From Acidimicrobiales bacterium (GTDB lineage Bacteria > Actinomycetota > Acidimicrobiia > Acidimicrobiales > Aldehydirespiratoraceae): a stretch of DNA of 64,000 nt. Where the stretch lies: positions 408,369 to 472,368 of the forward strand of contig JAWPML010000001.1 in assembly GCA_033344915.1 (NCBI GenBank), read 5' to 3'. The number at the start of each line of letters is the position of its first letter. Position 1 is the stretch's first letter. The translations under genes were made by a program, and so were the position numbers. This document shows, one piece after another, positions 1-64,000 of the stretch. The notes under the pieces are model-generated. The model was not told the DNA's origin. It did not search any database and saw only the letters and a list, made by a program, of their open reading frames with translations.

Positions 1-851
1 TGGGTGTGCTCGCGGTCCTCGCCCCGGAGGAAGCCGGAGGTCTCGGCATGGACGAGGTCGACCTCGTGCGCATCCTCGAGGAAGCCGGCTACGCCGGGGT
101 GCCCGAGCCGCTCATGGAACACGCCGCGGTTGCCGTACCGGCCCTCGCACAGGCGGGGAGCCTCCACCTCGACGCGGCGATCGGCGGTGGCTCCCGCTAC
201 AGCATCTCGCTGTCGACCGGTGGTGGCCCCGTGCTCGCGGCCGGATCCGTCGATGCGTTGGTCGCGGAGGACGACGGCCTGCTGGCCGAGGTGGCCCGCG
301 AGAGCTACGACGTCGTCCCCGTCGAGTCGATCGACCAGTCCCGGCGGTTGGCCCGCGTCGAGCTCACCGGTGACCCCACCGGGCTGTCCGGTGCCGACGC
401 GGCGCTCGCCAACGATCGCGCCGCGCTCGGCACCGCCGCTCAATGCCTTGGTGTCGCCCGTCGGCTGCTCGACGCGACGGTCGAGTACGTCGGGGAGCGC
501 CACCAGTTCGGCAAGCCGGTCGGCTCCTACCAGGCGGTGAAGCACCATCTGGCCAACGTGCGCATCGCCAACGAGTTCGCGGCGCCGCTCGTCTATCGCG
601 CCGCGTGGTCGGTGGCGCATCCGGAGACGCACGACGAGGTCACCCGGGGGCGCGATGTCTCCATGGCGAAGGCCACCGCATCCGACGCGGTGGATCTCGC
701 CTGCCGGGCGGCCCTCCAGTGCCACGGCGCGATCGGTTACACGTTCGAGTACGACCTGCAGCTCTGGTTGAAGCGGGGCTGGGCACTGGCCGCGGCCTAT
801 GGCGACGCGCGCCGACACCGCGACCGGGTGGCCGCGGCCCTGGAAATCTGA
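1..851 (+). CDS. acyl-CoA dehydrogenase family protein, C-terminal part (5' end outside window)
   Basis: Frame is open from the window edge. C-terminal ACAD-like motifs are present (GERHQFGKPVGSYQAVKHHLA, QCHGAIGYTFEYDLQLWLKRG). Third-codon positions are G/C rich. Confidence 0.85.
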   Translation, partial: GVLAVLAPEEAGGLGMDEVDLVRILEEAGYAGVPEPLMEHAAVAVPALAQAGSLHLDAAIGGGSRYSISLSTGGGPVLAAGSVDALVAEDDGLLAEVARESYDVVPVESIDQSRRLARVELTGDPTGLSGADAALANDRAALGTAAQCLGVARRLLDATVEYVGERHQFGKPVGSYQAVKHHLANVRIANEFAAPLVYRAAWSVAHPETHDEVTRGRDVSMAKATASDAVDLACRAALQCHGAIGYTFEYDLQLWLKRGWALAAAYGDARRHRDRVAAALEI

Positions 852-852
852 C

Positions 853-1041
853 TCAGCCGACGAGGGCGGCGGCCGGTCGCACGACCTTGCTGCTCGCGTA
901 GCCGAGGTTCGTCTTCACGAGGTGTGATCCCTTGCGCGCCTCGCAGTCGTCGCACGTCACGGCGTAGCGGCCGAGCCGGCCGTCGCGTCGTCGGGCGTGG
1001 CGGTCGCCGCACAGGTTGCAGGTGGTGTGGTGGCTCGTCAT
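853..1041 (-). CDS. small zinc-ribbon protein (CxxC...CxxC), 62 aa
   Basis: ATG at 1041 with GGAG about 9 nt upstream. Peptide is MTSHHTTCNLCGD...VTCDDCEARKG. Nearly every codon ends in G/C. Confidence 0.6.
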   Translation of the reverse strand: MTSHHTTCNLCGDRHARRRDGRLGRYAVTCDDCEARKGSHLVKTNLGYASSKVVRPAAALVG

Positions 1042-1179
1042 GGTCGTGCTCCGTCGTGAGTTCCCTTCCATGCGTCGGACCGATTGCGGCGTCGGTGAAT
1101 GGGTCGCTCGGCCCGCTTTGTCCCGGAACGGGAGGTGGCCATGAGCCGTTTGGCCCAGCCGATGTGGTAGCTCCAGGGG

Positions 1180-2502
1180 ATGCGCAGCCTCTCGATCGTC
1201 GTTCTCGCTGCGCTCCTGGCGGTCGGGTGCAGTGCCGACGACGGTGCTCCGGCGGCCGAGCCGGGACCAGCGACGGACGAAACGTCGTCCTCGGTGGGGG
1301 CCTCGACCACGACCACGACCACGACACTGCGTCCACCCGTCCCCACCGATCCGCCCCGGCCGCCGGCCGAGATGATCGGTGACCTGGTGCTGCCCTGTTC
1401 ACCGACCGACCTCACCCCGATCGTCGACGCGGTCGGCATCACCGACGCGAGCATCACGATCGGCACCGGCTCTGATCGAGGCGGCATCGGCACGCCGGGT
1501 GCCGGCGTCGGCATCATCGAGATGATCGAGGCGCTCGCGGACCACTGCAACGCCCACGGCGGCCTCCACGGTCGGGACATCCGGGTTATCGAGTACGACG
1601 CGGCCGCGGTGGAGACCGTCGACCGGGTTCGCCGGGCGTGCGAGGAGGTGTCCGCCCTCGTCGGGCACGCCTTCCTCCAGTTGATCGAGGAGGCACTCAC
1701 CGCGATCGACTGCGGGCTCGCCCGCTACCCGACCGGCCCCGGCCTGCTGCCGCCCACGCCGGTACGGCTCCACGGCCACCTCACGGCGGCGTTCGCCGAC
1801 CCTGCGGCGAGCCGAATCGTGCTGGTCGGGCCCGACACCCCCGTCGAGGCTGCCGCTCGTGTCGCCCATGAAGCCGCGGTGACGGCCGCCGGCGGGGTGC
1901 TGGAGGTCGTGGGGACGGTCCCGTATCCGATCGACCGGGTGCCGGACTGGGACCGCCTCGTCGGCGAAGCCCGGGCGACCGGCGCCGGGCAGGTCGTGAT
2001 CGTCGGCGGCTGCGATCAGGCGGTCGTCCCGTTCATCGAGGTGGCCGATCGGGCCGGCTGGGCCCCCATGATCCTGGCCTCGGCCGCGGCCTACGAGGCG
2101 GGATGTCTCGGTGTGGCGACGCCGGAGCGTCTCCTGCTGGAGTTGCCGTTCCTGCCGTTCGAGGACGGCGACGCGGCCCCGGCGGCCGCGGCCCACGAGG
2201 AGCTGCTCGCGTTGACGGCGGCGCCGCGCACCGGCACCGGGCTGCTGGCAGCCTCGGCGTTCTGGCGGTGGGCCGTCGACACCGCGGCCTGTCCGACCTC
2301 CGTCGGCGAGGAGTGTGCGTCGCCGCTGGCGGGACTCGACTGGAGCGCCGGCGGGCTGCACCCTCCGGTGTCGCCGGACGGCACGTCACCCGGTTGCGCG
2401 GTGGTCATGGGCATCGAAGACGGCGCGTTCGTGCGCCGGCTCCCGGTCGAGCCCGGCACCTACGAGTGCGAGCCGGTGTTCAGCGCGCCGTTGCCCGGCT
2501 GA
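1180..2502 (+). CDS. putative lipoprotein, possibly periplasmic solute-binding (PBP type 1-like)
   Basis: Signal peptide plus lipobox (LLAVGCSADDG), followed by a Thr-rich linker. The binding-protein assignment is only a fold-level impression. Confidence 0.6.
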   Translation: MRSLSIVVLAALLAVGCSADDGAPAAEPGPATDETSSSVGASTTTTTTTLRPPVPTDPPRPPAEMIGDLVLPCSPTDLTPIVDAVGITDASITIGTGSDRGGIGTPGAGVGIIEMIEALADHCNAHGGLHGRDIRVIEYDAAAVETVDRVRRACEEVSALVGHAFLQLIEEALTAIDCGLARYPTGPGLLPPTPVRLHGHLTAAFADPAASRIVLVGPDTPVEAAARVAHEAAVTAAGGVLEVVGTVPYPIDRVPDWDRLVGEARATGAGQVVIVGGCDQAVVPFIEVADRAGWAPMILASAAAYEAGCLGVATPERLLLELPFLPFEDGDAAPAAAAHEELLALTAAPRTGTGLLAASAFWRWAVDTAACPTSVGEECASPLAGLDWSAGGLHPPVSPDGTSPGCAVVMGIEDGAFVRRLPVEPGTYECEPVFSAPLPG

Positions 2503-2514
2503 CCGGGACCGGGA

Positions 2515-3390
2515 TCAGAGGAAGATGCGGCTGAGGTCGGCGACGCGGTCCGGCGTGAGGCACGCCTCGCCGACGGCGGCGGCGGCGATGATCAGGCCGA
2601 TCGAGGCCGTGGCCCGGTCCTCGGCGACGGCGAGCAGGTAGTCGACCTCGAAGCCCACCAGGAACGGCACGGCGCAACGGGACTCGGTGCCCGTCAGCCC
2701 CGCCGCCTCGAGCGTGAGTCGGAGCTCGCGGGTGCAGTCCACGCTGGCGACGGCCGGCGGGATCTCGTCGGGGTCGACATAGCGGAACAGGAAGGTGGCG
2801 GCCTCGGCGCGGGAGACGACGGCATTCGGCGAGAACGTGGTCGCGCTCGTTCCGGTCGTGATCAGGTTCTCCGACATCCAGGAGATGGCTTCCTGCTGGT
2901 AGCTGCGGGTGACATCACGGAACGGATGCCGGGTCACGGCGTCGGGTTCGCCGGCGTAGCGCCACAGCATCACGGCGAAATCGCCGCGGGTGATCGAGGC
3001 ATCGGGGTCGTACGTCCTCGCCGAGACGCCGGTGGTCAGCCCGGTGGCGTACAGCCAGCCGACGGGCTCCTGCTGATACGACGCCGTGACGTCGACGAAC
3101 GGGTGCGGGCCGCTCTGGGGGTTGTTCCCCAGGCTGCGGTCGAGCCGATGGAGGAAGGCGGCGACCTGGCCGCGGGTCACATCGACGTCGGGGCCGAAGC
3201 AACCGATCTCGATGCCCTCGGTGATGTCCTCACCGACCATCCACTGGACGGCTTCGGTGTAGAAACGATCCGACTCGACATCGCCGAACCCGGCGGCGGC
3301 GCCGGCGGTGCCGGTCTGCGTGGCCAGGATGCCGATCACGAACGTGATCAGGACGATGAGGCGGGAGCGCGTGCGCGTGTGACTTCGCAT
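2515..3390 (-). CDS. secreted protein with three SLH (S-layer homology) repeats and a C-terminal unknown domain
   Basis: Start chosen at MRSHTRTRSRLIVLITFVIGILA (signal/anchor). Three repeats of the F(G/V/R)DV..Y...V.W......T.G......P....TR...A.FL.R type are present. Confidence 0.8.
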   Translation of the reverse strand: MRSHTRTRSRLIVLITFVIGILATQTGTAGAAAGFGDVESDRFYTEAVQWMVGEDITEGIEIGCFGPDVDVTRGQVAAFLHRLDRSLGNNPQSGPHPFVDVTASYQQEPVGWLYATGLTTGVSARTYDPDASITRGDFAVMLWRYAGEPDAVTRHPFRDVTRSYQQEAISWMSENLITTGTSATTFSPNAVVSRAEAATFLFRYVDPDEIPPAVASVDCTRELRLTLEAAGLTGTESRCAVPFLVGFEVDYLLAVAEDRATASIGLIIAAAAVGEACLTPDRVADLSRIFL

Positions 3391-3589
3391 GATGGGGGGA
3401 ACATCCTTGGTCGAGGAGGCCGTCGGCACATCGGACCCCGCCCGCAGGAGTGCGGACCCGGGGAGTGCCGAACGGTGGACACTGGTCGATTCGACCGCCA
3501 AGGGTACCGGTAGGACCCGATTCGACTCCCGACGCGTGACCAACGTCACCTACGCTCCCGGCGTGCCGTCCCCGCCCGTCCCCGTTCCC

Positions 3590-4318
3590 GTGCGCCGTGT
3601 GCTCATCGTGATGGCGATGGAGATCGAGGCCGCCCCGCTGCGAGAGGCCCTCGGCGCGGCCCCTGTGGCCTCGCCGGACTGGGCGGACGCCCTCCCGTGC
3701 CGCCTCGCGACCTCGCCGGCGACGGCGTCTCGTCCCGAGGTGCTGCTCGCCGTCAACGGTGCTGATCCGCTGACGGGTGTGCCGTGCATCGGCACCACCG
3801 CGGCCGCGCTGACGACCCAGGTGGCGTTGACGGCCGGTCCGCCGCCGGACCTGGTGCTCTCCATCGGCACGTGTGGCGGATGGGCCCGTTCCGGCGCATC
3901 GATCGGCACCACGTATCTCGCCTGGCCCCACTTCTCCTGCCACGATCGGCGCATCGCCCTGCCGGGGATGCAGGCGTTCGCCGACGGTGACCTCGCGGCG
4001 GCCGACCTGCGGGTCCACGCCGCGCCCCTCGGCTGCGAACTGGGCATCGTCACCACCGGCGACAGCCTTGACGAATCGCCGACCGACCGCGAGCGCATCC
4101 TCGCGAACGGTGGTGTCGCCAAGGAGATGGAGGCCGCGGCGGTGGCATGGATCGCCCATCTCCACGGGATCCCGGTGAGCGGGGTCAAGACCGTGACGGA
4201 TTTCGTGGACGCCGACGAGCCGACCGCCGAGCAGTTCACGGCGAACCTCGCGGCGGCGTCGTCGGCGCTGCAATCCACCACCCTCGCGTTGCTCGGCCGT
4301 CTCGCCGGTCCAGAATGA
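3590..4318 (+). CDS. MTA/SAH nucleosidase-like (PNP_UDP_1 family)
   Basis: GTG start gives VRRVLIVMAMEIEAAPL. The C-terminal GVKTVTDFVDADEPTAEQFTANL resembles plant-type methylthioadenosine nucleosidases. Confidence 0.7.
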   Translation: MRRVLIVMAMEIEAAPLREALGAAPVASPDWADALPCRLATSPATASRPEVLLAVNGADPLTGVPCIGTTAAALTTQVALTAGPPPDLVLSIGTCGGWARSGASIGTTYLAWPHFSCHDRRIALPGMQAFADGDLAAADLRVHAAPLGCELGIVTTGDSLDESPTDRERILANGGVAKEMEAAAVAWIAHLHGIPVSGVKTVTDFVDADEPTAEQFTANLAAASSALQSTTLALLGRLAGPE

Positions 4319-4322
4319 TCCG

Positions 4323-5036
4323 ATGCCCGATCCCGAGGTGACTGACGAGCAGATCGTGGAGACGCTGCGCGGCATCGGCCGGTCGATCCACGCCCGCGAG
4401 CCCGACGCCGACGCATGTGCGGCGATCGCCGGCCACCTCGCGGCCGTGCAGGCCCTGCTCGACGACGGCGAGCCTCGACGGCGCTGGTACGAGATGCCTC
4501 CCGAGGATCGCGACAACCGCCGGTTCTACCGCCAGCTCTCGACGTTCTCGGGGCGCCTCAACACGATCGCGCCGCCGATCGTCATCACGTCCGGCTCGAT
4601 GCCGGACGGCGCGCCGGCGCTCATCGGGGCGGTGCGGCTCGACCGCCGCTACGAGGGTCCTCCGCGCGCGGTCCACGGTGGGATCCTCGCCGGGCTGTTC
4701 GACGAGCTGCTGGGTGGCGGCCAACGCCTCACGGGTGGGCCACCCGGGATGACGGGACGCCTCACGGTGCGCTATCGGCGCCCGACGCCGCTCGACACGG
4801 ACCTGCAGTTCCGCGCCTGGATCGCGGACGAGCGCGAGCGCCGGGTCACCGTCAAGGCCGACTGCCGGGTGCTGACCCACGGTGCGCGCGACGGAGAGGC
4901 CGACGATGCCGCGCCGCCCACGGCCGAAGCCGAGGCGATCTTCCTGCGGGTCGACTATGACGGTCTCGAGCGGGTTCTGCGCGAACGCGAGGACGGCGCC
5001 GCGCCGGCGCCCGCACCCCGCGTGGAGCCGTCATGA
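4323..5036 (+). CDS. PaaI/hotdog-fold thioesterase family protein
   Basis: Motif AVHGGILAGLFDELLGG lies in a hotdog-like C-terminal half. ATGA overlap with the next gene. Confidence 0.6.
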   Translation: MPDPEVTDEQIVETLRGIGRSIHAREPDADACAAIAGHLAAVQALLDDGEPRRRWYEMPPEDRDNRRFYRQLSTFSGRLNTIAPPIVITSGSMPDGAPALIGAVRLDRRYEGPPRAVHGGILAGLFDELLGGGQRLTGGPPGMTGRLTVRYRRPTPLDTDLQFRAWIADERERRVTVKADCRVLTHGARDGEADDAAPPTAEAEAIFLRVDYDGLERVLREREDGAAPAPAPRVEPS

Positions 5037-5599
5037 CGGATCACGTGGTCCTCGAGGCGCCCCGACCCGACGACGACCCGACACGGCCGCTCGTGTACTT
5101 CCTGTGCACGGGGAACGCCGCCCGCTCCGTGATGGGGTCCGCCATGCTGCGACTCCGCCTCGGGGCGGAGCCGCCGGTGTCCGTGGCGAGTGGCGGCACC
5201 CATGTGCTGCCGGGGCAGGTCATGAGCGTGCGCACCCGCACGGCGCTGGAGCGACATGGCATCCGCGACCCCCACCATCGCAGTCACCAGATCACCAGGT
5301 CCGACATCGAGCGGGCGACCGTCATCCTCTCGATGGAGCCCGACCATCTCCGGTGGATCCGCCGCATGCACCCCGAGGCGGCGCCGACGACCGGCAGCCT
5401 GAAACGGATCGTCCGTGATCTGGGTGGGCCGGCGGACGGCCCGCTCGAGGCACGCGTTGCCGCTTTGGGCCTGGCGACCGTCGAGTTCGAACCCTGGGAG
5501 GAAGTCGTCGATCCGGGCGGGGGTGAGCAGCCGGACTTCGACGTGGCCGCCGACGAGATCGCCGACCTCGTCGACCGACTCCACCGACTCCTGGTCTGA
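5033..5599 (+). CDS. low-molecular-weight protein-tyrosine phosphatase / ArsC-like
   Basis: CX5R(S) P-loop CTGNAARS near the N-terminus. Translationally coupled (ATGA) to the upstream gene. Confidence 0.8.
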   Translation: MTDHVVLEAPRPDDDPTRPLVYFLCTGNAARSVMGSAMLRLRLGAEPPVSVASGGTHVLPGQVMSVRTRTALERHGIRDPHHRSHQITRSDIERATVILSMEPDHLRWIRRMHPEAAPTTGSLKRIVRDLGGPADGPLEARVAALGLATVEFEPWEEVVDPGGGEQPDFDVAADEIADLVDRLHRLLV

Positions 5600-5601
5600 C
5601 G

Positions 5602-6264
5602 ATGCCGGAGCATCGTCGGCAGGGCCTGACGCTCGCGATCGCGGTCGGGGTCGTGGCGATGACGTTCGGTGTCCTCGCCGACGCGGCCGGACTGTCGCTC
5701 CCGCAGATCCTCGTGATGTCCGCGCTCGTCTTCACCGGCGCGTCGCAGTTCGCCGCCGTCTCGGTGATCGACGGCGGCGGTTCGGGTGGAGCGGCCGTCG
5801 GCTCGGCGATGCTGCTCGCCGCCCGCAACGCCCTGTACGGCCCGGTGCTCGCGAAGATCCTGCCGGGCCGGGGGCTGTCCCGGATGGCCGCTGCGCACCT
5901 GACGATCGACGAGACGACCGCGATGGCAACGGTGCAGGACGACGCGGAGACGGCGGCCGACGCCTTCTGGTGGACCGGGATCTGGCTGTGGTCGCTGTGG
6001 GTCCTCGGTTCGCTCGGTGGGGCGCTGATCGGCGCCGCGATCGGCGAGCCGGAGACGTGGGGACTCGATGCGGCGTTCCCCGCCGCGTTCATCTCGCTGC
6101 TCGCGCCCCATGTGCGCACCGCGCCCGGCCGCGTCGCCGCGATCCTCGGCGCCGGCCTCGCCATCGCGATGGTACCGATCTCGCCCGCCGGCGTACCGCT
6201 GCTCGTGGCGGCACTCGCCGTCGGGCCGGCGCTCGCCTGGAAGGTCAGGGAGGAAGACCGGTGA
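5602..6264 (+). CDS. azlC: AzlC family branched-chain amino acid exporter subunit
   Basis: Polytopic membrane protein. AzlC-like N-terminus (TFGVLA...GLS..Q...MSALVFTGASQF). Followed by a small AzlD-like gene with a 4-nt overlap. Confidence 0.8.
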   Translation: MPEHRRQGLTLAIAVGVVAMTFGVLADAAGLSLPQILVMSALVFTGASQFAAVSVIDGGGSGGAAVGSAMLLAARNALYGPVLAKILPGRGLSRMAAAHLTIDETTAMATVQDDAETAADAFWWTGIWLWSLWVLGSLGGALIGAAIGEPETWGLDAAFPAAFISLLAPHVRTAPGRVAAILGAGLAIAMVPISPAGVPLLVAALAVGPALAWKVREEDR

Positions 6265-6593
6265 GCTGGTCGGCGATCATCGTCCTGGTGGCGGGGAGCT
6301 TCGGGTTCAAGCTCTTCGGACACGTCGTGCTGGCGAGGTTCGCCGTCGACGAGGGCTCCCGGAGCGGGGTCCTGCGCTGGTTCCCCGACCTCGCCGGCCT
6401 CATCCCGGCCGCGCTCTTCGCCGCCCTCATCGCCGTGCAGACCTTCAGCCTCGACGAGTCGCTCACGATCGACGCCCGGGCCGCCGGCCTCGTCGCCGGC
6501 GCCATCGCGGTCTGGCGTCGGGCCCCGTTCGTGCTCGTCGTGATCCTGGCGATGACCGTCACGGCCGCGATTCGCTGGCAGACTTCTGGGTGA
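6261..6593 (+). CDS. azlD: AzlD family branched-chain amino acid transport protein
   Basis: GTG at 6261 overlaps the azlC stop. About 110-aa hydrophobic protein (VSWSAIIVLVAGSFGFKLFG...). Confidence 0.7.
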   Translation: MSWSAIIVLVAGSFGFKLFGHVVLARFAVDEGSRSGVLRWFPDLAGLIPAALFAALIAVQTFSLDESLTIDARAAGLVAGAIAVWRRAPFVLVVILAMTVTAAIRWQTSG

Positions 6594-7861
6594 TGACCGA
6601 GCCCCAGCGCATCGTCGTGACCGGTGGCCACCGCTTGGAGGGGACCATCCGGGTCGGTGGCGCCAAGAACAGCGCGCTCAAGCTCATGGCTGCCACGCTG
6701 TTGGCCGAGGGCACGTACCGCTTCGGCAATGTTCCCCGCATCACGGACGTCGCGCTGATGTCCGATCTGCTGCGGGCCACCGGTACCGAGGTCGGGTGGG
6801 ACGAGTCGGGTGACGAGCCGATCCTCGAGATCACCGTCCCGGGCACCATCGAACCGGTGGCGCCCTACGAGCTCGTCGAGCAGTTCCGAGCCTCGATCGT
6901 GGTGCTCGGGCCGATGCTCGCTCGCTGCGGCGAGGCACGGGTGGCCCTGCCCGGCGGCGACGACTTCGGCCCGCGGCCGATCGACATGCACATGCGGGGG
7001 CTCGCCGAGCTCGGCGCGGACTTCGAGACCCGCCACGGCTACATCCACGCGAGCGCGCCCAACCTCCTCGGCGCCCGTGTCCTGCTCGAGTACCCGAGCG
7101 TCGGCGCCACCGAGAACCTGCTGATGGCCGCCGTGCTCGCAAAGGGGACGACGGTTGTCGACAACGCGGCCCGTGAGCCGGAGATCGCGGACCTCTGCGA
7201 GCTGTTGAACAAGATGGGCGCCCGCATCGAAGGGTCGGGGTCCTCGACGCTGGTGATCGAAGGCGTCGAGACGCTGCATTCGTCCGACCACACGGTGATC
7301 CCGGACCGTATCGAGGCCGCGACGTACCTGGCCGCGCTCGGGATCGCCGGCGGCGAGGTCACCGTGGCCGGGGCCCGCCACGACCACATGGCCATGCTGT
7401 GTCAGAAGTTCGGCGAGATGGGCATGCGCATCTCGCCCGACTCCGGCGGCATCTGGGCGTTCGCCGGCACTCGGCTGCGGTCGAGCGACTGCTCGACCCT
7501 GCCGTATCCGGGGCTCGCGACCGACTTCAAGCCCTTCCTCGTCGCGGCGCTGGCCACCGCCGACGGCGTCGGCATCGTGACCGAGAACGTCTTCTCCGGT
7601 CGCTTCCGCTATGTCGACGAACTCCGACGCATGGGTGCCGACATCCGCACCGACAGCCACCACGCCGTGGTGCGCGGGGTCGAGCGCCTGTCGGGCGCGC
7701 CGGTGAAGGCCCACGACATCCGCGCCGGCGCCGCGCTCGTGATCGCAGGATTGGCGGCGGAGGGAGAGACGGTGGTGGCCGAGGCGCACCATGTCGCCCG
7801 CGGCTACGACGACATCGCCGGGAAGCTAAACGCGCTCGGAGCCGACGTCCGGGTCATCTGA
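6593..7861 (+). CDS. murA: UDP-N-acetylglucosamine 1-carboxyvinyltransferase
   Basis: MTEPQRIVVTGGHRLEGTIRVGGAKNSALKLMAATLLAEG and EPT-family similarity along the full length. Start is at 6593 or GTG 6590. Confidence 0.95.
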   Translation: MTEPQRIVVTGGHRLEGTIRVGGAKNSALKLMAATLLAEGTYRFGNVPRITDVALMSDLLRATGTEVGWDESGDEPILEITVPGTIEPVAPYELVEQFRASIVVLGPMLARCGEARVALPGGDDFGPRPIDMHMRGLAELGADFETRHGYIHASAPNLLGARVLLEYPSVGATENLLMAAVLAKGTTVVDNAAREPEIADLCELLNKMGARIEGSGSSTLVIEGVETLHSSDHTVIPDRIEAATYLAALGIAGGEVTVAGARHDHMAMLCQKFGEMGMRISPDSGGIWAFAGTRLRSSDCSTLPYPGLATDFKPFLVAALATADGVGIVTENVFSGRFRYVDELRRMGADIRTDSHHAVVRGVERLSGAPVKAHDIRAGAALVIAGLAAEGETVVAEAHHVARGYDDIAGKLNALGADVRVI

Positions 7862-7984
7862 CGCCTGGGCGAGGGCGCGGCGGCGGGCGACCCAGAGCAA
7901 CAGGGCGAAGACGGAGACCGGCCCGGCGACGAGGATGATCTCGTCCCATCCGCCCTGGTGGGCCAGCAGCAGTCCCGTCGCCAT
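7826..7984 (-). CDS. small membrane protein (52 aa), below ORF-track cutoff
   Basis: Own translation: MATGLLLAHQGGWDEIILVAGPVSVFALLLWVARRRALAQASDDPDVGSERV. It has one TM helix and very high GC3. The 3' end overlaps the murA 3' end convergently. Confidence 0.45.
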   Translation of the reverse strand: MATGLLLAHQGGWDEIILVAGPVSVFALLLWVARRRALAQASDDPDVGSERV

Positions 7985-8042
7985 ACCGCCACCCTACGGA
8001 ATACCGTGCCGATGTCGGTGTTGAGGAAGGTGGCTGCCACAC

Positions 8043-8342
8043 TTGGAGGCGTCCACCCCCGTTCGGATCCGGAGTGCTGCGTTGCGCGAGCAGGTCGAGA
8101 AGGTCATCACCGCCATCCGTCCGGCCATTCAGGCGGACGAGGGCGACATCGAGTTGATCGAGGTCGACGAGGCCTCCGGCGTCGTGACCGTCGAACTCAA
8201 GGGCGCGTGCGTCACCTGCCCGGCCTCGACCCAGACACTGAAAGCCGGCATCGAGCGGATCATGAAGGACCGCGTGGACGGCGTCACCGAGGTCGTCGAG
8301 ATCAACGCCCTCGGAATGAGCGAGAGCGCGGTCTCGCTCTAG
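8043..8342 (+). CDS. NifU C-terminal-domain (Nfu-like) Fe-S cluster protein
   Basis: Motif GDIELIEVDE..GVVTVELKGACVTCPASTQTLKAGIE (CxxC). TTG start as given by the track. Confidence 0.8.
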   Translation: MEASTPVRIRSAALREQVEKVITAIRPAIQADEGDIELIEVDEASGVVTVELKGACVTCPASTQTLKAGIERIMKDRVDGVTEVVEINALGMSESAVSL

Positions 8343-10882
8343 CGGGAGCGCACCGCGGCGAGATTGCAGGCGTTGTTGATCAGACCGAGGTGGCTGTAGG
8401 CCTGCGGATGGTTCCCGAGCCCGCGACCGCTCACCGGGTCGACCTCCTCGGGAATCAGGCCGGTGGGCCCGGCGAGCTCCACATAGGCGGCGAAGAGCTC
8501 CTCGGCGCCGTCGACGTCGCCGATCAGGAGCTTGGCGTCGATCAACCAGCTGGTCATGAGGTTGAAGCCGCCCTCCTCACCGGGCAGGCCGTCCTCGTGC
8601 TTGTAGCGGTAGACGGTGTGGCCGCTGCGCAGCCAGGTCTCGACGGCGTCGACGGTCGCCCGGAAGCGGGAATCGTCGGCATCGACGAGCCCGAACAGGC
8701 CGATGGCGAGCACCGAGGCGTCGAGGTCGGTGCCGTCGTACGCGGTGGTGAACGAACCCACCTCGTCGTTCCAGCCGTTGGTGAGGATGTCCTTCTCGAT
8801 CTGGTCGCGCAGCGTGATCCACTCCGGCCGCTCCCGGCCGAACACGGTCTCGGCGATGCCGATCGCCCGGTCGACCGTGACCCAGCACATCACCTTCGAG
8901 TTGGTGTGGTGGCGCGGCGCCGAACGCACTTCCCAGATCCCCTGGTCGGGCTCCATCCAGCGCTGGTTCACCGCGGCGACGAGATCCTCGACGAGACGCC
9001 AGTGTCTCGTGGAGAGCGGGGCGTTGATCTCGCCGAGCTGGTGGATGAGTTCGAGCACCGGGCCGAACACGTCGAGCTGTACCTGGTGGTCGGCCGCGTT
9101 GCCGACCCGGACCGGTCGGGAACCGGCATAGCCGGCCAGCTCCTCGATCGAGGCCTCGGGAGGCAGCGACTGACCGTTGACGGTGTAGAGCGGTGACAGC
9201 CGCTCCGGGCCGACATCGCTCGTCTCGATGACGCGGAGGAGCCAGTCGAGCAGGTCCATCGCCTCGTCGATCGAGCCGAGACGCACGAGCGCGCCGGCCG
9301 ACATGGACGCGTCGCGGATCCAGCAGTAGCGGTAGTCCCATTGGCGCACGCCGCCGATGTGCTCGGGCAGGCTGGTCGTGGCGGCCGCGAGGATGGCACC
9401 CGTCGGGCCGTAGCAGAGCGCCTTGAGCGTGAGCGCGGAACGGCGGACGAGGTCGGGTTCGACGACGGGGAGGTCGAGCCGGGCGGCCCACTCGGCCCAG
9501 AACGCGATCGTGCGATCGCGCCGGTCCGCCTCATCGCTGCGATCCGGCCGCATCGATGCCGTGCCACACCGCAGCTCGAGGATGACCGGCCCGTTCGCCA
9601 GGTCGACCTCGGCCGTCGCCGTCTGGTGCATGCCATGGTCGATGACCTGCCAGTCGACGCCCGGCGCTCGGAGCACGACGAGGTCCTGCGCGTTCGTGAC
9701 CTCCAGGCCGCCGTCCCGCAGTTCGAGCTGGGTGGGGAACCGCCCGAAATCGAGCCGAGGGGCGAACTCGACGATCGCCGTGCCCGTGCCCTCGATGACC
9801 CGGACGAGATCGGTGCGGCCGGAGATCCGATGCGGCCGGCCGTCCGAACAGTCGAGATAGTCGGTGACGGACATGGACTCCCAGGACGTGCGCAGGACGA
9901 GCGAGTCGTCGTCGTAGACCTGGACGGGATCGCCGTCCGGTGTCGACGGGCGCACCGAGAAGTGACCCGCCGGCGGACCCCCGAGCAGTTCGGCGAAGAT
10001 CGCGCTCGAGTCGATGCGGGGGACACAGAGCCAGGTGATGCGGGCGTCCGGGGTGACGAGGGCCACGGTGCGCTGATCCGAGAGGATCGAGTGGTCCTCG
10101 ATGGCGGTGATGCCGGCGCCGGCCAACCACTCGGACCGCCGGGTGAACAGGGCCGCGAGGAGGACGGCGACGTCGTCGGGGGTGTCGACCCGGAAGCCGG
10201 CGGAGGTCTCGCCCTCGCCGACCTTCACCCCGACGTCGGGTCCGGCGAGCGTCGCGAACGCGTCCTCGTCGGTGACGTCGTCGCCGAGGAACAACACCGC
10301 GCCGGCGCCCACGCTCTGACGCACGGTGGTCAGCGCCAGGCCCTTGTCGGTCGGCACGAGCAGCAGCTCGCACACCATCTTCCCGTGGCGGACGGTCAGC
10401 TCGCCGACACGCCCCGCGATCTCGTCGAGCTCGGCCAGCACCCCATCGATCGCGGCCTCGTCGACGTTGCGATAGTGCACCGCCACGGAGGCGGGCTTCT
10501 TCTCGAGCGACAGGCCGTCATGGCGGTCGACGAGGGCGCGGAGATCGTCGAGGAGCGCCGAACGGCGCGCCCGGAGATCGGGATCCAGGTCGAGGGCGAA
10601 GTCGATGTCGAACTCCGTGCCGTGCGAGCCGACCAGATGGACTTCGGCCGGAAGCCGCGAGAGTGCGGCCAGATCGCGCAGTGAGCGGCCGGAGATCACC
10701 GCCACCTCGGTCTGGGGCAGCGCCGCGAGGTTGCGGAGGGCGACGCTGGTCTCCCGCAACGGGAGCGCCTTCATCGGATCGTTCACGATCGGGGCGACCG
10801 TGCCGTCGTAGTCCGAGGCGATCAGGAGCACCGGCTGCTGGGCGAGCTGGTCCAGTCGGGCGACCAGATCGGGGTTGGTCAT
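8339..10882 (-). CDS. fusion protein: trehalose-6-phosphate phosphatase (HAD, OtsB-like) + glycoside hydrolase family 15 (glucoamylase/trehalase-like)
   Basis: N-terminal part carries LLIASDYDGTVAPIV ... FLGDDVTDEDAF. C-terminal part carries GGVRQWDYRYCWIRDAS and an alpha/alpha-toroid-like region. Start chosen at MTNPDLV (10882). Confidence 0.8.
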   Translation of the reverse strand: MTNPDLVARLDQLAQQPVLLIASDYDGTVAPIVNDPMKALPLRETSVALRNLAALPQTEVAVISGRSLRDLAALSRLPAEVHLVGSHGTEFDIDFALDLDPDLRARRSALLDDLRALVDRHDGLSLEKKPASVAVHYRNVDEAAIDGVLAELDEIAGRVGELTVRHGKMVCELLLVPTDKGLALTTVRQSVGAGAVLFLGDDVTDEDAFATLAGPDVGVKVGEGETSAGFRVDTPDDVAVLLAALFTRRSEWLAGAGITAIEDHSILSDQRTVALVTPDARITWLCVPRIDSSAIFAELLGGPPAGHFSVRPSTPDGDPVQVYDDDSLVLRTSWESMSVTDYLDCSDGRPHRISGRTDLVRVIEGTGTAIVEFAPRLDFGRFPTQLELRDGGLEVTNAQDLVVLRAPGVDWQVIDHGMHQTATAEVDLANGPVILELRCGTASMRPDRSDEADRRDRTIAFWAEWAARLDLPVVEPDLVRRSALTLKALCYGPTGAILAAATTSLPEHIGGVRQWDYRYCWIRDASMSAGALVRLGSIDEAMDLLDWLLRVIETSDVGPERLSPLYTVNGQSLPPEASIEELAGYAGSRPVRVGNAADHQVQLDVFGPVLELIHQLGEINAPLSTRHWRLVEDLVAAVNQRWMEPDQGIWEVRSAPRHHTNSKVMCWVTVDRAIGIAETVFGRERPEWITLRDQIEKDILTNGWNDEVGSFTTAYDGTDLDASVLAIGLFGLVDADDSRFRATVDAVETWLRSGHTVYRYKHEDGLPGEEGGFNLMTSWLIDAKLLIGDVDGAEELFAAYVELAGPTGLIPEEVDPVSGRGLGNHPQAYSHLGLINNACNLAAVRSR

Positions 10883-11003
10883 GAGATCGCCGGCCACGGG
10901 CTCAGACGCTACCGGCGCGGCGCCGTCGTTCGTGGTGATCCGGCGGTGGTTCCGGCGCCGCACGCGCCCGGTAGCCCCACCGGCACCCGGTACCGTGGGG
11001 CCA

Positions 11004-11843
11004 GTGAGCGATTCGTCCCCCGACACTGACGTCACCAGTTGCTATCGGCACAAGAACACGCCGGCGGGAGTGATCTGCCAGCGTTGTGACCGGCCGATCT
11101 GCACCCAGTGCATGCATCAGGCCTCGGTCGGGTTCCACTGCCCGGAATGCGTGAAGGGTGGCAAGCAGCAGATTCTGCGGGGTGCGCCCACGTTCGACCC
11201 GATCGTGACGAAGATCCTGATCGGGCTGAACGTCGTGATCTTCGTCCTGGCCCAGGGCCGGGCCGGCGCCGACCTCGATTTCGGGCTCATCGGCCGGGGG
11301 TTCGTGTCCGGCGAGGGCTTCATCGGGGTGGCCGAGGGCGAGTACTACCGCCTCGTGACCTCGGGTTTCATGCACGCCGGTCTGATGCACCTCGCCTTCA
11401 ACATGTACGCCCTGTGGATCCTCGGCCCCCAACTCGAACGGGTCTTCGATCGGCCCCGCTTCATCGCGCTCTACATGGTGTCGCTCTTCGGCGGGGCGGC
11501 CGGCGTGATGCTGCTCGACCCCAACGCGATCACGGTCGGCGCGTCCGGCGCGATCTTCGGCCTGTTCGGTGCCATCGCGGTGATCCAGCGATCGATAGGG
11601 ATGAACATCTGGGCGAGCGGCCTCGGCCCGATCCTGGCGCTCAACCTCTTCATCACCTTCGCCATTCCCCGCATCTCGGTGGGTGGTCATCTGGGCGGCC
11701 TGGTGGCGGGCGGTCTCGTGGGGCTGCTCTACATCGCCGCCATCCGCGCCCGCCAGAGCCCGTGGGTCGCGCTGGGTGCGGCCACGGTTTTCGGCCTCGC
11801 GCTCGCCGCGGTGTCGATCCAGCTCGCGCTGAACCCGATCTGA
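11004..11843 (+). CDS. rhomboid family intramembrane serine protease with N-terminal zinc ribbon
   Basis: CYRH...CQRCDRPIC..C...FHCPECV zinc ribbon, then HAGLMHLAFNMYALW and GASGAIFGLFGA rhomboid motifs. GTG start at 11004 is chosen, and alternatives lie upstream. Confidence 0.85.
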   Translation: MSDSSPDTDVTSCYRHKNTPAGVICQRCDRPICTQCMHQASVGFHCPECVKGGKQQILRGAPTFDPIVTKILIGLNVVIFVLAQGRAGADLDFGLIGRGFVSGEGFIGVAEGEYYRLVTSGFMHAGLMHLAFNMYALWILGPQLERVFDRPRFIALYMVSLFGGAAGVMLLDPNAITVGASGAIFGLFGAIAVIQRSIGMNIWASGLGPILALNLFITFAIPRISVGGHLGGLVAGGLVGLLYIAAIRARQSPWVALGAATVFGLALAAVSIQLALNPI

Positions 11844-11848
11844 TCGCG

Positions 11849-12283
11849 TCAGGCGAAGCGCTCGGCCAGCAGTCGCAGGTTGCGCTTCCAGACGAGCTTG
11901 AGGATGCGCCCGCCGACGATTCCGCCGAGTGGACCCCCCATCCACCACGGGAAGCGCAGCTCCTCCTCCCAGACGAACGACGTGTGGTCGTCGCCGAGTG
12001 GGGTGAGGGTGAAGTGGCCGGTGCCCTCGACGAGGCCGACATGGCGGACGCCCATGACCTCACCCGGCTGCCAGTCCGTGATCTCCATCTTGTCCATCAG
12101 CCGGATCGGGCCGATCTTCGTGGCGCAGTCGAACGTCGTGCCGACCCCGGCCGTCGTGTCGGAGGTGAACGTGATGGCTTCCGCGTCGTGCATCCACTCG
12201 ACATGGGTCGAGATGTCCTCCACGTCCGCCCACACGGCGTCGGGTGGGGCGGCGATATCGGTCTCGACTCGGATTCTGGCCAT
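11849..12283 (-). CDS. SRPBCC (START/polyketide cyclase-like) family protein
   Basis: 144 aa. MARIRVETDIAAPPDAVWADVEDISTHVEWM is typical of the SRPBCC N-terminus. Confidence 0.7.
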   Translation of the reverse strand: MARIRVETDIAAPPDAVWADVEDISTHVEWMHDAEAITFTSDTTAGVGTTFDCATKIGPIRLMDKMEITDWQPGEVMGVRHVGLVEGTGHFTLTPLGDDHTSFVWEEELRFPWWMGGPLGGIVGGRILKLVWKRNLRLLAERFA

Positions 12284-12373
12284 TGTCGAACCCTACGATC
12301 CCGCACCCCTCGGCGGATGCACGAGCAGGTGCCCACTTGTGGGGTGCCGCGCCCGGGCGGCGACACTGGGTGG

Positions 12374-12880
12374 GTGAAACGCAACGAACCCGCTCGCAAG
12401 GTGCTCGCCAAGGAGATCCCCGCAACCGACCTGTTGGTCGTCCTCCCGCTCTCGCAGAAGGTGGGTGTCGCCGGCGCGAGTTCCGACGGTGCGGCGCGGT
12501 CGGGCTCGACGGTCTACTCGTTGCCCTACGCCAGGGGGCTTGGAATCGACCACACGACGCGCGGGCACCGTCTCGACCTCGTCGACTCGTGGCTCGTGGT
12601 GACGCCCACCGAACTGCGGTTCTACGGCATCAACCAGTGGTCGCTGACGGGCAAGCCGAAGGGCCACCGCGAGACGATCGCGCGCGACGGCGTCTCTCTC
12701 GGATGGTTCGACACCAACGCGCTCACGATGGTCAACCGGGTGCTCCACTTCCACTTCCCCGACGGCACCCACCTCCTCTCGGCGACGATGTTGCGAGCCG
12801 GGTCGAGCAAGAAGACGTACAACGACGAACCACAGCTGCTCGTCGAGCAGTTCGGTGACGCGGCGACCGAGGTCGGCTGA
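12374..12880 (+). CDS. hypothetical protein (possibly PH-like fold)
   Basis: GTG start at 12374 within the long 11108..12880 frame. Coding-like composition appears only from here on. No motif recognised. Confidence 0.5.
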   Translation: MKRNEPARKVLAKEIPATDLLVVLPLSQKVGVAGASSDGAARSGSTVYSLPYARGLGIDHTTRGHRLDLVDSWLVVTPTELRFYGINQWSLTGKPKGHRETIARDGVSLGWFDTNALTMVNRVLHFHFPDGTHLLSATMLRAGSSKKTYNDEPQLLVEQFGDAATEVG

Positions 12881-12885
12881 GCCGT

Positions 12886-13626
12886 TCAGTCGATCGAGCG
12901 GCGATACACCGTCACGTGGACGTCCGCGTCGGCGGTGAACGGCTCGCCCCGCCAGCCGCCGTCACGCCGCTCGACCGTGAAGCCCGCCGCCGTGAACAGG
13001 TCGTCGAGCTGGTCGGGCGTGCGGTAGTGGAGCTCCCAGGGACGCATCCGCACTCCGGCCCCGGTGACGTCGATGTGTTGGCCGCGGATCACCTGGGCGT
13101 CGGCGTCGTGCTGTGAGGCGCTGATCACCGCCCGGTCCGTGGTGATCTCGCGCACGGACACCCCGCCGTCGGTGAGCCCGTCGGCCGGCGGGACGAAGCC
13201 CTCGATGACCACGCAGCCACCCGGCTGGACCGCCGTGGCGAGAACCGCCGCACAGCGCGCCTGGGCGTCGGTCGAGGTGAGGTTGAAGAAGGTGTTGAAC
13301 GCGGCGAACGCCACGGCGAACGAATCGGGCTCTACCGGCGGATCCGCCATGTCGGCTTCGAGGACCGTGATCGCGTCGGCGCCCGGCTTGGCCCGGAGTC
13401 GGTCGAGCATCGCCCGTGACGCGTCGATTCCGGTCACCGCCAGCCCGGCCGCGGCGAGCGGCAGGGCGAGTCGGCCGGTGCCGACGCCGAGTTCGAGCAC
13501 GGGACCGCCGTCGGCGAGCGCGGTGATCCCGGCCACGGTCGCGGCGACATCGCTGACGTCGCCGTACCAGTCGTCGTACACGTCGGCGAAGCTCTCGCCG
13601 TAGGTCTCCGGTCCGTACCTCTGCAC
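12886..13626 (-). CDS. class I SAM-dependent methyltransferase
   Basis: SAM motif I VLELGVGTGRLALPLA and the GIDAS...ML motif. Confidence 0.85.
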   Translation of the reverse strand: MQRYGPETYGESFADVYDDWYGDVSDVAATVAGITALADGGPVLELGVGTGRLALPLAAAGLAVTGIDASRAMLDRLRAKPGADAITVLEADMADPPVEPDSFAVAFAAFNTFFNLTSTDAQARCAAVLATAVQPGGCVVIEGFVPPADGLTDGGVSVREITTDRAVISASQHDADAQVIRGQHIDVTGAGVRMRPWELHYRTPDQLDDLFTAAGFTVERRDGGWRGEPFTADADVHVTVYRRSID

Positions 13627-13670
13627 GCTCGCAGTCTGCCGTGGCCGGGCCGAGTCCGTAGGCTGAGGCG

Positions 13671-14843
13671 ATGGACACCGGCGGCGCCACGCCCGAGATC
13701 TACCTCGACCATGCTGCGTCCACGCCGGTGCGCCCCGAGGCTCGGGACGCCTGGCTCGCGGCGACCGACACCCACCACGCCAACCCGACCGGGTCCCACA
13801 AGGCGGCGCGCGCCGCCCGCCGGGCCCTCGACGACGCCCGCGACGCAGTCGCCGCGGCGTTGGGTCGTCCGCCCGCCGAGTTGATCTTCACCAGCGGCGG
13901 CTCGGAGGCCGACAATCTGGCGGTGCGGGGCGTCCTGGCCGCGCGTGGCGGTGTGGCGGTGTGCTCGGCGGGGGAGCACCATGCCGTGCTCGAACCGGTC
14001 GAACACGCGGGCGGCGTGACGGTCGGTCTCGACGAGACCGGGCGGGTCGCGCCGGACGACCTGGCCGACCTGCTCGACGGGCGCGACGACGTGTCGATCG
14101 TGTCGCTCATCGCGGTCAACAACGAGACCGGCGCGGTCAACGACCTGCCGGCGCTCGCCGCGGTCGTGCGCGACCACGCGCCCGGTGCGCTGATCCACAC
14201 CGACGCGGTGCAGGCGTTGAGCTGGGTCGACGTCGCGGAGGTGGCGGCCGACGCCGACCTCGTGTCGATCACCGGCCACAAGGTGGGAGGCCCGATCGGC
14301 ACCGGCGCTCTGTTCGTGCGCCAGGGCGTGGAACTCGGGGCCCAGATCCTCGGCGGCGGTCAGGAACGGGGGCGGCGGGCGGGCACCCCCGACGTGGCCG
14401 GTGCCGCGGCGTTCGCGGCCGCCGTGGAGGCCACCGTCGAGCGGCGTGAGTCCGAGGTCGCCCGGCTGGGTGCGCTCCGCGACCGTCTGATCGCGGGGCT
14501 GGTCGACGAGCTGGGCGACGTCGTCACCCCCACCATCGCCCGACCGGGTGACGTCGCGCGGGTCGCCGCGGGGATCGCCCACGTGATCCTCGCGGACATC
14601 GAAGCCGAGGCCCTGCTGTTCCTGCTCGACCAGCAGGGCATCCGCGCGTCGGCCGCCTCGTCGTGTTCGTCCGGCGCGCAGGACCCGTCGCACGTGCTCG
14701 CCGCAATGGGCGTGCCCCGGGAGGTCGCCCAGGGATCGCTACGGCTGTCGCTCGGGTGGACGTCCACCGAGGCCGACGTCGACGCGGCGCTCGCGATCAT
14801 CCCCGACGCGGTGCATCACCTCCGCGCCCACGGCGGCGGCTGA
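13671..14843 (+). CDS. cysteine desulfurase (NifS/IscS class V aminotransferase)
   Basis: ITGHKVGGPIGTGALFVR (PLP lysine) and SSCSSGAQDPSHVL (active-site Cys loop). Lies near mnmA. Confidence 0.9.
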   Translation: MDTGGATPEIYLDHAASTPVRPEARDAWLAATDTHHANPTGSHKAARAARRALDDARDAVAAALGRPPAELIFTSGGSEADNLAVRGVLAARGGVAVCSAGEHHAVLEPVEHAGGVTVGLDETGRVAPDDLADLLDGRDDVSIVSLIAVNNETGAVNDLPALAAVVRDHAPGALIHTDAVQALSWVDVAEVAADADLVSITGHKVGGPIGTGALFVRQGVELGAQILGGGQERGRRAGTPDVAGAAAFAAAVEATVERRESEVARLGALRDRLIAGLVDELGDVVTPTIARPGDVARVAAGIAHVILADIEAEALLFLLDQQGIRASAASSCSSGAQDPSHVLAAMGVPREVAQGSLRLSLGWTSTEADVDAALAIIPDAVHHLRAHGGG

Positions 14844-14849
14844 CGGGGC

Positions 14850-15872
14850 TCAGCCCCAGCGGACCAGCGAACTCGCCCAGGTGAACCCGGCGCCGAACGC
14901 GGCGATGCAGACGAGCATCCCCGGTTCGAGCTTGCCGGCCTTCAGCGCCTCGTCGAGCCCGATCGGAATCGTCGCGGCCGTCGTGTTGCCGAACCGCTGG
15001 ATCGTGTTGAAGACCTTGTCGTCGTCCTCGATACCGAGCTGCTTGGCGGCGAAGTAGTTGATGCGCATGTTGGCCTGGTGGAAGATCCAGAGGTCGACGT
15101 CGTCGACCGTGAACCCGTTGGTGTCGAGCGCCTCCATGGCCACCTCGGGCATCCGGGTGACGGCGTGCTTGAACACGGTCTTGCCGTTCATGCGGGGGTA
15201 CTGGGCCTTGCGTTCGAGCCAGTCGTTGTCCCACCGGTTGGGCGCGAACGTCATCGACGGACCCTCGGTCCACAGCTCCTTGGCGTAGCTGCCGTCGGCG
15301 TGGAGGTGCGACGAGTAGATGTGGGGCTGCGTCGCGGGGTCGTCGACCTCGGTCGCCCGGAGAACCGCGGCGCCGGCACCGTCACCGAACAGCACCGTGA
15401 TGTCGCGGCCCTCGGTGGAGACATCGAGGCCCTTGGAATGGATCTCGGCGCCGACGAGCAGGATCGTGTCGGCCATGCCGCCACGGATGAACATGTCCGC
15501 CTGGGCCATGCCGTAGACGAAGCCGCTGCACTGCTGGCGGACGTCGATGGCGGGGATTTTCGGGCAGTCGAGCTTCGCCTGGAGGAAGCAGGCGGTGCCG
15601 GGGAACTCGTGGTCGGGTGAGAGCGTCGCGAAGAGGATCATGTCGAGGTCGGCCGGGGTGATGCCGGCCGCGGCCATCGCCTTGTTCGCCGCCTCCAGGC
15701 CGAGGTCGCTCGTCGTGGTGTTGTCCGGCTCGACCCAGTGGCGTTCCTCGATGCCCGAGCGGCTCTGGATCCACTCGTCCGAAGTGTCCATCCATTGCGT
15801 CAGGTCGTCGTTCGTCACCACACGATCGGGAACGAACGAACCGACTCCGGCGATGCGAGTGCGTCGAGTCAT
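14850..15872 (-). CDS. 3-oxoacyl-ACP synthase III (FabH)-like ketosynthase
   Basis: Active-site context DVRQQCSGFVYG, plus FHQANMRI and GNTTAATIP motifs (Cys-His-Asn triad). Confidence 0.85.
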   Translation of the reverse strand: MTRRTRIAGVGSFVPDRVVTNDDLTQWMDTSDEWIQSRSGIEERHWVEPDNTTTSDLGLEAANKAMAAAGITPADLDMILFATLSPDHEFPGTACFLQAKLDCPKIPAIDVRQQCSGFVYGMAQADMFIRGGMADTILLVGAEIHSKGLDVSTEGRDITVLFGDGAGAAVLRATEVDDPATQPHIYSSHLHADGSYAKELWTEGPSMTFAPNRWDNDWLERKAQYPRMNGKTVFKHAVTRMPEVAMEALDTNGFTVDDVDLWIFHQANMRINYFAAKQLGIEDDDKVFNTIQRFGNTTAATIPIGLDEALKAGKLEPGMLVCIAAFGAGFTWASSLVRWG

Positions 15873-15895
15873 GGTCGAGAACTTACGCTGGTCAT

Positions 15896-16963
15896 GTGCC
15901 TTCTGACCGCATCGCCCCCGCCGGGGTTACCGACGACGGACCCGTCATGGTGATGATGTCCGGCGGCGTCGACTCGTCCGTCGCCGCGGCGCTGCTCCAG
16001 CAGGCCGGCCACGAGGTCGTCGGGGTCACGATGAAGCTGTGGGGCGGGCCGAGCGACACCGGGTGTTGCGCGGTGAGCGACGTCGACGACGCCCGCCGGG
16101 TCGCGGATCGGCTGGGGATCGAGCACCACGTGTTCAACTTCGGCGACGACTTCGAACGCGACGTGGTCGGGCCGTATGTCGCCGATCACGCGGCGGGGCG
16201 CACGCCCAATCCGTGCATCGAGTGCAACCGGCATCTCAAGTTCGACCGGCTCCTGCGCCGGGCGGACGCGCTCGGCTTCACCCGGGTCGCCACCGGGCAT
16301 CACGCCCGCGTTGTGGCGACCCCCGACGGGCCCCGGCTCGGGCGGGGCGCGGACGCGGCCAAGGACCAGTCCTACGTCCTCCATGTGCTCGACCAGGACG
16401 TGCTCGGGCGGCTCGTGCTGCCGCTCGGGGGGATGACGAAGGCGGACGTGCGGGCGCTCGCCGCGGACCTGGATCTGCGGACTGCACACAAGCCCGAGAG
16501 CCAGGACGTCTGCTTCATCACGAACGAGCACGGCCGGGAGACGTTCCTCGGTGATCGGATCCCGCTGCGGCGAGGTCGTGTCGTCGATCGGGACGGCGTG
16601 GAGGTCGGGACGGTGCCGGCGATCGAGATGGTCACGATCGGACAGCGCAAGCGCCTCGGGCTCGCCGGCGGCACGGACCCCCGCTATGTCGTCGACGTGG
16701 ACCCCGCGAGCAGCACGGTGACCGTGGGCGAGAAGGCCGACCTGACGGTGGACCACACGCCGCTGGACAGCTGGACGTGGATCGGGCGCCCCATCGACGG
16801 TGAGGTGATGCTCCAGTGCAGCGCCCACGGTCGCGCCGAGCCCGGCCGGGTCGTCGACGGTCGGGTCGAGTGGACGGCCGGCCACCGCAGGATCGCCCCC
16901 GGCCAGAGCGTCGTCGCCTACGTCGATGACCTCGTCACCGGCGGCGGCATCGCCACTCGCTGA
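15896..16963 (+). CDS. mnmA: tRNA-specific 2-thiouridylase
   Basis: PP-loop VMMSGGVDSSVAAALL. Also NPCIECNRHLKF and DQSYVL motifs. Confidence 0.92.
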   Translation: MPSDRIAPAGVTDDGPVMVMMSGGVDSSVAAALLQQAGHEVVGVTMKLWGGPSDTGCCAVSDVDDARRVADRLGIEHHVFNFGDDFERDVVGPYVADHAAGRTPNPCIECNRHLKFDRLLRRADALGFTRVATGHHARVVATPDGPRLGRGADAAKDQSYVLHVLDQDVLGRLVLPLGGMTKADVRALAADLDLRTAHKPESQDVCFITNEHGRETFLGDRIPLRRGRVVDRDGVEVGTVPAIEMVTIGQRKRLGLAGGTDPRYVVDVDPASSTVTVGEKADLTVDHTPLDSWTWIGRPIDGEVMLQCSAHGRAEPGRVVDGRVEWTAGHRRIAPGQSVVAYVDDLVTGGGIATR

Positions 16964-16964
16964 A

Positions 16965-16993
16965 GTGAAGCGGGGGTCAGACCCCTGCTTCAC
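16965..16993 (+). terminator. stem-loop immediately after mnmA stop (12-bp stem incl. one G-U, 5-nt loop, no U-tract)
   Basis: gtgaagcgggggtcagacccctgcttcac. The arms gtgaagc/gcttcac and gggg/cccc pair. Confidence 0.5.
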
Positions 16994-17060
16994 CCGGGAG
17001 AAAGTACGGGGGTCTGACCCCAGAAAGTACGTAATGGGGTCTGACCCCAGAAGGTATGGG

Positions 17061-17064
<4 letters not shown>
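16972..17064. repeat. three copies of the 13-bp palindrome GGGGTC-N-GACCCC; last two within tandem AGAAAGTAC(N)GGGGTCTGACCCC units
   Basis: Palindromes read directly at 16972-16985, 17008-17021 and 17036-17048. A partial copy overlaps the stop of the 17061..17990 gene. Confidence 0.85.
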
Positions 17065-20523
<3,459 letters not shown>

Positions 20524-20525
20524 CG

Positions 20526-21848
20526 ATGTCCGACACAGCACCCACCGAATCCGCCGATGTCGTCATCATCGGCGCCGGAGTCATCGGTTGCGCCCTTGCG
20601 CTCGAGCTCTCGCGTCGTGGTCACGCCACCGTCAACGTGGACAAGGCCGCCGCGGCCGGCAGCGGGTCGACCATCAACTCCTGCGCCATCATCCGCTTCA
20701 GCTACTCCACCGAGGAGGGCGTGAACTTCGCGTGGGAAGGGGGCCAGTACTGGCCGAACTGGGCGGACCACATCGGCACGGACGACGAGCTCGGGCTGAT
20801 CGAGTACCACGAATGCGGCCAGCTCGTCATGACCTCGGAGACCGATCCCCGGGCCGAGCGAGTGGCGGAGTTGTGGGCGAAGCTCGACATCCCCTTCGAA
20901 CGGCTCGACCTCGACCAACTGTCGACACGGTTCCCGTGGCTCGACCACGGTATGTACGGGCCACCGAAGCGGCCCGAGGACCCCACGTTCTGGGACGACC
21001 CGAAAGCGACGATCACCGGCGCGATCTACACCCCCAACGGCGGCTACGTCTCCGACCCGCAGCTGTCGTGCCACAACCTCCAGCGGGGAGCCGAGGCCCA
21101 TGGCGCGCGCTTCCTGTTCAACCGCGAGGTCGTGTCGGTCGACCGCACCGACGGGCGGGTCAGTGGCGTCACGTTCGCCGATGGGGGTCGAGTGGCGGCC
21201 CCCGTCGTCGTCAACGTCGCGGGGCCCCACAGCGCGGTGATCAACCGGATGGCCGGTGTCCTCGACGAGATGAACATCAAGACCGCAGCGTTGCGCCACG
21301 AGGTGCACCACGTGCCGTCACCGCCGGGGATCGACTTCGAGGCGAGCGGTGTGGTCGTGGCCGACGACGACGTCGGGTTCTACTGCCGACCCGAGGTCGG
21401 CAACCATGTGCTGCTCGGCAGCGTGGACGCGGCCTGCGATCCCCGCGAGTTCGTCGATCCCGACGACTACGACCGTTCGATCGGCGAGGAGCAGTGGCAC
21501 ATGCAGGTGCTGCGGGCCAACCGGCGCATCAACGATCTGGGTGTTCCCCACGAGCGCAAGGGCATCGTGGACCTCTACGACGTGAGCGACGACTGGCTGC
21601 CGATCTACGACCGCACCGCGCTCGACGGCTTCTACGTGGCGATCGGCACCAGCGGCAACCAGTACAAGAACGCCGGGGTCGCCGGTCAGGTCATGGCAGA
21701 CCTCATCGAGGCCGTCGAGGCGGGTCACGACCACGACCACGATCCGGTCGTCAGCGTCGGTCGCTACACGGGTCGGGATCTGAACGTCGGGTTCTTCAGC
21801 CGCAACCGCGAGATCAACGCCGACTCGTCCATGTCGGTCCACGGCTGA
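20526..21848 (+). CDS. FAD-dependent oxidoreductase (DAO / sarcosine oxidase beta-like)
   Basis: Rossmann dinucleotide motif DVVIIGAGVIGCALALELSRRG at the N-terminus. Confidence 0.8.
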   Translation: MSDTAPTESADVVIIGAGVIGCALALELSRRGHATVNVDKAAAAGSGSTINSCAIIRFSYSTEEGVNFAWEGGQYWPNWADHIGTDDELGLIEYHECGQLVMTSETDPRAERVAELWAKLDIPFERLDLDQLSTRFPWLDHGMYGPPKRPEDPTFWDDPKATITGAIYTPNGGYVSDPQLSCHNLQRGAEAHGARFLFNREVVSVDRTDGRVSGVTFADGGRVAAPVVVNVAGPHSAVINRMAGVLDEMNIKTAALRHEVHHVPSPPGIDFEASGVVVADDDVGFYCRPEVGNHVLLGSVDAACDPREFVDPDDYDRSIGEEQWHMQVLRANRRINDLGVPHERKGIVDLYDVSDDWLPIYDRTALDGFYVAIGTSGNQYKNAGVAGQVMADLIEAVEAGHDHDHDPVVSVGRYTGRDLNVGFFSRNREINADSSMSVHG

Positions 21849-21899
21849 CGGATCGTCCGCCGATTTGTCTGCGTCGCCGAGGCCCGCCAACCTGCCGCC

Positions 21900-22544
21900 A
21901 TGATCGAAGCGGTGTGTTGGGACGTCGGCGGCGTGTTCTCGGGTCGGCCGGTCGATGCCGTCGCCCACCTCGCCGCAGAGCACGCCCTCGACCCGGACGA
22001 GGTGTTCACCGCGGTGTTCGGGCCGTATCACCTCGACGGCGACCACACCTGGCATCGGGTCGAGCGGGGTGAGATCCCGCTGAAGGAGGCGTGGGCCGAA
22101 GTGGAGGCGGCGGTCGCCGCGCTCGGCGTCGAGTTCACCCTGATGGACTTCTTCGCCCGGTTCGGCAACGACCCGGCTGATCGAACGGTGGTGACCGACA
22201 CCGTCCGGCGTCTCCACGGACGGGGGATCGCCCAGGCGATCATCACGAACAACGTGCGGGAGTTCTCGCAGTCCGACACCGGCGGATGGCACAGCATCGT
22301 GCCGATGGATCTGATGTCCGTCGTGATCGACAGTTCGGCGGTCGGGATGCGCAAGCCCGACCCCGCGATCTATCACCACACGCTCGGCGAGTTGGGCGTT
22401 GCGCCGGAGCGGGCGGTGTTCCTCGACGACATGGACGCCAACGTGGCGGCCGCTCGCGGCATCGGCATGCACGGCATCGTCGTCGGTGCGGATCCTGCGA
22501 CGGCGATGGACGAGTTGGTGGCCCTCGTCGACCGGCTCAGTTGA
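21900..22544 (+). CDS. HAD superfamily hydrolase
   Basis: N-terminal D-x-G motif variant (CWDVGGV), and distal FLDDMDANV. Confidence 0.7.
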   Translation: MIEAVCWDVGGVFSGRPVDAVAHLAAEHALDPDEVFTAVFGPYHLDGDHTWHRVERGEIPLKEAWAEVEAAVAALGVEFTLMDFFARFGNDPADRTVVTDTVRRLHGRGIAQAIITNNVREFSQSDTGGWHSIVPMDLMSVVIDSSAVGMRKPDPAIYHHTLGELGVAPERAVFLDDMDANVAAARGIGMHGIVVGADPATAMDELVALVDRLS

Positions 22545-22962
22545 CGGTGAACGACCACTCCACGTCGAGCAGTTCGCCCGGACGTTGGAGGTCCTCGAAG
22601 ATGATCTGGACGCAGTTGGCGTCAGGCGCCAGCTGGGTGACGGGCTTGCCTTCGTCCGGCTGATAGACGAAGAGGTTGAGGCCCTCGGTGTAGCGGCCGA
22701 AGTCGACGACCTCGACCGGCGTGGTGCAGCGAGCATCGGACGAGATCGTCATCGACCGGACGACGTAACCCGGTTCGAGGTCGATGCCGACCCGTTGTTG
22801 CTGGAGCACTTCGTCGCCCCGTTCGGGGATGAGCCCCTCGATGCCGGGGATCCGCAGCGCCGCGTCCGGCGGGTCGCTGCGGCCGATCAGCCCCGCCACC
22901 ACGAAGAACCCGATGCCGGTCAGGACCATCGCCGCGAAGATGAGCTGCTGTTTGCGCTGCAC
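22537..22962 (-). CDS. membrane-anchored hypothetical protein
   Basis: Single N-terminal TM (LIFAAMVLTGIGFFVVAGLI) and a soluble beta-rich domain with two Cys. Confidence 0.55.
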   Translation of the reverse strand: MQRKQQLIFAAMVLTGIGFFVVAGLIGRSDPPDAALRIPGIEGLIPERGDEVLQQQRVGIDLEPGYVVRSMTISSDARCTTPVEVVDFGRYTEGLNLFVYQPDEGKPVTQLAPDANCVQIIFEDLQRPGELLDVEWSFTVN

Positions 22963-23047
22963 GGCGACAATCCTCGCAGATCCGGCCGGACAATCTCGTG
23001 CCGGGGGGAGCCACCGTCCGTGGTCGGGCGGCTTGTACGTTGTCGCG

Positions 23048-24916
<1,869 letters not shown>

Positions 24917-24923
24917 GGCCGAG

Positions 24924-25376
24924 TCAGTCCTCGGGCTTGGCGGTGATGTCGTCGATCCGGCGCACGACCTCGCGGGCGAGCGACGTGGACTCGGACTCGG
25001 GATCCGGCGGCGCCGCCATGCCGGCGAGGCCGAGGATCTTCGACGAGTCACCGGTGAGCTTCACCTGACCACCCACGAGGATCGTCATCAGTTGTTGCGG
25101 GTCGCGATCGACGAAGATCTGGTGGGCGACCTCGTAGGTGGCCTCGAGCGCGAAGTCGCCGTCGTCGAGATGGCCGAGCTCCAGGGTGATGGCGCCGCCG
25201 CTCGTGTCGATGTGCCCGACGATGGTCGATTCGGCGAACGGCGCGTCGGTGATGGTGACGTTGGCCCTGATCGGGAAGTCCGACGACGGGATCCGGTCGC
25301 GGTACTCGTCGCGGATCTCGGTGACGGCCTCGATCCAGGCGGGGCTCAGAAACGGGTGGGGTGACACGAAGGGCAC
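24924..25376 (-). CDS. SCP2 sterol-binding-domain protein
   Basis: SPAWIEAV...MTILVGGQVKLTGDSSKILGL resembles SCP2-like proteins. GTG start is at 25376 or 25367. Confidence 0.6.
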   Translation of the reverse strand: MPFVSPHPFLSPAWIEAVTEIRDEYRDRIPSSDFPIRANVTITDAPFAESTIVGHIDTSGGAITLELGHLDDGDFALEATYEVAHQIFVDRDPQQLMTILVGGQVKLTGDSSKILGLAGMAAPPDPESESTSLAREVVRRIDDITAKPED

Positions 25377-25424
25377 GATAACCCCCCGGGGCGTCCGGGC
25401 ATCTGCTGCGTATCCTCTGTCTCC

Positions 25425-25727
25425 ATGTCTGAACGAATCACCCGCGGCGACGTGGAGCACGTCGCCCGGTTGGCCCGCCTGGAGCTCACCGACGAGGAGA
25501 TCGACCTCTTCACCGGCCAGCTCGGCGACATCCTCGAGCACGCGGCCGACATCGAGGCGCTCGACGTCGGCGACATCGCGCCGACCTCGCACCCGTTGCC
25601 GATCGTGAACGTGCTGCGCCCCGACGAACTCGTGCCGTCACTCGACCGTGACGAGGTGCTCGACCAGGCCCCGCTCGCGGAGTCCGGGCAGTTCCGGGTG
25701 CCGCCGGTGCTGGGGGAGGAGCCGTGA
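25425..25727 (+). CDS. gatC: Asp/Glu-tRNA amidotransferase subunit C
   Basis: VEHVARLARLELTDEEIDLFTGQLGDILEH. Lies first in the gatCAB operon. Confidence 0.93.
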   Translation: MSERITRGDVEHVARLARLELTDEEIDLFTGQLGDILEHAADIEALDVGDIAPTSHPLPIVNVLRPDELVPSLDRDEVLDQAPLAESGQFRVPPVLGEEP

Positions 25728-27166
25728 GCGCGCTCGACATCGCGGCCGCAGTGCGGGCCGGCGAGCGCCGCGCGGTCGATGTCCTCGACGAACACCTCGC
25801 CCGCATCGAAGCCGGCGACGGCGCCATCCACGCGTTCAACCTCGTGACCCCGGATGCGGCCCGCACGGAGGCCGAAGCGGTCGACGCGGCCGTCGCCCGG
25901 GGCGACGACCCGGGCCCGCTCGCCGGGGTGCCCGTCGCTCTGAAGGACAACATGTGCACGCGGGGCATCCCCACCACGTGTTCGTCGAAGATCCTGGAAG
26001 GCTGGCAGCCGCCCTACGACGCCACGGTCGTGACTCGACTCCGGGCGGCCGGCGCGGTCGCCGTCGGCAAGACGAACCTCGACGAGTTCGCGATGGGCTC
26101 GTCCACCGAGAACTCCGCCTTCGGCCCCACGCACAACCCGCGGGATCTCACCCGCGTGCCCGGCGGGTCGAGCGGGGGCACGGCGGCATCGGTCGCCGCC
26201 GACTTCACGCCCCTCGGGATCGGGAGCGACACGGGTGGATCGATCCGCCAGCCCGCCGCGTTCTGCGGTGTCGTCGGCATGAAGCCGACCTATGGCGCCG
26301 TCAGCCGCTACGGACTGATCGCCTTCGCCTCGTCGCTCGACCAGATCGGCCCGTTCGCGAACTCGGTGGCCGACGCCGCCGCGATGTTCGACGTGATCGC
26401 CGGGCCCGACCCGCTCGATTCCACGTCCATCCGGGACTACTCGCCGGGCGCGTCGAACGCGCTCGAGCGGGGCGTCGACGGCCTGCGGGTCGGCATCATC
26501 CGCGAGCTGTCCGGCGGGGCCGGCACCGTCGACGGCCTGTCGCCCGATGTGCTCGCCCGGACCCGGGAAGCGGTCGAGGCCCTCGCCGCGGCCGGCGCCA
26601 CGGTCGAGGAGATCTCGGTGCCCTCCGCCACGCTCGGTCTCAGCGCCTACTACCTGGTCGCGCCGGCCGAAGCGTCCAGCAACCTCGCCCGCTACGACGG
26701 TGTGCGCTACGGCCTGCGGGTCGACGCGCCGACGACCGGGGAGATGAACACCGCCAGCCGCACCGCCGGGTTCGGACCCGAGGTGAAGCGGCGCATCATG
26801 CTCGGCACCTACGCCCTGTCGGCGGGCTACTACGACGCGTTCTACGGCAAGGCGCTGAAGGTGCGCACGATGATGCTGCGCGAGTTCGCCGAGGCCTACG
26901 AGAAGGTCGACGTGCTCGTCACGCCGACGGCGCCGACCACGGCGTTCCCGCTGGGGGAGCGGACGGCGGATCCGATGATGATGTACGTCAACGACGTCTG
27001 CACCATCCCCTCGAACCTCACCGGCCACCCCGGGATCTCGGTGCCGTACGGCGTCGGCGACGATGGTCTGCCGGTCGGCGTGCAGGTGCTCGCCCCGGCG
27101 CTCGGCGACGAACTGACGTTCCAGGTCGCCGCGGTGCTCGAAGCCGCCGCGGGAGGTGCGTCGTGA
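25724..27166 (+). CDS. gatA: Asp/Glu-tRNA amidotransferase subunit A
   Basis: Amidase signature GGSSGGTAASVA..GSDTGGSIRQPA. 4-nt overlaps on both sides. Confidence 0.95.
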   Translation: MSALDIAAAVRAGERRAVDVLDEHLARIEAGDGAIHAFNLVTPDAARTEAEAVDAAVARGDDPGPLAGVPVALKDNMCTRGIPTTCSSKILEGWQPPYDATVVTRLRAAGAVAVGKTNLDEFAMGSSTENSAFGPTHNPRDLTRVPGGSSGGTAASVAADFTPLGIGSDTGGSIRQPAAFCGVVGMKPTYGAVSRYGLIAFASSLDQIGPFANSVADAAAMFDVIAGPDPLDSTSIRDYSPGASNALERGVDGLRVGIIRELSGGAGTVDGLSPDVLARTREAVEALAAAGATVEEISVPSATLGLSAYYLVAPAEASSNLARYDGVRYGLRVDAPTTGEMNTASRTAGFGPEVKRRIMLGTYALSAGYYDAFYGKALKVRTMMLREFAEAYEKVDVLVTPTAPTTAFPLGERTADPMMMYVNDVCTIPSNLTGHPGISVPYGVGDDGLPVGVQVLAPALGDELTFQVAAVLEAAAGGAS

Positions 27167-28635
27167 CCGATTTCTTCGCCGATGCCGCCACGGACGACAC
27201 GCCGATCGAACCGGCGCTGCCCGATGGATGGGAGCTGGTCGTCGGCCTCGAGGTGCACGTCGAGCTCGACACGGCCACCAAGCTGTTCTGCGGGTGTGCG
27301 AACCGCTTCGGGTCCGAGCCCAACACGAACGTCTGCCCGACCTGTCTCGGTCTGCCCGGCTCGCTGCCGGTCATGAACGAGCATGCCGTCGAGCTGGCGA
27401 TGCGTCTCGGCCGTGCCCTCGGGTGCGACGTGAACCGTTCTGTCATGGCCAGGAAGAACTACTTCTACCCGGACATGCCGAAGGACTTCCAGACAACCCA
27501 GTACGACCAGCCGACCAACACGGACGGCCGCGTCGTGCTCGGTGACGGCTTCGTCGTCGGCATCGAGCGGGCTCACATCGAAGAGGACACCGGCAAGTCC
27601 ACTCATGTCGGCGGTGGCGGTCGGATCAACGACGCCGAGTACTCGCTCGTGGACTACAACCGGGCCGGCGTCCCCCTCGTCGAGATCGTGAGCCGCCCGG
27701 ATGTGCGGACGATCGAGCACGCCAAGGCCTATGTCGAGGAGTTGCGGGGAATCCTGCTCGCCACCGGCGTGTCCGACGCGCGGATGGAGGAAGGGTCGAT
27801 GCGGGTCGACGCGAACGTGTCGGTGCGGCCCCACGGGTCCGCCGAACTGCGCACCCGCTGCGAGATCAAGAACATCAACTCGGTGCGTTCGCTCGGCCGC
27901 GCCATCGAATACGAGGCGCGCCGCCACATCGATCTGTGGACGAACGACGGCGCCCCCGATCAGGAGACCCGGCACTGGGACGAGGAGGGCGGACGCACCA
28001 CGTCCGGTCGTTCGAAGGAGGACGCGGACGACTACCGCTACTTCCAGGAGCCCGATCTCGTTCCCCTCGAGCCGAGTGCCGAGACCATCGCCGCCATCGA
28101 CGCGGCGATGCCACCGCTTCCGGCGGCTCGACGGGCCGCGCTCGTCGAGGCGTCGGGGGTCGACGCCAGCGCGGTCGGGATCGTGGTCGAACGCGGGCAG
28201 GACGGGTTGGCCCTGGCGGCCATCGAGGCAGGTGCGGACCCGGAGAAGGTCGTCACCCGACTCGTGAACGATCTCGCCGTCGAGGACTGGTCGAAGGTCG
28301 AGGGTGAGGCGTTCGCCGAGCTGATCCGCATGGAGTCCGCCGGCGAGCTGAGCGCCACGCAGGCCAAGCAGATCCTCGGCGACCTCGTCGAACAGGGCGG
28401 AAGTCCGGCCGATCACGCGGCCGCCCGTGGCTTCGAGGCGATGGACACCGGCGAGCTCGAGTCCCTCGTCGACCAGCTCATCGCCGACCATCCCGACGAA
28501 TGGGCCCGTTTCACCGGCGCCGACGACGGCGACCGCAAGAAGATGCAGGGCTTCTTCACCGGCCAGATCATGAAGGCCACGAAGGGTCAGGCCGACGGCA
28601 AGGCCGTCGCCCAACTCCTCGCCCAGAAGTCCTAA
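27163..28635 (+). CDS. gatB: Asp/Glu-tRNA amidotransferase subunit B
   Basis: GLEVHVELDTATKLFCGC...N..VCP.CLGLPGSLPV and a GatB/YqeY C-terminus. GTG overlaps the gatA stop. Confidence 0.95.
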   Translation: MTDFFADAATDDTPIEPALPDGWELVVGLEVHVELDTATKLFCGCANRFGSEPNTNVCPTCLGLPGSLPVMNEHAVELAMRLGRALGCDVNRSVMARKNYFYPDMPKDFQTTQYDQPTNTDGRVVLGDGFVVGIERAHIEEDTGKSTHVGGGGRINDAEYSLVDYNRAGVPLVEIVSRPDVRTIEHAKAYVEELRGILLATGVSDARMEEGSMRVDANVSVRPHGSAELRTRCEIKNINSVRSLGRAIEYEARRHIDLWTNDGAPDQETRHWDEEGGRTTSGRSKEDADDYRYFQEPDLVPLEPSAETIAAIDAAMPPLPAARRAALVEASGVDASAVGIVVERGQDGLALAAIEAGADPEKVVTRLVNDLAVEDWSKVEGEAFAELIRMESAGELSATQAKQILGDLVEQGGSPADHAAARGFEAMDTGELESLVDQLIADHPDEWARFTGADDGDRKKMQGFFTGQIMKATKGQADGKAVAQLLAQKS

Positions 28636-28642
28636 AACCGGG

Positions 28643-28745
28643 AATCTCTGGTCACGAAAGGGTCGTTCCCAGGGGCCCTGGGCCGGCGATTTCGACCCTT
28701 TCGTGACCAGAGATTGCTCGGGGGTCAGAGATTCCTCGGGGGTCA
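28643..28745. repeat. palindromic intergenic element: perfect 23-bp inverted repeat (28643-28665 / 28693-28715) with palindromic loop, then tandem AGAGATT(G/C)CTCGGGGGTC x2
   Basis: aatctctggtcacgaaagggtcg and its exact reverse complement. It fills the convergent gatB/MATE intergenic region. The same unit recurs at 35347-35510. Confidence 0.9.
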
Positions 28746-30077
28746 GTGGCGGGTTGCGCCGGTGATCTGCCAGGCGGGGGTGCGGAAACGGAGGACGAGG
28801 GTGATCGCGCGGACGGTGATCCAGGCGTGGAGGCAGACCCAGAGCCAGCCGATGCCGGCGTCGACGGCAAGGACGAGGAGGGCGCCGCCGATCAGGACGA
28901 CGGCCGCCGTCCACATCGCCCAGGCGAGGTAGCGGAGGTCACCGGCGCCGATGAGGACGCCGTCGAGCGCGAACACGACACCGGCGACCGGCTGGGCGAG
29001 CGCGACATGGATGAGCAGGAACGTCGTGAGCCCGAGCACGGCTGGGTCCTCGGTGAACACGTGGGGGAGCACGGGCGACGTCACCAGGACCAGGGCACCG
29101 AGCGCGGCACCGCAGGTGAGCCCCCACTGCGTCATGCGCCGCCCGAGGGCGCGGGCCCGTCGCGGGTCGCCGGCACCGAGTTCGCGGCCGATCATCGCCT
29201 GCGCGGCGATCGCCACAGCGTCGAGCGTCAGCGCCATGAGGTTCCAGATCTCGAACGCGATCTGGTGCGCCGCTAGGTCGTCGTCACCGATACGGGCGGC
29301 GACGGCGAGGGTGATGGTGAGCGACCCGCGCAGCGCCGCCGTGCGCAGGAACAGGTCGACGCCGTCTCCCGCGACCTCACGGATGACGGCCGCGTCCGGG
29401 CGCAGGCCGACGCCCTGTCGTGCGACGGCCTGACGGATCCACCAGACGAACACCCCGGCCGCCACCCACTGGGCGACGACGGTCGAGAGCGCGGAGGCGC
29501 CGATTCCCTGGTCGAACCCGTAGATCAGCACGAGTTCGAGCACGAGGTTGAGCAGGGCGGTCGCGAGCGCGACGTAGAACGGGCGGGCGGTGTCCTGGAG
29601 CCCGCGTAGGTACCCCACGCCGGCGAGGCCGATGAGCATCGCGGGCACGCCGAACAGGCTGATCCGGAGATAGACCTCCGCGTTCGCGGCGACCTCCCCC
29701 GTGCCGCCCATCGCCGAGATCAGCGACGGCCCGGCGGCCAGTCCGGCGAGGAGGAGGCCGACACCTACGAGGCCGGCGAGCCACAGCGACTGCACGGCCT
29801 GATGGGCGGCTCGGCGGTGCTCGCCGGCGCCGAGCAGGCGGGCGACCGCCGAGGTCGTCCCGTACGCGAGGAAGATGAAGACGGCGTGGCCGATCAGCAG
29901 CAGCGACGACGCGAGGGCGAGCCCGCCGAGTTGGGCGGTGCCGAGCCGACCGACGACCGCCGTGTCCGCGAGGATGTAGAGCGGTTCGGCGACCAGGGCT
30001 CCCAGAGCGGGGAAGGCGAGACGTAGAATCTCGCGGTCGTCGGGGGTCCACCACGCTCGACGACTCGGGGAGGCCAT
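28743..30077 (-). CDS. MATE family efflux transporter
   Basis: 12-TM-like protein. N-terminal ILRLAFPALGALVAEPLYILADTAVVGRLG is typical of MATE/DinF proteins. Confidence 0.85.
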   Translation of the reverse strand: MASPSRRAWWTPDDREILRLAFPALGALVAEPLYILADTAVVGRLGTAQLGGLALASSLLLIGHAVFIFLAYGTTSAVARLLGAGEHRRAAHQAVQSLWLAGLVGVGLLLAGLAAGPSLISAMGGTGEVAANAEVYLRISLFGVPAMLIGLAGVGYLRGLQDTARPFYVALATALLNLVLELVLIYGFDQGIGASALSTVVAQWVAAGVFVWWIRQAVARQGVGLRPDAAVIREVAGDGVDLFLRTAALRGSLTITLAVAARIGDDDLAAHQIAFEIWNLMALTLDAVAIAAQAMIGRELGAGDPRRARALGRRMTQWGLTCGAALGALVLVTSPVLPHVFTEDPAVLGLTTFLLIHVALAQPVAGVVFALDGVLIGAGDLRYLAWAMWTAAVVLIGGALLVLAVDAGIGWLWVCLHAWITVRAITLVLRFRTPAWQITGATRH

Positions 30078-30172
30078 GGGGTCGCAGGGTATTGCCGTCT
30101 GGTTCGTAGCGGCGCCCGGGCCACTAGCGTCCCCACGACCCGGACCATGTTCGCCGCCGAGAGTGCCCTGCC

Positions 30173-32284
30173 GTGACCGACTCGCCCACCCAGACCGCGC
30201 CTGACGCGGCCGCGGCGCGCAAGCGGTTCAAGTACATCCCCGCGCTCGACGGCATGCGGGGGTTCTGGGTCGTCTTCGGGCCGCTGCTCTACCACGCCCG
30301 TCCCGAGAGCGTGCAGGGCGGTCCGGACATCCTGCCCGGCGGCATCCTCGGCGTGGACATGTTCTTCGTCCTCTCGAGCTACCTGATCACCGGGATCGCG
30401 CTCAACGAGATCGAGTCGACGGACCGGATCGACCTCGTCGCCTACGCGGGGCGACGGGTCCGGCGACTCTTCCCGGCGCTGTTCACGCTCATCGCCTTCC
30501 TCGCCCTGTACCTGGCGCTGAGCGATCCCGATCTCGTTCCCCGTTGGACGGGTGCGATGGTGTCGGCGCTGCTCTACGTCGCCAACTGGTACGAGATCGG
30601 CAGTGGCGTCGACTACTTCGAGCAGTGGACCAACCCGTCGCCGCTGAAGCACGTCTGGTCGTTCTCGATCGAGGAACAGTTCTATCTCTTCGCGCCCCTG
30701 TTCATCATCGCCCTGCACCGCTGGTTCCCCAGCCGGTTCCGGCAGGCCCTGCTGATCACCTCGGTAGCGGGCGCCCTGCTCTCGGCCTGGTGGATGTCAC
30801 GGGTCCACACCGACGTCGACTCGATCAGTCGGGCGTACTACGGCACCGACACCCGGGCCCAGGCGTTCTTCGTGGGCATCGCGATGGCCGTCATGGTGCG
30901 CATGTGGGGACCCGTCCGCAGCGCGCTCAACAGCAGGCTCGTCGCCGTCCTCGCCTACCCCGCGACGATCTGGTTCTTCTGGGCGGTCACGAACGTGTCG
31001 GAGCGCGATGCGTGGATGTTCGACCAGGGCGGATTCCTGCTCGCCGCGGTGATGTCGGCGATCATCCTCCACGGACTGTCGCAGGACGCGCCGTGGAGCC
31101 CGCTGCACCGGATCTTCGAGTCGCGGCCGTTCATCTACGTCGGCCGGATCAGCTACGGGCTGTACCTGTACCACTGGCCGGTGTACCTGCTCGTCACCCG
31201 CGAGCGGGCGAGCCGGTGGACGGGCATCGAGGATCCGAGCGGCTACGTCCTGCTCGCGATCCATCTGGTGATCACCTTCATGGTGGCCATCGCGTCGTTC
31301 CACCTGATCGAGCAGCCGTTCACGAAACGGCGGTTCCCCTGGACCGGCGTCTCGCTCGACATGCGCAATGGCGCGCTGGCCGGCGCGATCGCCATCATCG
31401 CCATCCTCGGCGGACTGCTCTGGGCGAACAGCGACCGTCCGAACGACATCGAGCAGGTGATCATCGAGGTGCCGGTCGAAGCCGACGACGAGGTCGACTT
31501 CGGACGCGACGACATCGCGGGCGCGGACGTCGGCGAAGGGATCGACAACGACGCCGCGCTGAACGCGGACGACACCGACGCGCCCCGGATCCTCGTCGTG
31601 GGCGATTCGGTGATGGCGCAGATCGGCTGGGCGCTGCACCTCTACGGCGAGGACACGGACGCCGATGTCGTCGTGTTCAACGAGAGCCACCTCGGCTGTG
31701 GCGTCGTGCGCTACGGCGACAAGCGGGTGAACGAGACGGACGAGGGTCCCGTGGGCGACGTCTGTTCGAACTGGAACGTGCCGGTCGCTCCGCACGAGGT
31801 CGCGGCCGCCGAGGTCATCTCCTGGCCGACCGCCATCGAGCTGTTCCGCCCCGATGTCGTGCTCGCCCATGTGTCGTCGTGGGACGTCGCCGACCGCATC
31901 GTGCCGGGCGTGGCGGAGGACTGGGTGTCCATCGGCGACCCGGCCTACGACGCCTACGTGCTCGACGAGTACACGCTCGCCAACGAGGTGCTGACGGCCT
32001 CGGGCGCGGACGTCTACTGGATGATGTCGCCGTACCTGAACCGGGGACTGCTCCCCGAGGACCACCGGGACCGGGTCGACGGGATCAATGCCCTCGTCAC
32101 CGAGTCGATCGAGGCCGTCGTCGCCGAGACCGGGGCGTCCATCACGCAGATCGACTATCCGGGTTGGATCGGCCCCGTCGGCGAGGCGCGCGACGCCGAC
32201 CTGCGCGATGACGGTGTGCACCTCACCCAGGCCGGGCTCGACGAGATCGCGCCGTGGCTCCTCGCGGCGATGGGTCTCACGTGA
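30173..32284 (+). CDS. acyltransferase family 3 (OatA/OafA-like) membrane protein with C-terminal SGNH/GDSL-like domain
   Basis: N-terminal AT3 motifs (LDGMRGFWV, VDMFFVLSSYLI, HVWSFSIEEQFYL). C-terminal ILVVGDSVM...DDGVHLT (SGNH-type Ser and His blocks). Confidence 0.85.
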   Translation: MTDSPTQTAPDAAAARKRFKYIPALDGMRGFWVVFGPLLYHARPESVQGGPDILPGGILGVDMFFVLSSYLITGIALNEIESTDRIDLVAYAGRRVRRLFPALFTLIAFLALYLALSDPDLVPRWTGAMVSALLYVANWYEIGSGVDYFEQWTNPSPLKHVWSFSIEEQFYLFAPLFIIALHRWFPSRFRQALLITSVAGALLSAWWMSRVHTDVDSISRAYYGTDTRAQAFFVGIAMAVMVRMWGPVRSALNSRLVAVLAYPATIWFFWAVTNVSERDAWMFDQGGFLLAAVMSAIILHGLSQDAPWSPLHRIFESRPFIYVGRISYGLYLYHWPVYLLVTRERASRWTGIEDPSGYVLLAIHLVITFMVAIASFHLIEQPFTKRRFPWTGVSLDMRNGALAGAIAIIAILGGLLWANSDRPNDIEQVIIEVPVEADDEVDFGRDDIAGADVGEGIDNDAALNADDTDAPRILVVGDSVMAQIGWALHLYGEDTDADVVVFNESHLGCGVVRYGDKRVNETDEGPVGDVCSNWNVPVAPHEVAAAEVISWPTAIELFRPDVVLAHVSSWDVADRIVPGVAEDWVSIGDPAYDAYVLDEYTLANEVLTASGADVYWMMSPYLNRGLLPEDHRDRVDGINALVTESIEAVVAETGASITQIDYPGWIGPVGEARDADLRDDGVHLTQAGLDEIAPWLLAAMGLT

Positions 32285-34359
32285 CGGCACCCGAGCGGCC
32301 CCGCTTCCGCTACATCCCAACCTTCGACGGGATGCGGGGCTTCTGGGTGATCATGGGGCCGCTGCTGTACCACGCCCGTCCGTCGTCGATCCAGGGCGGC
32401 CCCGACATCGTGCCGGGTGGCATCCTCAGCCTCGACCTCTTCTTCGTGCTGTCGAGCTACCTCATCGTGAGCATCGCGCTGAGGGAGTGGGACGGCACCG
32501 GCGGCATCGATCTGGGGGCCTACGCCGGCCGCCGGGTGCGACGACTGTTCCCCGCACTGTTCCTCGTGCTGGGGTTCCTCAGCATCTATCTCGCGATCGT
32601 GAGCGATCCCGAGATCGTGGATCGCTGGACGGGGGCGATCGTGTCGGCGCTGACCTACAGCGCGAACTGGCACGAGATCGCCGCCGATGTCTCGTACTTC
32701 GAGCAGTTCGGCGCGCCGTCGCCGTTGAAGCACGTCTGGTCGTTCGCGATCGAGGAGCAGTTCTACCTGTTCGCGCCCCTGTTCATCATCGCCGGACTGC
32801 GGTGGGGCGGCCGTCGCGGCCGGGAGATCCTGCTGGCGTTGTCGGTCGCCGGCGCGCTCGCGTCCGCCTGGTGGATGACCCGCGTCCATGTCGAGGGAGA
32901 GGACCCGAGCCGCGCCTACTACGGCACCGACACCCGGGCCCAGGCGCTGTTCGTCGGCATCGCGATGGCGCTGGCGATCAATCTGTACGGGTCGCCCCGC
33001 ACCCGACTCGGCACGCGGCTCGCCGCGCTGCTGGCGTATCCCGCCACCGCGCTGCACCTCTGGGCCGTGCTCACCGTGAGCGAGCGCGACGCGTGGCTCT
33101 TCGAGAACGGCGGGTTCCTGCTGATCGCGGTGGCCGCCGGTGTGGCGATGTTCGGCATGGCCCAGGACGCACCGTGGAGCCCGCTACACCGACTGTTCGC
33201 GTCGCTGCCGTTCCGCTACGCCGGGCGGATCAGCTACGGCCTGTACCTCTATCACTGGCCGATCTACCTGTTGGTGACGCCGGGGCGGGCCGGCGCCCTG
33301 TTCGGCGTGGACAATGTCACCGGCTACCCGCTCCTCGCCTTCCACCTCACGCTCACCGTGCTGGTGTCGGTGGCGTCCTTCCACCTGATCGAGCAGCCCT
33401 TCGTCAAGCGCACGTGGCCGTTCTCGTTCCGGCCGCTCGTGCCGTCGACCGCCTGGTTCGCCGGGGCCGGCGCCGTGGTGGTGATCCTCGGTGGGCTCCT
33501 CCTCGCCTACACGCGGGTGCCGCCGGAGATCGTCGAACGCATCGTGATCGTCGACGAGGCCGCCGCGGAGCCCGTGGACGGGCTGGGCGCGTCGCCCGCC
33601 GAATCCGACATCGGTGCCGAGGTCGACGGCGTGCCCGACGAGGGTGACGGCACGGTGCGCATCCTGACGGTCGGCGACTCGGTCGTCGACCAGATCGGGG
33701 TCGCCCTCGTCGACTGGACGCTCGAGAACCCGGACGCCGGCATCGTGGCGTTCAACGAAGCCCACATCGGTTGCGGAACCATCCGGGAGGGCCTGAAGCG
33801 GGTGCCCGAAGGGCTCGAGGGGCCGGTGGGGGACATCTGCTCGGACTGGGCCGACCCGGTCGATCCCGCTGTGGTGACCGAGTACAACGTCGTCTCGTGG
33901 CCGACGATCCTCGAGGAGTTCCGACCTCACATCGTGATCACCCACGTGTCGCCGTGGGACGTGACGGATCGGCTCGTGCCCGGACTCAACGACGACCAGT
34001 GGACCCACGTCGGCGAGCCGGTCTTCGACGACTACGCGCGATCGGAGTTCACCGAGGCGATCGATCTGCTCACCAGCACCGGTGCGTCGCTCTACATCCT
34101 CGAAGGGGCAGCGCTGAACCGCGAGGTCACGCCGCAGAACGACCCCGCCCGCATCGAGTCGCTCAACGCGCTGGTGGGGGACGTGGCCGATGCCGCCGGA
34201 GATGACGTCCTCATGCTGGACTATCCGTCCTTCATCGGGCCGGTCGGGAGCGATCAGGAACTCTCCCGCCGCGACGACGGGGTGCACCTGAGCGACCGGG
34301 GCATCGACGAGGTCCTGCCGTGGCTCTTCGAGCAGATCGGTGTGGACGCGTCGGGCTGA
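32281..34359 (+). CDS. acyltransferase family 3 with C-terminal SGNH-like domain (tandem paralogue)
   Basis: GTGA overlap with the previous gene. The AT3 half is collinear and highly similar to 30173..32284. C-terminal ILTVGDSVV...DDGVHLS. Confidence 0.85.
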   Translation: MTAPERPRFRYIPTFDGMRGFWVIMGPLLYHARPSSIQGGPDIVPGGILSLDLFFVLSSYLIVSIALREWDGTGGIDLGAYAGRRVRRLFPALFLVLGFLSIYLAIVSDPEIVDRWTGAIVSALTYSANWHEIAADVSYFEQFGAPSPLKHVWSFAIEEQFYLFAPLFIIAGLRWGGRRGREILLALSVAGALASAWWMTRVHVEGEDPSRAYYGTDTRAQALFVGIAMALAINLYGSPRTRLGTRLAALLAYPATALHLWAVLTVSERDAWLFENGGFLLIAVAAGVAMFGMAQDAPWSPLHRLFASLPFRYAGRISYGLYLYHWPIYLLVTPGRAGALFGVDNVTGYPLLAFHLTLTVLVSVASFHLIEQPFVKRTWPFSFRPLVPSTAWFAGAGAVVVILGGLLLAYTRVPPEIVERIVIVDEAAAEPVDGLGASPAESDIGAEVDGVPDEGDGTVRILTVGDSVVDQIGVALVDWTLENPDAGIVAFNEAHIGCGTIREGLKRVPEGLEGPVGDICSDWADPVDPAVVTEYNVVSWPTILEEFRPHIVITHVSPWDVTDRLVPGLNDDQWTHVGEPVFDDYARSEFTEAIDLLTSTGASLYILEGAALNREVTPQNDPARIESLNALVGDVADAAGDDVLMLDYPSFIGPVGSDQELSRRDDGVHLSDRGIDEVLPWLFEQIGVDASG

Positions 34360-34375
34360 CCTACGCTCGACGGCC

Positions 34376-35335
34376 ATGGACGTCGCCGCGGCAGCCCGCT
34401 CGCTGAACGAAGTCGCCTACGGCTACATCGGCTCGTGGTCGTTGCTCACCGCGAGCAACCTCGGACTGTTCGACCGGTTGCCGGCCCGCGTCGACGATCT
34501 GGTCGACGAGTATCCCGATCGCGGGCTCACCGCGACCTGGCTGACCGTGCTCGCGGACAACGACGTCGTGGTCGAGGACGACGGTGTGTGGTCGCTGGCC
34601 CCGGGAATGGACGTCCTGCTCACGGGCGAGGGCTCCTACGCGGAATACCTCGGCGGACAGATCATCGATCAGGTGGCGCCTCGTCTTCTGCTCGGCCGCC
34701 CGGGGATCAACGAACTCGCCACCGTGCTGCGGGACCCGACCGGCCGCGGGGGCTACGAGGCGTGGTTCGCGGACGATGCGGAGGCTCGTGCCTATCAGGC
34801 GTCGCAGTTCGCCGGGTCGGTGCTGCCCGGGCGGGGGATCGCCCGAGCGATTGAACCGACGGGCCCGGTGCTCGACCTGGGTGGCGGCTGGGGCGCGGTG
34901 GCGGCCGCCATCGCGGCGCGTCACGACGTGGCGGTCGACGTCGTCGATCTCGAACCCGTGGTCGCGTCGGCTCCGCCGCAGGACGGTGTGCGGTACCTGC
35001 CCGGCAGCGCCCTCGACGCGTCGACCTGGCCGGACGGCGACTACGACGGCGTCGTGCTCAGCTACCTGCTGTCCTCGGTGCCCGGCGAGTTCCACCAGCC
35101 GCTCTTCGACCAGCTCGCCGCGCGCGGCGTCCGTTGGGTCGCCGTCCACGACTTCCTGCTCGGCGGGGGCGCACTCGCCGCCGCCTGGTCACTGCAGCAT
35201 GCGGTCTTCGTCCCCGACCATGTCAGCCGCACCATCGACGAGGTCGGCGCCATGCTCACGTCCTGCGGCTTCACCGTCGCCGACCGCCGGCCGCTCGTCG
35301 ACGACATGACGACCCTCGTCCTCGCCTCCACCTGA
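34376..35335 (+). CDS. SAM-dependent O-methyltransferase (COMT/methyltransf_2-like)
   Basis: N-terminal winged-helix/dimerisation-like region, then SAM motif VLDLGGGWGAVAAAIAARH. Confidence 0.7.
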   Translation: MDVAAAARSLNEVAYGYIGSWSLLTASNLGLFDRLPARVDDLVDEYPDRGLTATWLTVLADNDVVVEDDGVWSLAPGMDVLLTGEGSYAEYLGGQIIDQVAPRLLLGRPGINELATVLRDPTGRGGYEAWFADDAEARAYQASQFAGSVLPGRGIARAIEPTGPVLDLGGGWGAVAAAIAARHDVAVDVVDLEPVVASAPPQDGVRYLPGSALDASTWPDGDYDGVVLSYLLSSVPGEFHQPLFDQLAARGVRWVAVHDFLLGGGALAAAWSLQHAVFVPDHVSRTIDEVGAMLTSCGFTVADRRPLVDDMTTLVLAST

Positions 35336-35346
35336 CCGGCTCCAGG

Positions 35347-35510
35347 GGAATCTCTGGTCACCAAAGGGTCGAGTTCCGGGCCGAAACCCTGGAATCTCTG
35401 GTCACGAAAGGGTCGTACCTGGCGCCCGTGGTCGCGCCTTTCGTGCACAGAGATTGCTCGTGGGGCCCGATGTCGGGCTGATCGCCGCGCCTTTGGTGCC
35501 CAGAGATTGC
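35347..35510. repeat. two nested copies of the same palindromic element as at 28643 (arms 35347-35371/35487-35510 and 35391-35415/35434-35457)
   Basis: Outer arms carry caccAaagg/cctttGgtg and inner arms carry cacGaaagg/cctttCgtg. Each right arm ends in AGAGATTGCTCG. Confidence 0.9.
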
Positions 35511-35521
35511 TCGGAGGTGGG

Positions 35522-36040
35522 TCACCAGTGGCCGGAGGCGCGGGCGGCGTCGGTCATCCACTCGGTGCGGCCCGCCCGGGCTGCGGACGAGCTGATCGCG
35601 AGGAGGTCGTCGGCCACGGGCAGTCGATGTTCGTCGGGGATCTCGTGGGGCGGACGGGGCGCCAGTGCGAGACGGGGAAGGCGGGCGAGTGCGGCGTCGC
35701 GAGCTGTGTCGTCGTCGCCGTACCACGCGGGGTCGTTGACCTGGGCCCACTTGTCGGCCCCCATCACCACGACGTCGTAGCCGCGGGAGATGTCGGCGAT
35801 CAGTTGCGCCTCGGTGACGACGACGCCGAGTCCGTCGATCTCCTCGATCGACGCCCGAATCACATGGATGCGCTGAGCCAGCGTGGGACGGGCGACATCA
35901 TCCTTGCCGAGGGCGACCGCGCTGATCGCGAGATCGACGCGGCTCAGCCCGTGGGTGTCGCGCGCCGCGAGGGCGATCTCGACGTGGGCCCGGGTCGGCG
36001 GGTTGAACGAGCCGGGATAGACGCCGATCCGGGAGGACAT
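35522..36040 (-). CDS. cytidylyltransferase-like nucleotidyltransferase (NadD/NMNAT-like)
   Basis: GVYPGSFNPPTRAHVEIA (the (H/T)xxH nucleotidyltransferase motif). 172 aa. Confidence 0.65.
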   Translation of the reverse strand: MSSRIGVYPGSFNPPTRAHVEIALAARDTHGLSRVDLAISAVALGKDDVARPTLAQRIHVIRASIEEIDGLGVVVTEAQLIADISRGYDVVVMGADKWAQVNDPAWYGDDDTARDAALARLPRLALAPRPPHEIPDEHRLPVADDLLAISSSAARAGRTEWMTDAARASGHW

Positions 36041-36082
36041 CGAACCACCCTATTTCCAACCGCGTTGCCATTCGCCCGCCCA

Positions 36083-36145
36083 GTGGTCATACTCGTGCCC
36101 GTGAACACGTCGCTCGCCCCCGTCCTCGTAGTAGGCCTCGGCTAG
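36083..36145 (+). promoter_or_regulatory. putative ilvB leader peptide MVILVPVNTSLAPVLVVGLG (GTG start)
   Basis: Own translation: 11 of 20 residues are Val/Leu/Ile. It lies upstream of a terminator hairpin and ilvB. No clear SD sequence is seen. Confidence 0.5.
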
Positions 36146-36185
36146 CGCACGTTCGCGACCAGAATTTCTCCGGAATCGTGCGCCT

Positions 36186-36217
36186 CGACCTCCCCAAGGG
36201 AGGTCGTTTCGTTTTTT
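36186..36217 (+). terminator. intrinsic terminator (attenuator) upstream of ilvB
   Basis: cgacctccc-caa-gggaggtcg (9-bp GC-rich stem) followed by tttcgtttttt. It lies 30 nt before the ilvB ATG. Confidence 0.75.
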
Positions 36218-36246
36218 CCGACCATACTTCCGTGTCCAAGCAAGCA

Positions 36247-38025
36247 ATGAGCACAGCCATGAGCGACAACCAGCAGATCTCGGGCGGCGAGGCCCTCGTC
36301 AAGAGCCTCGAGCACGAAGGCGTCTCCTCCATCTTCGGCTACCCGGGCGGCGCGATCCTTCCCGTCTACGACCCGATCATCGACAGCTCGATCCGTCACA
36401 TCCTCGTGCGCCACGAGCAGGGCGCCGGCCACATGGCCGAGGGCTACGCGCACGCCACCGGAGAGCCGGGCGTCGCCATGGTCACGTCCGGCCCGGGCGC
36501 GACGAACGTCGTCACGCCGCTGGCCGACGCGTTCCTCGACTCGGTCCCGATGGTCTGCATCACCGGCCAGGTGCCGTACGCGGCGATCGGCACCGACGCC
36601 TTCCAGGAGTGCGACACCACCGGCATCACGATGGCGGTCACGAAGCACAACTTCCTCGTGACCGAGGCGCAGGACATCCCTCGCATCATCCACGAGGCGT
36701 TCCACATCGCGACGACCGGGCGCCCGGGGCCCGTGCTCGTCGACATCCCGAAGGACATCGTCGACCCGACGAACCCCCGCTCGGCGATGAACTGGTACAC
36801 GGCCACCGATGCCGACATGGAACTGCCCGGCTACTCCCCCCAGATGGAGGGCGATCGGGAGCTGATCCGCCAGGCCGCCGAACTCATTCGCGATGCCGAG
36901 CGCCCGGTGCTCTATGTCGGTGGCGGCGTTCTCAAGGCCCGCGCCGCGGAAGCTCTCATGGAGCTGGCGGAGATGGTGCAGATCCCGGTCGTCACGACGT
37001 TGATGGCCCGCGGTGCCTTCCCCGACAGCCACGAACTCTGCCTGGGCATGCCCGGCATGCACGGCAACTACACCGCCGTCACCGCGATGCAGCAGAGCGA
37101 TCTGCTGATCTCGCTCGGCGCCCGCTTCGACGACCGCGTCACCGGCAAGCTGGACGGATTCGCGCCCGACGCCAAGATCATCCACGTCGACATCGACGCA
37201 GCCGAGCTCGGCAAGGTCCGTCAGTACAACGTCGGCATCCAGGGCGACTGCCGCGTCGTCATCGAGGGCATCAACCATGCCCTGCGCGATCTCGGCGGCA
37301 CCGAGGCGCAGGCCGACCGCAGCGCCTGGCGGTCGACGGTGTCGGGCTGGCAGGAGAAGTTCCCGCTCACCTACGAGCAGTCGGCCGCGGGCGACAAGCT
37401 CAAGCCCCAGTACGTCATCGAGGAGCTGCGCGACGGCAACCCGGCCGACACGATCGTTGCGTCAGGCGTCGGTCAGCACCAGATGTACGCCAGCCAGTGG
37501 TGGAAGTTCGATCACCCGTACACGTGGGTGAACTCCGGGGGCCTCGGCACCATGGGGTTCTCCATCCCCGCCGCCATCGGGGCCAAGGTCGGCAAGCCCG
37601 ACAGCCGGGTCTGGGCGGTCGATGGTGACGGGTGCTTCCAGATGACCGCGCAGGAGCTCGTCACCGCCTCGGTCGAGAACATCCCGATCAAGGTGGCCCT
37701 GCTCAACAACTCGTATCTCGGCATGGTCCGCCAGTGGCAGGAGATGTTCTACGAGGAGCGCTACAGCGAGGTCTACCTCCAGGAGCGGGTGCCGGACTAC
37801 GTGAAGTGGGCCGAAGCCATGGGCTGCGCCGCGATCCGCGTCGAGGCGCCCGAAGAGGTCGCTCCGGCGATCGCCAAGGCGAACGAGATCAATGACCGTC
37901 CGGTCGTCGTCGAGTTCGTCACCGATGCAGGGGAGAACGTGTTCCCGATGGTGCCGGCCGGCAAGTCGAACAGCGAGGTCGTCGTCGACCCGACCCAGCA
38001 GCACCTGCTCGGCGGGGAGGGCTGA
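36247..38025 (+). CDS. ilvB: acetolactate synthase large subunit
   Basis: ThDP enzyme motifs (GGEALVKSLEHEGV, GYPGGAILP, GLGTMGF..PAAIGAK, DGDGCFQM). Confidence 0.95.
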   Translation: MSTAMSDNQQISGGEALVKSLEHEGVSSIFGYPGGAILPVYDPIIDSSIRHILVRHEQGAGHMAEGYAHATGEPGVAMVTSGPGATNVVTPLADAFLDSVPMVCITGQVPYAAIGTDAFQECDTTGITMAVTKHNFLVTEAQDIPRIIHEAFHIATTGRPGPVLVDIPKDIVDPTNPRSAMNWYTATDADMELPGYSPQMEGDRELIRQAAELIRDAERPVLYVGGGVLKARAAEALMELAEMVQIPVVTTLMARGAFPDSHELCLGMPGMHGNYTAVTAMQQSDLLISLGARFDDRVTGKLDGFAPDAKIIHVDIDAAELGKVRQYNVGIQGDCRVVIEGINHALRDLGGTEAQADRSAWRSTVSGWQEKFPLTYEQSAAGDKLKPQYVIEELRDGNPADTIVASGVGQHQMYASQWWKFDHPYTWVNSGGLGTMGFSIPAAIGAKVGKPDSRVWAVDGDGCFQMTAQELVTASVENIPIKVALLNNSYLGMVRQWQEMFYEERYSEVYLQERVPDYVKWAEAMGCAAIRVEAPEEVAPAIAKANEINDRPVVVEFVTDAGENVFPMVPAGKSNSEVVVDPTQQHLLGGEG

Positions 38026-38028
38026 CCA

Positions 38029-38517
38029 ATGGCGGAGCGTTTCCACACCATCGTCACGACGGTCGAGAACAAGCCGGGCGTCCTCGCCCGCGTCGCCGGG
38101 CTCTTCAGCCGGCGCGGCTTCAACATCGAGTCACTCGCCGTCGCTCCCACCGACGACGACCGGTTCAGCCGCATCACCTTCACGGTCGACGTCGAATCGG
38201 CGCCGCTCGAACAGGTGGTGAAGCAGCTCAACAAGTTGATCAACGTCGTCGAGATCCGCGAGCTCGACCCGGAGAAGTCCGTGTCGCGCGAACTCATGCT
38301 GGTGACGGTCTCGGCCGACGCCACCCATCGCAAGGAGCTCATGGAGCTCATCGACGACTGGCGGGCCTACGTCCTCAACGAGAACACCGAGCAGATCATG
38401 CTGTCGTTCTCCGCTCGCCCGGCCCGCCTCGAAGAATTCGAAGAGAAGTTGCGCCCGTTCGGCATCGCCGAGATCCAGCGCACCGGCCGAGTGGCCCTCC
38501 AGTCCCTCGCCGACTAG
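38029..38517 (+). CDS. ilvN: acetolactate synthase small (regulatory) subunit
   Basis: ACT domain VENKPGVLARVAGLFSRRGFNIESLAV. Position is immediately after ilvB. Confidence 0.93.
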   Translation: MAERFHTIVTTVENKPGVLARVAGLFSRRGFNIESLAVAPTDDDRFSRITFTVDVESAPLEQVVKQLNKLINVVEIRELDPEKSVSRELMLVTVSADATHRKELMELIDDWRAYVLNENTEQIMLSFSARPARLEEFEEKLRPFGIAEIQRTGRVALQSLAD

Positions 38518-38530
38518 TCCCAGTCCATGC

Positions 38531-39643
<1,113 letters not shown>

Positions 39644-39650
39644 GTCGGGC

Positions 39651-40043
39651 CTACGGGAACAGCCCGCGGGTCAGCCAGAGCAGGTGGAGGAACGCGGCGA
39701 TCGCGATCGGACCGACGAAGGTGACGAGCAGCAGGATCGTGGTGCGCCGGATCCACAACGGCCGGTCGACGAATCGACGCTGGTGGAACGCGGCGTCGAG
39801 CGCCTCGGCCTCGTGATCCGGTGGCCGGTCGTCCGACAGCACGGCTCGGGCGTGGTCGACGATCTCGTCCATCACGACCAGCTGGAAGACCCGCTCGGTG
39901 ACGTGATGGGGGGCGACCGACGCCGCCGGGTCGCCCATCACGACCGACTCGAGACCGGCGTCCGCGAGCCGGGCCTTGGCCAGGTCCGCGTCGAACTGCG
40001 CACCGAATTCGGCGACGATCGACCTTCCCGGGAGTGGGCGCAT
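39651..40043 (-). CDS. DUF2007-like (putative signal-transducing) domain protein with C-terminal TM helix
   Basis: Start chosen at MRPLPGRS. Includes DADLAKARLADAGLESVVMGD and a C-terminal hydrophobic helix. Confidence 0.5.
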   Translation of the reverse strand: MRPLPGRSIVAEFGAQFDADLAKARLADAGLESVVMGDPAASVAPHHVTERVFQLVVMDEIVDHARAVLSDDRPPDHEAEALDAAFHQRRFVDRPLWIRRTTILLLVTFVGPIAIAAFLHLLWLTRGLFP

Positions 40044-40086
40044 GCCACAACAGTAGGGTGACCCGGATGCCAACGAGCGACGAGCC

Positions 40087-40998
40087 ATGAGCGCGGTGAT
40101 CGAGGTCCGTGACCTCGTGAAGACCTACGGCGACACGCGGGCGGTCGACGGGCTGTCGTTCTCGGTCGAGGAGGGTGAGGTCTTCGCCATCCTCGGGCCG
40201 AACGGGGCCGGAAAGTCCACGACGGTCGAGGTGCTCGAAGGGCATCGGACCCGCACGTCCGGAGAGGTCACCGTGCTCGGGGTGGACCCCGGCACCGCCG
40301 GATCGAGCTTCCGCGATCGGCTCGGCATCGTGCTCCAGTCCGCCGGTATCGACCGCGAACTCACGGTGCGGGAGGTGCTCGAGTACTACCGCACGGCCTA
40401 CAGCCGTCCCCGCGAGGTCGACGAGCTCATCGACCTCGTCGAGCTCGGCGAGAAGGCGGACGACCGGGTCGGCACCCTCTCGGGTGGACAGCAGCGCCGG
40501 GTCGATCTCGCGCTCGGCCTCATCGGCGACCCGGACCTGATCTTCCTCGACGAGCCGACGACGGGATTCGACCCGGCGGCCCGGCGTCGCAGCTGGGAGC
40601 TCATCCGCAACCTGACCTCGCTCGGCCGCACCGTCGTGCTCACCACGCACTATCTCGACGAGGCCGAGAACCTCGCCGATCGCGTCGCCGTGCTCGCCGG
40701 CGGTCGGATCGTCGCGGCGGGCACGCCGGCCGCGCTGCGTGATTCCCTCGGCGAGGGCACCCGCATCAGCTTCGAACTCCCCGCCGTTGACGGTTCGCTC
40801 AGCTCGTTGCTCGACCCGCTCCAGGGCACGAGTCGGGGACGGGACCGCCGCATCGAGATCACGACCAACGCGCCGACGGCCGACCTCGCCCACGTCACTG
40901 CCTGGGCCGTCTCGCGGGGGGTCGAGCTCGGCGGGCTGCAGGTCACGTCCACCGAGCTGGAGGACGTCTATCTCCAGCTGGTGGGGGAGGGCGCATGA
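40087..40998 (+). CDS. ABC transporter ATP-binding protein (DrrA/ABC-2 type)
   Basis: Walker A GPNGAGKST, signature LSGGQQRR, Walker B LIFLDEPT. Confidence 0.92.
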   Translation: MSAVIEVRDLVKTYGDTRAVDGLSFSVEEGEVFAILGPNGAGKSTTVEVLEGHRTRTSGEVTVLGVDPGTAGSSFRDRLGIVLQSAGIDRELTVREVLEYYRTAYSRPREVDELIDLVELGEKADDRVGTLSGGQQRRVDLALGLIGDPDLIFLDEPTTGFDPAARRRSWELIRNLTSLGRTVVLTTHYLDEAENLADRVAVLAGGRIVAAGTPAALRDSLGEGTRISFELPAVDGSLSSLLDPLQGTSRGRDRRIEITTNAPTADLAHVTAWAVSRGVELGGLQVTSTELEDVYLQLVGEGA

Positions 40999-41825
40999 GC
41001 CGGAACCTCCGACTGCTCGTCCAGCAGGTGCGCGCCCAGAACCGCTTCTTCTGGCGGGTGCCGGTGGGCGCGTTCTTCACCCTGATCCTGCCCATCATCA
41101 TGCTCGTCCTCTTCGTCGCCCTGTTCGGCAACGACATCGACTTCGACGGCCCCACCGGGGCGTCGGTGAGCGCCGCCCAGTTCTACACACCGGCCCTGGC
41201 CGTCTTCGCCGTCGGCTCCGCGACCTACACGAACATCGCGATCAACCTCTCCACCCGCCGCGAGGACGGCATCCTGCGGCGGGTGCGGGGCACGCCGCTG
41301 CCCCCGTGGGTCTACATGGCCGGCGCGATCCTCTCCGCGGTGTGGATAGCCCTGGTGTCGGCGACGATCATGGTCCTGCTCGGCGTCGTCGCCTACGACG
41401 TCAACATCGAGCTGGCGAAGGTGCCGGCGATGGTCGTCGCGTTCGCCGTCGGATCGGCCACGTTCGCCACTCTCGGCGTGGCACTCGCCGGCGTGGCCCG
41501 GTCGGCGTCGTCGGCATCCGCGCTCGCCAACGCGACGATCCTCCCGATGGCGTTCATCTCCAACATCTTCATCGACCTCGGTTCGGACCCGCCCCGCTGG
41601 CTGCGCATCGCGGCCGACCTGCTGCCGCTCAAGCACTTCGGGGTCGCCTTCTCCGAGGCGATGAACCCGTGGTCGGAGGCGCCCGCGTTCGTCTGGGACC
41701 GTCTCGGCGTCCTGGCGCTCTGGCTCGTCGTCGGTGCGCTGGTCGCCCGCCGGCGGTTCCGCTGGGACCCCCTTCCCGGATCCACCGGACGCTCGACCAG
41801 GCGCACGCGGCGCGTCGACGCCTGA
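40995..41825 (+). CDS. ABC-2 type transporter permease
   Basis: Six-TM protein with a 4-nt overlap with the ATPase gene. Confidence 0.85.
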   Translation: MSRNLRLLVQQVRAQNRFFWRVPVGAFFTLILPIIMLVLFVALFGNDIDFDGPTGASVSAAQFYTPALAVFAVGSATYTNIAINLSTRREDGILRRVRGTPLPPWVYMAGAILSAVWIALVSATIMVLLGVVAYDVNIELAKVPAMVVAFAVGSATFATLGVALAGVARSASSASALANATILPMAFISNIFIDLGSDPPRWLRIAADLLPLKHFGVAFSEAMNPWSEAPAFVWDRLGVLALWLVVGALVARRRFRWDPLPGSTGRSTRRTRRVDA

Positions 41826-41863
41826 GCTGGCGCCGCCCGGAACGAACTGCGAACCTGCCGGAC

Positions 41864-43009
41864 ATGGTCCTCAGCAAGTTCGACGATTTCCCGATCCATC
41901 AGACACCCGATCCGATCGCGCATCCGGCGAGCAGCGACAAGGACGTCTACGAGCGCTACTGGTTCAACGGCTACTCCCGCGCCGGTGACATGTACCTCGG
42001 CATCGGCACCGCGCTCTACCCGCACCTCGGGATCCAGGACTGTGGCATCTCGGTCGTCTGGGAGGGCCGCCAGTACGCGTTCCACGCGTCCGCCCGCGCC
42101 ACGCCCGAGCCGAGCGAACTCCGAGTCGGTCCGTTCAACATCGACATCTTCGAGCCCATGAAATCCCTCCGCGTCACGCTCGATGCGAACGAGACGGACT
42201 GGACGTGTGACCTCCTCTGGGAAGGCCGCACCGGCAACGTCGAGGAACCCCGCCACCACTTCGGCAGCGGCGGGCTCCGCAAGACGATGGACACGACGCG
42301 GTTCGCCCAGCTCGGCCACTGGTCGGGCTGGATCGAGTTCGAGGGCAACCGGCTCGAGCTCGACCGGGCGCAGACGTGGGGCACCAAGGACCGCTCGTGG
42401 GGGATCCGTCCACTCGTCGGCGGCGACACTCGCGGGGCGCCGAGTCCGCCGAACCCCAACGGTGGCCTCTTCTTCCTGTGGGCACCGATCAACTTCGACG
42501 ATCTGTGCCTGCACTACCAGCTGTTCGAGGACTGGAAGGGCCGGCCGCTCTTCAACGTCGGCGCGAAGCTGCCGGTCTACGACTCGGTCGACGACCTTCC
42601 CGGCGTCGAGGACGAGGCGGCCGAACACATGCGGGCGCTCGAGCACCAACTGTCGTTCAAGTCCGGCAGCCGGATGGTGAAGGAGGCGACGATCGCGATG
42701 ACGTCGATCGACAGTGGTGAGCGCCACGAGGTGCATCTCGAACCGATCTTCACCTACCGGATGAAGGGCATCGGCTACATGCACCCGACGTGGGTCCACG
42801 GCCAGTGGCACGGCGAGCTCGCGATGGAAAGTGAATCGTGGGCGCTCGCCGACGTCGACGAGACGGTGTACGAGAACCAGCACGTGCAGCATCTCGTGCG
42901 GGCGACCTACGGGGATCGTGTCGGCATCGGCGTGCTCGAACAGGTCATGCTCGGGCCGTACCGGCCCTACGGCCTCGAGGGCGCGTTCAGCGCCCCGAGC
43001 TACGACTGA
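41864..43009 (+). CDS. conserved hypothetical protein (381 aa, soluble, Trp/His-rich beta-type)
   Basis: ATG at 41864 inside the long 40739..43009 frame. MVLSKFDDFPIHQTPDPIAHP... No catalytic motif recognised. Confidence 0.6.
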   Translation: MVLSKFDDFPIHQTPDPIAHPASSDKDVYERYWFNGYSRAGDMYLGIGTALYPHLGIQDCGISVVWEGRQYAFHASARATPEPSELRVGPFNIDIFEPMKSLRVTLDANETDWTCDLLWEGRTGNVEEPRHHFGSGGLRKTMDTTRFAQLGHWSGWIEFEGNRLELDRAQTWGTKDRSWGIRPLVGGDTRGAPSPPNPNGGLFFLWAPINFDDLCLHYQLFEDWKGRPLFNVGAKLPVYDSVDDLPGVEDEAAEHMRALEHQLSFKSGSRMVKEATIAMTSIDSGERHEVHLEPIFTYRMKGIGYMHPTWVHGQWHGELAMESESWALADVDETVYENQHVQHLVRATYGDRVGIGVLEQVMLGPYRPYGLEGAFSAPSYD

Positions 43010-43338
43010 TCGAGCAGCCGGTCGGGCACCGGCAGGTTCGTGATCCAACGGTCGAACGGACCGTCGTCGAACTCGATCACGCTTCCGGGCGCCTTGCCCC
43101 GCACGATCACGAACGACTTCGATCCTCGCTTGCGCCAGGTGCCGAGCAGGAGTCGACGGGGCACGCCGGTGCCCGGCGCCCGCAGCCCCCGCACCTCGGC
43201 GTAGGCATTGTCGACGGCGCGTGCCGCGCGGATCGCCGAGATCGGCATCCGCAGCTCGCCGAAATGGAACGCGCCCAGCCGTTCGCCGCGGGTGAGCTCC
43301 AGCACGATCGAGTCGCCGTCGAAGTGGTACGCCGCCAT
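43000..43338 (-). CDS. hypothetical protein (112 aa, possibly bacterial PH-like)
   Basis: MAAYHFDGDSIVLELTRGERLGAFHF... Start is 2 nt after the stop of the upstream lipoprotein gene. Confidence 0.5.
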   Translation of the reverse strand: MAAYHFDGDSIVLELTRGERLGAFHFGELRMPISAIRAARAVDNAYAEVRGLRAPGTGVPRRLLLGTWRKRGSKSFVIVRGKAPGSVIEFDDGPFDRWITNLPVPDRLLDQS

Positions 43339-43340
43339 GG

Positions 43341-44156
43341 TCAGCTCGTCGGGTAGTCGGGCGGGCGGGTCGTGGTGGTCGGCACGACCACCGGATAGGT
43401 CGGCCCGCTGCGCAGGAAGTCGCGGATCTCGGCCGACCCCTCGATGCCCTCGCCGGAGACGGCGTCGAGTCCGAGAACGCCGGGGATCGTGTCGACGTCG
43501 ACCACGTAGGCGAACACCTGCACGTCGGTGGGGCCGTCGAGCAACGGGACCGAGGTCTGGCTTCCGTCGCCGTGCTCGATCGTGAGACGGATCACGCTCG
43601 CGTCGGCTCGGCCCCACAGGTAGCCGATCGTCTTGTCGCCGTCGACGGTGCCGACATCGACGCTGAGGCCGCTGTCCATGTCGTCCAGTCCGCCGGATGG
43701 GGAGAGACAGGACGTGAGCCCCTCGCCGAGTGCGGCCGCCTCGTCCGGATCGGCATGGGTGAGCTCGGCATCGAAGCAGAGGGACGCGCCGTCGCTGGAG
43801 AGCTCCCAGGTCGCGGTGAGGCCGGCCGCCGTGGTGACGGTGCCGTCGGCGAGCACGCCCGTGGGGCCGGCCGGTGGCTGGGTGGTCGACGGTGCCGCGG
43901 TCGTCGTGGTGGGGTTCGCTGGCGCGCCGCCGGTCGTGGTCGTGGTGGGGGCGTCGTCCTCGCCGGCATCGTCTTCGCCGGCATCGTCGCCGGTGTCGTC
44001 CTCGCCCCCGTCGTCGGCCGGACCCGCCGTGGTGGTCGTGGACGACGGGTCGTCCTCGGGGTCGGCGCCGGAGTCGTCGCCGCACGCTGCGAGCAGCAGG
44101 GCAGCGGTGAGCAGGGGGATCAGGAGTCGGGTCCGCACGGACGTCACGATACGCAC
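43341..44156 (-). CDS. lipoprotein with acidic low-complexity linker
   Basis: Signal peptide plus lipobox LLLAACGDDSG. Includes a DDTGDDAGEDDAGEDD linker and a Thr-rich tract. Confidence 0.7.
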   Translation of the reverse strand: MRIVTSVRTRLLIPLLTAALLLAACGDDSGADPEDDPSSTTTTAGPADDGGEDDTGDDAGEDDAGEDDAPTTTTTGGAPANPTTTTAAPSTTQPPAGPTGVLADGTVTTAAGLTATWELSSDGASLCFDAELTHADPDEAAALGEGLTSCLSPSGGLDDMDSGLSVDVGTVDGDKTIGYLWGRADASVIRLTIEHGDGSQTSVPLLDGPTDVQVFAYVVDVDTIPGVLGLDAVSGEGIEGSAEIRDFLRSGPTYPVVVPTTTTRPPDYPTS

Positions 44157-44302
44157 CGTTTCTTCCCGTGCGCTGTCATAGATCGGCGGTCGTGCGGCGT
44201 CGTAGGGGTGTCGGCTCGCTGCGGTGGGCTGATCCGGTGCCCGGACGATCCGGGGTGGGCGTTCACCGGTCTCGAGTCATCACCCAGGAGTCCACCCCGT
44301 TC

Positions 44303-44950
44303 ATGCGACGTTTCCTCGTCTTCCTCTGCATCCTCTCGACTGCCGCCGTCGGCGCGTGGGCGCTGCCCGCGGGTCATGCCGACACCTCGCTCGACGCGGC
44401 GGCCGCCGGGGGCGACGCTCCCGCCACGCTGGATCCGCTCGAGGAGCCGCGTCTGTCGGCTTCGTCGGCCGCGCGCGAGCTGCCGCCACTCGAGGCGCAC
44501 CCGATCGATCCGGTCGTCGCCCCGCAGGAGACCGCGCCCGCGTCGGAGCCGGTCGTGCCGGCGAGCGACGGACCGCAGCACCTGAGCCACGAGGTGACAC
44601 CGGCCGCCGACAGCGACCCAGCCCCGATCGTCACCACGACCACCGCGGCACCGACCACGACGACCGCGGCGCCGGTGGTGACCGTCGCCTTCACGGCCGG
44701 CCAGGCGTACGGCTCGTGCGGTGAGAACGTGCCGTACGACATCTTCAGTGGCGCCGCCAGCCCCGGATCGACCATCACCATCTCGTCGCCGTACGGCTCC
44801 GGGACGACGACTGCCGACGGCCACGGCCACTGGGAGCGCACGGTCGAGTTCCCGTCGGCGCCCCGCGGCGAGACGTTCTCGGTGTCGGTGAGCGGTCTCG
44901 GTGGCTCGAAGACGTTCAGCTTCACCGCGACGGGCGGCTCGCACGGCTGA
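44303..44950 (+). CDS. secreted protein with Thr-rich linker and Ig-like C-terminal domain
   Basis: Signal peptide MRRFLVFLCILSTAAVGAWALPAGHA. Includes a TTTTAAPTTTTAAP linker. Confidence 0.65.
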   Translation: MRRFLVFLCILSTAAVGAWALPAGHADTSLDAAAAGGDAPATLDPLEEPRLSASSAARELPPLEAHPIDPVVAPQETAPASEPVVPASDGPQHLSHEVTPAADSDPAPIVTTTTAAPTTTTAAPVVTVAFTAGQAYGSCGENVPYDIFSGAASPGSTITISSPYGSGTTTADGHGHWERTVEFPSAPRGETFSVSVSGLGGSKTFSFTATGGSHG

Positions 44951-45001
44951 GCGGGGCCGGGCTTCTGGTCCGGTCCGACCGGGCCGGGTACGGTCCCGGC
45001 C

Positions 45002-45904
45002 GTGAGCGAGACCCCGGCCTACGACGAGTTCGGCCTGTTCCACGAGAACGCGGCCGAGTACGACCTTCCCTTCGATTCGGCTCCCGTCGTGCGGCGGGAG
45101 ACGATCGCGCTGGAGCGGGGCATCGACCTCTCGGCGCTCGTGTGGGGCGACGCCGACCCGGAGCTCGTCCTCATCCACGGCGGCGCCCAGAACGCGCACA
45201 CGTGGGACACCGTCGCCATGAAGCTCGGGCGCCCACTGGTGGCGATCGACCTCCCCGGCCACGGTCACAGCGACCACCGTCCCGAACACGACTACCTGCC
45301 GACCACGATGGCTGATGACGTTGCCCAGGCGGTCCGCCGGCTGGCGCCGAACGCCGAGGCCGTCATCGGGATGTCGCTCGGCGGCATGACCGCGATCTGT
45401 CTCGCGGCGGACCATCCCGAGCTCGTCAAGCGTCTCGGGGTCGTGGACGTCACGCCGGGAACGGATCACGCGAAGGCCGAGCCGATCATCACGTTCGTGG
45501 ACGGACCCGAGTACTTCGCCGACTTCGCCGAGATCCTCGCCCGCACCGTCGAGTACAACCCGGGGCGCAGCGAGTCGTCCCTGCGTCGCGGCATCCTCCA
45601 CAACGCCTACGAGATGGACGACGGCCGTTGGACCTGGCGCTACGACCGGATGCGGGACTGGAAGATCGGCGGCGACGACGCACCGTCGTTCGATGACCTG
45701 TGGGACAAGGTCGACCAGGTCAAGGTGCCGATCACCCTCTGGCAGGGCGGCAAGTGGAGCGTCATCGGTGACGAGGACGTCGAGGAATGGCTGAAGCGGC
45801 GCCCCGACACGATCCACATCGTCGTCGACGGAGCGGGTCACTCGATCCAGGGCGACAAGCCCATGGAAATGGCCGCCCTCATCGAGGATCTCCTGGCGAG
45901 ATGA
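45002..45904 (+). CDS. alpha/beta hydrolase
   Basis: LIHGGAQNAHTW (oxyanion region), nucleophile elbow GMSLGG, C-terminal GAGHSIQGDKP. Confidence 0.85.
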   Translation: MSETPAYDEFGLFHENAAEYDLPFDSAPVVRRETIALERGIDLSALVWGDADPELVLIHGGAQNAHTWDTVAMKLGRPLVAIDLPGHGHSDHRPEHDYLPTTMADDVAQAVRRLAPNAEAVIGMSLGGMTAICLAADHPELVKRLGVVDVTPGTDHAKAEPIITFVDGPEYFADFAEILARTVEYNPGRSESSLRRGILHNAYEMDDGRWTWRYDRMRDWKIGGDDAPSFDDLWDKVDQVKVPITLWQGGKWSVIGDEDVEEWLKRRPDTIHIVVDGAGHSIQGDKPMEMAALIEDLLAR

Positions 45905-45933
45905 GACGGCGGGGTCAGAGTCCCGTCCCACCT
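45902..45933. repeat. left arm of 32-bp inverted repeat (1 mismatch) bracketing the aldehyde dehydrogenase gene
   Basis: tgagacgGcggggtcagagtcccgtcccacct. Its first 3 nt are the hydrolase stop codon. Confidence 0.9.
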
Positions 45934-46016
45934 TCGACCGGCGGTCCGACCTTCCCACGAACGCGTCGCGGGCGGTAGCGTCGCATCAGCCCGCCATCCC
46001 AGCAACGGAGCACATC

Positions 46017-47450
46017 GTGATCAGCGAGAACACCGGCAAGTTCTACATCGACGGAGCCTGGGTGGAGCCCAGTACCGACACCACGCTCGAGGTGATCAAC
46101 CCGGCGACCGAGGAGCCCATCGCGTCGATCGCGATGGGAGGGGCCGCAGACGTCGACGCGGCCGTTGCCGCGGCGAAGGCCGCCTTCGACACCTGGTCGC
46201 TGAGCACCAAGGAGGAGCGGTTGACGATCCTCAACAAGGTGGTGGAGCTCATCGGGGCCCGGGCCGAGGACCTCGCCAACGTGATCAGCGCCGAGATGGG
46301 CGCGCCCGGCTTCCTCGCGAAGGCGGCCCAGGCACCGACCGGCCTGATGCACTTCCTCACGACCGCCGGAATCCTGGAGAACTTCGAGTTCGAGGAAGAA
46401 CTCGGCACGACGCTGCTCGTGAAGGAGCCGGTCGGCGTGGTCGGGATGATCACGCCGTGGAACTGGCCGCTGAACCAGATCGCCTGCAAGGTGGCCCCGG
46501 CCCTGGCCGCCGGTTGCACCATGGTCCTGAAGCCGTCGGAGGTCGCCCCGCTCAACGCCCTGTTGCTCGCGGAGATCCTCGATGAAGCCGGTGTGCCGGC
46601 CGGCGTGTTCAACCTGGTGAACGGGGACGGGCCTACCGTCGGCTCGCATCTCTCCGCGCACCCGGATGTCGACATGATGTCGTTCACCGGCTCGACCCGC
46701 GCCGGGATCGAAGTCGCCCGCAACGCCGCCGACACCGTGAAGCGGGTGGCCCAGGAGCTCGGCGGCAAGTCCGCCAACATCATCCTCGACGACGCCGACT
46801 TCGCCACCGCAGTCGCCCGCGATGCCGGCGGCATGTGCGTGAACTCCGGTCAGTCCTGCAACGCCGCGACCCGGATGCTGGTGCCGATGGCTCGCATGGA
46901 CGAGGCGAAGGAGATCGCGCGGGCCGCGATGGAGGGCATCGTCGTGGGCGATCCGTCGAGCGATGCCACCACGATCGGTCCTGTCGTGTCGGAGCTGCAG
47001 TGGAACCGCATCCAGTCGCTCATCCAGGTCGGCATCGACGAGGGTGCGACCCTCGTCACGGGTGGCCTGGGTCGTCCCGACGGCCTCGAGAAGGGCTATT
47101 ACGTGCGGCCCACGCTGTTCGCAGATGTCACGAACGACATGCGGATCGCGCAGGAGGAGATCTTCGGCCCAGTGCTCGTCCTGATCGGCTACGAGGACGA
47201 GGATCATGCGGTCCAGATCGCCAACGACACGGTCTACGGCTTGTCCGGCTACATCTCCGGCAGCCCCGAACGGGCGCTCGCCGTCGCCAAGCGGATCCGT
47301 ACGGGGATGATGCACGTCAACGGTGCCCAGCTGGACTTCAACGCACCGTTCGGCGGCTACAAGCGCTCGGGCAACGGACGCGAATGGGGCCTGCTCGGGC
47401 TCGAGGACTTCCTCGAGACCAAGGCCATCATGGGCGCCGTCGCCGGCTGA
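46017..47450 (+). CDS. NAD(P)-dependent aldehyde dehydrogenase
   Basis: [15 protein letters not shown], catalytic Cys region [18 protein letters not shown]. Confidence 0.93.
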
Positions 47451-47457
47451 CCGAGCG

Positions 47458-47489
47458 AGGTGGGACGGGACTCTGACCCCGGCGTCTCA
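47458..47489. repeat. right arm of the 32-bp inverted repeat
   Basis: aggtgggacgggactctgaccccggcgtctca. This is the reverse complement of 45902-45933 except for one base. Confidence 0.9.
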
Positions 47490-47491
47490 AC

Positions 47492-48217
47492 TCAGGGATC
47501 GGCGCGGGTGATGCCGATGACGGCGTCGAGGAGCGCGGTGTAGGGGACGAGGACGCGGCGGCCGTCGGCCGTCTCGATCTCGGCCTTCACCGTGTGGAGC
47601 TCGACGATGGTGCCGGTCGCAGCCTCGGTGTCGACGGCGTCGCCGACGGCGAGCACTCGACGCAGGGCGCGGCTCGCGGCGACCTCGGAGGCCACCGGGC
47701 CCGAGCCCGAGTAGGCCACCAGGGCGACCGTGAGGGCGATCCCGAAGAACAGCGCGGCCGCCGCGATCGTGAGGATCTGGGTGTCGACGCCGAGTTGGTT
47801 GGCGGCGATCAGCGCGCCCATGAACAGGATCGCGCCCCGCACCGTCGGTGGGACCCGTCGGCGCACCGCCGGCGAGACGTGACCGAGTGAGCGCTCGAGC
47901 GCCGCGACGATGAACGTCGCCGCGATGTTGGCGACGATCAACACGATCGCCGCGGACAGCGCGCGGGGCACATAGTCGATGAAGTCGTTGGGGAGATCGT
48001 CGACGGCGGCGTCATCGACGAAGCCGAGCGCCGTGATCAGGCCGACGATCACCGCGGCGGCGAAGAACAGGCTCGCGATCGCGCCCGCCGCCTCTCGCAC
48101 CGGCTCCGGTCGACGTTCGCGGCTGAGCACGCCGCGGACGATCCGGGCGAGGATGCTGCCGACGACGATCCCCGCGGCCGCGGCGATGGCGGCGCCGATC
48201 CAGTTCGGGTCGTTCAT
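47492..48217 (-). CDS. small MscS-like mechanosensitive channel family membrane protein
   Basis: Start at MNDPNWIG. Has 4-5 TM helices and a C-terminal beta-domain motif VGD.V......G.IVE....K..IET.DGRRVLVPY. ATGA overlap with the upstream anti-sigma gene. Confidence 0.6.
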   Translation of the reverse strand: MNDPNWIGAAIAAAAGIVVGSILARIVRGVLSRERRPEPVREAAGAIASLFFAAAVIVGLITALGFVDDAAVDDLPNDFIDYVPRALSAAIVLIVANIAATFIVAALERSLGHVSPAVRRRVPPTVRGAILFMGALIAANQLGVDTQILTIAAAALFFGIALTVALVAYSGSGPVASEVAASRALRRVLAVGDAVDTEAATGTIVELHTVKAEIETADGRRVLVPYTALLDAVIGITRADP

Positions 48218-48522
48218 GCGTCGTCCTCCATCATCAGTGACCGCACCGTACCCAGCGGAACCCCCATCAGCTCGAGGAGGAGCTGCAGGTCTTCGCGAGC
48301 ACGCATGGTCTCGGTCATTCGGGCGCCGAGGCGTTGGACGAGGTCGTCCGGGGCTCGCAGCGAGCGGTTGAGCGCCTGCGTCAGGTCCGGCAGGGGCGCG
48401 GCGAGCTCCTCGAGTCGGTTGGCGCACCGGTCGCATCCGGCGACGTGGGCGTCGACGTCGTCCGGATCGCCGTCGTCGAGCCAGCGCTGGAGCGAGCGGG
48501 CGGACGGATGGAACCACCTCAT
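48214..48522 (-). CDS. zf-HC2 anti-sigma factor (102 aa, no TM helix)
   Basis: H-x3-C-x2-C motif (DAHVAGCDRCANRL). ATGA overlap with the sigma gene stop. Confidence 0.7.
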   Translation of the reverse strand: MRWFHPSARSLQRWLDDGDPDDVDAHVAGCDRCANRLEELAAPLPDLTQALNRSLRAPDDLVQRLGARMTETMRAREDLQLLLELMGVPLGTVRSLMMEDDA

Positions 48523-49178
48523 GGCTTCCACCCCTCGAGCGCGGCGGCGAGGACTCGGCGGGCCCGGAGCAGGCGCGTCTTCACCGTGGGGAGAGGCACC
48601 TCGAGCACCTGCGAGATCTCCTCGTAGGACAGGCCCTCGACTTCGCGGAGCACGACGACGCTTCGGCTCAGCTCGTCGAGCTCGCCGAGCGCATCCTGGA
48701 ACGCTCCGGCCGAGACGCGATCCTCGACCCGTGCTTCCACCGTGAGGTGGTCGGGTACCGGCGCTTCGGGGAGGTCCATCGGGTCGAGGTGGACGTCGCG
48801 GCGCCGACGCAATGCCGAGATGGCGGTGTTGTGGGCGATCCGCAGCAACCAGTTCTTCAGCGGGGCGTCGCCGCGGAACGTCGGGAGCGCCTGCCACGCC
48901 TTCAGCAGGGCGTCCTGGGCGACGTCCTCGGCCAGCTCGTGGTTGCGGGTGACGGACAGCGCGACGCGATAGACGGCGTCGGCGTGGCGCCGGCTCAACG
49001 CCGCCAAGGCCTCGGCCGGCTCCATGGCGAGGATGTCCGCGTCGGGACGGTTCGATCGGCGGGGCGGCGGCGCGCCGGACCCCGACGCCGGGGACGGTGC
49101 CGCGACAGGGTCGAGCGAGCTCGCGAGCGACAGCAGCGAGTCCCACCAGGCTCGGTGTGGGAGCAGTGCTGCCGTCAT
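48519..49178 (-). CDS. ECF (sigma-70 family) RNA polymerase sigma factor
   Basis: Region 2 (DAVYRVALSVTRNHELAEDVAQDALLKAW) and region 4 (LSYEEISQVLEVPLPTVKTRLLRAR). Start is uncertain (49178, 49025 or 49340). GC3 stays high up to about 49180. Confidence 0.85.
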   Translation of the reverse strand: MTAALLPHRAWWDSLLSLASSLDPVAAPSPASGSGAPPPRRSNRPDADILAMEPAEALAALSRRHADAVYRVALSVTRNHELAEDVAQDALLKAWQALPTFRGDAPLKNWLLRIAHNTAISALRRRRDVHLDPMDLPEAPVPDHLTVEARVEDRVSAGAFQDALGELDELSRSVVVLREVEGLSYEEISQVLEVPLPTVKTRLLRARRVLAAALEGWKP

Positions 49179-49393
49179 GGCGTTCCCGACGCACGACGCG
49201 GGTGCCGGGTCGCGAAAGAAATCCCGCGACCAACGGCCGGGTCCGGGCGTCGGGACGGACGCGGGGCGAGGCCGGAACACTGATCGCAACCCGGCCATCG
49301 TCGCAGAGAACGTCGGCTGCGGCACCACCCAACCCGCCAACGCAGCCGATCAGTCGGTGGGGTGTCTCTCCGGAGGCACCCCACTGGCGCTCT

Positions 49394-50125
49394 TCAACCG
49401 GCGGGGTCGAGGCGGCGGAACGCCTCGGCCAGGGCGACGCCGGCCGCACGACCGTGGCGGCGGGCCTTCGCCCGGGTGCGTTGGCGGAACGCGTCGGCTT
49501 GCGAGCCGTCGTCGTCGGCGTCGACCTTCATCGTGGTCTCGAACTGACTCTCGTGGGCCAGCAGGGCCTGGACCTTCGCTTCGAGGTGCGCGTCGTCGAT
49601 CCGCTCGCAGACGTCGGGTTCCTCGCACTCGAACAGCAGCAGGTGGTCCGGCCGGTGATGGGGCACGTCGTGTTCGCGGTGGTAGTGCGGGTCGCGGGCC
49701 GCGACCACGGCGTCGACGGTGAGGAAGCCCGCGTTTCGATGATCCGGGTGCATCCGCCACCGACGCCACGGGTCGTGACCGAGGACGACGGAAGGTCGGA
49801 GTTCGCGCACGATTCGGGCCACGGCGCTGCGGTTGTCGACGGTGTTGGCCAGTTCGCCGTCCTCCACGCCGAGGAACCGAACCTCGCCGGTGATGCCCAG
49901 CCGACGGGCGGCCTCGTGTTGCTCGCGCTGGCGGCGGGCGATCAGCGCGTCGGTGTCGGCGTCGACGTCCCAGGTGCCCTTGCGGCCGTCGGTGCAGACG
50001 AGCATGTGGCACGTCGCGCCGGCCGCTGACCACTTGGCGAGGGTGGCGCCACACTCGAACTCGATGTCGTCGGGGTGCGCCGCGATCGCGAGGGCGCCGG
50101 CGGGGACGGGGAGGTCGACGCGCAT
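49394..50125 (-). CDS. PIG-L family deacetylase (LmbE/MshB-like)
   Basis: AHPDDIEFECGATLAKW and HPDH motifs. ATGA overlap with the upstream cofC-like gene. Confidence 0.8.
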   Translation of the reverse strand: MRVDLPVPAGALAIAAHPDDIEFECGATLAKWSAAGATCHMLVCTDGRKGTWDVDADTDALIARRQREQHEAARRLGITGEVRFLGVEDGELANTVDNRSAVARIVRELRPSVVLGHDPWRRWRMHPDHRNAGFLTVDAVVAARDPHYHREHDVPHHRPDHLLLFECEEPDVCERIDDAHLEAKVQALLAHESQFETTMKVDADDDGSQADAFRQRTRAKARRHGRAAGVALAEAFRRLDPAG

Positions 50126-50718
50126 CAGCGCGCCTCCTGCTCGACGACGGCGCGCCACTCCGCGGGGAGATCGGCGGGATCGTCGACGTCCCAGGCGAGA
50201 TCAGGGTCGTCGACGACCGTGAGCCCGAGGCCGCACCGTTCGGCCTCCGCCTGATGGGCCGCGAACGAGCCGGGGCCGTACTGGAAGACGAAACCGGCGC
50301 GGGTGGGCACGCTCAGGACGTTGGACCCGTCCCGCGCCCGGTCGGGGGCGATCAGTACACCGTCGCCGTCGAGCGGGGCGAGTGATGCGGCCGCGGGGAG
50401 GTCGGCGTGGGCGATGATCGCCCGCTCGTGGCCGTCGGCGGCAACCGCGGCGACCGCGGCGGTGACACACGGGTTGAGCCCGCGGACGCCGGGGTCGAGC
50501 ACGCCGGCCCGCGTCGCCTGGGCCCACTCGGCCACCTCGAGGTCGTCCGTGACGATCATCGTCGGGAACGGATCGGCTGCGGCCACGACCCGCTCCGCCA
50601 TCCAGATCGCGAGGCGGCGGCGCTGGTCGAGGTCGAGCGCCCCGGCGAGACGAGTCTTCATGTCGTCGAACGACCGAATCGGAATGAGGACGATCGTGCC
50701 CAGCGACGCGTTGCTCAC
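50125..50718 (-). CDS. cofC: 2-phospho-L-lactate (phosphoenolpyruvate) guanylyltransferase, F420 biosynthesis
   Basis: N-terminal IPIRSFDDMKTRLAGAL..DQRRRLA.WM...V is typical of CofC/FbiD. Length is about 197 aa. Confidence 0.65.
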   Translation of the reverse strand: MSNASLGTIVLIPIRSFDDMKTRLAGALDLDQRRRLAIWMAERVVAAADPFPTMIVTDDLEVAEWAQATRAGVLDPGVRGLNPCVTAAVAAVAADGHERAIIAHADLPAAASLAPLDGDGVLIAPDRARDGSNVLSVPTRAGFVFQYGPGSFAAHQAEAERCGLGLTVVDDPDLAWDVDDPADLPAEWRAVVEQEAR

Positions 50719-50915
50719 GGTGCGACGAGTCTAGGGCCGGGCCGCGTCAGCGGAACTCGTCGATCACGGTGGCGAACGTCTCCAGCGCGCCCGGGTGACC
50801 GACGTCGTGGAGGCGAATCCGGGCCAGTTCGGGGGCCAGTGCGGAGTCGGTCACGGCGCCAGGATCGCACGCCTCGCCTGAGCCTGCGTGAGCACGCAGG
50901 TCTAGGGTGACCGCC

Positions 50916-51917
50916 ATGGACATCAACGTCGCGGTGATCGGAGCGGGATCGTGGGGAACCACGGTCGCGCACCTGTGTGCGCACAACACGCCGACGGTGA
51001 TCCACAGCCGGCGCGACGACGTGGCGGAGGCGATCAACGAACGCAACGAGAACCCCCGGTATCTCGAGGGATTCAGCTTGCATCCGGACCTCCGGGCGTT
51101 GACCGATCTGGCCGCCGTCGTGCGGGCCGCCGACGTGCTCGTCATGGGCGTGCCGTCCGCCGGTTTCCGCGCGACCCTCGAAGAGCTACGTCCGTTCGTC
51201 CGGCCTTGGGTGCCCGTCGTGTCGCTCGCCAAGGGCCTCGAGCTCGGCACCATGAAACGGATGACGGAGGTGGTCGAGGAGGAGCTCCCCGGGCATCCGG
51301 TCGGCGTGCTCACCGGCCCGAACCTCGCGAAGGAGATCCTCGCCGGCAGCGCGGCCGCGGCGGTCGTCGCGTTCGAGGACCTCACGATCGCCAAGCGACT
51401 GCAGGAGGTCTTCTCCTCCTCGTTGTTCCGCGTCTACACGAACAATGACGTCATCGGGTGCGAGATCGGCGGCGCGTTGAAGAACGTCATCGCCCTCGCC
51501 GCCGGCATGGCGGACGGACTCGGCACTGGCGACAACACCCGCGCCGCCGTCATGACCCGCGGTCTGGCCGAACTCACCCGGCTCGGCGTGGCCATGGGTG
51601 GCGATCCGGCCACCTTCGCCGGTCTTGCCGGCATGGGTGACCTGCTCGCCACCTGCATGAGCCCGCAGAGCCGCAATCGCTACGTCGGCGAGCAGCTCGG
51701 CAAGGGCCGCCCCCTCGACGAGATCATCGAAGAGATGAACCAGGTCGCCGAGGGCGTGAAGACCGCCAGGATCGTGCTCGATCTGGCGGAGCGCTACGAC
51801 GTCCAGATGCCGATCGCCGCCGAGATGCGGGCCTGTGTGACCGAGGGTCGCTCCGCCACCCAGGCGTATCGCGGTCTCGTGCAGCGGCCGGCGACCAGCG
51901 AGTCCGCCCCCGACTGA
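50916..51917 (+). CDS. gpsA: NAD(P)H-dependent glycerol-3-phosphate dehydrogenase
   Basis: VAVIGAGSWGTTVA, GPNLAKE, GGALKNVIALAAGM, GDLLATC. Confidence 0.93.
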   Translation: MDINVAVIGAGSWGTTVAHLCAHNTPTVIHSRRDDVAEAINERNENPRYLEGFSLHPDLRALTDLAAVVRAADVLVMGVPSAGFRATLEELRPFVRPWVPVVSLAKGLELGTMKRMTEVVEEELPGHPVGVLTGPNLAKEILAGSAAAAVVAFEDLTIAKRLQEVFSSSLFRVYTNNDVIGCEIGGALKNVIALAAGMADGLGTGDNTRAAVMTRGLAELTRLGVAMGGDPATFAGLAGMGDLLATCMSPQSRNRYVGEQLGKGRPLDEIIEEMNQVAEGVKTARIVLDLAERYDVQMPIAAEMRACVTEGRSATQAYRGLVQRPATSESAPD

Positions 51918-53332
51918 TGCGTCGCTGGTGGCAGGACCGCGCCCGACGGTCGGACGCCGAGCCGACGCCCGCGCTCGACGGAGCGGTGATCGGCGACCTC
52001 GACGGGCCCACGGCCGTCGTCGACGCCAAGGGCCGGGTCGGCGCGATCGACGGCAGCTGGTGGCTCGAGTGGGGGGTCGGGGCCGAGGACCGTTGGCGGG
52101 TGGCGCACGACGAAGTGGCGGTTCGGCAGTCCCGGGTGAGCGATGCCCCGGTCTACGAGACATGGCTGCGGGTGCCCGGTGGTGACGTGGTGCAGCGGGT
52201 GGCCGCGGCCAACGACGGCCTCGGCCGGGTGTTGGTCGTGGAGTTCGAGAACGCGTCCGCCACCGCGGTCGCGATCGCGCTGGCCGGACGGGTGAACGGC
52301 CCGGGTGCCGTCGATGCGGACGTGGATGCCATCACGCTCGACGCCACGGAATGGATCCGCGCGGAACGGCCGGCCGGTGCCGTCTTCGCCGGCCGCGGGG
52401 ATCCCTGGGGTGACGTGACCGCGGGCGTGGAGGAGGCCCGCGGCAAGGTCGACGGCGTCGACCCGACGGGCGCACTCGTCGTGGCGCTCCCGCATCGCCA
52501 GCGGGTGCGATTCGAGGTCCTGGTGGAGGGCGCCTTCCCAACCCGACCGTCGACGCCGGAGGATGTCGCGGCCGGCTGGCGGGCGGTGACCGCTGATGCG
52601 CTGACGATCGACGTCCCGAACGCGGACCTCGGGGAGGCCTGGAGCCGCATCGTCCCCGACCTCGTCGTGTTGGCCGGGAGTGACGATCCCCGCGCCGCGG
52701 CGGAAGCGGCGATGGTGCTCGACGTCGCCGGGCTGCTCACCGAAGCGGACCGCGCCCGGGCCACGGTCGCCGCGGCGACCGAAGCCGGCCGGCTCCGTGG
52801 CGCCGATGCCGTGGCGGCGATGCGGGCGTTCGCGTCGCGGGAGCTGCTCGCCGGCCAGGAGTCCGGCCTGGCGGTGTTCGCCGACGTGCTCGCGGCCGCG
52901 GCCGGCGATGCGATCGATGGGGCCACCCTCGAACAGGTGGCCCGTGTCCTCGACGCGACGGCGCCCCGAGCGGCCGACGACGCCCGCCGCGCCGCCGGCG
53001 TCGCCACGGGCGCCTTCGAGCCTGTGACGTCCGCGGCGCGGGCCGCGGCCACGGTCCTGGACCATGTGATCGACGCGTCGTCGACCGGGGCCATCGCCGT
53101 GCTGCCGGACGTGCCGACGGCTTGGCGGGGCAACAACATCGACGTCCGCAACTGCGGCACGGCGAACGGTCGGGTGTCGTTCAGCGTGCGCTGGCACGGC
53201 CCCCGTCCGGCGCTGCTGTGGGAACGCCATGGCGGAAGTGACGCCATCGAGATGCGCTGCCCGGGCCTCGACCCTTCGTGGTCGACCCTCGAGCGTGCCG
53301 GCGAGGCGTTGCTGGCCGAACCCGGCGACTGA
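51917..53332 (+). CDS. conserved hypothetical protein (471 aa, Ala-rich)
   Basis: TGATG overlap with gpsA. Coherent coding frame but no motif recognised. Confidence 0.55.
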   Translation: MRRWWQDRARRSDAEPTPALDGAVIGDLDGPTAVVDAKGRVGAIDGSWWLEWGVGAEDRWRVAHDEVAVRQSRVSDAPVYETWLRVPGGDVVQRVAAANDGLGRVLVVEFENASATAVAIALAGRVNGPGAVDADVDAITLDATEWIRAERPAGAVFAGRGDPWGDVTAGVEEARGKVDGVDPTGALVVALPHRQRVRFEVLVEGAFPTRPSTPEDVAAGWRAVTADALTIDVPNADLGEAWSRIVPDLVVLAGSDDPRAAAEAAMVLDVAGLLTEADRARATVAAATEAGRLRGADAVAAMRAFASRELLAGQESGLAVFADVLAAAAGDAIDGATLEQVARVLDATAPRAADDARRAAGVATGAFEPVTSAARAAATVLDHVIDASSTGAIAVLPDVPTAWRGNNIDVRNCGTANGRVSFSVRWHGPRPALLWERHGGSDAIEMRCPGLDPSWSTLERAGEALLAEPGD

Positions 53333-53343
53333 AGCGCGCCGTC

Positions 53344-53670
53344 TCAGCGCGGGTCGCGCCATGCGGCGAGCACCGCGACGGCGGCGAGCACGCCGGCGAT
53401 CCGGTCCGGCGGCGTTGCGGTGCGGCCGCCGATCGCCCCGCGTCCCCCGATGGTGCCGATCGATCCGGACGAGCCGACCGAGAGGATCGAGCCGCTCGAC
53501 CCGCTCGAGAGGATGGAGCCTGCGGACCCGATCGACAGGACCGAGCCGCTCGATCCGATGGAGGCGAACGAGAGCACGCTGAGCAGCGAGTGCGCGGATG
53601 CGACGCTCGCCGCGCTGCGATGGCTGACGATCGACCAGCGCGACCGGTTCGATCGGATCGGATCGCTCAT
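53344..53670 (-). CDS. Ser/Gly/Ile-rich nonapeptide-repeat protein with C-terminal TM helix
   Basis: SIGSSGSVL/SIGSAGSIL/SSGSSGSIL/SVGSSGSIG/TIGGRGAIG. The opposite strand is also open (53420..53860) and shares the same wobble position, so the strand call is tentative. Confidence 0.4.
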   Translation of the reverse strand: MSDPIRSNRSRWSIVSHRSAASVASAHSLLSVLSFASIGSSGSVLSIGSAGSILSSGSSGSILSVGSSGSIGTIGGRGAIGGRTATPPDRIAGVLAAVAVLAAWRDPR

Positions 53671-53715
53671 GGTGGGCACCGTACCGGTCCGGTCGCTGGG
53701 CTACCGTCCGAACCG

Positions 53716-54417
53716 ATGGCAACGACCGCACCGAAGCTGCGCAAGTCGATCAGGGGCAAGGCCCCGGGACTGCGCCTCGAGCGCGCCCTCTGGGACGACG
53801 GCTGCATCCACGTGGCCGGGATCGACGAGGTCGGGCGCGGCTCGTGGGCGGGTCCGCTGACCCTCGCCGCGGTGGTCGTCCCCCGCGACAAGCGGCTCAC
53901 CAAGGTGCGCGATTCGAAGATGTTGACCGAGTCCGAACGCGAGGTGATGCACGACCGCATCGTCGACTGGGCCGACCATGTCGCCGTCGCCCACGCCACC
54001 CAGGACGAGTGCGACGAGCTCGGCATGTCGGCCGCGCAGAAGCTCGCCGCCCAGCGGGCGTTGGCGGACCTCGGCGTCCCTGTCGACCATGTGCTGGTGG
54101 ACGGCAACTGGGACTTCATCGAGACCCACCCGACCACCAAGATCGTGAAAGGCGACGCCATCAGCCTGTCGATCGCGGCGGCGTCGATCGTGGCGAAGGT
54201 GACGCGGGATCGCATCATGCGCGAATGGGACGCCCATCATCCGGCCTACGGCTTCGTCGGCAACAAGGGGTACCCGTGCCCCCGGCACAAGGCGGCCCTC
54301 GCCGCGTATGGACCCAGTGCGGTGCACCGGCGCCGGTGGGCGTTCATGGACGACCTGCGGTGGACGGCGCTGCCCCGCATCGTCGACGAGGACGAGGCCC
54401 AGCTCGGCCTGTTCTGA
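53716..54417 (+). CDS. rnhB: ribonuclease HII
   Basis: GIDEVGRGSWAGPL (DEDD first Asp/Glu), DSK, AASIVAKVTRD, GYP. Confidence 0.9.
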   Translation: MATTAPKLRKSIRGKAPGLRLERALWDDGCIHVAGIDEVGRGSWAGPLTLAAVVVPRDKRLTKVRDSKMLTESEREVMHDRIVDWADHVAVAHATQDECDELGMSAAQKLAAQRALADLGVPVDHVLVDGNWDFIETHPTTKIVKGDAISLSIAAASIVAKVTRDRIMREWDAHHPAYGFVGNKGYPCPRHKAALAAYGPSAVHRRRWAFMDDLRWTALPRIVDEDEAQLGLF

Positions 54418-54439
54418 GCGGCGGCCGTAGCCTGCGCGC

Positions 54440-54796
54440 GTGACCCGTCGTCTTCCGCTGCTCGCGTTCGTGATCTGGACCGTGCTCGTCTGGACGAGCC
54501 GGACCCGCAATGTGCTCGCCGACGACGATCTGTCCTCCGGCGGCATGACCTGGCGGATCGCGGCGGCCGCCGCGTTCGTCCTCCTCGGCGTCGCGGTCGC
54601 GGTGCAGTGGCGACGGGGCGGGCGACTCGATCGGATCCTCGCCGTGCTCGTGCTGTGGACCGTGGTCTGGTGGTCCGTCCGGGGGATCGGGATCATCATC
54701 GACGACCACGAGGTCGGGTTCACGGTGGTCCACACCGTCCTGGGCGTCGTGTCGATCGGTCTGGCGATGTGGGCCTGGGCTCGCCGGGCCGGATAA
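54440..54796 (+). CDS. small integral membrane protein (4 TM)
   Basis: Hydrophobic 118-aa ORF with GTG start and good GC3. Confidence 0.6.
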   Translation: MTRRLPLLAFVIWTVLVWTSRTRNVLADDDLSSGGMTWRIAAAAAFVLLGVAVAVQWRRGGRLDRILAVLVLWTVVWWSVRGIGIIIDDHEVGFTVVHTVLGVVSIGLAMWAWARRAG

Positions 54797-54809
54797 CGTT
54801 CTCCTCGAT

Positions 54810-55139
54810 ATGGGACAGCCGGTCACCTTCCTCCGCACCAGCTCACCGAAGCCGGGCGTCGTCCGCTTCGAGCTCAACCGCACCCTCACGGGCATGGGCC
54901 ACGAGCGCTACCGGGCCGGTGAGGAGATCATCGACACCCGTCCGCCCGACGTGCTCGCCAAGCGGATCTTCGCGTGCGGGAACGTCGAATCCATCCACAT
55001 GTACGGCTCGATGGTGACGGTCTCGCTCGCCACGACCGATCCGGCCGATCTCGAGTCGGTCGTGCAGGAGCTCTACACGTACTACGTGCCGGGCGTGGAG
55101 ATCCCCAGCGATGAGGAACTCATCGCGATGGTGGAGTAG
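54810..55139 (+). CDS. Nfu/NifU N-terminal-like domain protein
   Basis: 109 aa. The pattern VRFELNRTLTG...LA..IF....V.S.H.YG..VTV resembles the Nfu_N scaffold domain. Confidence 0.5.
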   Translation: MGQPVTFLRTSSPKPGVVRFELNRTLTGMGHERYRAGEEIIDTRPPDVLAKRIFACGNVESIHMYGSMVTVSLATTDPADLESVVQELYTYYVPGVEIPSDEELIAMVE

Positions 55140-55248
55140 TCGGCGTTCCACACCGCGTCGCCGCGGGGACGCTCCACGTCCACGCTTTCAAGGACTCCGC
55201 AGAGTCGTCTGGGCTCAGTCCCGCTCGGGAATGCCGGATACGGGCGGC

Positions 55249-55791
55249 TCAGAGCTTGGCGAGGATCTTTCGGAGAGCCGGCATTGTGTACTTCTCCACC
55301 GGGTCGACTTCCGCACCGTCACCCCGATGGTGGTATTCGCCAGCATCGATGGCGTCGTAGATCGAAAACGCAGGTTCAGGTAGTGATGCGCCGTCCACCA
55401 ACGCAGCGGTGATGTACGACCAAACCCAGTTCATGACCCCATCTGCCCCGTGGAAGTCGAGTTCCCCGTCGACGAGCCGCTCGGCGGGCCGAACGCTCAG
55501 CCTGTTGCAGGCATCGTCGAAGCCGTCTCCTCGCTGCGCGATCGCGAAGATCACAGGGTTCGACAGATCCTCGACATCATCGGCGACGAGGTCGATGGCG
55601 GAATCTAACGAGTCGCTGGACACGCCTGGCAGTGTGACAGATAGGTGGATCCGCGCCGTCGGCGGTGGCGCTGAGGCCTCTCGGCCGAGGAAGACGAGCA
55701 GGACGATGCAGGGTTTCTCTCGCGAGCGTTGGTCGTCAGTTTTGCTTGACAAGCCGTCGCCGTTGTCAACCAAAACTGACGGCCGACCCAC
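55249..55791 (-). CDS. hypothetical protein in low-GC islet
   Basis: Only long ORF in a stretch visibly poorer in G+C. No motif recognised. The start is uncertain (GTG 55791, or TTG codons inside a palindrome). Confidence 0.45.
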   Translation of the reverse strand: MGRPSVLVDNGDGLSSKTDDQRSREKPCIVLLVFLGREASAPPPTARIHLSVTLPGVSSDSLDSAIDLVADDVEDLSNPVIFAIAQRGDGFDDACNRLSVRPAERLVDGELDFHGADGVMNWVWSYITAALVDGASLPEPAFSIYDAIDAGEYHHRGDGAEVDPVEKYTMPALRKILAKL

Positions 55792-55963
55792 CGCCTCGTC
55801 CGAGAGTCGCCAGTTGTGTCACATCGGCGACACAAATATGTCCCCGCGGGGACGCCAGCTCGAACCGGCGCGAAGTCTCAGAGCGGCTCGATCGGGCAAG
55901 CGGCGCCGTTGAGGCCGCGGCTGTCGCCGCAGCGACGCACCGCAGCCGTGCGATCATCTCGTG

Positions 55964-56303
55964 ATGAGTGGAATCTCGCACGATCCGGATGACGCGCCCT
56001 CGGCGGCCGGCGGGTACAGCCAGGGTGTGGAGGTCACGACACCGGGCCGTCTGCTCTCGATCAGCGGCCAGATTCCGGCTGACCGCGACGGCACCGTCCC
56101 GTCCGGCTTCGAGGAGCAGTGCCGCCAGGTCTGGCGCAACGTCAAGGCGGTTCTCGCGAGCGTCGCGCGAGCACCGAGAGCTCAACTCCGACATCAGGCA
56201 GGAGGAGTTGGCGGGGGCAACCCCGGCGCTCACGGTCGTCATCGTCGACATCTACGACCACGAGTGGCTCCTCGAGATCGAAGCAACCGCCTTTCAGCAG
56301 TGA
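55964..56303 (+). pseudogene. RidA/YjgF family gene disrupted by an out-of-frame internal deletion/frameshift
   Basis: The N-terminal half (SAAGGYSQGVEV...LSISGQIPADRDG...QCRQVWRNVKAVLAS) is in frame 55961. The C-terminal half (TPALTVVIVD...HEWLLEIEATA) is in frame 55968. The junction lies near 56160-56175 and the total is shorter than a usual RidA. Confidence 0.55.
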
Positions 56304-56345
56304 TCGTCGGCGCAGGCTGGCGCGGGGCTGTGCAACACTTCGCCG

Positions 56346-56714
56346 ATGGCTGATCACGATGGACCGAAAGCCGTGAACCTCGCGGCGAAGCTGGCGCAGT
56401 TCGACGAACACTGGTCGCCGCGAACCGTTGCCGAGTTCAACGGTCACGACGTGATGGTCGTGAAGGTCAAGGGCGAGTTCGTCTGGCATCACCACGACGA
56501 CACCGACGACTTCTTCCTCGTGCTGAGCGGTCGCATCACGATCCGGATGAGCGAGGGCGATGTCGACCTGGGACCCGGCGAGTTGTTCGTCGTGCCGGTC
56601 GGCGTGGAGCACCAGCCCTACGCGGCCGAGGAGGCAGAGCTGCTGCTCATCGAGCCGTCCGGCACCGCCAACACCGGCGACCCCGCGACCGCCGCTCGCC
56701 GCGTCGTCATCTGA
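56346..56714 (+). CDS. cupin domain protein
   Basis: Cupin motifs HHHDDTDDFFLVLSG and GELFVVPVGVEHQP. Confidence 0.8.
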   Translation: MADHDGPKAVNLAAKLAQFDEHWSPRTVAEFNGHDVMVVKVKGEFVWHHHDDTDDFFLVLSGRITIRMSEGDVDLGPGELFVVPVGVEHQPYAAEEAELLLIEPSGTANTGDPATAARRVVI

Positions 56715-56756
56715 CGTCCCCGCGGGGTTCGGGGCATCGTGTGTTCGGTTCGTCGT

Positions 56757-57407
56757 TCAGGTGTCGCGTCGCCACAGGAGGTGGTGGGTGACGCCGCTCG
56801 GGCTCGGGATGGTGTCGTGGTGGAACCGGTCGTCGAACTCGGACGGGTCGTCCCAGAGCCGGACGCCGGCGCCGAGCGTGATCGGGGCGACGGCAATGTG
56901 CAGGTCGTCGACCACATCGGCGTCGAGGAACGAGCGGATCGTGCTCGGCCCACCCCCGAGCCGCACGTCGAGCCCGCCCGCGGCGTCGGCGGCGCGTTCG
57001 ACCGCCTCCTGTGGCGTGGCGTCGAGGAAGTGAAACGTGGTGTCGGCGAGTGGGAACGACGGACGTTCGTGGTGGGTGAGCACGAACACCGGCGTGTGGA
57101 ACGGCGGCGTGTCGCCCCACCAGCCGAGCCAGTCGTGGTTTTCCCAGGGTCCGCGTTGGGGACCGAACTTGTTTCGACCCATGATCTCCGCTCCGATCCC
57201 GTGATCGAAGTCGCGACACAGGTGGTCGTCGATGCCCCGCGATCCTCCCTCGTCGGTTCGACCGGGCCAGCTCGCCGTCGCCAACGCCCACTCCATCAGC
57301 GTCGTCGGGTCGGCGTGCCCGAACGGCTGCTCGAGCGACTGCCCGTCGCCGGTTCCGTACCCGTCCGCCGACACCGTGAAGTTCTGCACCCTCACCCGTT
57401 GCGTCAC
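56757..57407 (-). CDS. dihydrofolate reductase family protein (RibD C-terminal domain)
   Basis: MTQRVRVQNFTVSADGY... and the C-terminal D.L.I.VAPI.LG.G..L pattern. Confidence 0.75.
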   Translation of the reverse strand: MTQRVRVQNFTVSADGYGTGDGQSLEQPFGHADPTTLMEWALATASWPGRTDEGGSRGIDDHLCRDFDHGIGAEIMGRNKFGPQRGPWENHDWLGWWGDTPPFHTPVFVLTHHERPSFPLADTTFHFLDATPQEAVERAADAAGGLDVRLGGGPSTIRSFLDADVVDDLHIAVAPITLGAGVRLWDDPSEFDDRFHHDTIPSPSGVTHHLLWRRDT

Positions 57408-57482
57408 TTGCTGTTCCTCCGACGTCTACCGGTTGCAGGTCGCAATCGGTGCTGAGGGGCCCACGATAGCTAGACTGATTGC

Positions 57483-58028
57483 ATGGCGCAATCGGTTGAC
57501 CGAGGGCTGCTCGATGTGAGCGACGGGAGGTCGGGCTGTCCGATCAACATGACCATGGAGCTCCTCGGGGACCGATGGAGCTTCATCGTGTTGCGCGACG
57601 TGATGTTCGGCGGCTCCACTCGGTTCCGCGAACTCCTCAACAACTCGGTGGAGGGCATCGCCAGCAACGTCCTGGCCTCGCGTCTCGCCAAACTCACGGA
57701 CGCGGGACTGCTGACCCGCAGCGCCGTACCCGGGCATCGTCAGAAGATCGACTATCACCTCACCGAGCCGGCCATCCAACTGGTCCCACTCATCGTCGAG
57801 CTCGGTGACTGGGGATCGCGCTGGCTGCCCACGACTCCGGAACTTGCCGTCCGGGCCCGCCTCTTGGCCGACGGAGGACCCGACCTGAGCGATCGCTTCA
57901 TGGACGAACTCCGCGCCGTTCATCTCGATCGCGAACCGCGACCCGACGACGGCGTGCTCGCCGAACTCGACGCGAGTCGGGATCGTCAGCGTCGACGGAT
58001 CAGCGAAGGCGGAGGATGTTGCCGGTGA
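57483..58028 (+). CDS. HxlR family transcriptional regulator
   Basis: CPINMTMELLGDRWSFIVLRDVMFGGSTRFRELL. Divergent from the DHFR-like gene. Confidence 0.85.
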   Translation: MAQSVDRGLLDVSDGRSGCPINMTMELLGDRWSFIVLRDVMFGGSTRFRELLNNSVEGIASNVLASRLAKLTDAGLLTRSAVPGHRQKIDYHLTEPAIQLVPLIVELGDWGSRWLPTTPELAVRARLLADGGPDLSDRFMDELRAVHLDREPRPDDGVLAELDASRDRQRRRISEGGGCCR

Positions 58029-58860
58029 CGAGTCGGCCCGCGCCAGAGCAAAGCCAGCCGATCACGTCGGCCACCTCGGATGGTTCCGCGATGTGATGGT
58101 GGTCGCCGTCGTTCGCCACGAACTCGCGTACCTCATCGGTGATCCAGCCGGTATCGGTGACCGGCGGATACAGGACGTTGGCCGTGACCCCGTCGTCGGC
58201 CATCTCGGCCGCAGCGGACAGCGTGTAGCTGATCAGTGCCGCTTTGCCCGCGCCGTAGGACACCTCGCCGGGAAACTGACGTCCCGTGCCCGATGTCAGC
58301 GTGACGATTCGTCCCCATGTCGCCGCTCGTGCACGGTGTCGGGTGATGAACTCGGCCATCAACAGCGCACCCGCGCGAGCGTCGACGTGCAGTTGAGCGT
58401 CGATCGTGACCCGATCGACCATGGCGCTCGTGCGGCCGACGACATCTGCTCGTTGCGGTGCGTAGCTGTCCTTGCGCCAGCCGCTGGCGTTGTGAACCAG
58501 GATCGAGATCGGACCGAGCTCCGACTCGACCCTCTCGAACAGCGACCCTGGAGCGTCTGGGTCGGAGAGGTCCGCCTCGACAGCAAGTCCGCGCCGACCG
58601 TGCGATTCGATCGACGCGATGGTCTGCGAGCCGTCGGCGGCTCGAGCCGTGTTGTAGTCGTCGGACCGGTCGGGATCGCCGGTACGGAGGTAGCTGACGG
58701 CGACGTCGGCGCCGAGCTCAGCGAGCGCAGTTGCGGTCGCGGCGCCGATCCCGTGATTGGCTCCGGTGACGAGGGCGTTCCGACCTGCGAGCGGCGGCGT
58801 GGAGCAGTTGGGCTCGAGGTCCTCGTCGTAGACCCGGTCGAGTGCCTCCTCCGCGCTCAT
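58000..58860 (-). CDS. SDR family oxidoreductase
   Basis: ALVTGANHGIGAATA (TGxxxGxG), NASG, YGAGK (catalytic Y-x3-K). Start chosen at MSAEEAL. Confidence 0.85.
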   Translation of the reverse strand: MSAEEALDRVYDEDLEPNCSTPPLAGRNALVTGANHGIGAATATALAELGADVAVSYLRTGDPDRSDDYNTARAADGSQTIASIESHGRRGLAVEADLSDPDAPGSLFERVESELGPISILVHNASGWRKDSYAPQRADVVGRTSAMVDRVTIDAQLHVDARAGALLMAEFITRHRARAATWGRIVTLTSGTGRQFPGEVSYGAGKAALISYTLSAAAEMADDGVTANVLYPPVTDTGWITDEVREFVANDGDHHHIAEPSEVADVIGWLCSGAGRLVTGNILRLR

Positions 58861-58954
58861 GGGACGCAACCTAGGCGATCGCTTGCTCGTGGTTCTCGCG
58901 GACCGCTGCATCCGGACGACATCGATGTCGAGTGCCGGATCACGTCCGCTCGGG

Positions 58955-59599
58955 TCAGTGTTGACCGAGGCCCCAGCGACGGATCCAGGTGTGCATGGCG
59001 ATCCCGGCGGCGACGCCGGCGTTGATCGAGCGGGTCGATCCGAACTGGGCGATGGAACACGTCATCGTGGCGGCCTGGCGCGCCTCCGGTGAGAGGCCCG
59101 GGCCCTCCTGGCCGAAGAGGAGCACGCCGTGTTCGGGAAGCTCCACCGTCTCGATCGGCACGGATCCGGCCACATTGTCGACGCCGACGATCGGGAGGCC
59201 GGCGGCGGTGGTCCAGTCGACCAGATCGGCGATGGTCGGGTGGTGGTCGATGTGCTGGTAGGCGTCGGTCATCATGGCGCCGCGGCGGTTCCACTTCCGG
59301 CGGCCGACGATGTGCACCCGGGCCGCAAGGAAGGCGTTGGCCGTGCGCACGACGGTGCCGATGTTGCGGTCGTGCTCCCAGTTCTCGATGGCGACGTGGA
59401 ACGGGTGGCGACGCTCGTCGAGGTCGGCGACGATCGCCTCGACCGTCCAGTAGCGATATCGATCGAGCACGTTGCGCCGGTCACCCTCGGCCAGCAGCGT
59501 CGGATCGAGCCGGGGATCGTCAGGCCACGGCTCGGGATGCGGCCCGACGCCCACCTCGGCCGCATCGCCGGGAAGCGACTCCGGCCCGGGCGGTGTCAC
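58955..59599 (-). CDS. SpoU/TrmH family RNA 2'-O-methyltransferase
   Basis: NIGTVVRTANAF, LLFGQEGPGLS, IAQFGSTRSINAGVAAGIAM. GTGA overlap with the htpX stop. Confidence 0.85.
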   Translation of the reverse strand: MTPPGPESLPGDAAEVGVGPHPEPWPDDPRLDPTLLAEGDRRNVLDRYRYWTVEAIVADLDERRHPFHVAIENWEHDRNIGTVVRTANAFLAARVHIVGRRKWNRRGAMMTDAYQHIDHHPTIADLVDWTTAAGLPIVGVDNVAGSVPIETVELPEHGVLLFGQEGPGLSPEARQAATMTCSIAQFGSTRSINAGVAAGIAMHTWIRRWGLGQH

Positions 59600-60924
59600 C
59601 GACCCGCTCGTCCCGATCGCCGGGGCGGGCGGGGGAGTCGGCTACGGCGGGCGTTGGTCGGCGCCATCCGATTGCGATCCGGGATGTGGTGGCGGTGTTC
59701 GGTCCAGCGCCTGCCGTCCCAGTAGCGCAGGGCCCCGTCGTCGCTCTCGGGGTCGTGGTACCAGCCGGCCGGTGCGTGGTCCGGGTCGTCGTCCTCCTCC
59801 GCGACCTCACCCATTCCCGGGAAGACGGCGGCGAGATCGACTGTGGCCAGCGCCGAGTCCGCACTCCCGGCGAGCGATGCGCTCACCCCGCGGGGTACGC
59901 CGCTGACGGCCCGATCGTCCTGCATCGTGCGCAACGACTCCGCCACGACGGGGTCGGGGCCCTCGTACGGCGGCAGGCCCTCCATCTGGCGCAGGATGTC
60001 GATGCGCTCGCTGAGCGGCGGGTGAGTGCTGAACATCTCGTTGAACTTGCGGCCGCGGGCACCGGTCTCCTGGTCGTCGGGCGACTCGATCCACAGATGC
60101 GAGGTGGCATGCGAGGTGCGTCGCACGACCGTGATGTCCGCATCGAGCTTCTCCAGGGCCTGGCGCAGTCCGCCCGGGTAGCGGGTGATCTCGACGGCGG
60201 TGGCGTCCGCCAGCGACTCGCGCGAACGGCTGACCGCAGCCCGGAGGAGGGCGGCGGCGAGCGGCGCCAGCACGGCCACCACGATCATGCCGATGAAAAT
60301 GATCGGGTTGGGACCGTTGTTCCCGTCGTTGCTGCGGCGCCGGTGCGAGGCGCCGCCGCCGGTCAGCGCGCCCCAGTAGAGCATCCGCCAGAAGATGTCG
60401 GCGATCAGGGCGATCGCTCCCGCGGTGGCGACGGCGACCGTCATCACCAGGATGTCGCCGTTGCGGATGTGGGCGATCTCGTGGGCGATCACGCCCTCGA
60501 GCTCCGCGCGGTTCATCTTGTCCATCAGTCCGGTGGTGACGGCGACCGCCGCGGTCTCGGGCTTGCGCCCCGTGGCGAAGGCGTTGGGGGACGGGTCGTG
60601 CACGACGAACACGCGGGGCTGCGGGACGCCGGCGGCGAGCGAGACCTCGGCGACCAGATTGTGGAGTCGGGAGTATTCGGAGGGGTCGGCCTCCACCGCG
60701 CGGGTGGCCCGCAACGCGATGGTGTCGCTCTGGAAATAGCTGGCGAAGGTGAGGCCGAACGACGCGCCGACACCGATGATCACGCCCACGATGCCACCGC
60801 CGAGCGAGAGCGAGATCACCGCGCCGACCACGCCGAGCAGCACGAAGAAGGCGAACAGGAGCACCCAGGTGCGGCGCCGGTTGCGCGCGATCAGGTCGTA
60901 GAAGTCGGGGCGGTCGCCGGCCAT
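59596..60924 (-). CDS. htpX: M48 family zinc metalloprotease HtpX with C-terminal DUF2510-like extension
   Basis: HEIAHIRNGD (HExxH), two TM pairs, C-terminal GWYHDPESDDGALRYWDGRRWTEH. Confidence 0.88.
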   Translation of the reverse strand: MAGDRPDFYDLIARNRRRTWVLLFAFFVLLGVVGAVISLSLGGGIVGVIIGVGASFGLTFASYFQSDTIALRATRAVEADPSEYSRLHNLVAEVSLAAGVPQPRVFVVHDPSPNAFATGRKPETAAVAVTTGLMDKMNRAELEGVIAHEIAHIRNGDILVMTVAVATAGAIALIADIFWRMLYWGALTGGGASHRRRSNDGNNGPNPIIFIGMIVVAVLAPLAAALLRAAVSRSRESLADATAVEITRYPGGLRQALEKLDADITVVRRTSHATSHLWIESPDDQETGARGRKFNEMFSTHPPLSERIDILRQMEGLPPYEGPDPVVAESLRTMQDDRAVSGVPRGVSASLAGSADSALATVDLAAVFPGMGEVAEEDDDPDHAPAGWYHDPESDDGALRYWDGRRWTEHRHHIPDRNRMAPTNARRSRLPRPPRRSGRAGR

Positions 60925-61001
60925 GGCGCAACCGTACCGGTGGCGAAGGCCCGGCCAGCGCCGGTCCGTCGCGAAGCATTGCGATCGCGTTACGTTCAGG
61001 G

Positions 61002-61553
61002 GTGATGGACGTCCTCGTCGCCCTCCACAGCGCTGCCGCGCTCCTGCTGCTGGTCGCGGGGGTGGCCAAGATCGTGCGGCCCGCGCCGACCGGTGACCTT
61101 CTCGCCACCCTGGGTCTGCCCGGCTCCGACGCCGTCGCGGTCGGCGTCGGTGGGGTGGAGACGGTCGTCGGCGTCGTCGCCCTCGCCGTCGGTGGACCAC
61201 TCACAGCCGCCCTCGTCGGCGCGTTCTACGTCGCGTTCGCCGGGATCGTCGTGCGGGCGATGCGGGCCGGCGCCGCGTCCTGCGGTTGCTTCGGTCGCGT
61301 CGACGCGCCGCCGTCGTGGATCCACGTGATCGGCAATGCCGCCCTCGCCGCGGTCTCGTTCGCCGCCATCGCCGGCGACGCGCCGGTCGAGGTCATGGAG
61401 GACCAACCGGCCGGCGGCGTGGGATTCGTCCTGGTCGTCGGTGTGCTCGCCGGCCTCGCCCTCGTCGCGTTCACCGCCCTCCCCGAGGCGATGGGTGCTC
61501 GGCGGCCCGGTCCGGCCCGTCCGGAGTTCCGCATCGACGGCGACGCGTCATGA
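61002..61553 (+). CDS. MauE/DoxX-like redox-associated membrane protein
   Basis: Four-five TM helices and the CGCFG motif (AASCGCFGRVD). ATGA overlap with the next gene. Confidence 0.7.
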   Translation: MMDVLVALHSAAALLLLVAGVAKIVRPAPTGDLLATLGLPGSDAVAVGVGGVETVVGVVALAVGGPLTAALVGAFYVAFAGIVVRAMRAGAASCGCFGRVDAPPSWIHVIGNAALAAVSFAAIAGDAPVEVMEDQPAGGVGFVLVVGVLAGLALVAFTALPEAMGARRPGPARPEFRIDGDAS

Positions 61554-62713
61554 GCCGCCGTCTGGTCGGTGCCCTCAGCCGCGTCGTCGACGGCCGCTCG
61601 TCGCGACGGGGCTTTCTCTCGAAGTCCGCCCTGGGCGCGACGGCCATGGCGGTGGCGCCGTCCGCCTACGTGTTGCGGCCCACCACGGCGCACGCCGCGA
61701 TCTGCTCGTGCGCGGGCAGCGACTGTGACTGCGGGAGTCGGTGCTGCGATGGCTACACCGACTTCTGCTGCCAGGTCACGGGGGAGAACCTCTGCCCGCC
61801 CGGCACCATCGTCGCCGGCTGGTGGAAGGCCGACGGCAGCGGGTTCTGCGACGTCGACGGCGATCCGCGGCCCCGCTACTACCTGGACTGCAACCTGCCC
61901 TGCGACGACGGCTGTGGATGCTCCGGCTCCGGCGTCTGCGCGTCGGCGTGCACCTCCGCCGACTGCCGTTGCCTCGAGGGCTGCGGCTCCCGGGCCGTCG
62001 AGTGCACCCGATTCCGCTACGGCCAGTGCAACCAGGACGTGGAGTGCGTCGGGCCGATCGCGTGCCGGATCGTCACCTGTGTCGTGCCGTGGCAGTGGGA
62101 TCCGTCCTGTGACGACACGCCGGCCACCGACAACCAGACCGCGTTCCACGACCGTGCCTGTCTGCACGAGGGCTTCACCGACGTCGCGCCGAACAGCTGG
62201 TACACCGAGGCCGTCGGCTGGGCGTCCGAGAACGAGATCACCACCGGCTACAACAACGACATCTTCGGGCCCAACGAGCCGGCGCTGCGGTCCCACCTCG
62301 CCACGTTCCTGTGGCGCTACCAGGGGAACCCGCAGGCGACGTCCGCGCCCTCGTTCGTGGATGTGCCCGCGGACAGCTGGTATGCCGACGCTGTCGCGTG
62401 GATGGCCGAGGAGGAGATCACCACCGGCACCGCGCCGGGCCGCTTCTCGCCGGATCAGGTCGTCACCCGGGCCGAGGCGGTCACGTTCCTGTGGCGCCTC
62501 GCCGGTCGTCCCCATTCGTCGGTCGAGCTCCCGTTCGTCGACGTGCCCGCCAACAGTTTCTACCGGCGGCCGGTGCAGTGGGCGTTCGAGCACGGGCTCA
62601 CCGAGGGCATCAACGGCTGGCTGTTCGGCGGTCTGCTCGATGTCGACCGGGCCCAGGCCGTCACCTTCCTGTACCGCTACGACCAGGCGTTCGGCGTGGT
62701 GGTGCCGACATGA
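61550..62713 (+). CDS. Tat-exported Cys-rich methylamine-dehydrogenase-light-chain-like domain fused to three SLH repeats
   Basis: Twin-arginine signal SRRGFLSKSALGATAMAVAP. By my count, 26 Cys in about 160 aa. The stretch ...CCQVTGENLCPPGTIVAGWW...YYLDC resembles MauA ...CDCSGGSLTNCPPGTKLATASW...YRDCC. Three SLH repeats follow (F.DVP..SWY..AV.W). Confidence 0.7.
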   Translation: MSRRLVGALSRVVDGRSSRRGFLSKSALGATAMAVAPSAYVLRPTTAHAAICSCAGSDCDCGSRCCDGYTDFCCQVTGENLCPPGTIVAGWWKADGSGFCDVDGDPRPRYYLDCNLPCDDGCGCSGSGVCASACTSADCRCLEGCGSRAVECTRFRYGQCNQDVECVGPIACRIVTCVVPWQWDPSCDDTPATDNQTAFHDRACLHEGFTDVAPNSWYTEAVGWASENEITTGYNNDIFGPNEPALRSHLATFLWRYQGNPQATSAPSFVDVPADSWYADAVAWMAEEEITTGTAPGRFSPDQVVTRAEAVTFLWRLAGRPHSSVELPFVDVPANSFYRRPVQWAFEHGLTEGINGWLFGGLLDVDRAQAVTFLYRYDQAFGVVVPT

Positions 62714-63405
62714 TCGTGCTCGTCATCGTGCAGACGATCGCGATCGCCGTGCTGGCCGTGATCGTCTTCGGCCTGCTTCGCACCCACGCCGACATCCTCC
62801 GGGCGCTCGATCGTGCCGGCGTCCCGCTCGAGGACGGCCCGGCGGCGGGCGGCGTCGGCCCGGTCCCGGTCGCGGACCCGCGGGCGAAGCCGACCGTGAG
62901 CGACGTGGTCGGGACGGTCCCCGGCGGCGGACCCGTCTCCGTCTCGGTCGGCGGCGAGGGTCACACGCTGCTCGCCTTTCTGTCGTCCGGCTGCCGGACC
63001 TGTCAGACCTTCTGGTCCGAGTTCACCGCGCCGACGCTGGAGTTGCCGGGCACCGACACCCGGCTCGTGATCGTCGCGCAGGACCCCGCCCACGACAGCG
63101 AGTCGAAGCTCGCCGAACTCGCGCCGGCCGGGGTGCGGACCGTTTGCTCCTCCGCGGCGTGGCACGCCTACGAGGTGCCCGGCTCGCCGTACTTCGTGCT
63201 GGTCGACGGCGACGAGGGCCGCATCGTCGGATCCGGCACGGCGACCGGCTGGCCCCAGGTCCACGCCCTTCTCGAGCAGGCCCTGGGTGACGAGGCCCTC
63301 GACGGATCCGCTGACGCCGCGCTCACGGCATCCGGCATCGGCCCGGGGCACCCGTCGCTGTATCCGGACGAGTCCGGCCCCGCGCTCCCCGAGGACGTCG
63401 ACTGA
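62710..63405 (+). CDS. membrane-anchored thioredoxin-fold thiol:disulfide oxidoreductase (TlpA/ResA/MauD-like)
   Basis: N-terminal TM helix, then the CxxC motif LLAFLSSGCRTCQTFW. ATGA overlap with the upstream gene. Confidence 0.75.
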   Translation: MIVLVIVQTIAIAVLAVIVFGLLRTHADILRALDRAGVPLEDGPAAGGVGPVPVADPRAKPTVSDVVGTVPGGGPVSVSVGGEGHTLLAFLSSGCRTCQTFWSEFTAPTLELPGTDTRLVIVAQDPAHDSESKLAELAPAGVRTVCSSAAWHAYEVPGSPYFVLVDGDEGRIVGSGTATGWPQVHALLEQALGDEALDGSADAALTASGIGPGHPSLYPDESGPALPEDVD

Positions 63406-63470
63406 TGGTTGCCGTGCTCGTGGTCATGGTGGCGGTCACGGCCGCTGTTCGGGCGGCCTGGTCGCCTTGA
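63405..63470 (+). CDS. 21-codon hydrophobic ORF (MVAVLVVMVAVTAAVRAAWSP) ending in TGA, in frame with the next gene
   Basis: Own translation. TGATG overlap with the thioredoxin stop. High GC3. See the finding on the in-frame TGA. Confidence 0.35.
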   Translation: MVAVLVVMVAVTAAVRAAWSP

Positions 63471-63479
63471 GGCACGTCG

Positions 63480-64000
63480 ATGCTGACCAGCATCACTCCG
63501 CTCGGTGAGCGGGGACGGGGAAATCGATGGCGGATCACCGCCGCGTGGTTGGTCGCCGGCCATCTCGTGGGCGGTGCGGCGCTCGGCGGTGTGCTCGCCG
63601 GCCTCGGCGCGCTGGCTGCGCTCGCCGCGCCGGATCTGTTCTCCGGCGGTGGCGACGACACGACCGTCGTCGCGGTCGTCGCCGCGGTCGCCGGTCTGGG
63701 CGTCGCCTTCGACCTGGCCGGAGGGCGCATCCCGGGGCGGCGCCAGGTCGACGAGCGCTGGCTGAACACCTACCGCGGTTGGGTCTACGGCTTCGGCTTC
63801 GGCGTCCAGCTCGGGGTCGGCATGGTCACGGTCGTCAACACGGCCCTGTTCGCGGCCGTGCTCGTCGCCGGCCTGTTGCTGTCGCCGCCAGCGGCCTTCG
63901 GGCTGAGCGTGCTCTACGCCGGCACGCGGGGGATCGCCGCGGTCGCCAGCGGGCGGGTCCGTTCGGTGGCCGACCTCCATCGCCTCCATCAGGCCCTGGA
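63480..64000 (+). CDS. polytopic membrane protein of unknown function (3' end outside window)
   Basis: Own translation: MLTSITPLGERGRGNRWRITAAWLVAGHLVGGAALGG...RQVDERWLNTYRGWVYGFGFGVQLGVGMVT... Strong GC3, open to the window end, not in the ORF track. Confidence 0.65.
   Translation, partial: MLTSITPLGERGRGNRWRITAAWLVAGHLVGGAALGGVLAGLGALAALAAPDLFSGGGDDTTVVAVVAAVAGLGVAFDLAGGRIPGRRQVDERWLNTYRGWVYGFGFGVQLGVGMVTVVNTALFAAVLVAGLLLSPPAAFGLSVLYAGTRGIAAVASGRVRSVADLHRLHQAL

Follow-up and report, generated by a model that had tools for sequence, protein, structure and literature searches.

Palindromic repeats on either side of a four-gene block between gatB and ilvB are very probably members of a dispersed, lineage-specific intergenic family

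Between gatB and ilvB of an Acidimicrobiales genome, the same palindromic element stands on either side of four genes, which raises the question of whether the two sites are the borders of an accessory cell-envelope module, as a first-pass annotation of the DNA had claimed, or have another origin. The locus lies in a stretch of 64,000 nucleotides, hereafter the window, and its features are collected in Table 1. At the domain level, the four genes bracketed by the two repeat sites are as that annotation described them (MatE, two Acyl_transf_3 and one Methyltransf_2 in Pfam). The gene row consists of gatB in forward and MATE in reverse orientation, a slot, the NadD-like gene in reverse orientation and ilvBNC; the ilvB leader contains a terminator-like hairpin followed by a T-run at 36186-36206.

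Table 1 Features of the gatB-ilvB interval (positions in the window)
Feature	Position	Strand	Remarks
gatB	27163-28635	+	Conserved backbone gene
Single repeat copy	28641-28717		Arms 28641-28665 and 28693-28717, 27-nt loop; in the convergent gap between the gatB and MATE stops
18-nt tandem duplication, CAGAGATTGCTCGGGGGT / CAGAGATTCCTCGGGGGT	28708-28743		Extends across the right arm's outer end as far as the MATE stop codon
MATE family transporter	28743-30077	-	Pfam MatE 4e-50; TIGR00797 305 bits; synteny
AT3a, Acyl_transf_3 membrane acyltransferase with weak SGNH/GDSL-like C-terminal part	30173-32284	+	
AT3b, tandem paralogue of AT3a	32281-34359	+	
DsyB-like SAM-dependent methyltransferase (MT)	34376-35335	+	Alternative start 34340
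Nested double repeat copy (++--)	35347-35510		Arms 35347-35371, 35391-35415, 35433-35457 and 35486-35510; spacers 19, 17 and 28 nt; in the convergent gap between the methyltransferase and NadD-like stops
Small cytidylyltransferase-like (NadD/CoaD-like) gene	35522-36040	-	Under every curated cut-off
ilvB	36247-38025	+	Conserved backbone gene

The repeat arm is 25 nt long (GGAATCTCTGGTCACGAAAGGGTCG) and forms one hairpin at the first site and a nested double hairpin at the second. With up to three mismatches, GGAATCTCTGGTCACSAAAGGGTCG matches the window four times (28641, 35347 and 35391 on the plus strand and 28693 on the minus strand) and gave matches in none of 100 shuffled windows, confirming that both sites carry the same element. 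The partner arms at 35433 and 35486 on the minus strand are degenerate, with five mismatches each and with deviations common to both, and the tail CAGAGATTSCTCG occurs four times (28708, 28726, 35448 and 35501) against 0.13 expected. The predicted RNA fold of the first site has an energy of -66.8 kcal/mol on the plus strand (z -5.3) and -59.2 kcal/mol on the minus strand (z -5.6), and that of the second site -106.7 kcal/mol (z -6.2). Sub-threshold Rfam matches of the hairpins to miRNA precursors (37.6 bits, the gathering score being 64) were rejected as generic hairpin look-alikes.

As an explanation of this arrangement, we considered a composite mobile or accessory element (a genomic islet) whose ends would be the two sites and which would have imported the MATE gene, the acyltransferase pair and the methyltransferase gene as one envelope module. 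The presence of the same element on either side of the four genes agrees with this, as does the differing gene content of the gatB-ilvB interval among relatives: its length is 2.2-10.9 kb across the order, and in the slot from MATE to the NadD-like gene, the number of acyltransferase genes is zero to two and the methyltransferase is present in three species only. However, a more distant congener (G002; gatB 89% identical) has MATE, AT3a, AT3b, the methyltransferase, the NadD-like gene and ilvB in the identical order, yet no copy of the repeat was found anywhere in its genome. This is one of the two outcomes that the annotation itself had named as refuting its module. Wherever a checked genus of the taxonomic family keeps the region, MATE and gatB are convergent, and MATE is retained even in relatives whose slot contains neither an acyltransferase nor the methyltransferase; the NadD-like gene lies directly upstream of ilvB in most genera of the family. 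MATE and the NadD-like gene are a family-wide backbone, and the variable content is the acyltransferase copy number and the methyltransferase alone; the proposal that the whole block plus the NadD-like gene is variable thus holds for the latter two and fails for the two conserved genes. Because the left repeat copy separates gatB and MATE, two genes conserved across the family, the limits of the variable content are not set by the repeats. The composition of the block, which the annotation had suggested comparing with its surroundings, is native (78th percentile for tetranucleotide distance, 57th for GC, and codon usage of every gene inside the range of the genome), and ORF and Pfam scans of 24-42 kb of the window identified no integrase, other recombinase or transposase in or next to the block. 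Each site is, moreover, a self-contained palindrome and not half of a pair. We therefore regard an imported islet as extremely improbable.

A genome-wide count bears on the same question. Allowing up to six mismatches, the 4.48-Mb genome contains 101 arms in 45 clusters, which correspond to ~38 loci after merging split loci and removing lone chance matches; at most loci, the arms have 0-3 mismatches to the consensus. Every real copy is intergenic, with most at the 3' ends of genes, and convergent gaps, which make up 17% of all gaps, hold 16 of 40 clusters, divergent gaps only four. Three pairs of neighbouring repeats lie within 6.8 kb of each other compared to 2.1 expected (P=0.34), and the 6.7 kb between the two window copies is, therefore, no closer than expected by chance. 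The repeat thus occupies ordinary intergenic sites, and it is this count together with the comparison of relatives that removes the term module here. For annotation, this implies that identical palindromes around a few genes are not to be equated with island borders until they have been counted genome-wide and relatives have been compared.

Across the genome, the repeat takes the form of single or nested hairpins or of inverted pairs with fixed spacers. Loop lengths are solely 6-7, 17-18 or 27 nt. Because the arm centres are 32, 42 or 52 bp apart, corresponding to about 3, 4 or 5 helical turns, recognition of the arms by a protein is suggested. A single 25-nt arm has no internal inverted repeat and contains only a direct GGTC...GGTC, and direct reading of the arm sequences revealed no conserved GTAG-like 5' motif. 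Duplications of 14-18 nt at the boundary, like that at 28708-28743, are present at 9 of 74 outer arm ends genome-wide compared to 1.7% of random positions. In 30 loci examined at symmetric offsets of 0-15, there was no excess of 3-8-nt direct repeats as expected of target-site duplications, and no U-tract accompanies the elements. Two other classifications were tried and rejected: integron attC sites or gene cassettes (the copies are dispersed, there is no integrase and the core sequence is unrelated) and a CRISPR-like array of 25-nt direct arms with 28-29-nt spacers (pairs are mostly inverted, no site has more than 2-3 direct units, and the copies are scattered).

Among the genomes compared, 88 repeat arms were counted in this genome (G000), 31 in its nearest relative (G007) and none in 29 other relatives, and scans of entire metagenome and viral contig collections yielded 0 matches to the arm. 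Of the 18 repeat loci in G007, 17 are orthologous to G000 loci. The first window copy is among those with an orthologue, in which the arms are conserved and the 27-nt loop is unrelated; conversely, at least one G007 copy lacks an orthologue, the corresponding G000 site being a plain short hairpin. Overall, orthologous copies are 92% identical in the arms, 62% in the loops and 57% in the 25-nt flanks, and the value for the loops equals the baseline of unrelated loops (60 +/- 6%) obtained with a gapped aligner. The hairpin arms covary, with 32 compensatory cells compared to 15.9 +/- 2.9 in 2000 shuffles (maximum 27). We do not claim loop inversion between the two genomes: the ungapped reverse-complement identity reached 0.56-0.63 at three of nine loci, and the gapped aligner returned the level of unrelated loops. 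In 4 of 14 comparable loci, an indel or rearrangement between G000 and G007 coincides exactly with the element. These breakpoints, at copies other than the two in the window, were the third point in favour of an islet, and because of them the repeat family is not wholly unlinked to variable content. Of note, G002 has a different palindrome with a similar core, TCTGGTGCAC, at the junction of the methyltransferase and NadD-like genes; an old palindrome at this junction could have helped when the methyltransferase arrived.

We consider it very probable that the two window sites are gene-less members of a dispersed, lineage-specific, REP-like intergenic family and not module borders. Such a family would have expanded in the common ancestor of G000 and G007, and its copies would have settled mainly behind genes, including the two convergent gaps of the vertically inherited gatB-ilvBNC row. 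As RNA, the 25-28-bp stems would end or protect convergent transcripts and, as DNA, the arms would be recognised by a protein. Like the REP/REPIN elements and BIMEs of Proteobacteria with their RAYT enzymes, the family consists of short, lineage-specific intergenic hairpins in tens to hundreds of copies, mostly behind genes, with inverted doublets and composite clusters, and, as in a REPtron, a gene for an enzyme that acts on DNA lies inside one copy.

This likeness raises the alternative that the repeats are a classical REP/REPIN family moved by a REP-associated tyrosine transposase (RAYT), which is a Y1 HUH enzyme of the IS200/IS605 kind. The traits of REPINs, i.e. two inverted 25-mers with a spacer, intergenic location, a bias to gene 3' ends and lineage specificity (PMC3337134, PMC3116915), are those of the window repeat, and the genome encodes two Y1_Tnp proteins scoring over the Pfam cut-off. 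However, no copy of the repeat is near these genes (C1:2868680-2869552 and ~2049600-2050552), both of which adjoin another palindrome family (GGGGTCNGACCCC, 79 copies), and Y1_Tnp genes are also present in G002, which has no copy of this repeat. In addition, the single arm of our repeat is not a short palindrome and carries no GTAG-type motif, its loops are quantised at 7, 17 and 27 nt, and the enzyme enclosed by one copy has an AbiEi-N wHTH and a DUF559/REase-fold nuclease instead of a Y1 HUH transposase. Mobilisation by a RAYT is, therefore, very improbable.

We view it as comparably unlikely that the repeats are MITEs (miniature inverted-repeat transposable elements), i.e. derivatives, by internal deletion, of an insertion sequence that encodes a DDE transposase and has 25-nt terminal inverted repeats. 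The family shows features characteristic of MITEs (small size, terminal inverted repeats, nested insertions and many dispersed copies), and it resembles Correia, ERIC and RUP elements in being small, non-coding, dispersed and able to nest. Unlike these, it lacks target-site duplications, and no transposase-encoding parent insertion sequence was found: inverted arms are spaced 1-1.3 kb apart at just two loci, where the gene between them encodes a DUF559 nuclease in one case and a lipoprotein in the other. Moreover, random internal deletion does not explain the quantised loops.

Finally, the elements might have been host functional sites from the start (bidirectional terminators, RNA stabilisers or sites bound by a chromosomal protein) that selection maintained and that were never mobile. 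The conservation of the arms between species alongside saturated loops and flanks, arm centres placed whole helical turns apart by the quantised loops, covariation of the arms, the very stable predicted hairpins and the predominance of orthologous copies in G007, which points to little recent movement, all fit such sites. Yet ~38 near-identical copies in one short branch that are absent from all other congeners require a copying process, and the G007 copy whose G000 counterpart is only a plain short hairpin is a further difficulty. The lack of a U-tract argues against terminators, and the identity across copies exceeds what a structural role alone needs. We consider host sites that never moved improbable, although less so than RAYT-mobilised elements or MITEs.

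For the REP-like family favoured here, we then asked which protein might recognise the arms. At G000:C1:4413747-4414844, two arms in direct and two in inverted orientation (++ gene --), the same as those of the 38 loci, enclose a gene for a protein with AbiEi-N and DUF559/REase_MTES_1575 domains, and G007 has the identical arrangement around its nuclease gene. Among the genomes compared, both the repeat and a 92%-identical copy of the nuclease gene occur in G000 and G007 only; because the co-occurrence is confined to these two, it amounts to one phylogenetic event. In 12 genomes, 13 of 22 homologues of the nuclease lie between inverted repeats that are 25 nt or longer, compared to 1 of 1200 random genes. 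A link of the nuclease paralogues to the window repeat itself was rejected, as their flanks are other palindrome families: in G000, the paralogue at C1:697251-698144 is flanked by GTTCTGTGAGTAGAAGTCAGCAC palindromes (about six loci) and that at C1:2295916-2296815 by the GGCTTCTTAACCGAG family (at least 13 copies). A second nested copy of the repeat, at C1:1881788-1883224, encloses an unrelated lipoprotein gene, and in the 93%-complete genome of G002, the TCTGGTGCAC family has no gene-bearing copy.

Based on this arrangement, the nuclease encoded inside one copy is the most likely candidate for recognition of the arms, and we propose a link between the two only tentatively. The wider reading, in which the GGAATCTCTGG palindromes would be dispersed recognition sites of the AbiEi-N/DUF559 nuclease, an Acidimicrobiales case of an undescribed, REP/RAYT-like partnership with an unrelated enzyme, appears rather unlikely. 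Under this reading, a protein dimer would bind both arms on one face of the helix, giving loops of 7, 17 and 27 nt, and would keep the arms alike while the loops drift; as a result of cutting, deletions, insertions and gene capture would concentrate near the sites. If true, the repeats would mark variable loci statistically, even though the block between gatB and ilvB is not their product. The single gene-bearing copy per family, the lipoprotein gene inside the second nested copy and the lack of a gene-bearing copy of the G002 family count against the nuclease link.

Similar layouts exist in other Actinomycetota, in which AbiEi-N/DUF559 genes are framed by their own dispersed palindromes. As there, a gene for a wHTH and DUF559-fold protein lies between inverted hairpin repeats that are also scattered gene-less at gene ends, and paralogues have different cognate repeats; unlike there, the host belongs to the Acidimicrobiales, the flank is a nested two-arm structure and the window copies are gene-less. 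No publication on AbiEi-N/DUF559 genes inside their own palindromes was found in the literature searched. The window repeat family would thus join an apparently unpublished actinomycetotal pattern of a DUF559-fold nuclease gene nested in its own dispersed palindromes, and it adds measurable features (conserved arms with saturated loops, loop steps of one helical turn and boundary duplications) that make a model of protein-DNA recognition directly testable.

The gene combination had also been taken to suggest acylation, methylation and export of a cell-wall glycopolymer. No conserved linkage supports such a module: MATE occurs in relatives without the acyltransferases, and the methyltransferase, which is at this locus in G000, G007 and G002 only, has homologues with unrelated neighbours in other Acidimicrobiia. 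The protein itself is a Methyltransf_2 protein, in agreement at the domain level with the O-methyltransferase that had been named, but it aligns over its full length with DsyB of Nisaea denitrificans (7wdq; E 4e-31; BLASTP identity 33%; residues 17-327 of the 331-aa form starting at 34340 against chain residues 5-331). DsyB/DSYB is the MTHB S-methyltransferase of DMSP synthesis, and the MTHB-binding residues of DsyB are Y97, Q101, Y129, Y142, Q146 and H291 (PMC10989797). They correspond to Y91, Q95, Y127, Y140, Q144 and H275 of the window protein, and all six are invariant when this protein and 10 Acidimicrobiia homologues are aligned with DsyB. Of the six SAM-contacting residues, five are conserved, D223 being replaced by S, D or N. 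The changed D223 and the identity distinguish the protein from DsyB; the working threshold of the field for calling dsyB is at least 40% identity to a ratified enzyme, under which 33% falls, and inactive DsyG-like proteins are known (PMC11306096). The substrate is more likely MTHB (4-methylthio-2-hydroxybutyrate) or a related small acid, which would be S-methylated, than a glycopolymer. Because the enzyme is DsyB-like and its neighbours elsewhere are unrelated, the idea of a glycopolymer module is weak. Genes resembling dsyB were reported in 2026 from the marine lineage from which this methyltransferase comes (PMC13280387), and an Acidimicrobiia-wide DsyB-like family that keeps all substrate-binding residues is relevant to the question of which marine bacteria are able to produce DMSP.

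The acyltransferase paralogues in the slot downstream of gatB and MATE are predicted to be of the OafA/OatA type. AT3a and AT3b score 79 and 69 bits with Pfam Acyl_transf_3 (cut-off 31) and share about 55% amino-acid identity, with nucleotide blocks that are 70-90% identical. As in AT3-SGNH proteins of the OafA/OatA type, an N-terminal Acyl_transf_3 membrane domain is followed by an extracytoplasmic C-terminal part of ~270 aa with weak SGNH/GDSL signals, all of them sub-threshold (PF19040 21.4, PF13472 17.7-21.9 and DUF459 17.1-24.9 bits), and sequence comparison found no match in the PDB. The nearest NCBIfam model is mycobacterial SucT, the score being far under its cut-off (86 compared to 1275 bits). 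AT3a is intact in G000, G007, G002 and one further genome (G008) and is reduced to a C-terminal remnant in two others (G006 and G009). AT3b is at this position in all genus members with an assembled locus as well as in two further genera (g2 and g5).

The first-pass annotation had proposed that two copies of one palindromic element bracket an accessory cell-envelope module (a MATE exporter, two acyltransferases and an O-methyltransferase) between gatB and ilvBNC. The identity of the two copies was borne out: the pattern GGAATCTCTGGTCACSAAAGGGTCG matched four times in the window with ≤3 mismatches, at 28641+ and 28693- in the gatB/MATE gap (site 1) and at 35347+ and 35391+ in the gap between the methyltransferase and NadD-like genes (site 2), compared to no match in 100 shuffles. 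With looser settings, a genome scan also picked up degenerate reverse arms at two positions, 35433 and 35486, and the tail CAGAGATTSCTCG occurred four times vs 0.13 expected. Predicted folds of the two sites, on either strand, reached -66.8, -59.2 and -106.7 kcal/mol (z -5.3 to -6.2). Rfam returned only sub-threshold look-alikes of generic hairpins, and we rejected an Rfam identity.

Beyond the window (G000:C1:408369-472368), the element is dispersed through the closed source genome (G000; 4,481,363 bp, 69.4% G+C), in which 101 arms (≤6 mismatches) form 45 clusters; removal of five lone weak matches and merging of two split loci leaves 38 loci. Based on a simple GC3-based gene call (3927 genes, 90% coding), all real copies are intergenic. 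Convergent gaps hold 16 of 40 clusters while making up 17% of all gaps in the genome; the corresponding values are 19 of 40 and 66% for tandem gaps, and 4 of 40 and 17% for divergent gaps, the last cluster overlapping one called gene, the call of which extends into the element. The family therefore favours the 3' ends of genes, with both copies in the window being typical members. Because three pairs of neighbouring loci lie ≤6.8 kb apart vs 2.1 expected under random placement (P=0.34), the 6.7-kb pair in the window calls for no special cause.

We screened relatives with a 22-nt arm core, allowing ≤2 mismatches. This core yielded 88 arms in G000, 31 in the nearest relative (G007, an 81%-complete MAG with a 96% identical gatB) and none in 29 further genomes sampled across genus, family and order; metagenome and viral collections contained no exact match to the repeat. 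Because 17 of 18 retrieved G007 loci, including the gatB/MATE copy, map to element-bearing loci in G000, the family must have expanded before these two lineages diverged, with fairly little change afterwards. The methyltransferase/NadD-like junction of G007 falls in a gap between contigs C26 and C285. One G007 copy, on contig C267, lacks a G000 counterpart; a plain short hairpin occupies that site in G000. We conclude that the window repeats are real and that they belong, as ordinary members, to a REP-like family specific to this lineage.

As for the genes between the copies, tblastn of the window proteins against the DNA downstream of gatB in 18 relatives revealed a backbone order gatB > MATE < [slot] NadD-like < ilvB ilvN ilvC, in which the slot is a single variable stretch. 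The minimal row gatB-MATE-NadD-like-ilvB occurs in three genomes from outside the genus (G011, G019, G021), and in genera g2 and g5 the slot contains a single acyltransferase. Among members of the genus, G008 has both tandem acyltransferase genes (AT3a and AT3b), G006 and G009 have AT3b and a C-terminal remnant of AT3a, and G005 has AT3b and a distant AT3 gene; both acyltransferases together with the methyltransferase were found only in G000, G007 and a more distant congener, G002. Of note, gene order in G002 (gatB 89% identical) is identical to that of the window, and neither this locus nor the rest of the G002 genome contains a copy of the repeat. The same genes in the same order without the repeat contradict its proposed role as module border. 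Moreover, site 1 lies between two backbone genes, away from the edge of the slot. The block is also compositionally ordinary, with a tetranucleotide distance at the 78th and a GC content at the 57th percentile of same-size windows, and per-gene GC3 and codon usage inside the genome range. The suggestion of variable content between gatB and ilvB holds for one slot and fails for MATE and the NadD-like gene, which are backbone. We conclude that these genes form a row passed on vertically, in which one slot varies, and that the block is not a repeat-bounded module. Two further observations concern this row. In G005, gatB and MATE are separated by a 1.08-kb insertion (contig C4, locus L035, 1483-2564) that is missing in every other relative; it encodes an ORF in which a module containing YGCPDCADGG is duplicated. 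In the ilvB leader, a terminator-like hairpin followed by a T-run (36186-36206), upstream of the preferred ilvB start at 36247, is consistent with attenuation control.

Coordinates of repeats and associated features (positions without contig prefix are window coordinates; + and - denote arm orientation)
Feature	Position	Description
Site 1	28641-28717	Single hairpin, 25-nt arms, 27-nt loop; starts 6 nt past gatB stop
18-nt tandem duplication	28708-28743	Spans outer end of right arm of site 1, reaching into MATE stop codon
Site 2	35347-35510	Nested double hairpin (++--); occupies whole gap from methyltransferase stop to NadD-like gene stop
ilvN-ilvC spacer palindrome (TTCTGTGAGTAGAA...)	38531-38577	Member of second dispersed family, ~6 loci
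Split nested copy	G000:C1:1881788-1883224	++ ... --; 420-aa lipoprotein-like gene inside
Nested copy with nuclease gene	G000:C1:4413747-4414844	304-aa protein inside (encoded at 4413855-4414769); AbiEi-type N-terminal wHTH, DUF559/REase_MTES_1575 signals
Site of hydrolase gene missing from G000	G000:C1:3731921-3731964	Only last codons of the gene left in G000; in L061 (G007:C15) the gene lies directly beside the orthologous repeat
Sister-genus junction repeats	L039 (G010:C37) 7986-8162	
Sister-genus junction repeats	L040 (G020:C1) 5184-5340	

The encoded proteins bear on the proposal that the block O-acylates, O-methylates and exports a glycopolymer. The MATE product is a clear MATE family transporter with no equivalog assignment; its gene also occurs in relatives whose slot lacks an acyltransferase, so MATE and the acyltransferases are not tied together. 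AT3a and AT3b are tandem paralogues scoring above the Pfam cut-off for Acyl_transf_3, with weak SGNH/GDSL signals in the C-terminal ~270 aa; the nearest NCBIfam model, SucT, scored far under its cut-off. The best solved relative of the methyltransferase (34376-35335) is DsyB (E 4e-31, full length, 33% identity), the MTHB S-methyltransferase of DMSP synthesis. When the window protein was aligned with DsyB and ten homologues from Acidimicrobiia, all six MTHB contacts of DsyB (Y97, Q101, Y129, Y142, Q146, H291) and five of its six SAM contacts (S150, G173, D196, D223, A224, S239) proved invariant (contacts from PMC10989797). The DsyB-like family is common in marine Acidimicrobiia (e.g. Ilumatobacter coccineus, 57% identity), one member is annotated in one source as 2-hydroxy-4-(methylsulfanyl)butanoate S-methyltransferase, and dsyB was reported in Acidimicrobiales MAGs in 2026 (PMC13280387). 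DsyG-like inactive proteins exist (PMC11306096), and 33% identity is no proof of function; on this evidence, S-methylation of a small molecule is a more likely function than O-methylation of a glycopolymer. DsyB-like homologues elsewhere have unrelated neighbours, with no acyltransferase or MATE gene beside them. Because of these neighbours, the likeness to DsyB and the occurrence of MATE alone in relatives, an acylation/methylation/export module lacks the support of conserved linkage, leaving the glycopolymer proposal weak and the DsyB-like type of the methyltransferase as a point of interest beyond it.

We also considered whether the repeats accompany local rearrangement. In a small sample centred on elements, 4 of 14 loci comparable on both flanks between G000 and G007 differ by an indel or rearrangement that coincides exactly with the element; no further breaks were found in ~40 kb of compared flanking DNA, which served as control. 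Next to C1:3731857, a ~930-bp alpha/beta-hydrolase gene present in G007 is absent from G000; beside C1:4414844 and beside C1:3777413 the neighbours differ between the two genomes; and the G000 counterpart of the C267 site is without the element, the adjacent gene there having an internal deletion. These breaks keep open that the repeats are hot spots of local change, and they do not rescue the module reading for the gatB-ilvB locus.

The anatomy of the family is of interest beyond the original claim, the palindromes being constrained and helically phased. Hairpin loops measure 6 nt (1), 7 nt (5), 17 nt (8), 18 nt (4) or 27 nt (19) and have no other lengths, same-orientation arms are spaced 27–29 nt in 14 of 16 cases, and arm centres lie 32, 42 or 52 bp apart, i.e. 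near 3, 4 and 5 turns of B-DNA. Orthologous arms of G000 and G007 are 92% identical, and their loops 62% identical vs 60 ± 6% for unrelated loops; identity is 57% in the 25-nt flanks and 82–93% in neighbouring coding DNA. Arms covary within hairpins (32 compensatory cells vs 15.9 ± 2.9, maximum 27, in 2000 shuffles). Flanks are C-rich on the left and G-rich on the right, and weakly complementary at positions 8–10 beyond the arms. Arm sequence and spacing are thus constrained and loops free, from which we infer that a protein would recognise the arms. No target-site duplications were found at repeat loci. A 14–18-nt tandem duplication crosses the arm boundary at 9 of 74 outer arm ends vs 1.7% of random positions, the duplication beside site 1 being one of the nine.

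A possible partner of the repeat is the nuclease gene framed by one of two loci in which ~1 kb of coding DNA parts the nested arms. The other locus, around the lipoprotein-like gene, matches it in arm type, with CACG for the outer and CAGG for the inner arms, and G007 has the same enclosed-nuclease arrangement. G000 has two paralogues of the nuclease (46–47% identical), each inside a different palindrome. One, the DUF559-type paralogue at G000:C1:697251-698144, is framed by two complete copies of the GTTCTGTGAGTAGAAGTCAGCAC palindrome, a family of ~6 loci that includes the ilvN-ilvC spacer of the window (TTCTGTGAGTAGAA...); the other is framed by GGCTTCTTAACCGAG..., with at least 13 copies. 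Inverted repeats of ≥25 nt within 220 nt bracket 13 of 22 homologues from 12 genomes vs 1 of 1200 random G000 genes. The repeat and a 92% identical nuclease gene co-occur in G000 and G007 only, which is a single evolutionary event. G002 has its own palindrome family with core TCTGGTGCAC (18 exact 12-mers vs 1 in the control), and the absence of a gene-bearing copy of this family from its genome counts against a nuclease-repeat partnership. All three nuclease paralogues (4413855, 697251, 2296815) have a GTGTCACAC-type motif 27–30 nt upstream of the start codon; it is independent of the flanking palindrome family and recurs in several homologues of other genomes. Separately, inverted GGCTTCTTAACCGAG copies 1.29 kb apart (G000:C1:2901113 and 2902399) may enclose another gene.

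A classical REP/RAYT reading of the arm repeat is unfit: the two RAYT-like Y1_Tnp (HUH) genes of G000 (C1:2868680-2869552 and about 2049600-2050552) instead adjoin palindromes of a third repeat family, GGGGTCNGACCCC, with 79 copies. Together, these genes and palindromes may represent an Acidimicrobiales example of the classical REP/RAYT pairing. G002, G006 and G009 likewise have a GGGGTCNGACCCC-type palindrome where gatB-ilvB junctions lie. In the separate TCTGGTGCAC family of G002, TCTGGTGCAC(C/G)A cores face each other in inverted orientation at a distance of 33 nt (L032 on contig C10, ~11709-11801, and eight other loci); this core is similar to TCTGGTCACGA in the arm of G000, and one copy sits at the methyltransferase/NadD-like junction, where G000 carries the nested repeat. 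In the sister genus, other genus-specific direct and inverted repeats fill the AT3/NadD-like gap, and it appears that each lineage has separate repeats at this junction.

Follow-up and report, generated by a model that had tools for sequence, protein, structure and literature searches.

A mau-related operon of the Acidimicrobiia with a cysteine-rich surface protein and an apparent selenoprotein related to MauF

Four genes of a translationally coupled five-gene operon, all on the plus strand, are present in the window (the whole 64-kb stretch of DNA analysed; Table 1). They code for a MauE-like membrane protein, a Cys-rich exported precursor, a MauD-like thioredoxin-fold protein and a MauF-like membrane protein; the fifth, coding for a Cys-free cytoplasmic alpha/beta-sandwich protein of 150 aa, lies past the window end on the extended contig L001. 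Neighboring ORFs share ATGA overlaps at 61550–61553 and 62710–62713 and a TGATG overlap at 63403–63407, as a preliminary description of this DNA had noted. That description counted five genes in the window, all joined by such overlaps; this holds for the first four ORFs (the fourth at 63405–63470), but the fourth and fifth (from 63480 and exiting the window) are in the same frame with one TGA between them, and together form a single MauF-like gene. Gene callers likewise split this gene in two. Upstream on the minus strand, also as described, are htpX (Peptidase_M48) and spoU, and downstream on L001 the 150-aa gene is followed by fpg on the opposite strand and then an unrelated 382-aa ORF. The Cys-rich precursor encoded on L001, a Logan contig, is identical to that of the window, and the MauE-like gene is called there at 627–1175.

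Table 1. Features of the operon within the window.
Feature	Coordinates	Strand	Evidence
MauE-like membrane protein, CGCFG motif, 182 aa from ATG 61005 (alternative GTG 61002)	61005..61553	+	PF07291
Precursor of Tat-exported, Cys-rich, SLH-anchored protein, 387 aa; start overlaps MauE stop (ATGA)	61550..62713	+	
Predicted MauA-type twin-arginine leader, residues 1–49, ...GRSSRRGFL...AHA|A	61550..61696	+	TIGR01409, leader hhalign
Cys-rich domain, residues 50–209, 26 Cys in window copy	61697..62176	+	alignment A1, AF2
Three S-layer-homology (SLH) repeats, cell-wall anchor	62171..62710	+	PF00395, PDB matches
MauD-like thioredoxin-fold protein, N-terminal membrane anchor, CRTC, 231 aa; start overlaps upstream stop (ATGA)	62710..63405	+	
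MauF-like polytopic membrane protein, apparent selenoprotein, 226 codons, end about 64085 (cut by window); TGATG overlap with MauD-like stop	63405..64000	+	
In-frame TGA, apparent selenocysteine codon (residue 22 in a WSP-U-G motif)	63468..63470	+	codon alignment
SECIS-like hairpin 1, GAUGCU-N4-AGCAUC, begins 8 nt after UGA	63479..63494	+	pairing
SECIS-like hairpin 2, 7 bp, GGN loop about 33 nt after UGA	63497..63513	+	pairing, covariation

The same gene order is found in about 80 Acidimicrobiia species, and the trio of MauE-, MauA- and MauD-like genes singled out earlier is strongly syntenic across the class. Among 84 related loci the commonest order is MauE-like, Cys-rich, MauD-like, MauF-like and 150-aa gene; MauE-like genes occur in 81 of them, MauD-like genes in 79 and MauF-like genes in 64, and 74 have the 150-aa gene. 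The Cys-rich gene is flanked by the MauE-like and MauD-like genes in most of these loci, and the stop and start codons overlap. At least 576 operon stretches were confirmed among GTDB species genomes, so that the operon occurs almost throughout the class.

The reported lack of a dehydrogenase heavy chain, MauG or amicyanin is borne out on a wider scale. Searches with the Mau proteins of M. extorquens as phmmer queries found no MauB, MauG, MauC, MauJ, MauL, MauM or MauN within ±10 kb of the 84 loci or elsewhere in the window. The joint presence of MauE-, MauD-, MauF- and MauA-like genes could point to an ordinary methylamine dehydrogenase (MADH) locus with its remaining genes just past the window end. 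However, this is refuted because no mauB, mauG or amicyanin gene lies downstream on L001, where the 150-aa gene, fpg and the 382-aa ORF are found instead; MauB, MauG and amicyanin were found in none of the 84 loci, and a true mau cluster (the Methylobacterium reference locus) looks quite unlike this operon. We regard the chance that it is such a locus as negligible.

The product of the first gene matches Pfam PF07291 (E 3.5e-15; 56.9 bits, cut-off 27), and 72 of the 84 MauE-like ORFs of the related loci share its CGCFG motif. The family aligns with M. extorquens MauE by hhalign (90.9%, P 1.2e-6), in agreement with the earlier assignment. MauE complements an E. coli dsbB deletion via its CXC motif (bioRxiv 10.64898/2026.03.05.709764), and the MauE-like protein is probably a DsbB-like disulfide generator. 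The thioredoxin-fold protein is weakly MauD-like by sequence, matching TIGR02661 with an E of 5.5e-4, far below the model cut-off, and M. extorquens MauD at 1.2e-5 over 184 aa by BLASTP and 2.8e-7 by phmmer; family against MauD, hhalign gives 95.1% (P 3.4e-8). The CxxC is conserved throughout the family and the window copy has an N-terminal TM helix, which fits the MauD role proposed for it.

The Cys-rich protein, whose family comprises 619 clusters at 50% identity, has three parts. Both the Tat signal and the SLH anchor had been recognized from the sequence, and both hold: the signal scores 19.7 bits with TIGR01409 (cut-off 16.7) and the SLH repeats match PF00395 in three stretches (E 8.8e-27) and the Sap and SbsB SLH domains in the PDB. 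The leader is clearly of MauA type as judged by its alignment alone with MauA leaders (hhalign 97.2%, P 3.4e-11 over 35 columns; reversed control, P 0.079). Other family members carry CWB2, LGFP or ricin lectin modules at the C-terminus in place of SLH, and because all of these are wall-binding the head domain would be located on the cell surface. The Cys-rich domain itself is about 160 aa long and has an even number of cysteines across the family (22, 24 or 26), which appears compatible with full disulfide pairing.

The resemblance to the MADH light chain claimed in the preliminary description is thus strong for the leader, but the mature part resembles MauA only weakly. There are shared motifs (DG...CPPGT...W...Y.DC), a mature-only hhalign match over 22 columns (P 0.003), and an AF2 model (pLDDT 88.8) for which Foldseek ranks MADH and aromatic amine dehydrogenase (AADH) light chains first to seventh in the PDB, although non-significantly (E 0.35–1.3, TM 0.22–0.38). 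The Pfam light-chain family Me-amine-dh_L (PF02975), suggested as a check, has no match in the protein, and PDB sequence and profile searches with the domain also gave none. The head domain is probably a remote, enlarged homologue of the MADH light chain. Invariant residues include D27, G28, C42-P43, G50-W51-W52, R69, Y71, D73 and F115-R116-Y117-G118 (alignment A1), and those other than cysteine (GWW, FRYG and the two Asp) suggest a function for the domain beyond folding.

One interpretation of these residues, close to the quinoprotein module proposed previously, is that the domain is a stand-alone surface quinoprotein with a tryptophan-derived (TTQ- or CTQ-like) cofactor at the invariant GWW, matured by the MauE-, MauD- and MauF-like proteins and working without a heavy chain. 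The positions aligned to MauA Asp32, Trp57 and Asp76 are invariant (D27, W51 and D73), as are W52, R69, Y71 and the FRYG segment, a local N-[DQ]-x-[IV]-x-C-x-G motif resembles the Trp108 region, and the leader type and the Foldseek ranking point the same way. However, these equivalences depend on a low-confidence alignment extension, and the second TTQ tryptophan, Trp108, has no conserved counterpart, its aligned column being A, P, E or G. The even Cys count leaves no spare cysteine for a Cys-Trp link, MauG was found in none of the 84 loci, and gene calls for three of the loci (L001–L003) include no MauG, LodB/GoxB-like or QhpG/QhpD-like gene. The active site of MADH is located at the interface of the heavy and light chains, and the heavy chain is absent here. 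A quinoprotein role therefore seems unlikely.

The last two ORFs of the window had been described as a separate 21-codon hydrophobic ORF and a Cys-free polytopic membrane protein, but their reading frame is continuous apart from the single TGA, and the read-through product (full gene at L001 3027–3707) matches MauF by BLASTP across the TGA (1e-7), which aligns to the cysteine of an otherwise identical WSPCG motif. M. extorquens MauF matches 57 ORFs of the family (E down to 3.7e-18), and the family aligns with MauF by hhalign (96.2%, P 2.1e-9). The membrane protein thus seems to lack cysteine only for the reason that TGA encodes its single redox residue, and since the two ORFs are one MauF homologue the cluster is MauE-A'-D-F (A' being the Cys-rich gene), not a trio with unrelated neighbors. 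At the corresponding position 54 sequences (the window and 53 distinct loci) have TGA, nine have TGC and two have TGT, and none has TAA or TAG; the protein sequence, including the TM helix before the TGA, is conserved across the stop. Standard gene callers annotate two ORFs, and an ATG 9 nt past the TGA in the window could serve as the start of a second protein, as expected if the TGA were a genuine stop following a 21-residue hydrophobic peptide. However, conservation extends to the residues between the TGA and this ATG (G-x-S), which can be aligned with MauF, and in the 11 loci with a Cys codon the ORF is uninterrupted. With the RNA structure and the sel genes described below, these data make termination at the TGA very improbable.

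Downstream of the TGA are two SECIS-like helices whose pairing is kept only in TGA-type loci. Hairpin 1 is fully (100%) paired in 50 TGA-type sequences and 67% paired in Cys-type loci, and its synonymous sites are held in the same 50 sequences, with one serine always AGC and the upstream serine always TCG. Hairpin 2 is 97% paired in TGA-type and 57% in Cys-type loci, with compensatory changes in three pairs (22 cells) and a covariation score of 0.123 (0.066 in shuffles; reached in 0 of 500). Together the helices are 98.5% paired in TGA-type and 61.5% in Cys-type loci, but the region is thermodynamically unexceptional in its GC-rich context (z = -1.29). In one locus (L066), where the MauF-like gene has TGA, selD, selA, selB and tRNA(Sec) directly precede the operon in the same orientation. 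This is the only one of the 84 loci in which sel genes adjoin the operon, and examined from the SelA side there is one partial case among 80 SelA loci. Within the Acidimicrobiia, all members of the genus Actinomarina reportedly have the Sec machinery (bioRxiv 10.64898/2026.04.03.716425). A MauF-like family with WSPUG has no counterpart among the 119 prokaryotic selenoprotein families listed in PMC13188914, and no model in NCBIfam release 20 matches the read-through protein. The MauF-like protein apparently represents a selenoprotein family so far undescribed.

As judged from sequence, the MauE-, MauD- and MauF-like proteins are related to the three membrane proteins on which small-subunit maturation depends in methylotrophs, and we consider it fairly probable that the operon encodes a disulfide-forming and disulfide-editing machine dedicated to the surface protein, and not a quinoprotein dehydrogenase. 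The MauE-like protein would act as a quinone-linked disulfide generator and oxidize the membrane-anchored MauD-like thioredoxin at its CxxC, which would in turn form the head domain's 11–13 disulfides on the outer side of the cytoplasmic membrane. The MauF-like protein, polytopic and DsbD_2-like, with selenocysteine as its single redox residue, would provide an opposing reducing or isomerizing step, or another selenol-dependent exchange, leading to correct pairing, and the fifth-gene protein may chaperone the unusual leader. We infer the direction of electron flow, the dedication to the Cys-rich substrate, and the roles of the MauF-like and fifth-gene proteins. The Sec or Cys lies just after TM1, and the loop that follows is Arg-rich, so that by the positive-inside rule the Sec could be close to the cytoplasmic side of the membrane and not on the exterior. 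Nor does a lone redox residue readily fit an electron relay of the DsbD type, since DsbD/CcdA use two cysteines.

There are two further interpretations. First, MauE is regarded as a generalist disulfide-forming enzyme, mostly occurring without MauA (bioRxiv 10.64898/2026.03.05.709764), so the operon could serve many substrates, with the MauE- and MauD-like proteins forming a housekeeping DsbB/DsbA-type folding system and the Cys-rich protein an accessory or one of many clients; the near-universal presence of the operon in the class is consistent with this. However, most of the 84 loci have the Cys-rich gene inside the MauE-/MauD-like pair with overlapping codons, the leader of its product resembles that of MauA specifically, and the accessory set of E, D and F is exactly that tied to MauA maturation in mau clusters, and we consider this interpretation possible but doubtful. 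Second, the MauF-like protein could be a transporter using Sec to bind a metal or metalloid rather than in thiol-disulfide exchange. It is polytopic with marginal DsbD_2 similarity (PF13386; E 5.4e-5, slightly short of the gathering score) and has a single Sec or Cys without a redox pair; several Sec-containing transporter subunits are noted in a 2026 review (PMC13188914), and metal or metalloid binding by Sec has been proposed for MerT-like, P-type ATPase and YeeE selenoproteins. The gene is, however, always embedded between thioredoxin-like and disulfide-rich client genes, and no metal-handling genes lie beside the operon in the gene calls of L001–L003, making a transporter improbable.

The putative disulfide machine can be compared with several known systems. 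Like the mau cluster of methylotrophs, and in particular its mauF-mauE-mauD-mauA subset, it has MauE, MauD and MauF homologues clustered on one strand and a disulfide-rich cargo with a long MauA-type Tat leader and the DG...CPPGT...W...Y.DC pattern; it differs in lacking MauB, MauG, amicyanin and MauJ/L/M/N, in its order (E-A'-D-F versus F-B-E-D-A), in its host (Acidimicrobiia versus Proteobacteria), and in a larger cargo domain (about 160 versus 125 aa, 22–26 versus 12 Cys) that is fused to a wall anchor and in which the second TTQ Trp is not conserved. Where MauF has CGYSSLC, the MauF-like protein of this operon has a single redox residue, in most cases Sec. The TTQ light chains of MADH and AADH (2bbk_L, 1mae_L, 2agw_D) are the best and only coherent neighbors of the AF2 model and share with the Cys-rich protein the leader type and the motifs of the N-terminal half, although that protein has no PF02975 match, Trp108 equivalent or partner heavy chain. 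The DsbD/CcdA reductant transporters (DsbD_2) are likewise polytopic and carry a motif of the S-P-C type at the first helix, but the MauF-like score is under the gathering score, and most MauF-like members have a lone selenocysteine instead of the TM1/TM4 cysteine pair. None of the 119 listed selenoprotein families is MauF-like with WSPUG, but the known ones (e.g. the rhodanese/DsbD fusion-like TsoB, the MerT-like transporter and YeeE/YedE) also have UGA at a Cys position and a downstream hairpin, and a redox role is likely for the MauF-like protein as it is for them. Finally, the combination of a thioredoxin-fold CxxC protein and a membrane partner whose Cys pair (CGCFG) is exposed recalls the DsbB/DsbA and VKOR/DsbA-like pairs and the DsbB-replacing MauE (bioRxiv 10.64898/2026.03.05.709764), to which the Acidimicrobiia operon adds a specific, probable Cys-rich client and a third, apparently Sec-containing, membrane component.

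Of the five consecutive ORFs at the right end of the window, the first four are linked as in the preliminary description, by overlapping stop and start codons (ATGA at 61550 and 62710, and TGATG at 63403–63407), with genes for an HtpX-like M48 peptidase and a SpoU methylase upstream on the other strand. The HtpX-like gene is divergent from the operon, and the two may be co-regulated because the ~80 bp intergenic region is common to it and the MauE-like gene. The G+C content is 70–75%, and scans for sigma-70 promoters and intrinsic terminators, which are uninformative at 72% G+C, gave no candidates. The locus is present in identical form on a 6.3-kb Logan contig (L001), where the membrane-protein gene is followed by one coupled gene coding for a 150-aa protein, then by fpg on the opposite strand and a 382-aa ORF. 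This last ORF (L001:5007–6155) has no Pfam match, recurs 3′ of fpg only in the four closest loci (L001, L008, L010 and L011), and probably has no connection with the operon. A tRNA-Ala(TGC) gene is located on the opposite strand ~0.9–1.3 kb 3′ of the operon, just past the 150-aa gene, in nine loci (L013, L016, L017, L018, L020, L021, L027, L030 and L032).

Features of the operon, its flanks and the Sec gene block of a related locus
Feature	Sequence	Position	Strand	Remark
HtpX-like M48 peptidase	window	59599–60924	-	C-terminal DUF2510 (E 4e-12)
ORF1, MauE-like	window	61002/61005–61553	+	
ORF2, Tat/Cys-rich/SLH protein	window	61550–62713	+	
ORF3, MauD-like	window	62710–63405	+	
21-codon ORF	window	63405–63470	+	
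Membrane-protein ORF	window	63480 to past window end	+	
150-aa protein gene	L001	3707–4159		beyond window
selD-selA-selB-tRNA(Sec) block	L066	5651–9762	operon's strand	complete; immediately 5′ of Cys-rich gene
tRNA-SeC	L066	9667–9762		

The operon is conserved. HMMs built from the window proteins were searched against six-frame ORFs of 84 related loci, and found the MauE-like protein in 81, the MauD-like protein in 79, the membrane protein in 64 and the 150-aa protein in 74. The commonest gene order is MauE-like, Cys-rich, MauD-like, membrane protein and 150-aa protein, so that the MauE/Cys-rich/MauD trio singled out from the window alone recurs across these loci; this list of parts, its synteny and the Sec signature described below are direct observations. 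In a Microthrixaceae chromosome locus (L037:9704–11497) the Cys-rich gene has no MauE-, MauD- or MauF-like or 150-aa partners within ±10 kb, and may be a second, orphan paralogue. A 624-aa protein from the representative search (P0342) has a MauE domain (residues 7–112) upstream of a Cys-rich domain (181–386), and is either a real fusion or a merged gene call.

The partners expected of a methylamine dehydrogenase (MADH) locus were sought with each of the 14 proteins from the Methylobacterium mau cluster in L085 as a phmmer query. At the sensitivity that phmmer has with these M. extorquens queries, MauB, MauG, MauC, MauJ, MauL, MauM and MauN were found within ±10 kb in none of the 84 loci, and the same seven were not found in the window. 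A cluster that runs off the end of a sequence could be an ordinary mau locus with its canonical set immediately downstream, but this is ruled out by the gene content of L001, which lacks genes for MauB, MauG and amicyanin; the lack of these partners noted initially thus extends beyond the window.

ORF1 belongs to the MauE family, as first proposed. It matches the Pfam MauE profile (PF07291) with 56.9 bits against a gathering cut-off of 27 (E 3.5e-15) and encodes the CGCFG motif at ~61281–61295; CGCFG is present in 72 of 84 MauE-like ORFs from the related loci. Disulfide-forming activity is predicted from this membership: MauE proteins substitute for DsbB in E. coli with the CXC(FG) motif as the active site, and they occur mostly in genomes without MauA (bioRxiv 10.64898/2026.03.05.709764). 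ORF3 codes for an N-terminal TM helix, seen as a hydrophobic stretch in the sequence, and a CRTC motif of which the CxxC is kept across its family. It has no match in Pfam or among PDB sequences, but is related to the MauD of the M. extorquens cluster both directly (BLASTP 1.2e-5 over 184 aa; phmmer 2.8e-7) and as a family profile (hhalign 95.1%, P 3.4e-8). The score against the NCBIfam MauD model TIGR02661 is 19.4 bits, the equivalog cut-off being 188.6. By sequence, then, ORF3 is a MauD homologue but not a MauD equivalog, and of the MauD role assigned to it the membrane-anchored, thioredoxin-like CxxC protein stands while the equivalence does not.

The fourth and fifth ORFs had been described as a 21-codon hydrophobic ORF and a separate polytopic membrane protein, and here the description needs revision, as they are one MauF-like gene. 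The two share a frame with one TGA between them (63468–63470; ...AAWSP*GTSMLTSITPLGER...), and at the matching site MauF reads ...STWSPCGYSSLCLLRPVGRQ.... M. extorquens MauF matches 57 of the family's membrane-protein ORFs (phmmer, E down to 3.7e-18), the families align by hhalign at 96.2%, and the window protein, once Cys is substituted for U, can be aligned to MauF through the TGA site (E 1e-7) with WSPCG identical. When all family members are translated upstream, a TM helix proves to be conserved, together with the motif R-x-x-W-S-P-[stop or Cys]-G-x-S-M-L. At the WSP-x-G position, 54 sequences (the window and 53 distinct loci) have TGA, nine have TGC and two have TGT, and none has TAA or TAG; WSP-[TGA]-G in the window is WSPCG in the Cys-type loci, and the flanks are conserved on both sides of the TGA. 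One Cys-type member (L045) has 35% identity to MauF over 162 residues (E 4e-14). The MauF-like start is the ATG at 63405, which overlaps the MauD-like stop, so translational coupling continues into this gene.

The eleven Cys-type genes (L040, L042, L045, L051, L053, L061, L072, L074, L076, L077 and L080) form a distinct subgroup of longer proteins (about 255–275 aa), and their position is either 3′ of the 150-aa gene or on the other strand. The hosts are Microthrixaceae or Rhabdothermincola in those cases in which a family or genus is named in the record. Use of Sec or Cys therefore tracks the rearranged operon.

Comparison of the 54 nt from the TGA onward in the TGA-type loci shows two helices, starting 8 and 26 nt after the UGA, as in a SECIS-like element. 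Helix 1 (GAUGCU-N4-AGCAUC) is invariant even at synonymous sites, with Ser always encoded by TCG and then AGC. Helix 2 has 7 bp and a GGN loop, and three of its pairs show compensatory changes, in 22 cells of the alignment. Of the helix cells in the TGA-type loci 98.5% are paired; the 11 Cys-type loci code for a similar peptide, yet only 61.5% of the corresponding cells pair. Neither any of the 500 shuffles (mean 0.066) nor any of the slid controls reached the observed covariation score (0.123). The evidence for the element is comparative, as the folding energy of the region is unexceptional for its G+C content (z = -1.29) and no Rfam family matches it. In the minimum-free-energy fold of the window sequence an extra 4-bp outer stem (CGUC/GACG) encloses both hairpins (window:63475–63517). 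The alternative, that the TGA is a real stop ending a 21-codon ORF, is rejected on the TGA/Cys codon pattern, the conserved flanks and the retention of the helices in TGA-type genes only.

The MauF-like protein thus appears to represent an undescribed selenoprotein family, with Sec predicted at the TGA. The read-through protein has no matching model in NCBIfam or Pfam; a homologue in L003 scores 23.6 bits against DsbD_2 (PF13386), just under the gathering score of 24.9, and the window protein does not match that model. An inventory of 119 prokaryotic selenoprotein families contains nothing like a MauF- or DsbD_2-like WSPUG protein (PMC13188914). The predicted selenoprotein is found in most sampled Acidimicrobiia, and has been hidden from annotation because current gene callers systematically split its gene. 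Polytopic membrane-embedded proteins are rare among selenoproteins. A position at which Sec and Cys exchange is classically one with a catalytic redox role, which suggests that the functional center of MauF is its WSPCG cysteine. MauF is required for MADH biogenesis, and we found no function assigned to it; the Sec/Cys pattern makes its role experimentally testable.

The 64-kb window contains no tRNA genes and no sel genes. In an Acidimicrobiales MAG contig (L066; DATFVX010000093.1) whose MauF-like gene has the TGA, a complete Sec gene block directly precedes the Cys-rich gene, coding for an AIRS-type SelD, a SelA (PF03841, 2e-98) and a SelB with GTP_EFTU, beta-barrel and wing domains. Downstream of the Cys-rich gene come the MauD-like gene, the TGA-bearing MauF-like gene, the 150-aa gene and finally the MauE-like gene, which is here displaced to the 3′ end of the operon (13445–13966). 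Close relatives of the SelA are common in metagenomes, but adjacency of sel genes and operon is not general, with one partial case among 80 metagenomic SelA loci scanned. In this contig (L124:1–3353; Ga0126306_10021310) MauE-like and MauD-like ORFs come after the end of a SelA gene, and neither SelB nor a Cys-rich gene lies in between; it may represent a second, different link of the Sec machinery to MauE/MauD-type genes. In Actinomarina, another acidimicrobiial lineage, selABCD is reported to be universal, with about five selenoproteins per genome, mostly uncharacterised (bioRxiv 10.64898/2026.04.03.716425).

The ORF2 protein consists of a Tat signal, a Cys-rich segment and three SLH repeats. 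The wall anchor noted previously is borne out by PF00395, which is matched in three stretches (93.3 bits, above the gathering score), with Sap/SbsB as the PDB matches. The Cys-rich domain has no match in Pfam or NCBIfam, and PDB sequence and profile searches matched only the SLH part or nothing. Its family has 274 proteins by word-indexed search and 619 clusters at 50% identity by exhaustive search. A search of GTDB species genomes gave at least 576 confirmed stretches with the domain. Nearly all of them have names from the Acidimicrobiia, among them Microthrix, Aldehydirespirator, Rhabdothermincola and one cultured organism, Salinilacustrithrix flava, whose locus (L083) is of the TGA type. 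The family is probably among the core components of the cell surface in this class. The domain is always N-terminal and has 22, 24 or 26 cysteines, whereas the C-terminal modules vary (SLH, CWB2, LGFP, ricin lectin, DUF4214 or unknown) and are mostly wall-binding.

The relationship of this domain to the MADH light chain, which it was initially said to resemble, was addressed with 120 MauA proteins (115 full-length, aligned; the MauA sequence was confirmed against the PDB). The ORF2 protein has a long MauA-type twin-arginine leader: the leaders match by hhalign at 97.2% (P 3.4e-11 over 35 columns; reversed control, P 0.079), including the unusual segment ahead of the RR motif. For the mature domains, hhalign gives P 0.003 over 22 columns (DGxxCxCC...CPPGT), and global hhalign is uninformative. 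With a MauA HMM that includes the leader, family members are the top four of 8,834 ORFs, yet with E values of 0.002–0.03; a mature-only HMM retrieved no family member from the same ORFs. There is no Pfam match to PF02975 (Me-amine-dh_L) at E ≤ 1 and no PDB sequence or profile match of the Cys-rich domain to the solved light chains at E ≤ 10. The 150 matches listed in the exhaustive representative search are all strong family members, so no bridge to MauA is demonstrable from it. The AF2 model is confident (pLDDT 88.8), and its seven best PDB neighbors among 350,542 chains are all light chains of MADH or aromatic amine dehydrogenase, with Foldseek E values of 0.35–1.3, probabilities ≤ 0.2 and TM scores of 0.22–0.38. 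Taking the leader, mature-domain and structural comparisons together with the MauE/MauD/MauF context, we consider the Cys-rich domain rather likely to be a remote homologue of MauA.

The Cys-rich protein nonetheless does not qualify as a functional member of the MauA family. In a greedy, low-confidence extension of the alignment, MauA Asp32, Trp57 and Asp76 fall on the invariant D27, W51 and D73, and N-D-I-I-W108-C-F-G falls on N-Q-x-I-x-C-x-G, with A/P/E/G in the column of Trp108; of the two TTQ tryptophans, Trp57 thus has an invariant equivalent and Trp108 is not kept. The likeness to a light chain holds for the leader, and fails on the Pfam and PDB searches, on Trp108 (in that low-confidence alignment) and on the absence of MauB and MauG alongside. 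The suggestion of a quinoprotein module is unsupported, given the Trp108 column in that alignment and the absence of MauG from the 84 loci and the window. A CTQ-type Cys-Trp crosslink is disfavored by the even cysteine counts. One could also propose that the invariant GWW, Asp and FRYG of the Cys-rich head form a protein-derived cofactor or catalytic site, in a heavy-chain-independent, wall-displayed redox enzyme that descended from the MADH small subunit and whose biogenesis proceeds via a Sec-containing MauF. We regard this as improbable; if true, one of the actinobacterial classes most abundant in the environment would contain a surface quinoprotein or redox protein of a new class.

The 150-aa protein has neither signal peptide nor cysteine, matches nothing in Pfam or NCBIfam, and shows no relation to MauJ or MauL. 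Its family has 83 proteins, and the confident AF2 model (pLDDT 91.7) is an antiparallel sheet with a C-terminal helix. As its Foldseek neighbors are weak (PsbP, EagT6 [DUF1795], Tsi3 and MucB; E ~0.02, TM 0.3–0.4), that it might chaperone the leader is only a guess.

The best-supported interpretation is that the operon is dedicated to the extracytoplasmic oxidative folding of a wall-anchored Cys-rich protein that is probably MauA-derived. The MauE-like protein would make disulfides, the MauD-like protein would deliver them, and the Sec-containing MauF-like protein would carry out selenol-dependent exchange, probably reduction or isomerisation; we infer both this electron path and the role of the Cys-rich protein as client. 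The arrangement suggests a client-specific system for a wall-anchored protein with 11–13 disulfides. It differs from known systems in its membrane component: DsbD/CcdA needs two membrane-embedded cysteines, and MauF has a second cysteine (CGYSSLC) that the MauF-like proteins lack, each having a single Sec or Cys. The MauE/MauD/MauF module with its MauA-type leader exists here as a unit of its own, separate from amine oxidation, and this lends support to the recently emerging picture in which MauE forms disulfides as a generalist. The operon is a variant of the mau maturation module with an apparently new selenoprotein family.

Follow-up and report, generated by a model that had tools for sequence, protein, structure and literature searches.

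What does the cysteine-rich gene of this locus encode, and what are its neighbours likely to do for its product? The gene lies in the window, that is, the whole 64,000-nucleotide stretch of Acidimicrobiales DNA that was analysed. The first-pass annotation had described it as an unusual fusion of a Tat signal, a 26-Cys domain resembling the light chain of methylamine dehydrogenase (MADH) and three SLH cell-wall anchors, possibly forming a self-contained quinocofactor protein or a disulfide-knot surface protein. The three-part architecture was borne out by the open reading frame and its domain matches (Table 1), the leader scoring 19.7 bits with the NCBIfam model TIGR01409 against a cutoff of 16.7. 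The cysteine count was also right: all 26 Cys fall within residues 52-204, where they make up 17% of the stretch, in four CxC, two CC and five CxxxC spacings. The leader follows the Tat pattern, in which (S/T)RRxFLK comes before a hydrophobic stretch with an AxA site, and by the AxA rule signal peptidase would likely cleave at AHA|A after residue 49. Homologues keep both the leader and an AYA|A(I/V)C junction. They also open with the same MSRxVVxxLSRVV as the Cys-rich protein, and for this reason the ATG at 61550 is the true start; a TTG at 61286 was rejected as start codon because the homologues start at the ATG.

Table 1. Features of the Cys-rich locus, in positions of the window.
Feature	Position	Strand	Remarks
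MauE-like membrane protein, 183 aa, CxC motif SCGCFG	61002..61553	+	PF07291, E 3.5e-15
Cys-rich gene	61550..62713	+	387-aa precursor: Tat leader, Cys-rich head and three SLH repeats
Tat signal peptide, residues 1-49	61550..61696	+	TIGR01409 and conserved leader
Twin-arginine motif SRRGFLSK	61601..61624	+	Inside the Tat leader
Cys-rich head domain, residues 50-205, 26 Cys	61697..62164	+	
Three SLH repeats, residues ~206-387, wall anchor	62165..62710	+	PF00395, E 8.8e-27, three stretches
MauD-like thioredoxin-fold protein, 231 aa, N-terminal membrane anchor, CxxC motif SGCRTC	62710..63405	+	
MauF-like membrane protein	63405..64000	+	Continues past the window end; begins MVAVLVVMVAVTAAVRAAWSP-U-GTSMLTSITPLGER
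In-frame TGA, candidate Sec codon	63468..63470	+	At the Cys position of the MauF motif WSPCG
Two conserved RNA hairpins, SECIS-like (63479-63494 and 63496-63514)	63479..63514	+	Just 3' of the TGA

The Cys-rich open reading frame is not due to chance, since an exhaustive search with a profile of the head domain matched 484 clusters (50% identity representatives) at E<=1e-3, of which 384 at E<=1e-10, the listed matches reaching down to E ~1e-38. At least 274 clusters at 90% identity belong to the family. Furthermore, 576 stretches were confirmed across species-representative genomes, and the best 80 of these are almost all labelled Acidimicrobiia. Pfam and NCBIfam searches of the head domain gave no match, and neither phmmer nor a family-profile hmmsearch against the PDB returned a chain at E<=10. 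PF26607 is precomputed for some homologues of the protein, and in their sources the family members are named only 'hypothetical' or 'Tat signal domain-containing'. This large protein family is described in none of the libraries consulted and has no Pfam or NCBIfam model. It is present in hundreds of genomes across the class Acidimicrobiia, whose abundant lineages include marine, soil, sponge and wastewater ones, and it reaches the cultured Nakamurella alba. Head identity across the family is 53-81%, with about 35 invariant positions, the non-Cys ones including G90-W91-W92, R109, Y111, D113 and F155-R156-Y157-G158. Such conservation is too high for a generic Cys-rich spacer, the alternative that had been left standing beside the MADH likeness, and it was rejected. 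A specific site for ligand binding or catalysis, turned towards the envelope, is suggested by the invariant cluster of aromatic and charged residues (WW, RYY-D, FRYGQ), any function given to the head being a guess. AlphaFold models were confident both for the head itself (AlphaFold2; pLDDT 93.4, pTM 0.88) and for a minimal family member with 16 Cys.

Across the family the head carries different C-terminal tails. Among 96 long members we found LGFP in 27, CWB2 in 5, FG-GAP in 5, SLH in 4 and ricin in 2, and by these domain assignments the SLH tail is predicted to be one of several interchangeable wall- or carbohydrate-binding modules. The head-SLH fusion is real, but it is not the isolated oddity it had seemed, as relatives use LGFP, CWB2, ricin or FG-GAP modules in its place. 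Three or more wall-binding modules that are unrelated to each other (SLH, LGFP and CWB2) have convergently come to tether one head, and this speaks for a conserved role of the head at the cell envelope. In this regard, the family resembles Gram-positive surface proteins anchored by SLH, LGFP or CWB2, which also display a functional head through interchangeable C-terminal modules, although here the head belongs to an undescribed family and export would be by Tat, whereas theirs is by Sec. SLH repeats normally attach proteins to pyruvylated secondary cell-wall polymers (CsaB), and a second SLH protein is encoded within the same 64-kb window.

The neighbours of the Cys-rich gene form a conserved five-gene order consisting of MauE, the Cys-rich protein, a MauD-like protein, a MauF-like protein and a protein of about 150 aa (p150). 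In 80 related loci, MauE was present upstream in 73, the MauD-like gene in 74, the MauF-like gene in 66 and p150 in 71, and the same five genes are found in N. alba YIM 132087 (locus L087, 6118-10588). In the window, MauE and the Cys-rich gene share an ATGA as stop and start, and the Cys-rich gene and the MauD-like gene overlap through an ATGA as well. The MauE-like protein scored 56.9 bits with PF07291 (cutoff 27) and has the CxC active-site motif. The only NCBIfam match of the MauD-like protein was MauD TIGR02661 (E 5.5e-4; 2e-4 and 2.2e-5 in orthologues), with scores of 19-24 bits that are far under the 188.6-bit cutoff of this equivalog; as the N-terminal anchor and the CxxC are all it has in common with MauD, we call it MauD-like. 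The fragment of the MauF-like protein within the window matched Hyphomicrobium MauF by BLASTP at E 1e-3, its orthologues at 1e-7 to 1.6e-9, and the Cys form of N. alba at 3.4e-12, across the WSPCG motif. No Pfam or PDB-profile match was obtained for p150, nor an NCBIfam match for three of its orthologues. As in mau clusters, homologues of MauE, MauD and MauF share an operon with a Cys-rich client and keep the CxC, the anchor plus CxxC and the WSP(C/U)G, respectively. However, the order here is E-client-D-F-p150 instead of the canonical F-B-E-D-A-C-J-G, and p150, without a known family, is an addition relative to mau clusters. MauE has recently been described as a DsbB-like protein that forms disulfides, has CXC as its active site and replaces DsbB in E. 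coli experimentally, and as a generalist, because MauA occurs in only 10% of MauE-bearing species (preprint 10.64898/2026.03.05.709764).

The MauF-like gene is probably a new membrane selenoprotein gene, judging from codon usage at one site and from the RNA downstream of it. Among 71 loci, the codon at the WSP(C/U)G site was TGA in 65, TGC in 4 and TGT in 2, and canonical MauF and the N. alba protein carry WSPCG at this position. Complete genomes with the TGA form include OZ243951.1 and OZ220692.1, while the Cys form is present in Microthrixaceae genomes. Just downstream, 94% of the hairpin cells were paired, compared to 32-45% when the partners were slid. Four hairpin pairs showed compensatory changes, and the observed covariation was reached by none of 500 shuffles. 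Both hairpins are degraded in the orthologues with a Cys codon, including by a synonymous Ser change from AGC to TCG. We also considered TGA 63468 as a true stop preceded by a separate 21-aa peptide, and rejected it because the frame is continuous on both sides, orthologues have Cys codons and the hairpins follow. The Rfam SECIS models did not match the hairpins, and no tRNA, including tRNA-Sec, was found within the 64-kb window; selenocysteine machinery has been reported for the Actinomarinales, within Acidimicrobiia (preprint 10.64898/2026.04.03.716425). The protein is shorter than MauF and has one redox residue, usually Sec, where MauF has two. NCBIfam holds no model for a WSPUG MauF-like selenoprotein. 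The nearest comparison is TsoB, a DsbD-related selenoprotein in which a rhodanese/DsbD fusion carries UxxxxU (review PMC13188914). TsoB has its selenocysteine in a DsbD-type membrane redox domain, as would the protein predicted here, but the latter lacks the rhodanese, has a single U in its WSPUG motif and belongs to the MauF lineage.

The number of Cys per head ranges from 16 to 28 across the family, around a core of 16. It is even in 245 of 260 domains (94%), and gains and losses of Cys are correlated, coming in pairs or quartets such as C5/C10/C12/C17 (r 0.9-0.98). Together with the operon context, this parity points to disulfide bonding of the head, and 26 Cys would make about 13 disulfides. 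The even counts and the Mau-type neighbours are compatible with the disulfide-knot surface protein that had been one of the two early options. Alternatively, the Cys could be ligands of metal or of Fe-S clusters inserted in the cytoplasm prior to Tat export, in place of disulfides, as Tat leaders often mark cofactor-loaded proteins and the domain combines its 17% Cys content with CxC and CC motifs. We regard this as extremely improbable and rejected it on Cys parity and operon context: the operon encodes disulfide-forming proteins and no cluster-assembly proteins, Pfam and NCBIfam gave no ferredoxin, HiPIP or metallothionein match, and the closest structural neighbours of the head are all-disulfide proteins.

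Those neighbours bear on the proposed likeness to MauA, the light chain of the TTQ-dependent dehydrogenase. The MauA string first aligned to the head by eye was correct, as P. denitrificans MauA is identical to PDB 1mg2_B. When the head was compared by hhalign with an alignment of 117 MauA family sequences, we recovered a 13-column local match around CPPGT only, with P ~0.005 and a probability of 7-8%; 4 of 400 shuffled controls equalled it and the addition of 260 family members gave no improvement. PF02975 had no match at E<=1 in the Cys-rich protein and none at E<=1e-3 in the 96 long members. HMMER cross-scoring against MauA gave a slight enrichment over shuffles, with no real sequence above the best shuffle. 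Foldseek ranked TTQ light chains as seven of the eight top matches for the first model and as the top match for the second, none of them significant (E 0.2-0.82, probability 0.08-0.21, TM 0.22-0.39, rmsd 7-13 A), and the 16-Cys model did no better in significance than the first. The profile and structure comparison with PF02975-type folds thus yielded nothing significant. The early claim is supported in part, by the CPPGT...W match reproduced by hhalign, the top Foldseek ranks of TTQ chains and the MauE/D/F neighbours; a significant PF02975 profile or fold match did not materialise.

From these data, the head is probably akin to MauA, remotely and in its N-terminal half. Head and MauA/AauA (PF02975, TIGR02659) both combine a long Tat leader with a small domain that is all-disulfide (predicted so in our case). 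They share a co-linear C...C-x-DG...C(C)...CPPGT...W...C...(Y)xDC, in the N-terminal half of the head, and are encoded beside MauE, MauD and MauF homologues. They differ in that the head has 16-28 Cys against 12 and is about 30 residues longer. In addition, wall-binding modules are fused to it, whereas the 120 MauA homologues listed carry only PF02975 and are mostly 170-190 aa long (86-212 aa). The head could also be unrelated to MauA, the CPPGT...W string and the Foldseek ranking reflecting convergence of small disulfide-rich folds and the MauE-, MauD- and MauF-like proteins being generic actinobacterial disulfide machinery recruited to it. The low hhalign and Foldseek probabilities, the HMMER scores, the wide occurrence of MauE without MauA and the MauD-like score so far under its cutoff would all fit this reading. 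However, two different models picked the same small family as best among 350,542 PDB chains, the co-linear match spans several Cys, the DG, CPPGT, the Trp and the next Cys, and three separate mau accessory homologues co-occur, one of them belonging to MauF, a family that is not generic. We consider the lack of kinship possible but rather unlikely.

The head might carry a cofactor. It had been suggested that the Trp aligned with the quinone-forming Trp of MauA was conserved. GWW (W91/W92) did not vary in any of the 94 + 143 sequences, and an extended hhalign alignment of very low confidence places W92 on MauA W57 and D67 on MauA D32. The cross-linking Trp is not conserved, as MauA W108 aligned to a variable position (E165) and no counterpart was found; W181 is present in 68% of the family, and W91/W92 are the only invariant Trp. 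Furthermore, tblastn with the Hyphomicrobium sequences of MauB, MauG, amicyanin and MauJ gave no match in the window or in loci L001-L005 at E<0.1, and none in 80 species loci at E<=1e-4, the loci being the only sequence covered. Because there is no second invariant Trp and these four proteins are absent from all 80 loci, the Cys-rich protein is not a subunit of methylamine or aromatic amine dehydrogenase, and it probably carries no TTQ. The head could still be a self-contained quinoprotein, a wall-bound extracellular oxidoreductase with a MauG-independent, Trp-derived cofactor on W91/W92 (CTQ-like or a novel cross-link). Tat export is typical for cofactor-containing proteins, and the invariant GWW, the TTQ subunits among the top structural matches and many invariant polar residues, more than a fold requires, would agree with this. 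We nevertheless think it unlikely, as the conserved operon encodes no maturase of the MauG, LodB/GoxB-type flavoprotein or QhpD-type radical-SAM kind, a thioether would need an extra Cys that the even counts do not provide, and no further Trp is invariant. QhpC, the gamma subunit of quinohemoprotein amine dehydrogenase, is a small Cys-rich subunit cross-linked by thioethers and carrying CTQ. On this reading the head would likewise be small, Cys-rich, heavily cross-linked and the bearer of a Trp-derived quinone, but it has no Pfam match, its cross-links would be disulfides and its operon lacks the radical-SAM QhpD as well as QhpE and QhpG.

Taken with moderate confidence, our best explanation is that the Cys-rich protein forms a disulfide knot displayed on the wall, and that its folding depends on an oxidative-folding module of Mau type, encoded in the operon and dedicated to it. 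The precursor would be exported by Tat, the mature head of about 155 aa would form a compact, fully disulfide-bonded knot tethered to the cell wall by the three SLH repeats, and this head would be the dedicated client of the module. By analogy with the Dsb proteins, MauE could act as a quinone-linked CxC oxidase equivalent to DsbB, oxidising the membrane-anchored MauD-like thioredoxin, which in turn, as a DsbA analogue, would use its CxxC to insert disulfides into the head. The MauF-like protein, of DsbD_2 type and with its single redox residue, may provide a reducing or isomerising arm, and p150, presumably cytoplasmic, may act on the head before export. This electron flow among the helpers would follow the same logic as the DsbB-DsbA/DsbD-DsbC pathways, combining a quinone-linked membrane oxidase with a carrier of thioredoxin fold and a membrane protein of the DsbD family. 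However, those pathways are housekeeping, whereas this module is tied through its operon to one client, and none of its components is a homologue of DsbB or DsbA. Export by Tat followed by oxidation outside the cell is mechanistically awkward and counts against this explanation, and MauA presents the same difficulty. A more far-reaching version, in which the five genes are a lineage-wide actinobacterial system whose Sec-containing MauF-type protein, MauE and MauD-like protein make a MauA-superfamily protein that is displayed on the wall, has a new MauG-independent, Trp-derived cofactor on GWW and works as an extracellular redox enzyme with no need of a heavy chain, seems to us quite improbable.

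With the disulfide knot as client, the MauF/E/D trio known from the maturation of methylamine dehydrogenase would also serve a quite different Cys-rich Tat substrate, which supports the recent proposal of MauE as a general disulfide-forming enzyme. Additionally, this client gives MauF a testable role, and the clean phylogenetic split between Sec and Cys forms of the MauF-like protein opens the redox residue of MauF to direct tests.

The first-pass annotation had proposed a fusion of a Tat signal, a methylamine dehydrogenase (MADH) light-chain-like domain and SLH wall anchors, and this architecture was borne out except for the middle part, which needs qualification. The Cys-rich precursor has a twin-arginine motif (SRRGFLSK) near its N-terminus (TIGR01409, 19.7 bits; cutoff 16.7), an AHA-A site after residue 49, 26 cysteines, every one within residues 52-204 and spaced as CxC (four), CC (two) and CxxxC (five), and three SLH repeats in its C-terminal 180 aa (PF00395, E 8.8e-27). 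A longer TTG-initiated ORF was ruled out as the gene because the homologues start at the same Met. The window also encodes a second three-SLH protein (PF00395, E 1.3e-25), with an SLH region 37% identical to that of the Cys-rich protein, and therefore the organism anchors more than one protein by SLH. The divergent upstream neighbours are syntenic in the closest relatives.

Coordinates of the genes and elements discussed; L002, L003, L005 and L087 are related loci compared with the window
Feature	Location	Strand	Details
Cys-rich protein gene	window 61550..62713	+	ORF, 387 aa
MauF-like ORF with in-frame TGA	window 63405..64000	+	continuous frame, MauF homology
Two hairpins downstream of TGA	window 63479-63514	+	GAUGCU-N4-AGCAUC; CCGCUC-GGN-GAGCGG
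p150	L003:11398-11862; L002:10611-11063; L005:7959-8462; L087:7471-8004		
Complete five-gene operon	L087:6118-10588, WLYK01000019.1		Nakamurella alba YIM 132087, cultured actinomycete
Second three-SLH protein	window 2515..3549	-	
Divergent upstream neighbours	window 58955..61200	-	M48/HtpX-type peptidase with C-terminal DUF2510; SpoU methyltransferase; syntenic with L003:6391-8267

The mature Cys-rich domain (residues 50-205, hereafter the head) defines a conserved, unannotated family; the finding holds and has a wider reach than first thought. At E<=1e-3, at least 274 clusters matched the Cys-rich protein in a word-indexed search, and Acidimicrobiia metagenome-assembled genomes account for nearly all of them; at the same threshold an exhaustive profile search against 1.84 billion representatives gave 484 clusters, 384 of which reach E<=1e-10. 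Scanning one genome per species for the head confirmed at least 576 stretches; almost all of the best 80 carry an Acidimicrobiia label, with Aldehydirespiratoraceae, Microthrixaceae, Spongiisociaceae and Rhabdothermincola represented. Homologues are named 'hypothetical' or 'Tat signal domain-containing', and the member in cultured Nakamurella alba (WP_154771390.1) is a 'hypothetical protein'. A generic Cys-rich spacer is ruled out by the 53-81% identity of the homologues to the window head and by about 35 invariant positions, which comprise 16 core cysteines and residues including G90-W91-W92, R109, Y111, D113, F155-R156-Y157-G158 and R173. AlphaFold2 gave confident models both for the window head (pLDDT 93.4, pTM 0.88) and for a divergent 16-Cys member (pLDDT 93.0, pTM 0.88). 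The C-terminal tail is interchangeable: the 96 long members carry LGFP repeats (27), CWB2 (5), FG-GAP-like repeats (5), SLH (4), ricin lectin (2), DUF4214, tectonin and others. Since the three wall-binding modules LGFP, CWB2 and SLH are unrelated to one another, tethering of the head to the wall has been selected repeatedly.

The number of cysteines per head ranges from 16 to 28 and is even in 245 of 260 sequences, and cysteines appear and disappear together in correlated sets (e.g. C5/C10/C12/C17, r 0.90-0.98). This pattern fits full disulfide pairing and argues against metal ligation; on these sequence grounds the head is best described as a putative wall-displayed disulfide knot. About two thirds of the family have these same four cysteines as an N-terminal hairpin (AICxCxxxxCxC...CC; mature positions 5, 10, 12, 17), which is missing as a block in the divergent LGFP-tailed group, whose members begin 'VCGxGxxCxxGW'.

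As for the proposed MauA-like core, the MauA fragment quoted in the first-pass annotation was accurate (100% identical to PDB 1mg2_B) and its CPPGT...W alignment was reproduced by hhalign, but PF02975 was found neither in the Cys-rich protein (E<=1) nor among the 96 long members (E<=1e-3), and single-sequence and family-profile searches with the head matched no PDB chain at E<=10. Against the MauA family alignment only 13 columns around CPPGT aligned (probability 7-8%, P 0.004-0.005), a score that 4 of 400 queries with shuffled columns also reached; in cross-scoring with HMMER the real sequences were slightly enriched over shuffles, none beating the best shuffle. Foldseek against 350,542 PDB chains placed MADH or AADH light chains at seven of the top eight hits for the window model and at hits 1 and 3 for the 16-Cys model, with scores that are not significant (E 0.23-2.1, probability 0.08-0.21, TM <=0.39, rmsd 7-13 A); the modelled fold likeness is suggestive but not significant. 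Under relaxed hhalign settings the landmarks are co-linear (mature numbering, precursor minus 49; MauA numbering verified): C16 pairs with MauA C29, D18-G19 with D32-G33, C24 with C38, C33-P-P-G-T with C46-P-P-G-T, W43 with W57 and C51 with C61. Of the two tryptophans of TTQ, the light-chain cofactor, W57 is placed by this low-confidence alignment on an invariant residue (precursor W92), and the cross-linking W108 on a variable position; W91/W92 are the only invariant tryptophans, W181 occurring in 68%. Furthermore, whereas a canonical mau cluster (F-B-E-D-A-amicyanin-J-G) includes MauB, MauG, amicyanin and MauJ, these were absent from the window, five long contigs and all 80 species loci. The head is not a PF02975 member or a TTQ dehydrogenase subunit, and a TTQ enzyme is an unlikely reading of the protein; we lean towards a remote kinship with MauA, a plausible but unproven tie to MADH light chains.

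Each family head probably has a dedicated Mau-type folding operon; the one in the window is tight, its stop and start codons overlapping. Upstream lies MauE (PF07291, E 3.5e-15; CxC motif SCGCFG), and downstream a membrane-anchored thioredoxin-fold protein with SGCRTC, weakly matching MauD as its sole family, followed by a MauF homologue, also a membrane protein (BLASTP E 1e-3 with the copy truncated by the window end, 1e-7 to 1.6e-9 with orthologues, 3.4e-12 with the N. alba copy; Pfam DsbD_2-like, E 5e-5, in one orthologue). In relatives the fifth gene, beyond the window end, encodes p150, a soluble protein of ~150-175 aa with the motifs GDYGSGAVE, LLEF and FCLYVV and without matches in Pfam, PDB (profiles included) or, for three orthologues, NCBIfam. 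Among 80 loci from different species, MauE occurs in 73, MauD-like in 74, MauF-like in 66 and p150 in 71, most gaps falling in short or truncated loci. In N. alba, whose head has an LGFP tail and whose MauF-like protein is of the Cys form, the operon can be studied in an experimentally tractable organism. MauE has been reported to substitute for DsbB in E. coli, to use a CXC site and to occur mostly without MauA (2026 preprint, 10.64898/2026.03.05.709764), and MauE and MauD homologues were noted earlier in Streptomyces candidate RiPP clusters. Two gene models join the head to an N-terminal MauE-like part (P0252, 624 aa) or to a p150-like part (P0273, 406 aa), and PF07291 occurs in 2 of the 96 long members; either genuine fusions or artefacts of reading through overlapping genes may explain the two models.

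We propose that Tat exports the precursor, which would be cleaved after AHA, and that oxidising equivalents would pass from quinone through MauE to the MauD-like thioredoxin, which would introduce ~13 disulfides into the head, while the DsbD_2-like MauF homologue could supply a reducing or isomerising arm. p150 would have a cytoplasmic role, perhaps chaperoning the Tat leader, the SLH repeats would bind wall polymer, and the invariant aromatic and charged cluster is probably a ligand-binding or catalytic site.

Lastly, the MauF-like protein is a probable new selenoprotein, which adds independent interest to the operon. From ATG 63405, and not ATG 63480, a single frame reads MVAVLVVMVAVTAAVRAAWSP-TGA-GTSMLTSITPLGER. 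This TGA (63468-63470) stands where MauF has the Cys of its 'WSPCG' motif, and at this codon 71 loci have TGA (65), TGC (4) or TGT (2); the six with a Cys codon include the Microthrixaceae-labelled ones, and N. alba likewise has Cys. Neighbouring genes stop at TGA normally, and therefore the codon is not generally reassigned. The two downstream hairpins had 94% of cells paired, compared with 32-45% in slid controls, and compensatory changes in four pairs, a covariation reached by none of 500 shuffles; they matched no SECIS model in Rfam, and NCBIfam had no model for the protein. The helices have decayed in the Cys forms, where 3-5 of the 6 pairs in one and mostly 3-5 of the 8 in the other remain; N. 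alba encodes the same peptide, MLTSI, with TCG rather than AGC for Ser, a change that disrupts helix 1. TGA/Cys alternation together with hairpins kept with TGA and lost with Cys is, at the sequence level, the classical signature expected of selenocysteine. The sole DsbD-type entry in a 2026 review of prokaryotic selenoproteins (PMC13188914) is a rhodanese/DsbD-fusion family, and Sec machinery has been reported in Actinomarinales, another Acidimicrobiia order (preprint 10.64898/2026.04.03.716425). Gene callers either split the MauF-like gene or give it ATG 63480, further downstream, as its start.

Follow-up and report, generated by a model that had tools for sequence, protein, structure and literature searches.

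Near the end of a 64,000-nt stretch of an Acidimicrobiales genome (hereafter the window; C1:408369-472368, where C1 is the single 4.48-Mb contig of this genome), an in-frame TGA stands between a short hydrophobic ORF and a membrane protein, raising the question of whether the locus holds two genes or one gene with a recoded stop codon. All features of the window that are described below lie on its + strand. The ORF starts with ATG at 63405-63407, which overlaps the stop codon (TGA, 63403-63405) of a thioredoxin-like ORF as TGATG, an overlap already pointed out in the initial annotation. It comprises 21 hydrophobic codons (MVAVLVVMVAVTAAVRAAWSP) and is followed, in a single frame, by the TGA at 63468-63470, the codons GTS and the ATG at 63480 (MLTSITPLGER...). 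Translation thus confirms that the TGA is in frame with ATG 63480 and separated from it by 3 codons, as had been noted. For the TGA itself, the initial annotation offered 4 options without choosing between them: the micro-ORF might be genuine and coupled, the stop codon might be read through or recoded (Sec/Cys), a nonsense mutation might have arisen recently, or the sequence might contain an error.

According to the genome translation, the read-through frame closes approximately 85 nt beyond the window end, giving 226 codons. Based on this translation, on homologues that align across the TGA and on an AlphaFold2 model, we propose with a probability of approximately 90% that 63405 to approximately 64085 (63405-64000 within the window) is one gene, encoding a membrane protein of 226 aa in which the UGA at 63468-63470 would specify selenocysteine (Sec; U22). 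Translation would begin with ATG 63405 and be coupled to that of the thioredoxin gene upstream, and a putative Shine-Dalgarno-like GAGGA can be read off the sequence at 63391-63395, 9 nt 5' of this ATG.

The read-through frame is conserved and has cysteine at the TGA position

We performed six-frame searches that read through stop codons in 301 genomes of the same class and found a homologue in 88 of them, with exactly one TGA in 50 and none in 38. The 88 alignments begin at query residues 1-7, showing that the "micro-ORF" is part of the alignment. At the codon corresponding to U22, 27 loci from this first set have TGA and 23 have TGC or TGT, within the motif R-x-x-W-S-P-[U/C]-G-x-S-M-L. A second, independent set consisted of named species-representative genomes; the scan gave at least 589 loci, and among the best 80 there were 36 with TGA and 43 with Cys. 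The totals at this exact codon are 63 TGA loci including that of the window (62 without it) and 66 TGC/TGT loci, from approximately 130 other genomes. Most carriers are MAGs of Acidimicrobiia (in the second set, Candidatus Aldehydirespiratoraceae and Microthrixaceae among others), and some carrier MAGs in the second set bear the labels Thermoleophilia, Solirubrobacterales, Gaiellaceae, Euzebya or Frankiales. Cysteine is the classic counterpart of selenocysteine in homologous proteins.

A protein search with the read-through query returned approximately 500 relatives, nearly all of them annotated as hypothetical proteins of 192-201 aa that start with MLTSITPLGER. A few relatives are longer (267-292 aa) and have an N-terminal helix followed by VRSTWSPCGxSMLSxITPxGER, with the cysteine exactly at the TGA position. 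The initial annotation had suggested that readthrough would add an N-terminal helix with the recoded residue directly after Ser-Pro, and that orthologues be inspected for such an arrangement. This is what the full-length orthologues have: in Cys forms, the helix continues uninterrupted into WSP-C-G, and the upstream helix and WSP motif are conserved in Sec and Cys forms alike. Searching with one Cys form gave more than 1,600 Cys forms, and none among those listed has a Pfam domain on record.

The first alternative to a single recoded gene is that the locus contains two genes, i.e., a 21-codon micro-ORF ending at TGA 63470 and a 201-aa membrane protein translated from ATG 63480 by coupling or reinitiation. 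The latter ATG is 9 nt past the stop, and gene callers place the start of the 192-201-aa hypotheticals at MLTSITPLGER in every database entry. However, the Cys clade has the helix, the WSP-C-G motif and the remainder of the protein in one unbroken ORF, and the annotated start (M26) is the invariant, internal methionine of the SML motif, in Cys forms as well. Moreover, no Shine-Dalgarno site is evident in the locus sequence ahead of ATG 63480. Together with the selA distribution and the hairpins described below, these data make a pair of genes very unlikely. Given that the Sec-form entries that we have seen start at the internal Met, they lack the first transmembrane helix and the only reactive residue of the protein; reading the TGA as Sec would correct the annotation in several hundred actinobacterial genomes.

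The genome has a complete selenocysteine system

Like known bacterial selenoproteins, the proposed gene would need selA, selB, selC and selD, and all 4 genes, which the initial annotation had named as worth looking for, are present in the genome. Aragorn detects a tRNA-Sec (UCA) at C1:3858800-3858895. The selA (385 bits) and selB (276 bits) genes are adjacent to each other (C1:3836293-3838474), and selD is matched with 360 bits, the selA, selB and selD matches all being above the curated cut-offs. The selD gene contains one in-frame TGA at the canonical site (HGAG-TGA-GCK, i.e., HGAG-U-GCK), identifying the protein as a Sec-type SelD. Since selD is itself in the Sec form and the gene set is complete, the organism demonstrably maintains Sec decoding. 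The initial annotation had regarded 2 findings as speaking against recoding, namely orthologues that all start at the MLTSITPLGE methionine and the absence of Sec machinery; neither was obtained. Instead, the alignment with Cys and the Sec genes strongly support the recoding option.

Across genomes, the TGA form tracks selA, which is present in 40 of the 42 genomes with the TGA form (95%) versus 14 of 38 with the Cys form (37%; Fisher p = 1e-8). The 2 TGA genomes without detectable selA (G028 and G112) are both fragmented multi-contig assemblies. This distribution argues against 2 separate genes, and likewise against decoding of the UGA by a standard tRNA, an alternative to which we return below.

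Two hairpins downstream of the TGA are specific to the TGA form

The initial annotation had described 2 hairpins after the TGA, and we confirm both, except that the first starts 9 nt rather than 10 nt downstream. Hairpin 1 (63479-63494) is formed by GAUGCU (63479-63484) and AGCAUC (63489-63494) around a GACC loop that begins 14 nt past the UGA. In hairpin 2, CCGCUC (63498-63503) pairs with GAGCGG (63507-63512) around a GGU loop beginning 33 nt past the UGA; the stem of 6 bp can be extended to 8 bp (63496-63514), with an MFE of -12.9 kcal/mol. Sec loci are near-invariant after the stop, reading TGA GGN NNN UCG AUG CUN NNN AGC AUC NNN CCG CUC GGN GAG CGG, and an RNAalifold consensus recovers both hairpins.

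All 6 positions of hairpin 1 are paired in 27 of 27 TGA loci of the first set and again in 36 of 36 further ones, whereas the mean in Cys loci is 3.4 of 6 (n = 23). For hairpin 2, mean pairing is 5.9 of 6 in the 27 Sec loci versus 3.3 of 6 in the 23 Cys loci, and the mean MFE is -10.9 kcal/mol versus -4.8 kcal/mol. The pairing of both hairpins in Cys loci is approximately random, and the 36 TGA loci of the second set show the same hairpin behaviour as the first 27. This restriction of the hairpins to TGA loci is a further argument against 2 genes. The same TGA, the same motif and the same 2 hairpins recur in 62 further loci from different species, which puts the observation far beyond chance.

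Both hairpins encode conserved residues (SMLxSI and PLGER), so their conservation could be partly at the protein level. The serine codon on the 3' arm of hairpin 1 is AGC in all 27 Sec loci; at the matching position, the 23 Cys loci have TCG, ACG, CAG or another codon, and never AGC. PLGER is kept in Sec forms and varied in Cys forms (PIAEAG, PMAERA and others). Compensatory changes are seen at the closing pair of hairpin 2 (C-G 13, U-G 5, U-A 5), with covariation limited to this one pair.

[quoted passage not shown] Hairpin 2 lies within all of these bounds, with a G-first 3-nt loop, 6-8 bp, 33 nt and -12.9 kcal/mol, and its loop is GGN in 26 of 27 Sec loci and GUG in the remaining one. At 14 nt, the loop of hairpin 1 is closer to the UGA than the consensus of 16-37 nt allows, and the sequence of this loop is not conserved; hairpin 1 is probably an accessory or a lower/basal SECIS element. 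In the proposed mechanism, the stem-loops at 63479-63514 would recruit SelB with Sec-tRNA(Sec) to the UGA at 63468-63470, leading to insertion of selenocysteine. A comparable two-hairpin region follows the UGA of the genome's own selD. Searching 63300-63700 against Rfam, which has no suitable bacterial SECIS model, returned nothing but a miRNA match attributable to chance (E = 2). Bacterial SECIS models miss many elements, and the tandem-hairpin region, conserved at synonymous sites, provides training data for them.

A second alternative is that a standard near-cognate tRNA (Trp, Cys, Arg or Gly) decodes the UGA, or that readthrough results from context-dependent leakiness. Stem-loops past stop codons can stimulate ordinary readthrough too, and the presence of hairpins as such is consistent with this explanation. 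On the other hand, Cys is the only residue that homologues align with the UGA, selA is found in 95% of TGA genomes versus 37% of Cys genomes, hairpin 2 obeys the loop and spacing rules of bSECIS elements, and the genome keeps a full Sec system with a Sec-type SelD. These observations leave ordinary readthrough highly improbable and argue for selenocysteine at the UGA.

The TGA has been maintained over a long period

In a maximum-likelihood tree of 50 sequences, a single Sec/Cys change, on a branch with a support of 100/99, suffices to explain the distribution of the 2 forms. Divergence among Sec forms is deep, their terminal branches measuring 0.03-1.4 substitutions per site (tree-wide median 0.43), indicating that the TGA has been maintained for a very long time. 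This excludes a pseudogene, a recent nonsense mutation (TGC/TGG to TGA) and an assembly error, and with the identical TGA present in 62 diverged loci from independent assemblies, several families and even other classes, with both flanks conserved, the downstream ORF intact and conserved and the Sec lineage ancient, the chance that the gene is degraded, or that this genome was mis-sequenced or misassembled here, is negligible. The recurrence of the TGA between conserved flanks counts in the same way against the micro-ORF that the initial annotation had listed next to these options.

The predicted protein has a single reactive residue next to its first membrane helix

The predicted product has 226 residues and approximately 6 helices, and would be a multi-pass membrane protein in which U22 is located just past the first helix. 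The segment around U22 (R-x-x-W-S-P-[U/C]-G-x-S-M-L in the family; here R-x-x-W-S-P-U-G-x-S-M-L-x-S-I-x-P-L-G-E-R) is the most conserved part. The protein of the window has no Cys besides U22, which would make U22 its sole chalcogen residue. Other cysteines are likewise absent in 31 of 63 Sec forms and 30 of 66 Cys forms, and only the U22/C position is conserved. We considered the cysteine of a QxGCG motif as a conserved resolving residue and rejected it, as it is present in only 6 of the 66 Cys forms.

AlphaFold2, with an alignment of 47 sequences, predicts an all-helical structure (pLDDT 91.5, pTM 0.86). A Foldseek search of the PDB with this model returned nothing significant (best E 0.3, TM ≤0.30) and no CcdA match. 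Scans with Pfam and NCBIfam 20.0 gave no match for the read-through protein at E ≤ 1, and none above noise for 5 Cys forms at E ≤ 10. A profile search of a representative library produced 2,707 matches; each of the 150 listed comes from a close member of the family, and there is therefore no bridge to a known family among them.

Combined counts of Lys and Arg residues reach 3.1 in loop 1, 4.4 in loop 3 and 5.7 in loop 5, with 0 for the N-terminus and for loop 2. By the positive-inside rule, the N-terminus is predicted to be outside and the U22 segment to be at the cytoplasmic face or re-entrant. A cytoplasmic U22, as predicted, sits awkwardly with an extracytoplasmic disulfide role.

Comparison with known selenoproteins and with CcdA/DsbD

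The locus has much in common with bacterial selenoproteins that have a SECIS element within the ORF, such as fdhF/FdhA and SelD (PMC13188914): an in-frame UGA that aligns with Cys, and directly downstream a stem-loop whose apical loop starts with G, at 33 nt from this UGA. It also shares with known bacterial selenoproteins a single Sec within the most conserved motif and a gene neighbourhood of thiol-redox character. In contrast to them, this family is integral to the membrane, has no thioredoxin fold and lacks the partner Cys of a UxxC or CxxU motif, and the SECIS region consists of tandem short hairpins instead of one long stem.

A 2026 review tabulates 119 prokaryotic selenoprotein families and subfamilies (PMC13188914). 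Comparing by motif or domain, we found the WSPUG membrane motif or architecture in none of these 119 (PMC13188914). The entries in this table that are backed by NCBIfam would have shown in the NCBIfam scan of the read-through protein. We found no description of the family in the BSepDB and Actinomarina papers, nor in literature searches covering deep-Sep and selenoproteins with Acidimicrobiia or MauE. Judged by its sequences, it is a new protein family within the well-known mechanism of Sec recoding, and it would add to the bacterial selenoproteome a membrane-embedded family without a thioredoxin fold.

The family also resembles the transmembrane thiol-disulfide transporters CcdA/DsbD (PF02683 DsbD_TM, PF13386 DsbD_2). 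These are likewise multi-pass membrane proteins of similar size, with the reactive residue after a proline where the first helix ends or kinks and a gene that adjoins one for a membrane-anchored thioredoxin, and the motif [W/F]-[S/N]-P-[U/C]-G-x-[S/A]-M-L is close to the FNPCGFAMLP of this genome's CcdA-like proteins. However, the second essential Cys of CcdA/DsbD, which have one per pseudo-repeat (TM1 and TM4), is absent here. With the PF02683 HMM run against the genome itself at E ≤ 10, 2 other genes were matched and the Sec gene was not. Alignment to CcdA/DsbD by hhalign is weak, with a probability of 16% over an 18-column motif and 4-60% in the permissive full-length mode. We do not assign the protein to CcdA/DsbD, since the HMM gives no match, the fold search returned no CcdA structure, the second Cys is absent and the profile similarity is weak; we regard CcdA as a mechanistic analogy.

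The probable selenoprotein gene belongs to a Mau-like cassette

Three genes upstream of the Sec gene bear on its possible role. The first (61002-61553) encodes a MauE-family membrane protein (PF07291, E 3.5e-15). It is followed by a gene (61550-62713) for a Cys-rich protein with matches to a Tat signal and three SLH domains, which we presume to be the client of the cassette. The third, at 62710-63405, encodes the thioredoxin-like protein, which is membrane anchored, has a CxxC motif (C-R-T-C) and is MauD-like by its match to TIGR02661 (MauD; E 5.5e-4), a match that at 19 bits is well under the curated cut-off of 189 bits.

A thioredoxin gene is directly 5' of the Sec gene in all 27 Sec loci and is translationally coupled to it in the window. 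The order of MauD-like CxxC thioredoxin, Sec protein and a conserved soluble protein of 150 aa is likewise found in 27 of 27 Sec loci; a Pfam scan of the 150-aa protein gave no match. Within the sequence examined, the Cys-rich gene was detected in 26 of these 27 loci, and a MauE gene is located within approximately 4 kb in 16 of the 20 that have long flanks, so that all Sec loci but one (n = 27) have a MauE and/or a Cys-rich gene in the examined flanks. Gene context thus links the family to a Mau-like cassette. The cassette recalls the mau cluster (MauE, MauD and MauF) in being translationally coupled and in encoding a MauE-family protein (PF07291) and a MauD-like CxxC thioredoxin along with a Cys-rich protein exported by Tat; unlike in the mau cluster of methylamine dehydrogenase, the heavy chain of that enzyme is missing. 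With regard to MauF, a tblastn search of plasmids with a Cys form gave no match.

The adjacency and translational coupling of the 2 genes, together with the single reactive residue, suggest what U22 might do. It may be a redox-active selenol in exchange, via a selenenylsulfide, with the CxxC motif of the adjacent thioredoxin, which would provide the MauE/MauD-type cassette with a membrane relay that matures the Tat-exported, Cys-rich SLH protein, a proposal that we make tentatively and at somewhat below even odds. A more specific version, more doubtful still, is that this undescribed family of integral membrane selenoproteins, with a lone selenol or thiol and no resolving Cys, could be the membrane partner of a MauD-type thioredoxin. 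As such it might be a selenium-based counterpart of the CcdA/DsbD electron relay that works with one residue in place of two cysteines and is dedicated to the maturation of a Tat-exported, cell-wall-anchored Cys-rich protein. The lack of a conserved second Cys, of a significant fold match and of an HMM match all count against a relay role.

Recognition of the Sec gene would flag the Mau-like cassette (MauE, MauD-like thioredoxin, 150-aa protein and Cys-rich SLH client) as selenium-dependent in approximately half of its carriers. The Sec and Cys forms also make up a natural pair, with one switch, 2 large clades and the same cassette in some, that could help to establish what advantage selenium brings to a membrane thiol relay. 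Of 12 Cys-form loci, 3 are in the same cassette and the other 9 are elsewhere. In those 3 loci, the thioredoxin gene is followed directly by the 150-aa gene, and the Cys form is located past the Cys-rich gene.

Gene neighbourhood and predicted topology of the cassette

The Sec gene is followed by a gene for a soluble, conserved 150-aa protein (MANALAANGIEVSVRSGWEVEFGEL...), located at approximately 64085-64537, just past the window end (genome contig C1, genomic locus L012:2181-2630). In 27/27 Sec loci it is the next gene 3' of the Sec gene, the two overlapping as TGATG, and in the Cys-form cassettes it comes directly after the thioredoxin. The protein has no Pfam match, and it is likely a dedicated component of the cassette.

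For the MauD-like thioredoxin (62710-63405), the N-terminus preceding the TM anchor is uncharged, while Arg/His residues follow the anchor (LLRTHADILRALDR). Because of this distribution and the positive-inside rule, the CxxC domain could be located on the cytoplasmic side, which it would then share with the predicted U22 loop. Such a cytoplasm-facing CxxC domain would be unexpected in a protein of the MauD or TlpA type.

Canonical CcdA was found in 0/10 genomes of the window's genus at E <= 1e-10. The genome encodes two CcdA-family proteins (C1:3223860-3224399, plus strand, locus L085; C1:4272483-4273055, minus strand, locus L086), each matching PF02683 with only approximately 26 bits. Both have FNPCGF(A/S)(M/L)LP as first motif and SL(G/S)C as second, and one of the two (372 aa) has an additional C-terminal membrane region past the DsbD_TM match.

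Sec forms in other genomes and Sec-related features of this genome

One Sec-form gene is present on a 3.9-kb contig (CAYVPD010000192.1, locus L094) of a MAG labelled Gemmatimonadaceae. Its N-terminal region is nearly identical to that of the Sec-form gene from an Acidimicrobiaceae MAG (locus L095), and the label probably reflects a binning error rather than occurrence in another phylum. The Sec form of a Euzebya sp. MAG (locus L136) has SPVGEY in place of the TPLGER of the others; pairing of hairpin 2 is only 3/6 in this locus, with hairpin 1 still at 6/6. This may represent a variant SECIS arrangement, and is relevant to the question of which of the hairpins is essential.

The selD of the genome that contains the window, itself outside the window (C1:1225971-1226897, minus strand, locus L001), encodes a selenoprotein as well, with the in-frame TGA within HGAG-TGA-GCK. 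Two hairpins follow this UGA, the second of which has GUCGU as its loop.

One Aragorn call in this genome, at C1:1483668-1483767, is a tRNA-??? of 100 nt whose anticodon has four bases (ggtg). Its calls for tRNA-Glu, tRNA-Ala, and tRNA-Thr, at C1:292390-292481, 2787946-2788035, and 4177862-4177959, are unusually long (90-98 nt). Such calls could be spurious, or could represent variant tRNAs or tRNAs with an intron.
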